NCBI GenBank assembly: GCA_002269645.1
Contig: NIVC01000309.1
Span: 558,001 to 622,000, forward strand
Reading direction: 5' to 3'
Origin: Macrostomum lignano
Lineage: Eukaryota
DNA length: 64,000 bases
Below the pieces are notes generated by a model, which was not told where the DNA came from, did no database searches, and saw only the letters and a program-made list of their open reading frames with translations. Positions 1 to 64,000 of this stretch are shown here, in pieces. Within the stretch, counting starts at the first letter, position 1. Each line of letters begins with the position of its first letter. Both the position numbers and the translations under genes were made by a program.

Positions 1-2
1 CG

Positions 3-4389
<4,387 letters not shown>

Positions 4390-5677
4390 TTGAAATTCTA
4401 GCGGGTTGGAGGGCAGTTTTTCGGGAAGAACAATTGACAAATTCTATTGTTATTGAGGTTACTTACTGTTACTAATAATTAATGTTTTCTTTGTTCTGCT
4501 GTTGTTTTCTTGTGCTCGGAGTGAAGTGCCTTGGATCTGCAGCCGAGTGTCAAAATTGGACCATTCGTTTTGGTTCTTTTTCAATGATGTTAAAGCTTGG
4601 ATTGTTACTATGCATACATTCATTATTATTTATTGCAGTGCTTCCTTAGCTATTTTGCAACTCATCATCTTTTTACCTGCTTTTTTGCCGCCCAGCCGTT
4701 GCGCAGAGTTTACTGAGATTTTGTAAAAAATAGAATTAAAAAACTACTTTCGCCTACTTGTAGTAGTATCTTTTTTAGTAGCACTAAGTAGTACCTTGTT
4801 GCCGCGTGCCCGTGTGCCTTTGCTCTGCTAGTCCAGTCGCTAGAACTAACATTGTATATTTTAACTATTTTAATTTATAAAATCTAGCTTAGAGCGGACC
4901 AGACTACTTACGATTTCTATGCTAGTAGTTTTCCTCAGCAGACAGATGGTCTAATGCGCACAATTTTAATTGAAAGAAGTTGTACATCATAAAGAAGTGC
5001 AATTCTGTCAATAGGATTTCATTTCTTAAGTATATGTAGGTATGTTGACTGTCTATCCTCAATCATAATGCTGAGTTGTGCTTTAACACTAATAGTTTCT
5101 ATCTATGCTCATTGTGAGTTCTTTTTAAATTGTCTTATTAGAGTGGATTTAATGAATTAAGTTCTACTGTACGATGATTTCAGAACAGCGCTGTGTTCTA
5201 GACAGGTCTTTGTTGTAGTGTTGACTTTATTTTAAAGAAAAACCTATTATTTTCTCTATAATTTTTTATGATAAATTACGCTGTTTTGTAGACAAGATTT
5301 TTTGTCAAAAGTTAAGTCCTCTGCTCTCCTACTTTTAGTAGTACCAACAACATATATCTGATCCTAATATTTGTGTATATTTATTTTGCTTGAATCTCCT
5401 TTGGCTTTCTACCTGCCCGTTGCTATGTAGCCCTCTGTACATGAACTGTGTGATTGTACAAGGCCTATAACTTTAGCTTTCATTAGGCACCAGCTTTGCA
5501 TGTTTGTGTAACATAATTCTATCTATAATTAGCTAATGTCATTTTCAGGGCCAAGGAGAATAAAATTTGTATGCCTGATTTGCGCTATCTGCTCTTACTA
5601 ATAGGTGCCGTACATTTAACTGCTTATTATTTTTACTGTGGAGACTACACTATTCCAATACTCAGGATGGGCCACCG

Positions 5678-6600
5678 CCAGCCTCCCAGATCCTCAGTTG
5701 CTGGTCCAGCCTCCCAGATCCTCAGTTGCTGGTCCAGCCTCCCAGATCCTCAGTTGCTGGTCCAGCCTCCCAGATCCTCAGTTGCTGGGCCAGCCTCCCA
5801 GATCCTCAGTTGCTGGTCCAGCCTCCCAGATCCTCAGTTGCTGGTCCAGCCTCCCAGATCCTCAGTTGCTGGTCCAGCCTCCCAGATCCTCAGTTGCTGG
5901 TCCAGCCTCCCAGATCCTCAGTTGCTGGGCCAGCCTCCCAGATCCTCAGTTGCTAAGCCAGCCTTCCAGAGTTTAAGTTGCTGGGAGGGCCTCCCAGAGT
6001 GTCAGTTGCTGGGCCAGACTCCCAGAGTGTCAGTTGCTGGGCCAGCCTCCCAGAGTGTCAGTTGCTGGGCCAGCCTCCCAGATCCTCAGTTGCTAAGCCA
6101 GCCTTCTAGAGTTTAAGTTGCTGGGAGGGCCTCCCAGAGTGTCAGTTGCTGGGCCAGCCTCCCAGAGTGTCAGTTGCTGGGCCAGCCTCCCAAAGTGTCA
6201 GTTGCTGGGCCAGCCTCCCAGAGTGTCAGTTGCTGGGCCAGCCTTCCAGAGTGTCAGTTGCTGGGCCAGCCTCCCAGAGTGTCAGTTGCTGGGCCAGCCT
6301 CCCAGATCCTCAGTTGCTAAGCCAGCCTTCTAGAGTTTAAGTTGCTGGGAGGGCCTCCCAGAGTGTCAGTTGCTGGGCCAGCCTCCCAGAGTGTCAGTTG
6401 CTGGGCCAGCCTCCCAGATTCTCAGTTGCTGGGCCAGGCTCCCAGTTCCTCTGTTGCTGGGCCACAGCCTCCCAGATCCCCAGTTGCTGGGCCAGCCTCC
6501 CAGATCCTCAGTTGCTGGGCCAGCCTCCCCGATCCTCAGTTGCTGGGCCAGCCTCCCAGATCCTCAGTTGCTGGGCCAACGCTACCCTCGTTGACCAGAT
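5678..6600. repeat. 28-bp minisatellite GCTGGGCCAGCCTCCCAGATCCTCAGTT
   Basis: Tandem array. The same unit recurs at 23915, 26338 and 42945. Confidence 0.95.
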
Positions 6601-6709
6601 CAATTCTAGCCTAGGTTTGGGATACTAGCAGGCCACATATTCCAAATATTAACCTATTGCCCTCCACCTCACCCTGCTGCATGTTTCCAGCCAATTAAGC
6701 GTCATAACA

Positions 6710-9700
6710 ATGGCCAAAGCAATCGCCTGGAAATCTGTAGACGATCTGTTCTTCAACCCGGTTGTGTACCGCCTGCTCCGATCCATGGCAATCTCGCAGC
6801 CCGCCGATCGGCGCGCTATGCTGAAATCCGCCACTGCCGCCTCAACGGAGGCTACGGCGGCCGCCGCTGGTCAGTTATTACCTGGCGCCGCTGCCGGTGC
6901 TCAAATCGACGGCGGCGCCGATGGCTCGTCGGCTTCGCCTTTTGGCGGCGCCTCCACCTCGGACTCGTCTAGCGCGCCATTGGAACGGATCTGCTTATTA
7001 AACGAGGCCCAACTGCAGGAGCATATGCGTAAAGCGGCTATATTGGAGCAGCAGGCTATGCAGATGCCGCCTTATCTACAGGTGTGTTTCTTTGTACATT
7101 CTTTTTTAATCTATTCTATCTACTCATTCTCGATCCCTATGCCGAAATTCCCAAAAATCCTCCCTAGATCTTCCTAATCAATCCTGAAGATCCCCTAATC
7201 CTCCCAGAAGATCTCCTTATTCATCCAGAAGCTTTCCATAATATCCATCCTGAAGATCCACCCTAATCCATCCGGAAATCCACACGAATCCATCCTGAAA
7301 ATCCACCCTAATCCATCCTGAAGATCCACCCTAATCCATCCTGAAGATCCACCCTAATCCATCCGGAGATCCACACTAATCCATCCTGAAGATCCACCCA
7401 AATCCATCCTGAAGATCCACCCTAATCCATCCTGAAGATCCACACTAATCCATCCTGAAGATCCACCCAAATCCATCCTGAAGATCCACACTAATCCATC
7501 CTGAAGATCCACCCTAATCCATCCTGAAGATCCACCCTAATCCATCCTGAAGATCCACACTAATCCATCCTGAAGATCCACACTAATCCATCCTGAAGAT
7601 CCACACTAATCCATCCTGAAGATCCACCCTAATCCATCCTGAAGATCCACACTAATCCATCCTGAAGATCCACACTAATCCATCCTGAAGATCCACACTA
7701 ATCCATCCTGAAGATCCACCCTAATCCATCCTGAAGATCCACCCAAATCCATCCTGAAGATCCACCCTAATCCATCCTGAAGATCCACCCAAATCCATCC
7801 TGAAGATCCACCCTAATCCATCCTGAAGATCCACCCAAATCCATCCTGAAGATCCACACTAATCCATCCTGAAGATCCACACTAATCCATCCTGAAGATC
7901 CACCCTAATCCAGCCTCAAAATCTCCTATAAATATCCCTGAAAATCCTTAATCCATAAAAAAAATCACACCTAATCCATACTGAAGTCTCTTCTCTAAAA
8001 TCCTTCGAAGAAGCAACTTACAAAGACTCAGCTTTGCATTGGTGTGTACCAAGCCAGCCCTTCTTATACCATCATGAGCTGGCCTGGAAGGATTAAACAA
8101 TGCAATATTAAACAGCTGTGCTGTCAGGCTTTACACTGTGCCGATTGCTGTATTGAATATTTGCTGTTGGAATTGACACTCCGAGGCCTGTCTACAGAAT
8201 TTTAATAGTTTTTTTTATGACATTTTACTCTCTTTAAGTCACCTTAGGAATGGTTCTTAAATCCTTAATTAATAAAAAACATTTCATGAGAAGGCTAATG
8301 TAACAATACTTCAATTGCTTAGCGAATCATGCTATTTTCGGCATAAAAATAAACGTTAATTACTTTAAAAGTCCTGCCTTAATTCACCGTGAGAGTCATG
8401 CCCTAATCACTGGGAGAATCATGCCCTAATCACTGGGAGAATCATGCCCTAATCACCGTGAGAGTCATGCCCTAATCACTGGGAGAGTCATGCCCTAATC
8501 ACCGTGAGAGTCATGCCCTAATCACTGGGAGAGTCATGCCCTAATCACTGGGAGAGTCATGCCCTAATCACTGGGAGAGTCATGCCCTAATCACTGGGTG
8601 AGTCATGCCCTAATCACTGGGTGAGTCATGCCCTAATCACTGGGAGAGTCATGCCCTAATCACTGGGTGAGTCATGCCCTAATCACTGGGAGAGTCATGC
8701 CCTAATCACTGGGAGAATCATGCCCTAATCACCGTGAGAGTCATGCCCTAATCACTGGGAGAGTCATGCCCTAATCACTGGGTGAGTCATGCCCTAATCA
8801 CTGGGTGAGTCATGCCCTAATCACTGGGAGAGTCATGCCCTAATCACTGGGTGAGTCATGCCCTAATCACTGGGTGAGTCATGCCCTAATCACTGGGAGA
8901 GTCATGCCCTAATCACTGGGTGAGTCATGCCCTAATCACTGGGAGAGTCATGCCCTAATCACTGGGAGAATCATGCCCTAATCACTGGGAGAGTCATGCC
9001 CTAATCACCGTGAGAGTCATGCCCTAATCACTGGGAGAGTCATGCCCTAATCACTGGGAGAGTCATGCCCTAATCACTGGGAGAGTCATGCCCTAATCAC
9101 TGGGTGAGTCATGCCCTAATCTCCGAGTAAATCTTCAATAAAACAATCAATGTCAAATTTCCATCACTGCAGGCTTGGAAAGAAAAATCAGACACTCGCG
9201 TACTGCAAGACGACTCCGATAGGCTAGCCAACTGCCTCCCACCTGGACAAAAAATCGTAGTCGTCGATATTGGCATCAAAGACAAGGTGGCTCCCCAGGA
9301 TCGATTTATGGCTATTCGCGAGAGCAACGGCCAATTGCGGTCCCCGATGCGCAGCGAGAGACGGGATTTATTGCAGGTTAGTACTCGTAAACTCTTTGAT
9401 TCAGAGTCAGTAGACACAGAGAGTCAGTAGACACACAGAGAGTCAGTAGACACAGAGAGTCAGTAGACACACAGAGAGTCAGTAGACACAGAGAGTCAGT
9501 AGACACAGAGAGTCAGTAGACACACAGAGAGTCAGTAGACACAGAGAGTCAGTAGACACAGAGTCAGTAGACACAGAGTCAGTAGACACAGGGAGTCAGT
9601 AGACACAGGGAGTCAGTAGACACAGAGAGTCAGTAGACGTAGACACAGGGAGTCAGTAGACACAGGGAGTCAGTAGACACAGAAAGTCAGTAGACACAGA

Positions 9701-10711
9701 AAGTCAGTAGACACAGAAAGTCAGTAGACACAGAGAGTCAGTAGACACAGAGAGTCAGTAGACACAGAGAGTCAGTAGACACAGAGAGTCAGTAGACACA
9801 GAGAGTCAGTAGACACAGAGAGTCAGTAGACACAGGGAGTCAGTAGACACAGAGAGTCAGTAGACACAGAGAGTCAGTAGACACAGAGAGTCAGTAGACA
9901 CAGGGAGTCAGTAGACACAGAGAGTCAGTAGACACAGAGAGTCAGTAGACACAGAGAGTCAGTAGACACAGGGAGTCAGTAGACACAGGGAGTCAGTAGT
10001 CACAGAGAGTCAGTAGTCACAGAGAGTCAGTAGACACAGAGAGTCAGTAGACACAGGGAGTCAGTAGACACAGGGAGTCAGTAGACACAGTCAGTAGTCA
10101 AGAATATATAGTCAGTCAAGAGTCAACGATAAAGATGGACATCTCAAAACCCGCAGACCTACTTCCCGCTGCCGCACCGTCGCACCGTAGTGCCCAGCAT
10201 GTTTGCCGTGCCGAAAAATCTTGAGCGCCTCTTGTCGCCAGAGTTGCACAAGTATGCCTACGTATTGGACCGGGCCACTGTCCAGTTCGAGCCAAACGAT
10301 CCGCAGTACGTTCGAATTCGCGACCGAGTCTACGAAGCCGTCGACGAGGCCAAGGCCTACGCCGAGCTGCAGGCTACTCGCCATTTCGGCGGCCTAGTAT
10401 TGCACCTAGTGTTAAAGCAGAAAACTGCCGGATTAATCGTATTCCTACTGCAAACTGAACAGTTTGAGCGTTGCTTGCATCTGCTCAGACTGCGCACGGC
10501 TATACACGATTCGGACGCTAAAGCTTTGCAGAACTACGATTTACCGTTTGTACTTAACGACGCGAAATCGTTTGATAATCAACGCAAAATTGGTTTATTA
10601 GTGTGTCTGATGAAGCTGGAACCGACCGTGTCCAGAGTTGCCAAGCCGCTGTTGGAGCGGTTTCGACAGGCTAGCGTTGTTGGTCGGCATCGATCGGATA
10701 GTCAGAGCTGA
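6710..10711 (+). CDS. MRPS22: Mitochondrial ribosomal protein S22 (mS22)
   Basis: Exons 6710-7081, 9173-9376, 10157-10711, all phase 0. QMPP..., RFMAIRESNGQLRSPMRSERRDLLQ|TYFP, QFEPNDPQY and ATRHFGGLVLHLV match recalled MRPS22 motifs. Confidence 0.85.
7250..7920. repeat. 23-bp minisatellite CCCTAATCCATCCTGAAGATCCA
   Basis: Tandem array in MRPS22 intron 1. Confidence 0.95.
7960..8190. repeat. Dispersed ~230-bp repeat, copy 1 (copy 2 at 25115-25352)
   Basis: Shared sequence CAGCTTTGCATTGGTGTGTACCAAGCCAGCCCTTCTT...GAGCTGGCCTGGAAGGATTAAACAATGCAAT...TTGACACTCCGAGGCCTG. Confidence 0.85.
8392..9120. repeat. 23-bp minisatellite CATGCCCTAATCACTGGGAGAGT
   Basis: Tandem array in MRPS22 intron 1. Confidence 0.95.
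9400..10100. repeat. 17-bp minisatellite ACAGAGAGTCAGTAGAC
   Basis: Tandem array filling MRPS22 intron 2. Confidence 0.95.
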
Positions 10712-10749
10712 AGTTGTTCGCTTGGAAAGGGTCGTTTCTTATCATATAA

Positions 10750-11340
10750 CCTGAGGGAGCTCATTAAAGGACCTGAGGGAGATCATTGAAGGCCTGAGGG
10801 AGCTCATTGAAGGACCTGAGGGAGCTCATTGAAGGCCTGAGGGAGCTCATTAAAGGACCTGAGGGAGATTATTAAAGGACCTGAGGGAGATTAATAAAGG
10901 ACCTTAGGGAGCTCATTGAAGGACCTGAGGGAGCTCATTAAAGGACCTGAGGGAGCTCATTGAAGGACCTGAGGGAGCTCATTAAAGGACCTGAGGGAGC
11001 TCATTGAAGGACCTGAGGGAGATTATTAAAGGACCTCAGGAAGCTCATTAAAGGACCTGAGGGAGCTCATTGAAGGACCTGAGGGAGATCATTAAAGGAC
11101 CTGAGGGAGATTATTAAAGGACCTGAGGGAGCTCATTAAAGGACCTGAGGGAGCTCATTAAAGGACCTGAAGGAGCTCATTAAAGGACCTGAGGGAGATA
11201 TTAAAGGGCCTGAGGGAGCTCATTGAAGGACCTGAGGGAGATTATTAAAGGACCTGAAGGAGCTCATTGAAGGACCTGAGGGAGATTATTAAAGGGCCGG
11301 AATGAGCTCATTGAAGGACCTTAAGGAGCTCATTGAAGAA
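10750..11340. repeat. 22-bp minisatellite GGACCTGAGGGAGCTCATTAAA
   Basis: Tandem array immediately after the MRPS22 stop. Confidence 0.95.
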
Positions 11341-11854
11341 CTCAAAGACGCTAGTAAAGATCTTCATGGTCCTAAAATTGTGCTAATGCCTTGTTATGGA
11401 GAGCCATTCGTTAGAGTTTAAGTTGAATTTTAAGTTGAATTTGAAACACCTGATCAGTATGTGTAACAGCCCACTCTAGCTTGTTAAAATTGCATTTTAA
11501 AAATAAGAATAATGTTGCTTTAATTTGCTTATATAATCCACAACTTGTCATCCTGACTTGACCGTTTGGTCAACCTGTGTCCAACTGTTTCATTACACTA
11601 CGCACTATTATTATAGTGGAAATATAGTCATGTGAGCTATATAGATACACGCCTGGCTAATGAGTCGATGAATGAAATAAATATAAATCCATTTTTACTA
11701 TTTGTTTGATCGAACCAGTCGGGAGATTTCGCTTTTAACTTTAAATCATATTAGTAAGAATTATTATGTATAGTACAAAATGAACTTGATAATTCAATGT
11801 TAGATAAGCAGTATCGATTTTAGTACAATTCTGATGTGTTAATATTTCTTAGAA

Positions 11855-12000
11855 ATATATATATATATATTTATTTATTTATTTATGCTTTCAACAATCT
11901 GCGTCCCAGTCGTTAAGCGAGAAGGCAGAAGACCAAATCTCCGGAAGAGGGTCCAAGATTATCGGTGGCATCAGAAAATGAAAATTTTAACGAATAAACT
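11855..12000 (-). mobile_element. Possible 3' end of a truncated non-LTR element with (TAAA)n tail
   Basis: GC-richer block in AT-rich DNA, ending on the minus strand in AAAGCATAAATAAATAAATAAATATATA. No protein homology recognised. Confidence 0.3.
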
Positions 12001-12632
12001 TGTCAGGCAGAGAAACACGTCAGCGAGATTATTCGCTTATTTTTCAGGCTTTTCTTATTGGCGTTTTATTTGTATTATATACTTTTTATAGCTGTTCATT
12101 CATTAGCTATATTAGTAGGCTATGTATCTTGTTATTAATAATGTATAACAATGGCCTTTTCAGTAAAGAATTTCGCTAATAGTCATTGCAAACCACTCTC
12201 CACTATAGTGACTAGCGGCTCTGGGGCGGCTTGTGTGTGACTTTTCTAAATGACTCAAACTACTGTAGAGGCAACTGTTGAGCCACGAGCGCATCACGTG
12301 AGTTGCAAAAATCGTAAGAGAGTTGAAAAATCGTTTTTTAAGAGTCGTTTATTAACTTTCTATTAAGTCAAGTAGACTAAATGGAGTTGTTATAAATGTG
12401 AAATGCGATTCTAAATTCATAGTGACGCAGATGCGCTCTAAACGACTACGGCCCCAGAGTCATTATGAAAGCGCCTAAAAGTCGCTTGCGCCGCTCCAGA
12501 GTAGTTTCACAGTCGCCAACAATAAAACGCCTCAAATTGACTATTAAGCTAGCGACTCTGACGGTCTTTTTGGCCACTTTTATCAAGACATTTTGGTTTT
12601 AAGAGTCGTCTAAGAGTTGCAAGTCATGCATG

Positions 12633-12780
12633 AACCTTGGGAATCACCCGGCCGTTTCTATTGGCAGCACACACATGTAAGTCGCTATTGGCTGAGAGCA
12701 GTCACGTGACTACTGTTCCGTCCAATAGCGACTTACATGTGTGTGTTGCCGGTGGAGACGGCCGGGTGAATCCCTAGGTT
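12633..12780. other. 148-bp imperfect palindrome (59-bp arms, 30-nt loop containing AGTCACGTGACT)
   Basis: Arms 12633-12691 and 12722-12780 match at 52/59 positions. A 15-bp direct repeat GTTGCAAGTCATGCA lies at 12616-12630 and 12794-12808. Confidence 0.9.
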
Positions 12781-14574
12781 GCGCCCAAGCATGGTTGCAA
12801 GTCATGCAACGCTTCTTGGCCCAGATACCATTTTCATAGGGTTAGATTTCAGCTTATTATGTGTTTTTTATAAGTCTTTCAAATCCGCGCTTGATTATCA
12901 TTATATTGTACATAAAATACTCGATAGAAAACTGTAGTCATTCTTTATTTACATCTGCATTTCTGTAGATTTTTGTACGCGTATACCTGCTTTTATTATG
13001 ATATTGCATGCCATTTTGTATGCCCGCGCTGTCTTTTTTCTTCGAATGCGTCAAGAAGAGATTCGTCTAATGTGTCGCCTTATGGCAGCAAGCAATAGCG
13101 CAGCAGCAGCAAAGCAGCAAAAATCTTCTAACAGCAGCAAAGCAGCAAAAATCTTGCAGCACAGCAGCAGCAGTAAAAGCAGCAAAAATGAACCTCTCGA
13201 CACAGCTAATTAAAGCTCAGCTCAGCGCTTCAGCCTGCAGCTCTCAGCTCGCCACAATAGTTTGCACCCTCACACCTACTACACTACTACAGCCCAGCCG
13301 CCTCATCGTTATAAGTTAATGCTAACAGTTAATCCCCCCGACTGTCGAGTCAGTGGCTCACCCGAGAGCAAAGAGAGAGTGGGGAGAGAGGCGGATCGAG
13401 TGCGTTCACCGACAGTTGCTAATTCCTTCGTGTCGGCTTATCCATCACAGTTCCTACCACCGTCTCGTTGGCTAAACAAAAGGTTTAAAAATACTCGGCG
13501 ATATTGGCGCTGCGCCCGTCGTTTAAGTCTGCTAAAAAACCGACCTTCCTACCCCCTCTCCCCTCTCTGTCTGCTCTGATTCGCGCCCACCTTTTGCGCG
13601 GTAAGTTGACTGCAATAATTTTATTTATTGTAAAGCGTCTACCCTTAGGAGTTGTTGAAAAGGAAACATCCGAACGATTATGCTTAGTTTCTTATATATG
13701 CTACTAAATAAGTAGCATGCTATAAGATTTAGAACTCCAGCCAGCAATGTAATTTGAAGAAATTCACCACAGCTGCTCAAAGAGTGGATTATTAAAAATA
13801 ATAAAGTTGCATTAGCCCTCTAAATTAAGCTGCAGTTGCTGCTCTGTAGTTCAATAAGTTGATTGGTTGCGCAGTTTTATCTCTATCTACTGATATGTGC
13901 AGAATCTTCAAAGCAAATTCGTTTAGAGAGCCTTTTATACCCAAGGAAAAGCAGAAATACAATTTGCACTGTTAAACATGAAACTCAGTTGGGGAGCTAC
14001 ACAATTGTAGTGCTTTGGGAACCGTGCTTATCTTTGCCTTCATTTATCGAGGATAATTCTATATTTTGTGATGAAAATTAATAACGTGTTGCAGAATTTT
14101 TACCAAAGTTTTTTAATGCACTTCATAATTCGTCTACGTTGTTATCTGTTTCTCTATTAATCTCTTCTTTCTGACTTCTTCTGTGGCCTAGATTTTTTGG
14201 TGGCAGTGTGGCGGATAATTAGTGATTTTCAACTAATGCTTTAATATTAATTGCAAGCGTCTTGTGAGCATCCTGGCGCAACGCCTTCGGCGACATGGTC
14301 CCATGTACACAGGCACGCACAGTTATCGTTAACCCATTGCTCAAAAACGCAACTGTCTGAAATTTATTAATAGCTTACTTGATAAAGGCCATATTTCATC
14401 GAAATTACCCCATAATATCTTTTTTAACTTGCTACGCTTCTCTGCACTTTTCCATCTTAAATTATCTCCGTAACTCGCCTTTGACATCTGCTCTCATACT
14501 AAAAACAGCTTAACACCCCCCCCCCATTGCCCACCTCTCGCCATGGTTTTTCAAGGTTTTAAGCCAGCTAAATA

Positions 14575-15087
14575 ATGTCAACCAAACGTTACGACGACGA
14601 CGACGGCTGCAAAGTGTACATCGGCGACCTGCCGCGCGACGCTTCGGAGTCAGAAATTGAGAAAGCGTTCCGGCACTACGGCGCCGTCCGCTCCGTTTGG
14701 GTTGCCCGCAATCCGCCTGGCTTTGCCTTTGTTGTATTCGAAGATTCGCGCGACGCTGGCGACGCTGTACGCGATCTAGACGGCACCGTCATCTGCGGAG
14801 TTCGGGCTCGAGTTGAACTGTCCAGCGGCCGGTCGCGAGCCCGCCGACCCGGCCAGGGCGGCTTCGGTGGCGGCGGCGGCGGCGGCGGCGGCGGCCGAGG
14901 CGGCGGCTGCTACTCGTGCGGCCGGCCCGGTCATTTCGCTCGCGAGTGTCCCCGCCTGCGCGGCGGCGGCGACCGCGACAGGGACCGGTCTAGGGACAGG
15001 GACCGCGATCGCGGCGGCCGCTACGACGATCGGCGGCGTCGGTCGAGGTCGCGCTCGACTCGCTCCCGGTCCCGATCTAGGAGCTGA
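14575..15087 (+). CDS. SRSF7: SR splicing factor SRSF7/9G8-like (RRM + CCHC zinc knuckle + RS), intronless CDS
   Basis: [53 protein letters not shown] tail. Candidate 5'UTR donor GCGCG|GTAAGT at about 13611. Confidence 0.92.
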
Positions 15088-15254
15088 ACAGCTGCAGCAT
15101 GTAGCGAGGGAGCGGCGAAGAGCGGCGTCAGGGTTTGAATGTTGGATAAACTGAACCAACTGCTGGCTTTTATAGACAGTGTAAGGAGCCGCTCTCGAAG
15201 CAGTTTACCTATTATGGCCAGCCCGATGAGAAACAGTACCTACCCTATTACCGT

Positions 15255-15680
15255 GTTCAGCTACTCTAGAAGCTACCCTATTGCCATATCTAAGCTACTC
15301 TAGAAGCTACCCTATTGCCATATCTAAGCTACTCTAGAAGCTACCCTATTGCCATATTAAGCTACTCTACAATCTACCCTATTGCCATATTAAGCTACTC
15401 TAGAAGCTACCCTATTGCCATATCTAAGCTACTCTAGAAGCTACCCTATTACCATATCTAAGCTACTCTAGAAGCTACCCTATTACCATATCTAAGCTAC
15501 TCTAGAAGCTACCCTATTGCCATATTAAGCTACTCTAGAAGCTACCCTATTGCCATATTCAGCTACTCTAGAAGCTACCCTATTACCATATCTAAGCTAC
15601 TCTAGAAGCTACCCTATTACCATATCTAAGTTACTCTAGAAGCTACCCTATTACCATATTAAGATACTCTAGAAGCTACC
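15255..15680. repeat. 33-34 bp minisatellite AGCTACTCTAGAAGCTACCCTATTGCCATATCTA
   Basis: Tandem array downstream of the SRSF7-like stop. Confidence 0.95.
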
Positions 15681-16329
15681 TGGACCCTTGGTAGCGTTTT
15701 TATCTGGCTGGAATAATAGTAGCCGTCGGCTTTGTCGTTGTCATTATTATTACTTTATTATATAATTAAATAAATCGAAGTCATAATTTCGCAATGCCGC
15801 ACTATGACCCGGTTTTGTAAGAATAAAGTGTCTGTTCAAGTTATTTAGTTAACTAATTAAACATTTTTATTGGTCTGTTATACGGTAGGCAATACTGCCT
15901 TCTCTTAATATTAGTAATAAACAGCTTATTTATGAAGTTTCATTGGCTGCCGTCAATTGTTATAACCTTAAATAGCCACGTTTATGGGCAATGCTGTCAA
16001 TTTATATTACTGTAAGTAGCATGCTCGTCGCGCTTCTACGCTGTATTTTTTTATTTTCTAATAACACTATTAGCTGAACCAAAAATGTATAATTCACGGC
16101 AACTATATTAAGAAACAAAAAATTTAACTAATCAAATAAAATATTCAATACTGACCCTTGAAATTCCACTGAATTTCTCTTCATGTCTGTCGTAACTAGT
16201 GTTCATTTTGCGATGCTTTTTTCTTTTTCTCCTGTGTCCTAGCTGAGATCAATAAACCTACTAGGCCATAATTAAGGACTTAATTAAGAGAACCGCCTCA
16301 AAACCATGCTTTAGAAAAATATCACCAGA

Positions 16330-17800
16330 ACTCCCTCTTCAGCCATTCCCCATCAGAATTTCCTTCAACCATTCCCAAACAGAATTCCCCCTTTCAGCCA
16401 TTCCCCAACAGAATTCCCCCTTTCAGCCATTCCCCAACAGAATTCTCCCTATCAGCCATTCCCCAACAGAATTTCCCCTTTCAGCCATTCCCCAACAGAA
16501 TTTCCCCTTTCAGCCATTCCCCAACAGAATTCTCCCTTTCAGCCATTCCCCAACAGAATTTCCCCTTTCAGCCATTCCCCAACAGAATTCTCCCTATCAG
16601 CCATTCCCCAACAGAATTTCCCCTTTCAGCCATTCCCCAACAGAACTCCCCCTTTCAGCCATTCCCCAACAGAATTCTCCCTATCAGCCATTCCCCAACA
16701 GAATTCCCCCTTTCAGCCATTCCCCAACAGAACTCCCCCTTTCAGCCATTCCCCAACAGAATTCTCCCTATCAGCCATTCCCCAACAGAATTTCCCCTTT
16801 CAGCCATTCCCCAACAGAACTCCCCCTTTCAGCCATTCCCCAACAGAATTCTCCCTATCAGCCATTCCCCAACAGAATTTCCCCTTTCAGCCATTCCCCA
16901 ACAGAATTTCCCCTTTCAGCCATTCCCCAACAGAATTCTCCCTTTCAGTCATTCCCCAACAGAATTCCCCTTTCAGCCATTCCCCAACAGAATTTCCCCT
17001 TTCAGCCATTCCCCAACAGAACTCCCCCTTTCAGCCATTCCCCAACAGAATTCTCCCTATCAGCCATTCCCCAACAGAATTTCCCCTTTCAGCCATTCCC
17101 CAACAGAATTTCCCCTTTCAGCCATTCCCCAACAGAACTCCCCCTTTCAGCCATTCCCCAACAGAATTCTCCCTATCAGCCATTCCCCAACAGAATTTCC
17201 CCTTTCAGCCATTCCCCAACAGAATTTCCCCTTTCAGCCATTCCCCAACAGAATTCTCCCTATCAGCCATTCCCCAACAGAATTTCCCCTTTCAGCCATT
17301 CCCCAACAGAACTCCCCCTTTCAGCCATTCCCCAACAGAATTCTCCCTATCAGCCATTCCCCAACAGAATTTCCCCTTTCAGCCATTCCCCAACAGAACT
17401 CCCCCTTTCAGCCATTCCCCAACAGAATTCTCCCTATCAGCCATTCCCCAACAGAATTTCCCCTTTCAGCCATTCCCCAACAGAATTTCCCCTTTCAGCC
17501 ATTCCCCAACAGAATTTCCCCTTTCAGCCATTCCCCAACAGAATTCTCCCTATCAGCCATTCCCCAACAGAATTTCCCCTTTCAGCCATTCCCCAACAGA
17601 ACTCCCCCTTTCAGCCATTCCCCAACAGAATTCCCCCTTCAGCAATCACCCTGACCCAACAGAATTCCCCCTTTCAGCCATTCCCCAACAGAATTCCCCC
17701 TTCAGCAATCACCCTGACCCAACAGAATTCCCCTTTCAGCCATTCCCCAACAGAATTCCCCCTTCAGCAATCACCCTGACCCAACAGAATTCCCCCTTCA
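16330..17800. repeat. 29-bp minisatellite CAGCCATTCCCCAACAGAATTTCCCCTTT
   Basis: Long homogeneous tandem array between the two SR genes. Confidence 0.95.
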
Positions 17801-17958
17801 TCTAGATAATTGTTTACCCCTTAAGCCATGTGCAATGCTCCTTATTCTCACTAACCTGTAGCTCTATCAAAATGTGTTTGCCCACATTTCTGCACTGGGA
17901 CCGCTATATTACTACTATACTCAATCGGCAGCCGCAGTCTCACAGCTAGAATTCAATC

Positions 17959-19024
17959 ATGTCCCGCCAAGAGATGGGCCGCCGAGTGTACGTGGGCGAT
18001 CTGCCAGGCGGTGCGGACGAACGCGACATTAAATCGGCGCTGCGCAGCTTCGGCGAACTAGAATCTGTCTGGGTGCACGGTCGCGGCACCTATGCTTTTG
18101 TTACTTTTCGAGAACGCCGCGACGCTGAAGACGCCGTTAGAAGTCCGCCAAGAATACGCGGTGCAAGGGCTAGGTAAGGAGACTCCCGTAGCCTAATGGT
18201 CTAGCGCTGTGCTCTGGATGTGCCAGCGGCCCAGGCTCGATTCCCAAGTGCAGTCACATTACATAATTTGGGGCTAAACTGGAATCTCGGCTTGGCTCTC
18301 TGCTCGTGCAATTAACGCCCTGAGGGCCAACCCCCAAGGCACAGTGAAGTGTACATGTCAAACGATAAATAAAGTTAGGGCCGCTGTACACTCCTGTGTG
18401 AGTGTGTGCCTGTGCGTATGACTGCGTACGTATCCGCGCGCTTGTGTGCCTGCTCAGGGGAGTCGGCGGAATGGGCAGTAATGCCTCTTGCCGGTTGTGT
18501 GACAATGTCGCTTAAAGTGCGCCAGGTTGTGTACTTTGAATTAATTGCCATTCATGCACACGCTCACATAGGATGTACACCTTGACTTTACACATTCAAC
18601 CATAGCTGTTTATTTTTTCCAACTTAGACTGGAACTGGCCAAGCACGAGAGGCGTCCCGCAGCTGCCGGCGGAGGAGGCGGCGGCGGTGGCGGAGGCGGC
18701 GGTGGCTTTCGAGGCCGCAGTCCGCGCGACGACCGGTGCTACAGCTGCGGCCGCAGCGGCCACTACGCTTACGAGTGTCCGAGTCGAGGCGGCCTTGGCG
18801 GCCGCGGCAAGTACGGCGGTCGATCGCCCAGTCCGACAAGAGATCGGAGTGGCGGCGGCGGTGGCGGCAGCGGCGGTGGCCGAAGCAACCGAGGTCGCGA
18901 TCGGGACCGGAGCCGCAGTCGCAGTCGTGGCCGAAGCCGCAGTCGCAGTCGCAGCGTCGATCGTCGTCGAGATCGCGGCAATCGCGGCGGCAGCAGTAGT
19001 CGGGGCAGCAGTCGCAGTCGCTAA
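17959..19024 (+). CDS. Second, divergent SRSF7-like paralog (RRM + zinc knuckle + RS/RG)
   Basis: Exon 17959-18173 (RRVYVGDLPG...YAFVTF) is joined in phase 2 to 18628-19024 (LELAK...RCYSCGRSGHYAYEC...RSRSRS*). Confidence 0.85.
18180..18522 (+). mobile_element. tRNA-derived SINE family A in SR paralog intron
   Basis: Near-identical to 3702-3995; starts just after the GTAAG donor. Confidence 0.82.
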
Positions 19025-19059
19025 GTGCATCAAAGATTTATAAAATCAAAGTCCTTTAA

Positions 19060-19390
19060 AAATCGCCCCTGAGTCATCAGTATATAAGAATCGCCCCTGA
19101 GTCATCGGTATAAGAATCGCCCCTGAGTCATCAGTATAAGAATCGCCCCTGAGTCATCGGTATAAGAATCGCCCCTGAGTCATCAGTATAAGAATCACCC
19201 CTGAGTCATCAGTATAAGAATCGCCCCTGAGTCATCAGTATAAGAATCGCCCCTGAGTCATCAGTATAAGAATCGCCCCTGAGTCATCAGTATAAGAATC
19301 GCCCCTGAGTCATCAGTATAAGAATCGCCCCTGAGTCATCAGTATATAAGAATCGCCCCTGAGCCATCGGTATAAGAATCGCCCCTGAGC
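19060..19390. repeat. 26-bp minisatellite AAGAATCGCCCCTGAGTCATCAGTAT
   Basis: Tandem array just after the SR paralog stop. Confidence 0.95.
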
Positions 19391-19734
19391 CAGCCCTGAG
19401 CTTGAACTTATAACTGTCCAATTCTGCCGAAATTTAAACACCTGACGATAAGCGAATAAACGGCCATTAACCGGAGTTGCGCTTGGGAGTTGTTATAAAT
19501 TAAAAAATTTAATTTACGTGTAATTTGTGTTATTATCAATGCCCATTGCTGTTGTATGTGTTTTGTATGTTTCAGCTAAATTTTGTTGGTCAAAAATTGC
19601 TGCATTTTTATTTTCTTTTCCTCTCCCTTTCATTCTATTTTAAATTTTATGAACCTATTTGGTCCATATAGCTCTGTCTCCACTACCTGCATGTTGGCTA
19701 TTGGTTGTCTTCTAAAACCTTTTTTCAAAAATAG

Positions 19735-19807
19735 CTAGATAAATAGATAGATAGATAGATAGATAAAAAGATAGATAATTAGATACTTCAAAATAGATAG
19801 ATAGATG

Positions 19808-19864
<57 letters not shown>

Positions 19865-20000
19865 AAAATATAGATAGTTAGAAAAGTAGGTACGTACGAG
19901 CAGATAGTTAGAAAAGTAGGTACGTACGAGCAGATAGTTAGAAAAGTAGGTACGTACGAGCGTTGGTAGATAGGTAAGTAGGTAGGTTGGTAGGTAGGTA
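19735..20000. repeat. (TAGA)n microsatellite with three embedded ~32-bp repeats
   Basis: Directly visible. Confidence 0.9.
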
Positions 20001-20673
20001 GATTGGTAGATAGATAAATGCATAAGTAGTTGATAGTGACAATTGAAATCGCTGAGACTGGAACCGAACCTACACTATATTACTCATAGCGATATATGAA
20101 AGTATATTATGAAAGAACATACAAGGTTGTGTAGTAACGTGACAAAAGCACAAATGCTATGTTTCTTTCGTATTTTTATGAACTTGTTTAACGTAAAATA
20201 CCCAATAATTAATTAGACAAGTTCGACTCGGCGCATTACATATCGGCCCAGTGACTGTACAAAATCACTTTTGTTGCGCAGAACAGTGCTTGCGCATCTG
20301 TGAGTTTATTTTGTTTGCGTTATAGCTTTCTGAAATGCTATAATTATTGCCTTGAAATGTCACTATAGTAATTACTATTCAAATTCAATTAGGACATTAT
20401 ACTGCGAACTTGTTCATATGAACAACTAATAATTATGTTAATACCTTAATGAGAAATAAATATGCCACTATTTGGGCACCTGCTAGTTTGCTGTTTAACT
20501 TGCTGTTGAGTTTATTGATTTGTATTTTTTATTTGTTTTTTGTGTATTTTATTCATACTTATTTTCTTATATTAATTTAAGTCTAAAAGCACCTGTCGAT
20601 GCACTAATTGCATGCTAAATAATAAAAGCTGAGATCAATACTGTTTCTTGACAAAATAATTTAATCGCGGCAC

Positions 20674-21605
20674 ATGAAGCCCAACCAGCCGCCACCGCTA
20701 CCGCCGCATTCCAATTTGCCAACGTCGCACTTCTCCGCCGCCGCCGCTGCCAGCCTCCAGCATCATCAGCACCACCAGCATCAGCTGTTGCAGCAGACTC
20801 GAGCTGATAACGAAGAGCGACAGCGCTTTCAAGTAATACCTACTTGGGTACAGGTGGCCGCTGTAACCTGTGGAACCGAATACATATCCCTTTCCTATAG
20901 AATCGCCCATCCATCCCATAAAATCGCCTATCTATACCATAGAATCGCCTATCTACCCCATAGAATCGCCCATCTATCCCATAGAATCGCCCATCTATCC
21001 CATAAAATCGCCTATCTATACCATAGAATCGCCCATCTATGCCATAGAATCGCCCATCTATCCCAAAGAATCGCCCATCTATCCGATAAAATCGCCCATC
21101 TATCCCATAGAATCACCCATCTATCCCATAGAATCGCCCATCTACGAGTAACTATGGATACGCAAAGGATTAAACAGCCTATGTTAATTCATCCCAACCA
21201 CATCCCACCCCGCAGGTTGAACTAGAGTTCGTTCAGTGTCTGGGCAATCCGAATTACCTGAACTTCTTAGCCCAGCGTCGCTTCTTTGAGAAACGCGAAT
21301 TCATCAACTACTTAAGCTACCTGCAGTACTGGAAAGAGGCGGACTACGTCAAGTACATCAAGTACCCGTTCTGTCTGCAGCTGCTGGATCTACTGCAGCA
21401 TCAGCAGTTTCGCAAAGACATCGCTAAAACAGGCCTAGCTAGGGAAGTTGACGAGCAGATCCTATTGCATTGGCAGCACTATATACCTAAGCGGCATCGA
21501 TTGCTAACCAGACAGGCCAATCAGCAACTGCTGGAGCAGCAAGAGCAGCAGCAGCAGGGCGTCGATGGCGGATCCGTTCCAGCATCAACAGCTGGCCGGT
21601 CGTGA
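20674..21605 (+). CDS. MED31: Mediator subunit 31
   Basis: Exon 20674-20832 (...RFQ) plus 21216-21605 (VELEFVQCLGNPNYLNFLAQR...YLQYWK...KYPFCL...EQILLHWQHY); TGA at 21603-21605. Confidence 0.93.
20898..21145. repeat. 21-bp minisatellite ATAGAATCGCCCATCTATCCC
   Basis: Tandem array in the MED31 intron. Confidence 0.92.
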
Positions 21606-23012
21606 AGGCGGCGGCGGAAATCGCGGCTCGGACGATTGTCTTGACGAGCTGATCGACCGACTGCGCGGTATTCGGCGAACACTGTGCTCCTTGATTGCTA
21701 AAGTTGACGAGAAGCGTCCGGCCACCTGGCCTGAGGTAAGGCGACCGACGGCAATTGTCCTGATTATTTGTTTGCGCTTGTCTGCTATGTGGTTTCGATT
21801 TCCCTGGCTGATTTTAAAGGTTGTCGGATTGTCTCTGAGGTTGTCAGATTCTGTCTCTGAGGTTGTCAGATTCTGTCTCTCAGGTTGTCAGATTCTCTCT
21901 GAGGTTGTCAGATTCTGTCTCTCAGGTTGTCAGATTCTCTCTCAGGTTGTCAGATTCTCTCTCAGGTTGTCAGATTCTGTCTCTGAGGTTGTCAGATTCT
22001 GTCTCTCAGGTTGTCAGGTTCTCTCTCAGGTTGTCAGATTCTGTCTCTGAGGCTGTCAGATTCTGTCTCTCAGGTTGTCAGATTCTGTCTCTGAGGTTGT
22101 CAGATTCTCTCTCAGGTTGTCAGGTTCTCTCTCAGGTTGTCAGATTCTGTCTCTGAGGCTGTCAGATTCTGTCTCTCAGGTTGTCAGATTCTCTCTCTAA
22201 GGTTGTCAGATTCTCTCTGAGGTTGTCAGATTCTCTCTGAGGTCAGTAAGATTCCCTCTGAGATTGTCAGATTCTCTCTGAGGTTATCAGATTGTCTCTG
22301 AGATTTTCAGATTCTCTCTCTGGGGTTGTCAGATTCTCTCTGGGGTTGTCAGATTCTCTCTGGGGTTGTCAGATTCTCTCTGAGATTGTCAGATTCTCTC
22401 TGAGGTTATCAGATTCTCTCTGAGGTTGTCAGATTCTGTCTGAGGTTGTCAGATTCTCTCTGAGGTTGTCAGATTCTGATGTTTCAAAGTTATTTTTAAA
22501 TTTATGAGGTGAAGCAAGTGTCAGATAAATTTTGTCTTCAACAACGCCAAACAAATCGCCAACTACAGATTCTGAACTGCCTGGCCGAGTGCGTCTCCCA
22601 GCTCTCCGCCCTGCACCGCACCCTGCGCAACGAGAAGCAGCTTCGTTTAAATGATTTCGCTCTACTACCAATTGGCCTGAGTCCGCAGCTCGATCAGCAC
22701 CTGTTGAACCACACAGAAGGCCGTCTCGGCCTGCTTAATCACGACAGCGTGCCGCACTATCTGCGAACTAAACTCGACCTGAGCGTTGAGCACAGGCGCA
22801 ACGAGTTTCAGAAATCCGGCACTAACATTGAAGCTCAGCCGAGAACGTCCGAGCAGATGCGTAAAGCGGCCGAGACCGCATTGAATTCATTGAAACAGGC
22901 CAGGCCTGACTTTGAGAATGAGCAGTCGGAGCGGAACCAGACTATGCGTAGCAATGAGCAGGATACCGCTAAACTGCTGCTAGCTATTAACTTTGGTATT
23001 GGACTCAAGTGA
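21565..23012 (+). CDS. MED8: Mediator subunit 8
   Basis: Exon 21565-21735 (...ATWPE) plus 22569-23012 (ILNCL...LLPIGLSPQLDQHLLNHTEGRLGLLNHDSVPHYLRTKLD) match recalled MED8 TWPSVLD/TEGR/VPDHLRTKPD motifs. Confidence 0.85.
21830..22480. repeat. 20-22 bp minisatellite GGTTGTCAGATTCTCTCTGA
   Basis: Tandem array in the MED8 intron. Confidence 0.93.
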
Positions 23013-23417
23013 CTCAGTTTCGCTGTCTCACACTGCTGCTCACATCTCTTATTCATTATTCTCTGCATGATTGGTCCCCTAACGATTTGACCTTCCGGTG
23101 ACCCTTAGTAATACTTTATTTATTGTCTCAATGCTTTATATCTTGTAATTACTAATATCAAGCTTAGCATTCTAATTAAATGTGAATTGTATTAAAGAAT
23201 AAACACGCTTATCGTTCATTACTTATTGATATATTTAAATACAAAAATGTTTCTTTTAATTGGCATATAATTAATGCTTGATTTTTACTGTTAATGTTGT
23301 TAATAAAGCTACTACTTAATAACCATACTAATTATTATTCTAGCATTCTCGGCTGAGCAGCCATTCTCAAGCTATAAGCTAGACAAAAACAACGATTCGG
23401 AGGTACAACCGAGATAA

Positions 23418-24701
23418 ATGTCCCAGCTGCTACTGGGCTATGCCAGCCGCCTGCTAGGCTGTCAGTCTCGCTCGGGCTCGGCCGCAACAACCGCTGCCGC
23501 CGCCGCCATTCTCAGCCAGCAGCCGGTGCGGCACAAATCGCCTCTACAGAAAGTTCGCAAGCGCGGCCCGTTTCCGGAATGGACCAAGACCGACCCGGAC
23601 CCGCACCTGTTCACGCGGCACATTCCCAAAACTGACGAGCGTCGGACTAAAGCTGTCCGGCCGCCTGGCAAGTACCAGATATTCAGCGTGCACTACGATC
23701 CTATTGTAAACAGCTTTGCTGGACACTTTGTCAAATGCGGCCAGCGAGACAAATTGCGCGACGTGTTCACCCAGATGATGGCAGAGATCAAGCACATCCA
23801 GATGGCCCGGCGAAACGCCGCGCCGCCTGAGGAGAAAGCGTCCATTGAGGCTAGTTCACTCTGGGATTGGAAATCTTTGGGTGTAGGAAAATCCTTCGAG
23901 ATCTTCCCAACCAAATAGATCCTGATCTGCTGGGCCAGCCTCCCAAATCCTGGGTTGCTGGGCCACTGCTCTCCCAGATCCTCAGTTGTTGGGCCACCGC
24001 TCTCCCAAATCCTCAGTTGTTGGGCCACCGCTCTCCCAGATCCTCAGCTGCTGAGACAGCCTCCCAGATCCTTAGTTGCTGGGCCACCGCTCTCCCAGAT
24101 CCTCAGCTGCTGAGACAGCCTCCCAGATCCTTAGTTGCTGGGCCACCGCTCTCCCAGATCCTCAGCTGCTGAGACAGCCTCCCAGATCCTTAGTTGCTGG
24201 GCCACCGCTCTCCCAGATCCTCAGCTGCTGAGACAGCCTCCCAGATCTTTAGTTCCTGGGCCACCGCTCTCCCAGATCCTCAGCTGCTGAGACAGCCTCC
24301 CAGATCCTTAGTTGCTGGGCCAGCCTCCCAGATCCCCGGTCTTTCTACAGCCATAGAATTCCACTAACTAAGTCTCACCATCGCTGCAGGTGGACCCCAC
24401 TCGCGTCATACACAAAGCCGTTGAGAACTGCTCACCTCTGCTCATCATTAAGCACGTGTTTCGCGGCGGCTTCCTATACAAAGTGCCCTGCCCGCTGCGC
24501 GAGTCGGAGAGTCAAATGCGAGCGTTTAAATTTCTGCGAATTGCGTCAAACGTTCGCGGCACCAAGGAGCACCTGTACCGCTCGCTGGCCAGGGAGCTCG
24601 TGAATGCCAGCAACAATGAAGGCAAAGCTGTGCACGCCAAATTGCAATTGCACAAAACATGCGAAGAGAACAGGGCCTATGCTAATTATCGTATAACCTG
24701 A
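23418..24701 (+). CDS. MRPS7: Mitochondrial ribosomal protein S7 (uS7m)
   Basis: Exon 23418-23849 (...YDPIVNSF...ASIE) plus 24390-24701 (VDPTRVIHKAVENCSPLL...RGGFLYKVPCPL...LHKTCEENRAYANYR). Donor is probably GC. Confidence 0.88.
23915..24335. repeat. 28-29 bp minisatellite (GCTGGGCCA..CCCAGATCCTCAG family)
   Basis: Variant of the 5678-6600 unit, in the MRPS7 intron. Confidence 0.92.
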
Positions 24702-25114
24702 GCTATTAGCTAAGATTGTCTTAAGTCGACTGTAGTTTTTACCTGTCTAATCCGCCTGTTTGCTTTCGCTTATCTAAGCAGGTTCAATGCCATTTATAAA
24801 TAAATTATTTCAATTTAAATTCTGTTCTACTCTGTTAAATGTTTGATTTTTCAATCACTTATCTGGTATTGTTAGGCAATGCATGGATTTTATTAATTTC
24901 ATATTTCTGTCCTAATCTAGCCTTAAGATTTTCCATAGACCGACCTCCAGATTGTTCCTTAATCCAGTCTCAGTACGTATCTCCCATGATCCTAACCCCA
25001 AAGTTTCCCATAATCTAGCCTGAAAATCTCCCATAAAATAGTCCTAGAATCTCCCATCATCCAGTCTCAAGATCCTCCATAATCCTCCATGCAAATCTCC
25101 ATTAATCCATCCCG

Positions 25115-25352
25115 AAAATCTCACCTAATCCATACTGAGGTTTATCCTCTTATCTGAACCCTCATGAAGTTGCAACTTACAAAACCTCAGCTTTGCATTG
25201 GTGTGTACCAAGCCAGCCCTTCTTATTTTATACCAACATGAGCTGGCCTGGAAGGATTAAACAATGCAATATCAAACAGCTGTGCTGTCAGGCTTTACAC
25301 CGTGTCGATTGCTGTTTGAATATTTGCTGTTGCAATTGACACTCCGAGGCCT
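25115..25352. repeat. Dispersed ~230-bp repeat, copy 2
   Basis: Matches 7960-8190. Confidence 0.85.
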
Positions 25353-25419
25353 GACTACATGTTCTATTGAAATAATATATATATATGTAGTCGTTGGGGT
25401 TGTCGTGCAATTCGAACCC

Positions 25420-25570
25420 GTGAGTGCCAGTCCCAAAGGCGCAGACTGTACATGCCTTCGATTATAAAGTGAGGACCGCTGTGTACACCCTGTGTGAGCG
25501 CGTGTAGAGTGCGCGCCTGCGTACAGTAATGGCACGCTTGCTTGTGCTCAGAAGTCAGTGGAATCGGCAG
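25420..25570 (+). mobile_element. Diverged 3' fragment related to SINE family A
   Basis: GTACATG...AAAGT.AGG.CCGCTG..TACACCCTGTGTGAG...GGAAT.GGCAG resembles the 3' half of the 18180-18522 copy. Confidence 0.5.
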
Positions 25571-25674
25571 AATTTCGTTTTTTAGATTATTTTTTTGCTG
25601 CATTTAACTACTGTTAGTAGTTGTTCATAAAGTTTTCAATATTGACATTTTACTTATGTCTGAAAGCAGCGCCC

Positions 25675-34847
<9,173 letters not shown>

Positions 34848-35204
34848 GGCTCATCAGTCAGACAGTTAAAGTTGTGCATTTTTGGCTATATTATTCGGAT
34901 GTTTTCATTCACCGCTGTAACACTGCTGCTTTATTGAAATACACCGGTTGGAAACCCCAGTTCATTAGTTGCTTCAATTGTTGTTGCTATGCAGAAAATT
35001 TCGTGCGACTATGATGCCAATAAAGTTGGTTGTTTTACTGTGTTTTATGAAGGAATCCGCTTTGATTCTTGAAAACGTGGTCTTTGAAGTCTACGCAACA
35101 GTTTTGCACAAGCTACATGTACATGTAAAAGAGATCGTTTCATAATCAAGTGAATCGTGTGAATTTCATAATCACTTCAATCAATATCTACAGCTGATTT
35201 AGAA

Positions 35205-35490
35205 ACACAACCCCATTCCGCCGACTTCCCTGAGCAGGCACACAAGCGCGCGGATACGTACGCAGGCACACTCACAGGAGTGTACAGCGGCCCTGACTTT
35301 ATTTATCGTTTGGCATGTACACTTCACTGCGCCTTGGGGGTTGGCCTTCAAGGGCGTTAATTGCAAGAGCAGAGCCAAGCCGAGACTCCAATTTAGCCTC
35401 AAATTATGTAATGTGACTGCACTGGGGAATCGAGCCTGGGCCGCTGGCACATCAAAGCGCCACGCCAGACCACTGGGCTACGGGTCCCTC
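35205..35490 (-). mobile_element. tRNA-derived SINE family A, minus-strand copy
   Basis: Reverse complement GTAGCCCAGTGGTCTGGCG...GGCTCGATTCCCCAGTGCAGTCACATTAC matches 18180-18522. Confidence 0.82.
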
Positions 35491-35625
35491 ATTTAGAAAC
35501 CATTTCTAAGAATTTACTAATGCGTGATCTGAATATCACTAAAAAAGTGAAGAATCCAGGCGTTATACAGGTGATTTTTGCCGGCGCCCATGTTTCCATT
35601 TCCACCAAGCAGATTTAATCGTTTA

Positions 35626-37369
35626 CCGTGTGCGCAAAAGGTATCCGGACAAAATCTTGTTGGCTTTGCTTTCCGAGAGTTTGACATACTCCGGGAATTT
35701 AAAGCATCATTTGTATAATATGTCTATGGCCCAACTTCTGCCTGGAATTTTAACCCTGATATGCAAAATGGACTCATGCTGTTCATCCTTTTATTTCGAA
35801 AGCTTCGTTTTCAATCCGCGGATTTGCCATCCCAAGTTGTCACAAAATGGCAAGCTATTCCTTGGATCTCAAGAAGCGTGTCGCTACCGACTTGACTTCT
35901 GGAATGAGCGTGCGAATGTGTGCTGAGAAGTACTCAGTAGGGAAGAGCACCGTCGGTGATTGGAAGAAGCTGCTGGATTCTGGCGACAGCCTGGAACCGA
36001 AGGAGAAATCGGGACGGCCGCGGACAGTCCGGACACCAGACTTCATGGCCAACCTCGAAGCCAAGCGGGCAGAAGACCCAACGAAGACGATGAGGCAAAT
36101 TGCCCGAGAGGAAGGAGTGCATGAGAGCAATGTCCGCAATGCATTTCGGGAGATGGGCGTCAGGAGCTTCGTGCAGAGGGAGATCCCCATGCTGAACGCG
36201 GATCAGCTGGGGCTTCGGGTTCAACGGTCACGGAGGCTCCTGAATGACCTCAAGGCCTCTCCCGGAGTTGAAGTCATCTTCTTCACGGATGAAAAGAACT
36301 TCACGCAGACACCCTACCGGAATCGCAGCTCTTCGCGCGTGCTGGCCAGGAGCAGTGAGGAGCGGGACGCCTTCAACTCGCCACAGATTAAGCACCCGGC
36401 AACCATCATGGTCTTCGGCCTCGTCGCTTCTGATGGCAAGAAAATGCAGCCAATATTTTTTGACAAGGGGTACCGACTGAATGGAGACGGGTACCTTGAT
36501 GTGCTCCAGAAAGTGCTGCACTGGATTCGCAGTAACTATCCTGACAGGGTGCGGCCGGATGGCAGTTTTGCAGATGGCTGGAACTTTCGCTTCCAGCAGG
36601 ACTCTGCTCCAGCACACACTCGCAATGACGTGCAGGCCTGGCTCAGCGCTCACTTCGGGCGCAAGCGCGTCTGGCTGAAGGAGGACTGGCCAGCCTACTC
36701 ACCGGATCTAAATCCCCTGGATTTTTCGATCTGGAACCAGGTTGACAAGCGGGCCTGCAGAAGCTTCCACACGTCCCTGGACTCGCTGAGATCTGCCATT
36801 CATGAGGCTTGGGAATCAGAGCTGACTCCGGAATATCTGGTGAGATGCTGCAAAGCGTTTCGTGGTCGTCTTGAGAAGGTGATTGCCCAAGGAGGTTCTC
36901 CAATCGTGGATTAAATCGAGTCTGGCATGCAGAGCCGCTTGTTGGAACCATTTGAGCAGCACATTTCAGCAAGTGGGCCAGGTGATTGATTCGAGGAAGT
37001 CTGACGATCTTGAACTCTGTTAGAAAAAGCGACCGCTTCTTTAAATTAAGTTTCACTTTTGTTGCTCAATGCCCGCGTTACGTTTCTCTTGTTCGCATTT
37101 TAGAAAAAATCGTTTTTACGTTGTTAAATCGAACACGAGCTTGAAATTTCGCGATTTACGTCATCTACCTTTAATTAAGCCATTATCACCTTTCCAGGTG
37201 AAAATAGACCGACCTGTTGCATTGGCCACTTTGCTGAAAAACGAGCTACGACAATTTGTTGCATTAAATTGCGATGTGAAAATTCATTGATTTTGGGTAC
37301 AACACGTGCATATTTATCTGTCCTTCTCTGCAACACATGCAAGTGTCCGGATACTTTTTGCGTACCTGC
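35626..37369 (+). mobile_element. Tc1/mariner-superfamily DNA transposon
   Basis: Imperfect 26-bp TIRs (35626-35651 and 37344-37369, 21/26 identical), each flanked by TA, enclosing an intact transposase ORF. Confidence 0.8.
35847..36914 (+). CDS. DDD transposase, 355 aa, uninterrupted
   Basis: N-terminal HTH with SGRPR linker; FFTDEKNF, IMVFG, FQQDSAPAH, WPAYSPDLNPLDFSIW. Confidence 0.93.
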   Translation: MASYSLDLKKRVATDLTSGMSVRMCAEKYSVGKSTVGDWKKLLDSGDSLEPKEKSGRPRTVRTPDFMANLEAKRAEDPTKTMRQIAREEGVHESNVRNAFREMGVRSFVQREIPMLNADQLGLRVQRSRRLLNDLKASPGVEVIFFTDEKNFTQTPYRNRSSSRVLARSSEERDAFNSPQIKHPATIMVFGLVASDGKKMQPIFFDKGYRLNGDGYLDVLQKVLHWIRSNYPDRVRPDGSFADGWNFRFQQDSAPAHTRNDVQAWLSAHFGRKRVWLKEDWPAYSPDLNPLDFSIWNQVDKRACRSFHTSLDSLRSAIHEAWESELTPEYLVRCCKAFRGRLEKVIAQGGSPIVD

Positions 37370-38624
37370 TACTAGGTAAGTATCTGCTACAAACTTTGTC
37401 AAAGTCCAATTAAACAATTTGTACATTCATGTATAGCGAAAATTCAGTTTAACCTATGAAAGTAAATAATAAACAAATTAAAATTGCAAATAGAAACTTT
37501 TTCTGCTCTTGTTCGTTTGTACCAACATCAAGGTCGCTGGTACACTGCTCTGCATCTCTGCTGGTGGTGGCGCCTGTATAATTGTAACAAAGTTAATTTT
37601 TTAATTATATACATATATAGATACGGTTGTTATAAACCATTTACTTCTGTTTCTATTGAATAACAAAAAACATTTTTATATACTTAGAGTGGGCGTGGAA
37701 ACTGATATAGCAATGCAGTAAAAATGATTAATTCAATAACTAGGCATAAAGGCCAGTATAAATTGAAATGTAATAAATGAAAACCTTTGCGATGGGGCAG
37801 ATTATAAGTTGTGACAAAATTAATGCAGACAATGACGAATGCGTTCTGAGGGATAATTCAATATAATTATAATTGTATTATTAATCGGGTTTTAACTAAA
37901 CTAGCAGAAACGACATTCGAAAGAGGGTTAATAAATTATTCCTGCAATACCATAAAATATTCTATAAAACTGAACTACACAATTCAAGAAATAAAAAGTG
38001 AGCATATCTCTTAAGACTAATCCCAATGAAAAATACTTTTTTACAGTTGAATAACAAATTTAGCAAATGTTTGCAATCCGTACTACTTACAGTAAGTGAT
38101 TTCTGTCGCATTCCTTATTCGAAATTTAATAGTAAAAATGGCATATTAGAAGCTAACTCACAATGTGCACACAGTTTTTTGAGTAAACTAATATAGTAAA
38201 ATAATATAAATAAAGTATAACACAGCAAGCCATTCGAAATTCGTACAAATGACGCTCAAGTATAATTCAGTCCTAGTTAATATTATTAATAAGCATGCGG
38301 TTTATAAGTTAGGCATTTCGCTATGCAAAATAAAGTACTCGCAATTACTCGTACGATTCATTCAAAGCCATCGAATTCAATCGTCACACGGGGGTTTACA
38401 ATGAAAAAAATTGATTCGAAAAATTCCAACAAACAATAAGGAATCAGCGCAGAGGGCGTCAAGGAAGTAATAGATTTCGATCTGTCACACGCGAATTATA
38501 AGATCAAATTTGTGAGACAGACAATGTGCACGCTGTTTATATGACAACCGCATGTGGAATATCGCATTACCACGTGCGCTTGTATTAGTCAAAAGGTTTT
38601 TTTCCTAGGAATACCGGAACCGTT

Positions 38625-38925
38625 TCATAGACTGTCGCTGAGGGAATTCCCAAATGGTTCTATAGACTGTTGCTAAGGGAATTCCCGAATGGTTCTGTAG
38701 ACTGTTGCTAAGGGAATTCCCGAATGGTTCTGTAGACTGTTACAGGAAATCCCGAATGATTCTATAGACCATTGCTAAAGGAATTCCAAAATGATTCTAT
38801 AGGCTGTTGCTAGGGGAGGGAATTCACGAATGGTTCTGTACTCGTAGACTTTTGCTAAGCGAATTCCCGAATGATTCTATACACTGTTGCTAAGGGAATT
38901 CCCGAATCATTTTATAGACAGGGGA
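38625..38925. repeat. Degenerate 35-bp tandem repeat with GGGAATTCCC core
   Basis: About 8 units of AAGGGAATTCCCGAATGGTTCTGTAGACTGTTGCT. Confidence 0.85.
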
Positions 38926-39339
38926 ATTCGCGGATTATTTTATACGATGATCAAACATAGCCTCAGAAACTGAACAGGTCTTAAAAACGCGCACACACAA
39001 GCACGCAAGAAACAGGATAAGAGGAAGAAAAACAATTTTTATTTCGATCGATAATTTGTAAATAAATTTTACAAGGTATAACTTTTTTATTTTTATTTGT
39101 CACGTACCGTGTAAAAAAACAAGTTCGGAGCCAAATTGCAACAGCAGCAAATCTTTTTTATCTGGTTAAAGCAGAAGAAATTTGCCGCAGAAGTTGTCAC
39201 ACAAAGTTGTCAGTCAAATCGTAGTTTTTCAAACTCTGAATTGAAAAAAAGAACAATAAGACCGATTAAGACTGGGTCCGCATTGTCTGTTTGCAGCCGG
39301 CAATCTTTGTCTACTCGGGACTGTCAATTAGTACTTTTC

Positions 39340-40359
39340 TCACCATAGCTGAGTCTCTCGGATCTCTGATATAATTAGGCTGGCGCGTTGTAGAGCCTGG
39401 AATGTTAAGTGGTGTTCAATAGGCGGTTTTGAGGAAGTGGTGTTCTAGGTAGTTTAGGGAGTGGCTTCACAGGTGTTTAGGGAGTGGCTTCACAGGTGTT
39501 TAGGGAGTGGCTTCACAGGTGTTTAGGGAGTGGCTTCACATGTGTTTAGGGAGTGGCTTTCCATGTGTTTAGGGAGTGGCTTTCCAGGTGTTTAGGGAGT
39601 GGCTTTACAGGTGTTTAGGGAGTGGCTTCACAGGTGTTTAGGGAGTGGCTTCACAGGTGTTTAGGGAGTGGCTTTCCAGGTGTTTAGGGAGTGGCTTCAC
39701 AGGTGTTTAGGGAGTGGCTTCACAGGTGTTTAGGGAGTGGCTTTCTATGTGTTTATGAAGTGGCTTTCTATGTGTTTATGAAGTGGCTTTCTATGTGTTT
39801 ATGAAGTGGCTTTCTATGTGTTTATGAAGTGGCTTTCCAGGTGTTTATGAAGTGGCTTTCCAGGTGTTTATGAAGTGGCTTTCCAGGTGTTTATAAAGTG
39901 GCATTCCATGTATTTAATGTTAAGCTTACCAGGTCTTTAATAGAGAGCTTTTTATACATTTTAATTCATGAGAAGGAACTCACCGCCAGCATGTCGGCGG
40001 CCTCCTGCCGACTCTGAGCAATGTGCTCACTCTCCTGCAGCAGCGAATCAACCTGTTCACTTTTGTACAGCTTGGAGACTAGCTCCGATTGTAGATTGTC
40101 CTTGGCGTAGTTCACTAAAAAGTGCATAATAGCCTTGGGTACGCTGTCCTGGATGTTCTTGCGAACGATTAGAAAATAAGATTTGATGAGTCGTTCAATG
40201 ATGTTGCAGTCGCGCTTCTCCCGGGGGCTGAGGCGCACGGCGGCCCCCGTCAGGTTAGAGGGGATGTCGCCCAGCAGGTTCAGGCCCGGCGCTTCATCCG
40301 ACTGCAGTTGATGGGGTAGGCTGGATGAGATGCCGTATGGCAGGATTATACACTAAGGC

Positions 40360-40403
<44 letters not shown>

Positions 40404-40441
40404 CGGCACACACACAGACAGACAGACAGACCGGCACACAC

Positions 40442-40524
<83 letters not shown>

Positions 40525-40527
40525 CTA

Positions 40528-40591
<64 letters not shown>

Positions 40592-40629
40592 CGGCACACA
40601 CACAGACAGACAGACAGACCGGCACACAC

Positions 40630-40672
<43 letters not shown>

Positions 40673-43600
40673 CAGACAGACAGACAGATAGACAGACAGA
40701 CAGACACAGGCAGACACAGACAGACTAACCGAAGCGGCTCCGCTGCCGGGTCCGTTAGCAACGCCGGCCAGGGAGGCAGAAGAGCCAACAGAGTGCACGG
40801 GGGTCTGCTGCTGCTGCTGCTGCTGCTGCACCAGCCCGTCCTTGCCAGGCCCGTGGTCCAGCAACAGACTCTCTGAGATGGATTTGTGCAAATTGGCGGC
40901 CTCGGTGAAGTCGGGATGGCGGGTATTGATGTAGGCCAGCTCCACCGCCACCAGGTTCTGCACCATGCTGTTAGTGGGGCCCAGCCGAGTCCTGAGCAGG
41001 GAAGTCACAACGTCCATAATTCTTTCGTATAGTTTCGGAAAGCGAAGCATCTCCTGCTGAGAGCTGCAGTGCTGAATGATCCGCTGAAGCTCCTCGTGGA
41101 CCAGTTCAACGCAGCGAAGGCAGGGCTCTTCTAGGCGTTTAATCTGGCGCTTGACCAGCAGTTCGAAGCTGATCTCGGGCACGAATAGGGCCGGTCGAGG
41201 GCCGGTGGAATTGCGAATAGCGGTCAGAATCTCCAGTGTAGTCAGGCCCTGGGAAAGTACGAGTAGATGTGTGAATTGTAGATGGCTTTATAACCGATGG
41301 GAAGTCAGCCTTTATGAGCGAGGGGATCTCAGCCTTTATGACCGAGCGGAAGTCAGCCTTTATGACCGAGGGGAAGTCAGCCTTTATAACCGATGGGAAG
41401 TCAGCCTTTATGACCGAGGGGAAGTCAGCCTTTATGAGCGAAGGGAAGTCAACCTTTATGACCGAGGGGAAGTCAGAATTTATGACCGAGGGAAAGTCAG
41501 AATTTATGACCGAGGGGAAATCAGAATTTATGACCGAGGGGAAGTCAGAATTTATGACCGAGGGGAAATCAGAATTTATGACCGAGGGAAAGTCAGAATT
41601 TATAACCGAGGGGAAGTCAGAATTTATGACCGAGGGGAAGTCAGAATTTATGACCGAGGGGAAGTCGGATTTATGACCGAGGGGAAGTCAGCCTTTATGA
41701 CCGAGGGGAAGTCAGAATTTATGACCGAGGGGAAGTCAGAATTTATGACCAAGGGAAAGTCAGCCTTTATGACCGAGAGGAAGTCAGCCTTCATGACCGA
41801 TGGAAATAGTCAAATTTGGAATAGTCAATTTTCAAAGGTAAGTTTGGCTTTTATGACCTATGGCTAATGAAAATGCGGCCTTTGAGACAAGGGATGTCCG
41901 TATGACTCTGTGTAGAAGTATGATTTCAATGACCGTTACAGACACCAACCTGCATAGGATCAATCTTGCTCAGCGTCCTATAGAAAGTCTCGTGAAATAT
42001 GTAGCTAACCCGAGCGCCGCCGCACAGTTCGGCAATTTCGATATTCTTAGAAACGCCATCGATTGTGGAACAATAAGCGCTGGCAAATCTGGTGATGATC
42101 TGCAACAGCAGGTGGCCTTTGTCTGCCACTTCTTCGCCGAATGAATTCAACAGAGCCTGATGCTGTGCGGCCATGACGTTTACTCGGGTTTTCAATTCGG
42201 GCAGACAGTCGCGAATGTGGTGCATCAGCAGGCGGTTCAGAGTGCGCGCCAGGTATGGGGTGCCGTTGCGGCTGGCCAGGGACGGGTAGCGGCGCTGCAG
42301 GAAGGACGACTCGTCGCGGACGGCCTCCTTCACCTGGGAATTATTTGTGGTGCGGGATTTCGCCCTTCAGTTGGATTAGATTATCTTCGTGGCCGGAGGT
42401 GAGGGTTAGAGGAGATTCTGGTAGAGGATTAGGGAAGATTCTGGTAGAGGATTAGGGAAGATTCTGGAAGAGGATTAGGGGAGATTCTGGTAGAGGATTA
42501 GGGAAGATTCTGGTAGAGGATTAGGGAAGATTCTGGAAGAGGATTAGGGGAGATTCTAGTAGAGAATTAGGGGAGATTCTGGTAGAGGATTAGGGGAGAT
42601 TCTGGCGGTAGCCCACCTGCTTTTGGTTTTTAATATCGGCCTGAGACCGGTTAACAACGCCGATGATGCCCAGCTTGACGGGGATCACGCGGCCCAGAAG
42701 CAAATCGTGGGCGTCAGTCCCAGCGTCCATGAGGTCCAGCTTGGTGATCACGGCTAGGGTGCGCTTGCCCTGCAAATAAAATACGATTGTAAATACACGC
42801 AAACTGCACTACTTGCAGTAAAGTAAAAGACAAAATTCTGGAATGTACGCTCGTGAAAATAGATATAGTAGAAATGGGTAATTAGTAATTTCGGATTTTT
42901 CAGACTGAGCCTTCTTCAAATTCATGAAGCCAGGCTATTGCCATCTCGCAGATCTTCAGTTGCTGGGCCACCATTTCAGATTCTCATTCACTGGGCCCCC
43001 TTTCCTCCCAGATCCTTAGTTGCTGGGCCAGCCTCCCAGATCCTCAGTTGCAGGGCCAACCTCCCAGATCCTCAGTTGCAGGGCCAACCTCCCAGATCCT
43101 CAGTTGCAGGGCCAGCCTCCCAGATCCTCAGTTGCTGGGCCAGCCTCCCAGATCCTCAGTTGCTGGGCCAGCCTCCCTCCCAGATCCTCAGTTGCTGGGC
43201 CAGCCTCCCTCCCAGATCCTCAGTTGCTGGGTCTCCCTCTCAGATCCTCAGATCCCGAGTTGCTGGGCCAGCCTCCCAGATCCTCAGTTGGTGGGCCAGC
43301 CTCCCAGATCCTCAGTTGCAGGGCCAGCCTCCAAGATCCCCAGTTGCTGGGCCAGCCTCCCAGATCCCCAGTTGCTGGACCTCCCTCTCAGATCCTCAGA
43401 TCCTCAGTTGCAGGGCCAGCCTCCCAGATCCTCAGTTGCTGGGCCAGCCTCCCAGATCCTCAGTTGCTGGGCCAGCCTCCCAGATCCTCAGTTGCTGGGC
43501 CAGCCTCCCAGATCCTCAGTTGCTGGGCCAGCCTCCCAGATCCTCAGTTGCAGGGCCAGCCTCCCAGATCCTCAGTTGCTGGGCCAGCCTCCCAGATCCT

Positions 43601-44525
43601 CAGTTGCAGGGCCAGCCTCCAAGATCCTCAGTTGCTGGGCCATCCTCCCAGATCCCTAGTTGCTGGGCCAGCCTCCCAGATCCTCAGTTGCTGGGCAACC
43701 ATCTCTCTCCCAGATCCGCAGACTGAACGCTGCAACATACCTGTGGATCGACCTCCTTAGCCAGTTTAAGCGACTCCGAGGTGGCCATGTCGGTATTGGC
43801 CGGAGTGACAGCCAATATAATGGAATTTGGATTCTTGATGTACTCGATGCACAGGGCTCTGATCTGCACTTCAATATCCTCGGGCTGATCCGCCACTGGC
43901 ACTTTAGTAATACCGGGCAGGTCAACTAAGGTCAAACTGACCACGTGAGGCGAATAGATCTTCAAGTTAATCGGATCAATGCTGACGCATTTGCCGGAGC
44001 CAGCGATCCTGTCCGTCTCTCTGGCGATCTCATCGCGAATCTCATTAAAATCGGTGTAGATTTTGCCTTTGGTGTGCAGAAATTTGCCCCACTCCTCCTC
44101 CTCGGCTGCGGGACGGTCGCCTGTTGAGTAGTTTGATAATTGTGTAATCAGATCACGTGATTGCAAAAGATGAGCTGCTGCGCTAACCGCTAACCGTAGC
44201 ATACCCGGCGCTTTTTTATCTACTGATGCCAGCGCTCTGTGACGCTAGATAAATTAGATAATTAGTTTGTTAGTTAGTTAGTTAGTTAGTTAGATAGATA
44301 GATAGATAGATAGACACCCCTCCCCCCGACACTGGGGTGGCAAAAGTGCACTAGAACTAAAAATTAAAACAAATAATAATAACTAACTGAGAGACCTAGC
44401 CAAGCCATACACATAACTATCTGACAGATAGATAGATAGATAGATATATAGATAGATAGATAGATATATAGATATATAGATAGATATATAGATAGATAGA
44501 TAGATATATAGATAGATAGATAGAT

Positions 44526-44590
<65 letters not shown>

Positions 44591-44603
44591 TATAGATAGA
44601 TAT

Positions 44604-44646
<43 letters not shown>

Positions 44647-44699
44647 TATAGATAGATATATAGATAGATAGATAGATATATAGATAGATAGATAGATAT

Positions 44700-44766
<67 letters not shown>

Positions 44767-44779
44767 TATAGATAGATAT

Positions 44780-44814
<35 letters not shown>

Positions 44815-44827
44815 TATAGATAGATAT

Positions 44828-44918
<91 letters not shown>

Positions 44919-44931
44919 TATAGATAGATAT

Positions 44932-44998
<67 letters not shown>

Positions 44999-44999
44999 T

Positions 45000-45088
<89 letters not shown>

Positions 45089-47415
45089 CAGATAGATAGA
45101 TAGATAGATAGATAGACAGATAGATAGATAGATAGATAGATAGACAGATAGATCGACAAAAAAATTATGAGTAGGTTAAAGCCAGCTACTTACCAGCTTC
45201 ATCTTTTTCATCAGCCTCCAGATGCACCAGCTGGAGCACTAGTGGTCGTCTAGTCACAATGCCAGTGCCACGGGGCAGGAAGTCTCGGCCAACTAGACTC
45301 TCAAGAACTGAACTTTTGCCAGAGCTCTGTGATAATTAATAGAAAAAAACAGTGATAAAATTCTAAAACTACTGTAAAAAATCAAGTGTATTTTCACACT
45401 TGCTTACAACAGGGTTAAGGATGTATTGTATAAATTTTTACTATATGGATGTCACTGTATGCTTGCATATAAATGTTCAGTAATAATACTTTTCTTGGCT
45501 TGTTTATCTATTTATTACTTAAGTAGTTCTCCTCATTATCTTTTATTTTCTTATGCTTTTTTATTGTTCAAATTTTATTTTATTTTGCAATGATTGTCCT
45601 GTATCTCCTATACATTTTTGGTGCTTGGTTGATTAGCTTTGTGATATTTAAATGCATTGGCTATCTATCATACATAGAGATCAACTAGGCTATTCTAGTT
45701 ATTTTATTTAGGATCAATCTAGTTATTATATTTCATATTATATATATTATATTTCATACATAGTATATCAAAGCAATCCTAATAGTCTAATACTGAACCA
45801 TATATTGCTTAATATAGAGGCAAATGTTTGTTATAATTTGGTATATATATTAATAAATATTATTATAGTCCTTATTAATGTGGTATAATATATATTATTA
45901 ATATTATTTGCCACTATATATATAACATATGCTAAGATACAAAAAAGTAAAAATACACAAAACATGCAAAAACTATTATATATTCTTATATGTTCTTTTT
46001 TATTCTAATATATAACCTTTAATCTTCAATTTGTAATATTACTAGAATTACATACAATCTTATTTATTCAATTGTTAATCTTTTATATCTAGTAGTAGCC
46101 TTAATACTAATAGATATTTATTTAAAAATGATAATTTTACCATTTTCTACCTTTTATACTATTAATTCATATAATATACAATATTATTATTATTATATTG
46201 TATACTAATATAGACTATTGTTGTAAAAGATTAGACAATTTTGGCTATATAAAACTTATCATTATCAATAGGTGAAATTAAAGAACTTTTTATTACCTCG
46301 AACAATTTTCAAAAGTAAAGTATCTAATTTTGGCATTCTTCTTGAATTGTTTTTTAAACTATTTTTTAATGTTTTTCACATTATCTTCATTTGAAAAGCT
46401 GGTTTTAACATGTTTAAATATCCCCTAAGCTATTAAAATAGTAAAATTAATGACTTTGCTTTTTAAGTACTTTTTTCTATCTTTGACTTTAGCTATTCCT
46501 AACAATTCCTAACAATTTGAGGGCAGCCACCTGGCTGACTTAATGGTTGGTTAATGGTCTTAGAAAGAACTAATTAGCAGTAAGATCATAAGTCTGAATG
46601 CTTAGACTTCCTTTCCCCCTTTAACCAACTTATCCCTTTGGGCCATAGACTCCCAACAAGCATTAGTGCCATGTCAGACAACACGTGTTGGATTTCTATC
46701 CTTCAAAAATTAGTACTTTCTATTTTGCAATTTAGCCTTGTACTTTTCAATTAGCCGACTCCTTAGACAATCCCAGCCATTAATTTATCACAGATATTTC
46801 AGTTAACCTGTTTGCTATGTTAGTATAATTTAAATACAAGTTTAACTCGCGGCCTAGGCCCTTTATTTCTTTTTTGCCCCACTCTAATCTAGAGATAGAA
46901 AAAGTGTTTAAAAAAACAAAGTTGTTAATTTTACTATTTTAATAGCTTGGGTAATGTCCCAACATGCTAAAATCAGCTTCTAAAGTATAGAAAATGTGAA
47001 AAGCATTGAAAAATAATTTAACAAACGATTCGAGAAGAATGCCTTAACTTTACTTACCTGCACTAAAGTATTAATATTTCATCCAATTTAATTTTTGCAC
47101 TGAATCTTTATTTACTAGAGTTAGAGGCTATGTTAATACTTTTGTTTAGTAGCTAGTAGGCTCAATAATTACTTATATTGGTGCTAATAGTTATTATCTT
47201 AGCTTACACATAGGTCTATCCTCTCTATCATTATATGTGCATGACACAATATTGATAAATAAATTTAGAATTAAATATTATAAACTTAGAAAATAAATTG
47301 AAAATAAACATACCTGGGTTCCAATTACCACTATTTGAGGCAGTTGAATAGCCTCAGAACCAACAGTATTGAAAACGTCTTGCAGTTTATTAATAACAGG
47401 TATTAAAGCTTCCAT
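39340..47415 (-). CDS. DNM1L: Dynamin-related protein 1 (mitochondrial/peroxisomal fission GTPase)
   Basis: Exons 47415-47314, 45326-45194, 44120-43741, 42769-42617, 42333-41950, 41248-40730, 40301 (or 40352)-39984, 39396-39340. Motifs [66 protein letters not shown]. Confidence 0.96.
39450..39910. repeat. 23-bp minisatellite GTGTTTAGGGAGTGGCTTCACAG
   Basis: Last DNM1L intron. Confidence 0.93.
40355..40727. repeat. (CAGA)n microsatellite
   Basis: DNM1L intron. Confidence 0.95.
41285..41810. repeat. 24-bp minisatellite TTATGACCGAGGGGAAGTCAGAAT
   Basis: DNM1L intron. Confidence 0.93.
42400..42605. repeat. 23-bp minisatellite GGTAGAGGATTAGGGAAGATTCT
   Basis: Fills a DNM1L intron. Confidence 0.92.
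42945..43700. repeat. 28-bp minisatellite family, fourth array
   Basis: Same unit and same + orientation as 5678-6600, inside a minus-strand gene. Confidence 0.95.
44270..45155. repeat. (TAGA)n/(TAGATA) microsatellite
   Basis: DNM1L intron 2. Confidence 0.95.
46332..47043. mobile_element. Foldback/MITE-like element with ~150-bp imperfect inverted arms
   Basis: 46332-46482 is approximately the reverse complement of 46893-47043 (e.g. AAGCTATTAAAATAGTAAAATTAA / TTAATTTTACTATTTTAATAGCTT; GGCATTCTTCT / AGAAGAATGCC). Confidence 0.7.
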
Positions 47416-47939
47416 AGTATTTAAGGCGCAAAGGTTACAGGCTTACTGCAAGGTAGTATAAGTAGGATAGTTTTTTATTTTAGTTATAGACCTGATGCTT
47501 GTCTTTTAGATTGCCAAATAAAACAAAAAATCAAGCAGCCTACGAAGGGTCTCTACAGAGAAGTAAAAATTAATGCGTTATCTCGATATTAAAGAGAATA
47601 TAATAATAATAACCAGATTTATAGCTCCAGTGCCAACGTGATGGATTATTTCTAAGGTCCAGACGAAAATTATTTTGATTCAAAAAACATTAAGACTTTT
47701 GGTAAACTAAAACAAATATATGTTTCGAAAAAGACGCACTTTAAGATAACTGTTCTAAAAAGAAATTTTTTAGTAAAAATAACACTTTTCACTGTTTATA
47801 TTTTCTAGCGATGAATTCAATAACTTTTTTTTTCTACGCGGTATCCTACTTTTTTAACTTGTACCTATCCCACTATTTTTTACACAAAGCTTGTTGGTCG
47901 ATTATATTTCAAAACTATAACAGTCAAATCTAATTGACA
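47416..47939. promoter_or_regulatory. Probable bidirectional promoter between DNM1L and UNC119
   Basis: The two divergent ATGs are separated by 524 bp. No specific elements identified. Confidence 0.6.
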
Positions 47940-50165
47940 ATGGCTTCACAAACTAAAGCAATTCCAAAGAAGAAAGGTGGAAGTGTCCTTGCAAGAAAAG
48001 CTAATGAATCAAAAGTGAAGACAGAAGATGATTTGCTTAAGTCTGGAACTATTCGTCCTGAGGATGTTCTTTGTCTGAAGTCGGCAACGAAAGGTAGGAG
48101 ACAACGCTGCCACTAAATTCTAAATTTAACGATAGTATTTACTAGTATAGGTACCCCAATGAAGTTTAAATTGAACAGAATGTACCATTCGGTATCGATT
48201 GAACGGTTCTCCTTTCATTAAATGCAAAGCTTTCCAAAAACCAAGTCCCCTAAAAAAACAGCTCTGCTGCTGAGTCAGGTAACTTTCCTATTTAGTTGCT
48301 TTATTGAGTCATAAAGTGGGTCAAAATATTTTTGACTTCGAAGGCAAGCTGGCAAGTGTATTCAAATAAATTATTTGCTTTATTCCGAAAATTAATGTAG
48401 TTTTGATTTTACTAGTACAATTAGTTAACAAAGTAAGAGAATATTGAAAAAAATGATTTTTTTCGTTTAAAAATTCACTTAAAAATTTGATTGTTATCGT
48501 TTAAACTTCAGTCATTAGGCTCAAACTATAGCTAATTTGAATCGACGCCTAACCTCTTTATTTAAGAATACCTGTGCAGTACGGACGCAAACAAGTACGA
48601 AATCGAGTTCACGCGATTCAAGCTCCGCGATCTGGTGTCCGGTCAGGTCCTGTTCGAAGTTTCAAAACCGCCAGATTCGGGTACCGCATGAACTGAGATC
48701 TTTCCTGCCTTTTAATTGCATTTTTGTTTTTATTTATGCACCTACCTAAAACCTAACTTTCCTACATGACTTTAGAAATTGTTCAAAATCCAGACGACCC
48801 GAATGCCGGTCGGTTCATTCGCTACCAGTTCCCGAAAGATTTTCTCCGGCTTAAAACTGTTGGCGCCACGTGAGAATTCTATTCTTAATTCTGTGATTTG
48901 TTATTTCTTTCTAGCCATTTTTCACATAGAAATGCATTCGTTGGTTTGAGTCGGTAAGTGCAACATGTTGTCCGTTTATAACTGAAGGTTCTAACGAAAG
49001 AATGCAGTGCAAGTATAAGCAACTGAAAAATTATATTTAAGCCAACATAGCATCTGCATGTACTTTTGCGCTGCACAAAACAGTGCTGCCTTCAAATGAA
49101 ATGGCAAAAGTACACAGTGCCCTCTTGCATCAGCTCAGGCTTCACCGTTCGTCATATCTTACCTATAAAACTTCTGCTATTACACTAAACTTCTTTAGGG
49201 GCTATGCTCTACTTTACGGGTATTTCTGCAGAATTTACCATAGTATTATTTACAAACTACATGTATAGGACATGGCTATAACTTGACCTCTTTAATTCCA
49301 TCAGAATCGAATTCACAGTCGGCGACCTGGAGATCACCAAATTCCGCATGATTGAGCGTCATTATTTTCGCGACCGGCTATTGAAATCGTTCGATTTCGA
49401 TTTTGGCTTTGTTATACCGCATTCAAAAAACACCGTCGAGCATATTTACGAATTTCCGAGTCTAACGCAGGAGGAAGGTAAGATTTTAGCGTTTAAAGGT
49501 GCGCAAGTTTAGAGTGAGAGCTCATGCGTGAGATCCATGCCAGCCCCCACAAGGCACAGAGAAATGTCTACATGCAGATGTATTATACATTTTTGCGCTC
49601 TATATGGCGAAATCTAAGTTTAATTTGGTGCGAATTGGCCAGTAGGGTTTGGCCATAGACTTAGCAGAGAGCAGAAAGCAATTCGGAAATAGCCGTGTAC
49701 TTGTGTTCAATTTGCTCCGCCCAAAATTAGCTCTAGTACAAGAGACATGGCACATAGAGGCCGTTATTCCAAAATTAGCTTTCTAGACCCTTAGAGAATC
49801 TTTATAGAGAATCTTTAGTTAGCTCAAATAGAATGCAAATAGAGACCAAATTGATTGCTGGTTTTCTGCACAAGTCTATGGCAAACCCATGTCTTTCGGC
49901 TTGGCTTATTTCCGCTGCGTGTGTCCCTGTTCACGATATAGTGAATAAGTGGATTGGGTGATTGTGTGGGTGAGTTAGTGAATGAATAAGCAGTTTAATG
50001 AATGAGTAATGTAAGTAATAATGAGTAAAATCAATTTTCTTCGAATAACAAATTTCAGTCAAAGAGATGATTGACAACCCATTCGAGACGAAGAGTGACA
50101 GCTTCTACTTCGTGAATGATCGCCTCGTGATGCACAACAAAGCTGATTATGGTTACAACGGCTGA
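47940..50165 (+). CDS. UNC119: UNC-119 lipid-binding chaperone
   Basis: Exons 47940-48093, 48567-48680, 48776-48869, 49305-49477, 50059-50165. Motifs [81 protein letters not shown]. Confidence 0.95.
49645..49888. mobile_element. MITE-like element in UNC119 intron 4
   Basis: Terminal inverted repeats GGGTTTGGCCATAGACTT / AAGTCTATGGCAAACCC with weaker inward extension. No clear TSD. Confidence 0.55.
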
Positions 50166-50989
50166 TGCGCCCTCGTGTGTAGGTTCAACAGCGCCTATGA
50201 CAATGTCGAATTCTGTTGCTGTACTACTTACTATCAGATAATTATTCGACCTAATATTCTGGCATTCCAACTTGCTGTAATTCACTGTAATTGACTGTAA
50301 TCTAACTTCCTCTGTCAACCCGCTTGTTTTTAAATAACGATTATCTCACTTTTCCTTCTTAGTGCATATATTTTTGTAGATACGAATTGCATCAAATCAT
50401 TTTTCAAATTCAATCTTTTCACATGAGTACGCGGCTTTACGAGTAAGAACTCATTGTAATTGTTTGACTCACCTGGCAGATCGGCTCGGTAGTGGATAAT
50501 TGATAAATCTCTGATACATTAAAATACACGCTCGCACAGGGTGTGAACGAACCGAGCAACAACACCCCGGGTCAATGCGAATGCGGCAGTGCACTGAATA
50601 GAACAAGGGGTTGCGGATACCTGACTTTACCTGACATAAGATACCATAAGAATGTCTGACCCAGCTGACCCATGCTCTACTAATTCAACTTACAAAGTCC
50701 ATGAGATTCTGGGGTAGACTTGGATCCGCAACTGTGTTCACGCGACTCAGCAGGAAATGTCGTATAAATTTGTTATAACTTTTTTGCCAAATATTTTGCT
50801 AAGCTTAACTAGAGCTAGCAAGTTGGTTTGTTTTACATTGATTAAATATAATAATTATTATATTACTATAATGACTTTGTTCTACTAAGATTTAATTATA
50901 ATTGAAAAACTCCAAGCAAAACTTTACTGTTCTGTTTGTGATTTGAATTTTTCCAAACAGCTTCGCGCTTACTCAGATGCATTCGTATC

Positions 50990-52680
50990 CAACTCATAAA
51001 CTCACAACTAACTCACTCATGAACTCATAACTAACTCACGCATGAACTCATAACTAACTCACTCACGAACTCCTAAACTCACTCATGAACTCATGACTAA
51101 CTCACTCATGAACTCATAACTAACTCACTCATGAACTCATAACTAACTCACGCATGAACTCATAACTAACTCACTCACGAACTCCTAAACTCACTCATGA
51201 ACTCATGACTAACTCACTCATGAACTCATAACTAACTCACTCATGAACTCATAACTAACTCACGCATGAACTCATAACTAACTCACTCACGAACTCCTAA
51301 ACTCACTCATGAACTCCTAACTAACTCACTCATGAACTCCTAACTCACTCATGAACTCATAACTAACTCACTCACGAACTCCTAAACTCACTCATGAACT
51401 CCTAACTAACTCACTCATGAACTCCTAACTAACTCACTCATGAACTCATAACTAACTCACTCACGAACTCCTAAACTCACTCATGAACTCCTAACTAACT
51501 CACTCATGAACTCATAACTAACTCACTCATGAACTCATAACTAACTCACTCATGAACTCCTAAACTCACTCATGAACTCATGACTAACTCACTCATGAAC
51601 TCATAACTAACTCACTCATGAACTCATAACTAACTCACTCATGAACTCCTAAACTCACTCATGAACTCACAACTAACTCACTCATGAACTCATAACTAAC
51701 TCACTCATGAACTCATAACTAACTCACGCATGAACTCATAACTAACTCACTCACGAACTCCTAAACTCACTCATGGACTCATGACTAACTCACTCATGAA
51801 CTCCTAAACTCACTCATGAACTCACAACTAACTCACTCATGAACTCATAACTAACTCACTCATGAACTCATAACTAACTCACGCATGAACTCATAACTAA
51901 CTCACTCACGAACTCCTAAACTCACTCATGAACTCATAACTAACTCACTCACGAACTCCTAAACTCACTCATGAACTCATGACTAACTCACTCATGAACT
52001 CATAACTAACTCACTCATGAACTCATAACTAACTCACTCATGAACTCATAACTAACTCACTCATTAACTCCTAACTAACTCACTCATGAACTCATAACTA
52101 ACTCACTCATGAACTCATGACTAACTCACTCATGAACTCCTAACTAACTCACTCATGAACTCATAACTAACTCACTCATGAACTCATAACTAACTCACGC
52201 ATGAACTCATAACTAACTCACTCATGAACTCATAACTAACTCACTCATGAACTCATGACTAACTCACTCATGAACTCATAACTAACTCACTCATGAACTC
52301 ATAACTAACTCACTCATGAACTCATAACTAACTCACGCATGAACTCATAACTAACTCACTCATGAACTCATAACTAACTCACGCATGAACTCATAACTAA
52401 CTCACTCATGAACTCCTAACTAAAACTCACTCATGAACTCATAACTAACTCACTCATGAACTCATAACTAACTCACTCATGAACTCATAACTAACTCACG
52501 CATGAACTCATAACTAACTCACTCATAACTAACTCACGCATGAACTCCTAAACTCACTCATGAACTGATAACTAACTCACTCATGAACTCATAACTAACT
52601 CACTCATGAACTCATAACTAACTCACGCATGAACTCATAAACTCACTCATTAACTCACTTATTAACTTACTCATGATCTC
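50990..52680. repeat. 21-23 bp minisatellite ACTCACTCATGAACTCATAACTA
   Basis: About 1.7-kb tandem array downstream of UNC119. Confidence 0.95.
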
Positions 52681-53454
52681 ACACTAAAAACAATCACAAA
52701 GCAGTAAAGAAAAGGTCAAATACGCATCTTGTTCTTCTTTTTTTGAGAAATTCATAGTAAAACTTCATTTACTTCACAAAACTCTTCAATCTACTGTTGA
52801 ACACACAATATACGCTCGAGTTACCGCTTGTAACGCATTGCCCGAACGGTCAAATTCAATGAAATATAATTATCAGTAAATGTTGCGGTGAAGACTACTC
52901 GTGGCCAGTAGCTAAAATAGTACATGTCTCGTATTCTTGTTATTGTAACAATAAAAAAACGTTATTGCTAATGAAGAATGTTGGACACCAAAGGAATTAA
53001 ACTGCAACATTGTCGACACATTGCACAGGGACATTGTGTGTTCAATACCATATATATACGAGTATATATATGCATGTATAAATAGCTTGGAAAAATATAG
53101 ACTATCGAGTGCAGCAAGGATTAGCGAAGATCAACGAGTTGAAACATTGGTGGCGCAATCTGTGTCAGAATAAATGTCATTTGCAACAATCTTAGAACTA
53201 ATATAAGTACATCGACTTTGAGGCAAAATAGTTCCGTACGTCTAAATATAAATTTATTTTAACAAGTTCAGCAATGTAGCGACGTAAATGATCGCACAAA
53301 CAGGTAAAATATTGATTATTTGTGAGAATACTTATCAATTTTTTGTGTTTAACACACGCCATCTTGCAGCACTTTTCTTTTCGGGTGGAATTTACCTGAC
53401 TTTCTAGGCAGCTAGTGACAAAATTTAGACCACTTTTCGCAAAAATATTCCCAA

Positions 53455-53775
53455 AGTCAAGATCCCAACATGATCAGCTAAGGTGAGTCAAGATCCCAAC
53501 ATGATCAGCTAAGGTGAGTCAAGATCCCAACATGATCAGCTAAGGTGAGTCAAGATCCCAACATGATCAGTTAAGGTGAGTCAAGATCCCAACATGATCA
53601 GCTAAGGTGAGTCAAGATCCCAACATGATCAGTTAAGGTGAGTCAAGATCCCAACATGATCAGCTAAGGTGAGTCAAGATCCCAACATGATCAGTTAAGG
53701 TGAGTCAAGATCCCAACATGATCAGCTAAGGTGAGTCAAGATCCCAACATGATCAGCTAAGGTGAGTCAAGACCC
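53455..53775. repeat. 31-bp minisatellite CAAGATCCCAACATGATCAGCTAAGGTGAGT
   Basis: About 10 near-identical units. Confidence 0.95.
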
Positions 53776-54199
53776 CAATTAAAATTCATTGGACTTTTTC
53801 AGTTTTCAAAGTAGCCTTCAGCCATGGCTCAAGAACGCGTTGAACCAAAAAAATCCCCAGAAACAATGTCGCCCCACAGGAGAAGTTTAAAGCAGAGAAA
53901 TGCAAGCAAAGTTCGAAAAGCCAATCTGTGCCGAGATTTAGTCATCAAGCGCAGACAGACAGCAAAGCCAGAGAGATAAACAAGTCTGACATTTCATTTC
54001 CGAACAGATGGAAACTAAGACAAATCTACCACGCATATGAAGATGTTTAAATATGTAATTATGAATTTGGTTATTTTTTAAATGGTAATTTGAAGAGAAA
54101 CAAACAAAACTATAAAATTTTGAGTTATAATCAAATTCAGGTTTTAACAAAAATTAAACGGGTTTTTCGGTGTCATACAGAGATGCATCCGTAGAATAT

Positions 54200-55235
54200 G
54201 AGTTTGGAGGCCTAGGTCAAGATCCCAAAGGATTTCCCATATTTGGAGGCCTGGGTCAAGATCCCTAAGGATTTCCCATATTTAGAAGCCTGGGTCAAGA
54301 TCCCAAGGATTTCCCATATTTGGAGGCCTGGGTCAAGATCCCTAAGGATTTCCCATATTTAGAAGCCTGGGTCAAGATCCCAAGGATTTTTGATATTTGG
54401 AGGCCTGGGTCAAGATCTCAAGGATTTCCCATATTTAGAGGCTTGGGTAAAGATCCCAAGAATTTCCCATATTTAGAGGCCTGGGTCAAGATCCCAAGGA
54501 TTTCCCATATTTGAAGGCCTGGGTCAAGATCCCAAGGATTTTTTATATTTAGAGGCCTGGGTCAAGATCCCAAGAATTTCCCATATTTAGAAGCCTGGGT
54601 CAAGATCCCAAGGATTTCCCATATTTAGAGGCCTGGGTCAAGATCCCAAGGATTTTTTATATTTAGAGGTCCGGGTCAAGATCCCAAGAATTTCCCATAT
54701 TTGGAAGCCTGGGTCAAGATCCCAAGGATTTCCCATATTTGGAGGCCTGGGTCAAGATCCCTAAGGATTTCCCATATTTAGAAGCCTGGGTCAAGATCCC
54801 AAGGATTTCCCATATTTGAAGGCCTGGGTCAAGATCCCAAGGATTTTTTATATTTAGAGGCCTGGGTCAAGATCCCAAGAATTTCCCATATTTAGAAGCC
54901 TGGGTCAAGATCCCAAGGATTTCCCATATTTAGAGGCCTGGGTCAAGATCTTAAGGATTTTTTATATTTGGAGGCCTGGGTCAAGATCCCAAAGGATTTC
55001 CCATTTTTGAAGGCCTGGGTCAAGATCCCAAGGATTTTTTATATTTAGAGGTCCGGGTCAAGATCCCAAAGGATTTCCCATATTTAGAGGCCTGGGTGAA
55101 GATCCCAAGGATTTCCCAGCTTATTTAGCGGCCTGGTTCAAGATCCCAAGGATTTCCCATATTTGGAGGCCTGGGTCAAGATCGCAAAGGATTTCCCATA
55201 TTTGGAAACCTGGGTCAAGATCCCAAGGAAAATCA
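54200..55235. repeat. ~38-bp minisatellite GAGGCCTGGGTCAAGATCCCAAGGATTTCCCATATTTA
   Basis: Tandem array 3' of the RhoGAP gene. Confidence 0.95.
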
Positions 55236-55442
55236 TAATCGCTAGCAACATCCCAAGGAATTTCAACGAATATTATAAAATCCATAAAATTATCATTGAA
55301 ACTTCCATAAAATTCCCAAATAAGTTTTTCGGGTCCCTATATAACTTGCCCAGTCGAATAAAAATTGTAACAATAAGTTTGGCAAGAGCTTCATTCGGAG
55401 AGGAGGAGAGTTACAGCTGGGTTGCTAGGCGCGGACAGAGCT

Positions 55443-61589
<6,147 letters not shown>

Positions 61590-61669
61590 CTGTGGTAAGA
61601 ATGAAAATAGATTGGGTTTTGAGCCAGGAAAATCTATAAATTACAAAACTTGCAAGCTATTGTACTTTT

Positions 61670-62118
61670 ATAGTATGAGACTAAACGCTTCCTAAATGAG
61701 ACTTAACGTGTCCTAAATGAGACTAAACGTGTCCTAAATAAGACTACATGTGTCCTAAATGAAACTAAACGCGTCCTTAATGAGACTAAACGTGTCCTAA
61801 ATGAGACCAAACGCGTCCTTAATGAGACTAAACCTGTCCTTAATGAGACTAAACGTATCCTAAATGAGACTAAACCTGTCCTTAATGAGACTAAACGTGT
61901 CCTAAATGAGACTAAACCTGTCCTTAATGAGACTAAATGTGTCCTAAATAAGACTAAACCTGTCCTTAATGAGACTAAACCTGTCCTTAATGAGACTAAA
62001 CCTGTCCTTAATGAGACTAAACGTGTCCTAAATGAGACTAAACCTGTCCTTAATGAGACTAAACGTGTCCTAAATGAGACTAAACCTGTCCTTAATGAGA
62101 CTAAACGTGTCCTAAAGT
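61670..62118. repeat. 21-bp minisatellite GAGACTAAACCTGTCCTTAAT
   Basis: Tandem array upstream (in gene sense) of the C2 exon. Confidence 0.93.
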
Positions 62119-64000
62119 TGTCGCTAATTCCCATGTATTTTACATTTAGATTACACTTTGTGTTATTAAACAAAGATTTGGAAATACTAAATAGTACTGT
62201 TATAAATACGGATTCACCATGCTTTGATGTTTGGGTGCAGACAATTTCTGGATAGCTATGATATGGCTTGTCAGTCTGCAATGCGGCTACTGCATACACA
62301 CTATGCGCTCGCCTTTGATGGCAAAGAGAATACTAGCTATTGTTATAAAAGCTGTTGCCTGTTTTATTCTAAAAGCTAATAATCGATGGGACTCGCGGTA
62401 AGGTGCAGCCACGAGGAGAGGGTCGGGCGATTATTCTAGACCGCCTACACTAGACTAGCTATATCCCATCCCTTTCCCGCCAAAGCTTGTAGGAATGTTG
62501 CCTGACAGGCAGACAGACTGGGTGCGGGAAGGAAAACTCTAGCTCTGTTGACGGTCATCTCGCGGCATCCTGTTTATCTGCATATGGCTGCTGGCTAGAA
62601 ATATTTTTATATATCCTGTTTTCGCGCCTCGACATTTCTCTCTCTCCCACGCGACCGCCGCGAGGTGCACTTCGATCGTCTTTGATCTTGAATCTTCGCC
62701 GAATGTGAATTTGGGATAATTTGAATTTTGCGAATATTTTTAACTGCTTTTAACAAAATATTTTTGCAAATGTAACATGTTAATCTAATAATGCAGTGTA
62801 TATACTTAAATACAGTATTTATACACATTTCATTTGCTTTAAAGGGTCGTATAGAGCGCATTATATTATAACTTAATTATCTTTCTTAATTATGTGGAAT
62901 TACATGAGTTACTTCCTTCAAAGTATGAAAGCCAGACAGCTGCACGAGGAAAATTACCATTTTTATTTAATTGTCCAAGAATATTGACAAAACCCAACAT
63001 ATTCCGGTATTTTATAAGCCATCGGAGAGCGGAAAAACTGTTCGAAAATGCATGGCACCACTCGACTAATTTAATTGCTGACTTTTTATATTTAAATACA
63101 GATTTAAAACCCTTTAATTACAATACGTATAGCTTTTGTTGTTATAATTTCAAAATTCTCATAATTTTCTGCATAAAAATGGTTCAACGGTAAGGTAATG
63201 TTTATATTACGTACGATATAGCTAAAAATTTAAAAATACAAATCTTTTTTTAAAAACAAATAAAAATTTATAAATACTATTATAACCAATTATTAAGAAA
63301 TCAAAAAGACTTATATTAACAACACCTTCAGATTATATTTTCTGTATGCGAATTAAAAAACACTAGATAAAATATAGTAGCTATCAAACGTAAATAAGTA
63401 TATTAATATTAATACTCAATGGGGAATACACTCGTACTCATCGTAATCGCTGTGTATTAGTAAAGTAAATGTACTTAAATTAATTAAAGTTAACTTGAGT
63501 GTCACGATTAAAATAATTTTGCGAATTAGCTTTAATACTTCTTATTTACTCAAATTTAAATTTTATCTCGAAAATAATATTAATAACGGTAAATGTCGAC
63601 AAGTACATGCAATTTATTGGATTTACTATCCCCCGAAAGTTAAGCAGTAACCAACAAGATGGTTACAACAAGTGTCAGGGTCATTGGAAAAAAAGAAAAC
63701 TGGTTCATACTGAAGCGATGGATGCTCCCGATAGGTTTTTCTTCCCGAAGAAATTTTCTCAAATTGGCAATACATGGCTATAGCTAACACAAGACTAAAT
63801 GCATAAAACCGGCACAGTTATACACATATGTGCTCCATCCTTATGCACTAGATCGCTCCCAGTTCTACTCCAACCCATCCGCCAGAGATTTCCCGGCTCA
63901 GAAATCTAGCTAGTATAGCCGCCCCCACTCCTTCCTCAAACCAGCTTTCTTCCACGTTGGAAAAATTCTATTCTAGCGAGGAGGGGAGGAAGAGAGAGAG

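Follow-up and report, generated by a model that had tools for sequence, protein, structure and literature searches.

The MED31-MED8 locus and its transcription unit

The window analyzed here is a 64-kb stretch of Macrostomum lignano DNA, in which position x corresponds to position x + 558000 of NIVC01000309.1. Its forward strand carries the genes for MED31 and MED8, both modeled by direct reading and translation, followed by two further genes. Splice junctions are marked by a slash in the features of this region:

20674-20832 and 21216-21605, forward strand: MED31, 182 aa, TGA at 21603-21605
20674-20832, forward strand: MED31 exon 1, start context cacATGa, 53 codons, phase-0 donor CAA/GTAATA
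20833-21215, forward strand: MED31 intron, 383 nt, with a 21-nt x 12 minisatellite at 20893-21144
21216-21605, forward strand: MED31 exon 2, acceptor CCGCAG/GTT, Med31 domain and then a Q-rich tail, ending with the TGA at 21603-21605
21565-21735 and 22569-23012, forward strand: MED8, 204 aa
21565-21735, forward strand: MED8 exon 1, 57 codons, donor GAG/GTAAGG
21736-22568, forward strand: MED8 intron, with a 20-nt x 32 minisatellite at 21818-22477
22569-23012, forward strand: MED8 exon 2, acceptor CTACAG/ATT, TGA at 23010-23012
23175-23307, forward strand: poly(A) signal cluster, ATTAAA at 23175 and 23191, AATAAA at 23198 and 23302
23418-24701 (23418-23849 and 24390-24701), forward strand: mRpS7 (uS7m), the third gene, Mlig030536g9, with a GC-AG intron
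25675-34844, forward strand: METTL14-like MT-A70 gene, the fourth, Mlig030536g6, exon blocks 25687-26277, 26629-26895, 32778-33086 and 34284-34844

Both Mediator genes were identified correctly in the initial annotation. The MED31 protein matches Pfam PF05669 (Med31/SOH1) with E = 3e-37 and 127 bits (cutoff 25), its residues 50-142 aligning to profile positions 2-94 of 95, and 297 homologs were found at E <= 1e-10. Exon 1 codes mostly for a Q/H/A-rich N-terminal extension. The MED8 protein matches PF10232 (Med8) over residues 25-204 (E = 7e-28, 98 bits, cutoff 28.3); the model is identical to GenBank PAA75450.1/PAA85684.1, and UniRef labels the identical protein MED8. Judged by Pfam, MED31 has an end and MED8 a beginning typical of their families. 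There are three copies of the locus in the assembled genome, including that of the window. MED31 exon 1 is intact in the two others (L002 and L003), their MED31 introns being 733 and 775 nt long. The MED8 intron differs in length among the copies, with gene spans of 1448, 2369 and 3661 nt.

MED31, MED8, mRpS7 and METTL14 form one polycistronic unit, with MED31 as its first cistron and MED8 as its second. The intercistronic distances along the unit are -41, 405 and 973 nt. A scan for the two canonical hexamers AATAAA and ATTAAA found neither between 21169 and 23175, and the cluster beginning at 23175 holds the first canonical poly(A) signals 3' of the MED31 stop. At the window locus, MED8, mRpS7 and METTL14 bear the common locus-tag prefix Mlig030536 (g8, g9 and g6, respectively), and the tags of the other copies are Mlig030536 g3/g5/g7 and Mlig020072 g2/g3. 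Such a prefix denotes genes cut from one assembled unit by SL and poly(A) evidence (PMC5730564). An older chimeric model, UniRef A0A1I8I420, merges all four genes. The MED31-MED8 'fusion' in that model was rejected as an annotation artefact, as it requires an impossible 7-nt intron ending at TTCCAG.

In the deposited M. lignano proteome there is no stand-alone MED31 for any of the three gene copies, and its sequence appears only in the chimeric model. The omission is caused by the overlap of the two cistrons, only one CDS having been retained, and other M. lignano loci will probably be affected in the same way. The absent tag indices, g1 of Mlig020072 and g2 and g4 of Mlig030536, number three, as do the MED31 copies. 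This might hint at a separately cut MED31 'gene'; neither the text nor the supplements of the M. lignano papers yielded per-gene SL or annotation tables for the two prefixes. METTL14 is deposited as unrefined 5'-partial proteins ('IHGG', 'PMQTA', 'LKAAPMQTA'). The deposited MED8 CDS is complete, from MADPFQ, in all three copies.

The overlap and its conservation

The coding sequences of MED31 and MED8 share the following segment:

21565-21605, forward strand: MED31/MED8 overlap, 41 nt, comprising, in frame 0, the last 13 codons and stop of MED31 and, in frame +1, the initial 13.7 codons of MED8

Direct reading, translation and Pfam bear out the initial claim of a 41-nt overlap in the +1 frame, with MED8 starting at the only available ATG. 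The ATG at 21565 is the sole one in any frame within 21300-21740. Upstream, a TAA at 21505 closes the MED8 frame, which is open back to 21508. The distance from the MED31 stop to the MED8 exon junction, previously given as 130 nt, was recomputed and agrees. The statement that there is no room for a promoter or a poly(A) site between the two genes likewise stands, given the 41-nt overlap and the hexamer scan of 21169-23175. The overlapping parts are the non-conserved tails of MED31 and MED8, read in different frames.

The overlap is real, and neither chance nor assembly accounts for it. The three genomic copies (L002, L003 and L004, the last being the window), which were assembled separately, do not differ in its sequence; their flanks are only 92-95% identical and their MED31 ORFs differ solely by two in-frame 3-nt indels. 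A search for the same arrangement in a related species, as had been suggested, was also positive. An intronless Illumina RNA contig from a relative of M. lignano (L001) has a 35-nt overlap at 499-533 with the same frame relation. It shares the ATGGCGGA start and the GCCGGYCGTGA stop context with M. lignano, and the identity between the two species is 86% for the MED31 domain and 74-76% for MED8. Both ORFs lie on this one RNA with both introns removed, exon 1 being joined to the canonical exon 2. It should be mentioned that the contig carries no SL, that its 5' end is cut within a CAG repeat, and that it may have arisen through the merging of overlapping mRNAs during assembly or represent a processing intermediate. 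The conservation is based on one relative and three in-genome copies.

These comparisons dispose of the suggestion that one extra or missing base in the assembly or the sequencing reads masks an in-frame MED31-MED8 fusion gene. The G-rich context is all that speaks for such an error. As far as sequence alone can tell, we reject it because the overlap is kept in the three copies, whose flanks have diverged, and in the spliced RNA contig of the other species, where the same +1 relation occurs at a different overlap length. In addition, both proteins terminate or begin as usual for their families. The chance of an artefact is practically negligible.

No further Macrostomum sequences were obtained from MED8 searches with a single sequence and a two-species profile, or from a MED31 search. 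In Clonorchis and Heterobilharzia, the 10 kb downstream of MED31 yielded no MED8; the single tblastn match (E = 0.43) was discarded as spurious. MED31 was not found upstream of MED8 in the next-closest MED8 contigs, and the flatworm operon survey has no MED31/MED8 entry in its supplements.

Access to the MED8 start codon

The new finding here is an AUG-free stretch between the start codons of MED31 and MED8. In the 505 nt of spliced RNA from one start to the other, there is no ATG in any frame in any of the three copies, and the relative has none in the 498 nt upstream of its MED8 ATG. This holds for the spliced RNA only, as the MED31 intron does contain ATGs. The MED8-mRpS7 junction, by contrast, has a 405-nt spacer and four poly(A) signals, and the cistron upstream of it has five ATGs. 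The probability of finding no ATG in 505 nt is 0.006 under a first-order Markov model, 0.017 upon shuffling of the codon order, and 0.007 under a Poisson model in which the ATG density of four neighboring CDSs predicts 4.9. Given a Met-free protein, a synonymous-codon shuffle yields P = 0.23, and the corresponding range for the ATG-free leader of the GC-richer relative is 0.06-0.26. The observation was made post hoc and its significance is moderate only. Five of 120 MED31 homologs have no internal Met. Zero-Met homologs in marine metatranscriptome contigs were tried as a parallel and set aside; these contigs are dicistronic but contain out-of-frame ATGs. A low-complexity SR-like neighbor gene has a 479-nt ATG-free run through composition alone.

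The initial annotation had listed five mechanisms and preferred none. An ORF substantially overlapped by an upstream ORF is accepted to be reached by leaky scanning (PMC10275272). On balance, we favor scanning through the AUG-free MED31 leader to the MED8 AUG within the polycistronic unit. MED8 would then have no promoter and MED31 no poly(A) signal of its own, and MED8 would be translated from an RNA in which MED31 coding sequence serves as the 5' leader. The 40S subunits bypassing an upstream AUG would scan the AUG-free leader and initiate at 21565. The bypassed AUG could be that of MED31 itself, on a spliced dicistronic mRNA, or the terminal AUG of the SL, on a derivative trans-spliced in MED31 exon 2 upstream of 21505. 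That one mature mRNA yields both MED31 and MED8 by leaky scanning, selection having purged every AUG and internal Met of the 182-codon cistron, may be put forward tentatively. The MED31 start, cacAUGa, has neither a purine at -3 nor a G at +4; a pyrimidine at -3 also occurs in three of four neighboring genes, and the weak Kozak context was dropped as non-discriminating.

The deposited MED8 proteins bear on where the MED8 mRNA begins. Since the deposited CDS is complete and its frame is open back to 21508, the annotated transcript should start upstream of 21505, at least 60 nt inside MED31, an argument that leans on assumptions about the depositors' pipeline and takes as comparator the 5'-partial METTL14 ORFs, which are open to the transcript 5' end. 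The 5' end of the MED8 mRNA is inferred, and so is scanning, rather than a nearby trans-splice site, as the route to the MED8 AUG.

The strongest competing explanation is that the precursor is SL trans-spliced at the MED8 start or immediately 3' of it. In M. lignano, trans-splicing affects about 30% of the genes, and about 15% lie in operons (PMC8629364); because downstream operon genes are usually resolved in this manner, such processing would be favored a priori. The SL of M. lignano, CGGTCTCTTACTGCGAAGACTCAATTTATTGCATG, is 35 nt long with a terminal ATG, and its acceptors follow the motif [T/C]TNCAG (PMC8629364). The best candidate site is TTCCAG/CAT (21583):

21577-21582, forward strand: candidate acceptor TTCCAG, the only [T/C]TNCAG match near the MED8 start, 12 nt 3' of the ATG, with the SL AUG in frame

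There is no match to the motif in the 165 nt upstream of the MED8 ATG, the nearest one upstream being at 21393-21398. Following trans-splicing at 21583, the SL AUG would initiate M-HQQLAGRE... on a monocistronic mRNA. MED31 mRNA would come only from precursors that escape trans-splicing, the two products being mutually exclusive per precursor. Beyond the SL and operon biology of M. lignano and the in-frame motif match, this reading gains from the relative, in which an AG directly precedes the homologous CAT CAA codons in frame (position 508 of the contig), and from the chimeric model A0A1I8I420, where the gene predictor picked the TTCCAG acceptor too. According to Cheng 2006, as relayed in PMC9851317, 28% of the trans-spliced mRNAs of Schistosoma have the SL AUG in frame, and more than 40 cDNAs depend on it. 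However, a cut at 21583 would yield a 5'-partial 'HQQLAG...' of the kind deposited for METTL14, whereas the deposited MED8 is complete in all three copies. TTCCAG lies within a 9-nt segment that is missing in the relative, whose GGCGGAG/CAT is not preceded by a pyrimidine tract. The ATG at 21565 is conserved together with its ATGGCGGA context, and the AUG-free 505 nt upstream would be left unexplained. We therefore consider trans-splicing at 21583 possible, though rather doubtful.

Trans-splicing had been proposed earlier at another site, CAGCAG/GGCGTC. The general mechanism fits a flatworm with an SL and operons and a polycistronic locus, but this site is a poor acceptor. With its use, the leader AUG would open a 16-codon uORF overlapping the MED8 AUG, and the deposited MED8 CDS, which is complete, would be 5'-partial. 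Neither an SL gene nor an Rfam match was found within the 64-kb window.

An internal promoter in the MED31 intron or exon 2 would give a capped monocistronic MED8 mRNA with a MED31-derived 5'UTR, made independently of MED31 transcription. The AUG-free exon 2 and an annotated MED8 transcript starting upstream of 21505 are both compatible with it. The published annotation, however, treats the genes as a single transcriptional unit, the spliced contig of the relative spans MED31 exon 1 sequence through MED8, and exon 1 is AUG-free too. An internal promoter thus appears unlikely.

Cis-splicing of the MED31 exon 1 donor at 20832 to an acceptor at 21583 or 21592 would produce a MED8 isoform with the 53-residue N-terminal extension of MED31. 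Both acceptors are in phase with the frame open, and flatworm acceptors are often common to cis- and trans-splicing (PMC12582326). On the other hand, acceptors that resolve polycistrons are very rarely used in cis (PMC12582326), the only transcript evidence, the contig of the relative, has exon 1 spliced to the canonical exon 2, and MED8 does not require the isoform, having a conserved AUG of its own. The in-phase splice raised by the initial annotation is thus geometrically possible, but it found no positive evidence and is extremely unlikely.

Recoding on a dicistronic mRNA could take the form of reinitiation with backward movement, or of a +1 frameshift at UCG-UGA-A, similar to that of antizyme, yielding a fusion protein. 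Reinitiation after long ORFs is known to require a near-coincident stop and start as well as a TURBS element, which is upstream, 18S-complementary and structured (PMC10275272). At this locus, the MED8 start lies 41 nt before the stop of a 182-codon ORF, exon 2 contains no UGGGA, and no significant structure is present. The RNA structure around and after the stop has z-values of +0.9 and 0.0, and the value of -1.9 in the relative is not shared. For a frameshift the geometry does fit: a ribosome skipping the U of UGA lands exactly in the frame of MED8 (...AGRS-EGGGG...), and the relative has its stop at the conserved position. The conserved Arg-Glu codons of MED8 account for this position just as well, the structure signal typical of antizyme is absent, and the conserved AUG of MED8 would be superfluous for a frameshift-dependent ORF. 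The earlier frameshift proposal thus holds in its geometry but gained no positive evidence, and recoding as a whole is very improbable. There is at most a minute chance that a +1 shift at UCG-UGA-A produces a MED31-MED8 fusion bridging the Mediator middle and head modules. As for the dicistronic mRNA on which reinitiation had been proposed, the RNA contig of the relative backs the mRNA itself, while the sequence points to leaky scanning instead. Leaky scanning is preferred because no AUG lies between the two starts, the MED8 AUG precedes the stop of a long ORF by 41 nt, and there is no TURBS-like element.

Comparison with known systems and implications

Among the dicistrons with overlapping ORFs that are read by leaky scanning are human MOCS2A/MOCS2B and, in Drosophila, a set of genes. 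The present locus resembles dicistrons of this kind, for which PMC10275272 gives the general principle, in that two full-length conserved proteins are encoded on one spliced RNA, as seen in the contig from the relative. ORF2 begins ahead of the ORF1 stop in a different frame, and the stretch between the start codons lacks an AUG. It differs in its long upstream ORF of 182 codons and in that dual translation is here a prediction, and trans-splicing could make scanning unnecessary.

The C. elegans 'SL1-type' operons and those of Ciona and Oikopleura have no intercistronic region; the poly(A) site abuts the trans-splice site, and the CDSs do not overlap. MED31 and MED8 are similar in having no spacer, implying either/or processing of each precursor, but their coding regions do overlap.

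The locus shares several properties with the SL-resolved operons of flatworms (Wudarski 2017, PMC5730564; Ustyantsev & Berezikov 2021, PMC8629364; PMC12582326), which are same-strand genes in one transcriptional unit with a 35-nt SL ending in AUG. The downstream mRpS7 and METTL14 are separated in the published annotation, and the older fused model represents an error class described for such operons (PMC12582326). Same-strand order, repeat-adjusted distances below 1 kb and membership in one unit, by which operons are recognized, are all found here, as indicated by the distances, the shared tag prefix and the chimeric model. The 3'-end signal looked for between MED31 and MED8 was not found in the AATAAA/ATTAAA scan. 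In contrast to the typical repeat-adjusted intercistronic distance of ~100 nt (PMC8629364), that of MED31 and MED8 is -41 nt; the MED8 start codon lies within the MED31 CDS with no poly(A) signal between, and SL use by MED8 is a candidate only. Given this position of the start, any trans-splice that yields functional MED8 destroys the MED31 frame of that molecule. The in-frame acceptor at 21583 means that the SL AUG could start MED8, in line with SL-AUG initiation in flatworms as relayed from Cheng et al. 2006 in PMC9851317. Unlike the cases relayed there, MED8 has a conserved genomic AUG that is included in the deposited transcript.

The MED31/MED8 overlap is an unusual but explicable operon or dicistron arrangement, and not a fusion or an assembly error. 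Since stand-alone MED31 is missing from the deposited proteome, orthology tables, gene-loss and BUSCO-type analyses will miscount M. lignano MED31. For the organism, two subunits of one complex are tied together in one transcription unit in which the ends of their coding regions overlap, and the MED31:MED8 output must be set post-transcriptionally, either by whether a precursor is trans-spliced or by how leaky one AUG is. The locus thereby offers a compact natural test of the way in which output is apportioned among operon genes in flatworms. If the leaky-scanning reading is true, this mechanism would operate in an animal with SL trans-splicing, where there should be no need for one. As transgenesis is established in M. 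lignano, the prediction of an AUG-free leader is directly testable with reporters.

The MED31-MED8 overlap and its transcription unit

The two Mediator genes were modelled in window coordinates, with window position x = record position x + 558000 on NIVC01000309.1 (assembly Mlig_3_7).

Gene models of MED31 and MED8 in the window
20674-20832 and 21216-21605, + strand: MED31, 182 aa, phase-0 GT-AG intron; Pfam Med31, E = 3e-37
21565-21735 and 22569-23012, + strand: MED8, 204 aa; Pfam Med8, E = 7e-28

The coding sequences overlap by 41 nt. MED31 ends with a TGA stop codon at 21603-21605, and from 21300 to 21740 the three frames hold a single ATG, at 21565, in the +1 frame relative to MED31. The MED8 frame is open back to 21508 and is closed upstream by a TAA at 21505. 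An exon junction of MED8 lies 130 nt downstream of the MED31 stop, and no poly(A) signal (AATAAA or ATTAAA) was found between 21169 and 23175. Reading and translation of the sequence thus recovered all features described in the initial annotation, namely both genes, the overlap, the frame, the stop and the junction distance. Once spliced, the window's MED8 model gives exactly the M. lignano proteins PAA75450.1 and PAA85684.1 in GenBank, and the window agrees at every base with a 9.4-kb stretch of scaffold NIVC01000309.1 of GCA_002269645.1.

M. lignano is a free-living flatworm. A single 35-nt spliced leader (SL), CGGTCTCTTACTGCGAAGACTCAATTTATTGCATG, whose last three bases are ATG, is joined to the transcripts of approximately 30% of its genes. 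Some 15% of the genes have been placed in operons, and [T/C]TNCAG is the motif enriched at trans-splice acceptors (PMC8629364). Knowing the organism shifts the prior expectations for the locus. In the deposited annotation, the same transcriptional-unit prefix is found on MED8, mRpS7 and a METTL14-like gene.

Locus tags in the three genomic copies of the locus
Window copy (L004): MED8, mRpS7 and METTL14-like gene, Mlig030536 g8, g9 and g6
L003: MED8, mRpS7 and METTL14-like gene, Mlig030536 g3, g5 and g7
L002: Mlig020072 g2 and g3, with Mlig030536 g1

Because a shared prefix names one assembled transcriptional unit, from which '.g' genes were cut out wherever SL or poly(A) reads support it (PMC5730564), the locus is a published polycistronic unit. 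The gene spacings along MED31-MED8-mRpS7-METTL14 are -41, 405 and 973 nt. MED31 is intact in all three copies (window 20674-21605, L002 4754-6041, L003 2712-4041), and the GenBank annotation of Mlig_3_7 holds no MED31 protein record for any of them. No close relative was found among 297 homologs, and the exact sequence is absent from a 15-billion-protein collection, surviving solely as the N-terminus of the chimeric A0A1I8I420. Three indices are missing from the prefixes (g1 of Mlig020072, g2 and g4 of Mlig030536), equal to the MED31 copy number, which hints that MED31 may have been split off as a 'gene' of its own that received no CDS call. Recognition of MED31 at this locus corrects this gap in the annotation.

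Conservation of the junction

The three genomic copies (L002 on NIVC01001170, L003 on NIVC01000884 and the window) have one and the same sequence at the junction, although their flanks are only 92-95% identical and their intron minisatellites differ in length. The MED31 reading frames of the copies differ solely by two in-frame 3-nt indels, a pattern that would be expected of a gene under selection. Both ORFs are also carried, with both introns removed, on 1160 nt of an Illumina-derived RNA contig from a relative (L001, SRR30276804), which is 86% identical to the M. lignano protein in the MED31 domain and 74-76% identical in MED8. In this contig the MED8 ATG is at 499 and the MED31 TGA at 531-533, which makes an overlap of 35 nt. 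The +1 frame relation, the start context ATGGCGGA and the stop context GCCGGYCGTGA are common to both species, and the overlaps are distinguished by indels of 9 and 3 nt that keep both frames.

The proposal that one extra G in the assembly masks a MED31-MED8 fusion is ruled out by the identity of the junction in the three copies and by the +1 relation kept in the relative's RNA with frame-preserving indels. The overlap is no artefact. The sole recorded 'fusion', UniRef A0A1I8I420 (P0130, 1171 aa), joins MED31, MED8, mRpS7 and METTL14 in one chain and crosses the MED31-to-MED8 frame change via a 7-nt 'intron', GTTCCAG (21576-21582). It was rejected as a true fusion protein on account of this bridge and is a gene-prediction artefact, of the class of chimeric operon gene models described for flatworms (PMC12582326).

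The same RNA contig bears on two further explanations. Splicing of MED31 exon 1 to 21583 or 21592, as suggested in the initial annotation, is in phase but finds no support, the relative's RNA joining exon 1 to the canonical exon 2. The single-unit annotation, together with the contig spanning both genes, makes an internal MED8 promoter within MED31 less likely.

Where MED8 translation may begin

For an RNA to yield MED8 complete with the conserved N-terminal helix (DDCLDELI...), translation has to begin either at 21565 or at an SL-AUG joined in frame at 21544, 21583 or 21592. All four positions are inside the MED31 CDS; therefore, one precursor cannot yield both mature mRNAs, unless the MED31 mRNA is the dicistronic RNA. 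No [T/C]TNCAG motif occurs in the purine/CAG-rich 165 nt that precede the MED8 ATG, and the matches further upstream at 21327, 21381 and 21399, as well as the MED31 intron acceptor at 21216, are all in the MED31 frame. The SL acceptor proposed earlier, CAGCAG/GGC (21558), is a poor candidate: its SL-AUG would enter the MED31 frame and open a 16-codon uORF (MGVDGGSVPASTAGRS, then a stop) across the MED8 AUG.

The sole good acceptor motif, TTCCAG/CAT (21577-21582), is located 12 nt after the ATG and in frame with MED8, its SL-AUG giving M-HQQLAGRE.... Junction-proximal SL trans-splicing at 21583, with the SL-AUG as initiator, is the main rival to the mechanism favoured below, and we consider it possible though rather doubtful. 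The site fits [T/C]TNCAG, but TTCCAG sits in a 9-nt segment missing from the relative, where the AG before the homologous CAT CAA codons is in poor context. The deposited MED8 CDS is complete; the METTL14 proteins of the same unit are deposited as unrefined 5'-partials, which means that their ORF was extended as far as the cut transcript reached on its 5' side. Because the MED8 CDS is complete although its frame is open back to 21508, the annotated transcript of all three copies must, on this reading of the annotation pipeline, have its 5' end upstream of 21505 and so lie within MED31 by 60 nt or more. On the same reading, the published data, with their complete CDS, speak against SL cutting at 21558, 21583 or 21592.

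In the spliced RNA, the 505 nt from the MED31 start to the MED8 start contain no ATG in any frame in any of the three copies. A first-order Markov model predicts 5.1 ATGs for such a stretch (P(0) = 0.006), shuffling of the codon order predicts 3.6 (P = 0.017), and the ATG density seen in the four neighbouring CDSs predicts 4.9 (Poisson P = 0.007); all P values are post hoc and to be discounted, as the stretch was spotted by eye. Part of the effect is accounted for by the lack of an internal Met in MED31, true of only 5 of 120 MED31 homologs; the two Met positions of human MED31 are Leu and His in M. lignano. Once the protein sequence is taken as given, a lack of out-of-frame ATGs is by itself unremarkable (P = 0.23). 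In the relative, the corresponding 498 nt contain no ATG either, which in a GC-richer sequence is weak evidence (P = 0.06-0.26), and a neighbouring low-complexity gene has a 479-nt run also without ATG. The MED8-mRpS7 junction offers a contrast: the MED8 CDS includes five ATGs, and the 405 nt that separate it from mRpS7 hold four poly(A) signals. Leaky scanning needs precisely such an AUG-free interval from one start codon to the next, whereas trans-splicing at the MED8 start could do without it.

We moderately favour translation of MED8 by leaky scanning through a MED31-derived leader. Ribosomes would scan past the upstream AUG of an RNA whose leader is the MED31 coding sequence, meeting no further AUG until 21565. 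This RNA could be either the complete MED31-MED8 dicistron after splicing, with its poly(A) tail added near 23200, or a derivative trans-spliced within MED31 exon 2, upstream of 21505. The initial annotation expected the unprocessed MED31 mRNA to be an NMD target; under leaky scanning, the exon junction 130 nt after the stop of MED31 would be cleared by the very ribosomes that translate MED8.

Options beyond leaky scanning and trans-splicing at 21583 are, taken jointly, improbable. Documented reinitiation after long ORFs involves near-coincident stop and start codons plus a TURBS element (PMC10275272). Here a 182-codon ORF would end 41 nt downstream of the restart codon, and exon 2 is without UGGGA, which makes reinitiation unlikely. 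A +1 frameshift, another mechanism listed in the initial annotation, would lead into the MED8 frame if it took place at UCG-UGA-A, but RNA structure at or after the stop is not significant (z = +0.9 and 0.0 in M. lignano; the relative's -1.9 is not shared) and MED8 retains its own conserved AUG.

Neighbouring genes and comparison with known operons

Each of three introns contains a minisatellite, at 20893-21144 (21 nt x 12), 21818-22477 (20 nt x 32) and 23917-24335 (59 nt x 7). Copy number varies strongly between the paralogous loci, the MED31 intron measuring 383, 733 or 775 nt and the MED8 gene spanning 1448, 2369 or 3661 nt. The mRpS7 intron (23850-24389) is GC-AG (GAG/GCTAGT ... CTGCAG/GTG), as required by the exactly matched deposited 247-aa protein, which no single GT-AG intron reproduces. 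The first residues of the METTL14-like 5'-partials vary from copy to copy ('IHGG', 'PMQTA' and 'LKAAPMQTA') around the genomic ATG 25675 (window 25640-25700 and homologous L002/L003 sites). Two of the three start points follow AG dinucleotides, consistent with SL trans-splicing at alternative acceptors only a few nt from the ATG; use of one of them would remove this ATG. In contrast to the compact genes upstream, this gene has a very long intron of ~5.9 kb (26896-32777; exon blocks end at 26895 and resume at 32778). An SR-protein-like gene (RRM, Zn-knuckle, RS-rich tail; 17959-19024) is 1649 nt upstream of MED31 on the same strand; its one-intron model (203 aa) is not an exact match to the deposited 203-aa protein, and its splice sites are provisional. 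ATG-free stretches of 1.2-1.5 kb at 16306-17827, 54198-55670 and 910-2157 (+), of which at least 16306-17827 coincides with highly repetitive sequence (L002-versus-window BLAST), show that such runs are common in the repeat-rich M. lignano genome.

In marine metatranscriptome contigs of animal origin, MED31 is followed by other ORFs: after a 35-nt spacer by phosphomevalonate kinase, with a poly(A) tail on the contig (L008/L009; MED31 84-614, second ORF 650-1300), or after an 81-nt spacer by a glutamate-receptor-like ORF (L007; 212-904 and 986-1465). These MED31s are also without internal Met, but out-of-frame ATGs are present. The MED31-MED8 pairing was not seen outside Macrostomum in the data compared, and within them it appears restricted to that genus.

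Flatworm SL operons, chimeric operon models, SL-AUG initiation and leaky-scanned dicistronic mRNAs with overlapping ORFs are established, and the MED31-MED8 locus is a previously unreported instance of these kinds, not a new kind. Its negative intercistronic distance, a true CDS overlap, is unusual inside an SL-type operon; the AUG-free 182-codon upstream cistron and the pairing of two subunits of one complex are unusual as well. The MED31-MED8 overlap is real, conserved and experimentally tractable, and it falls within known biology.
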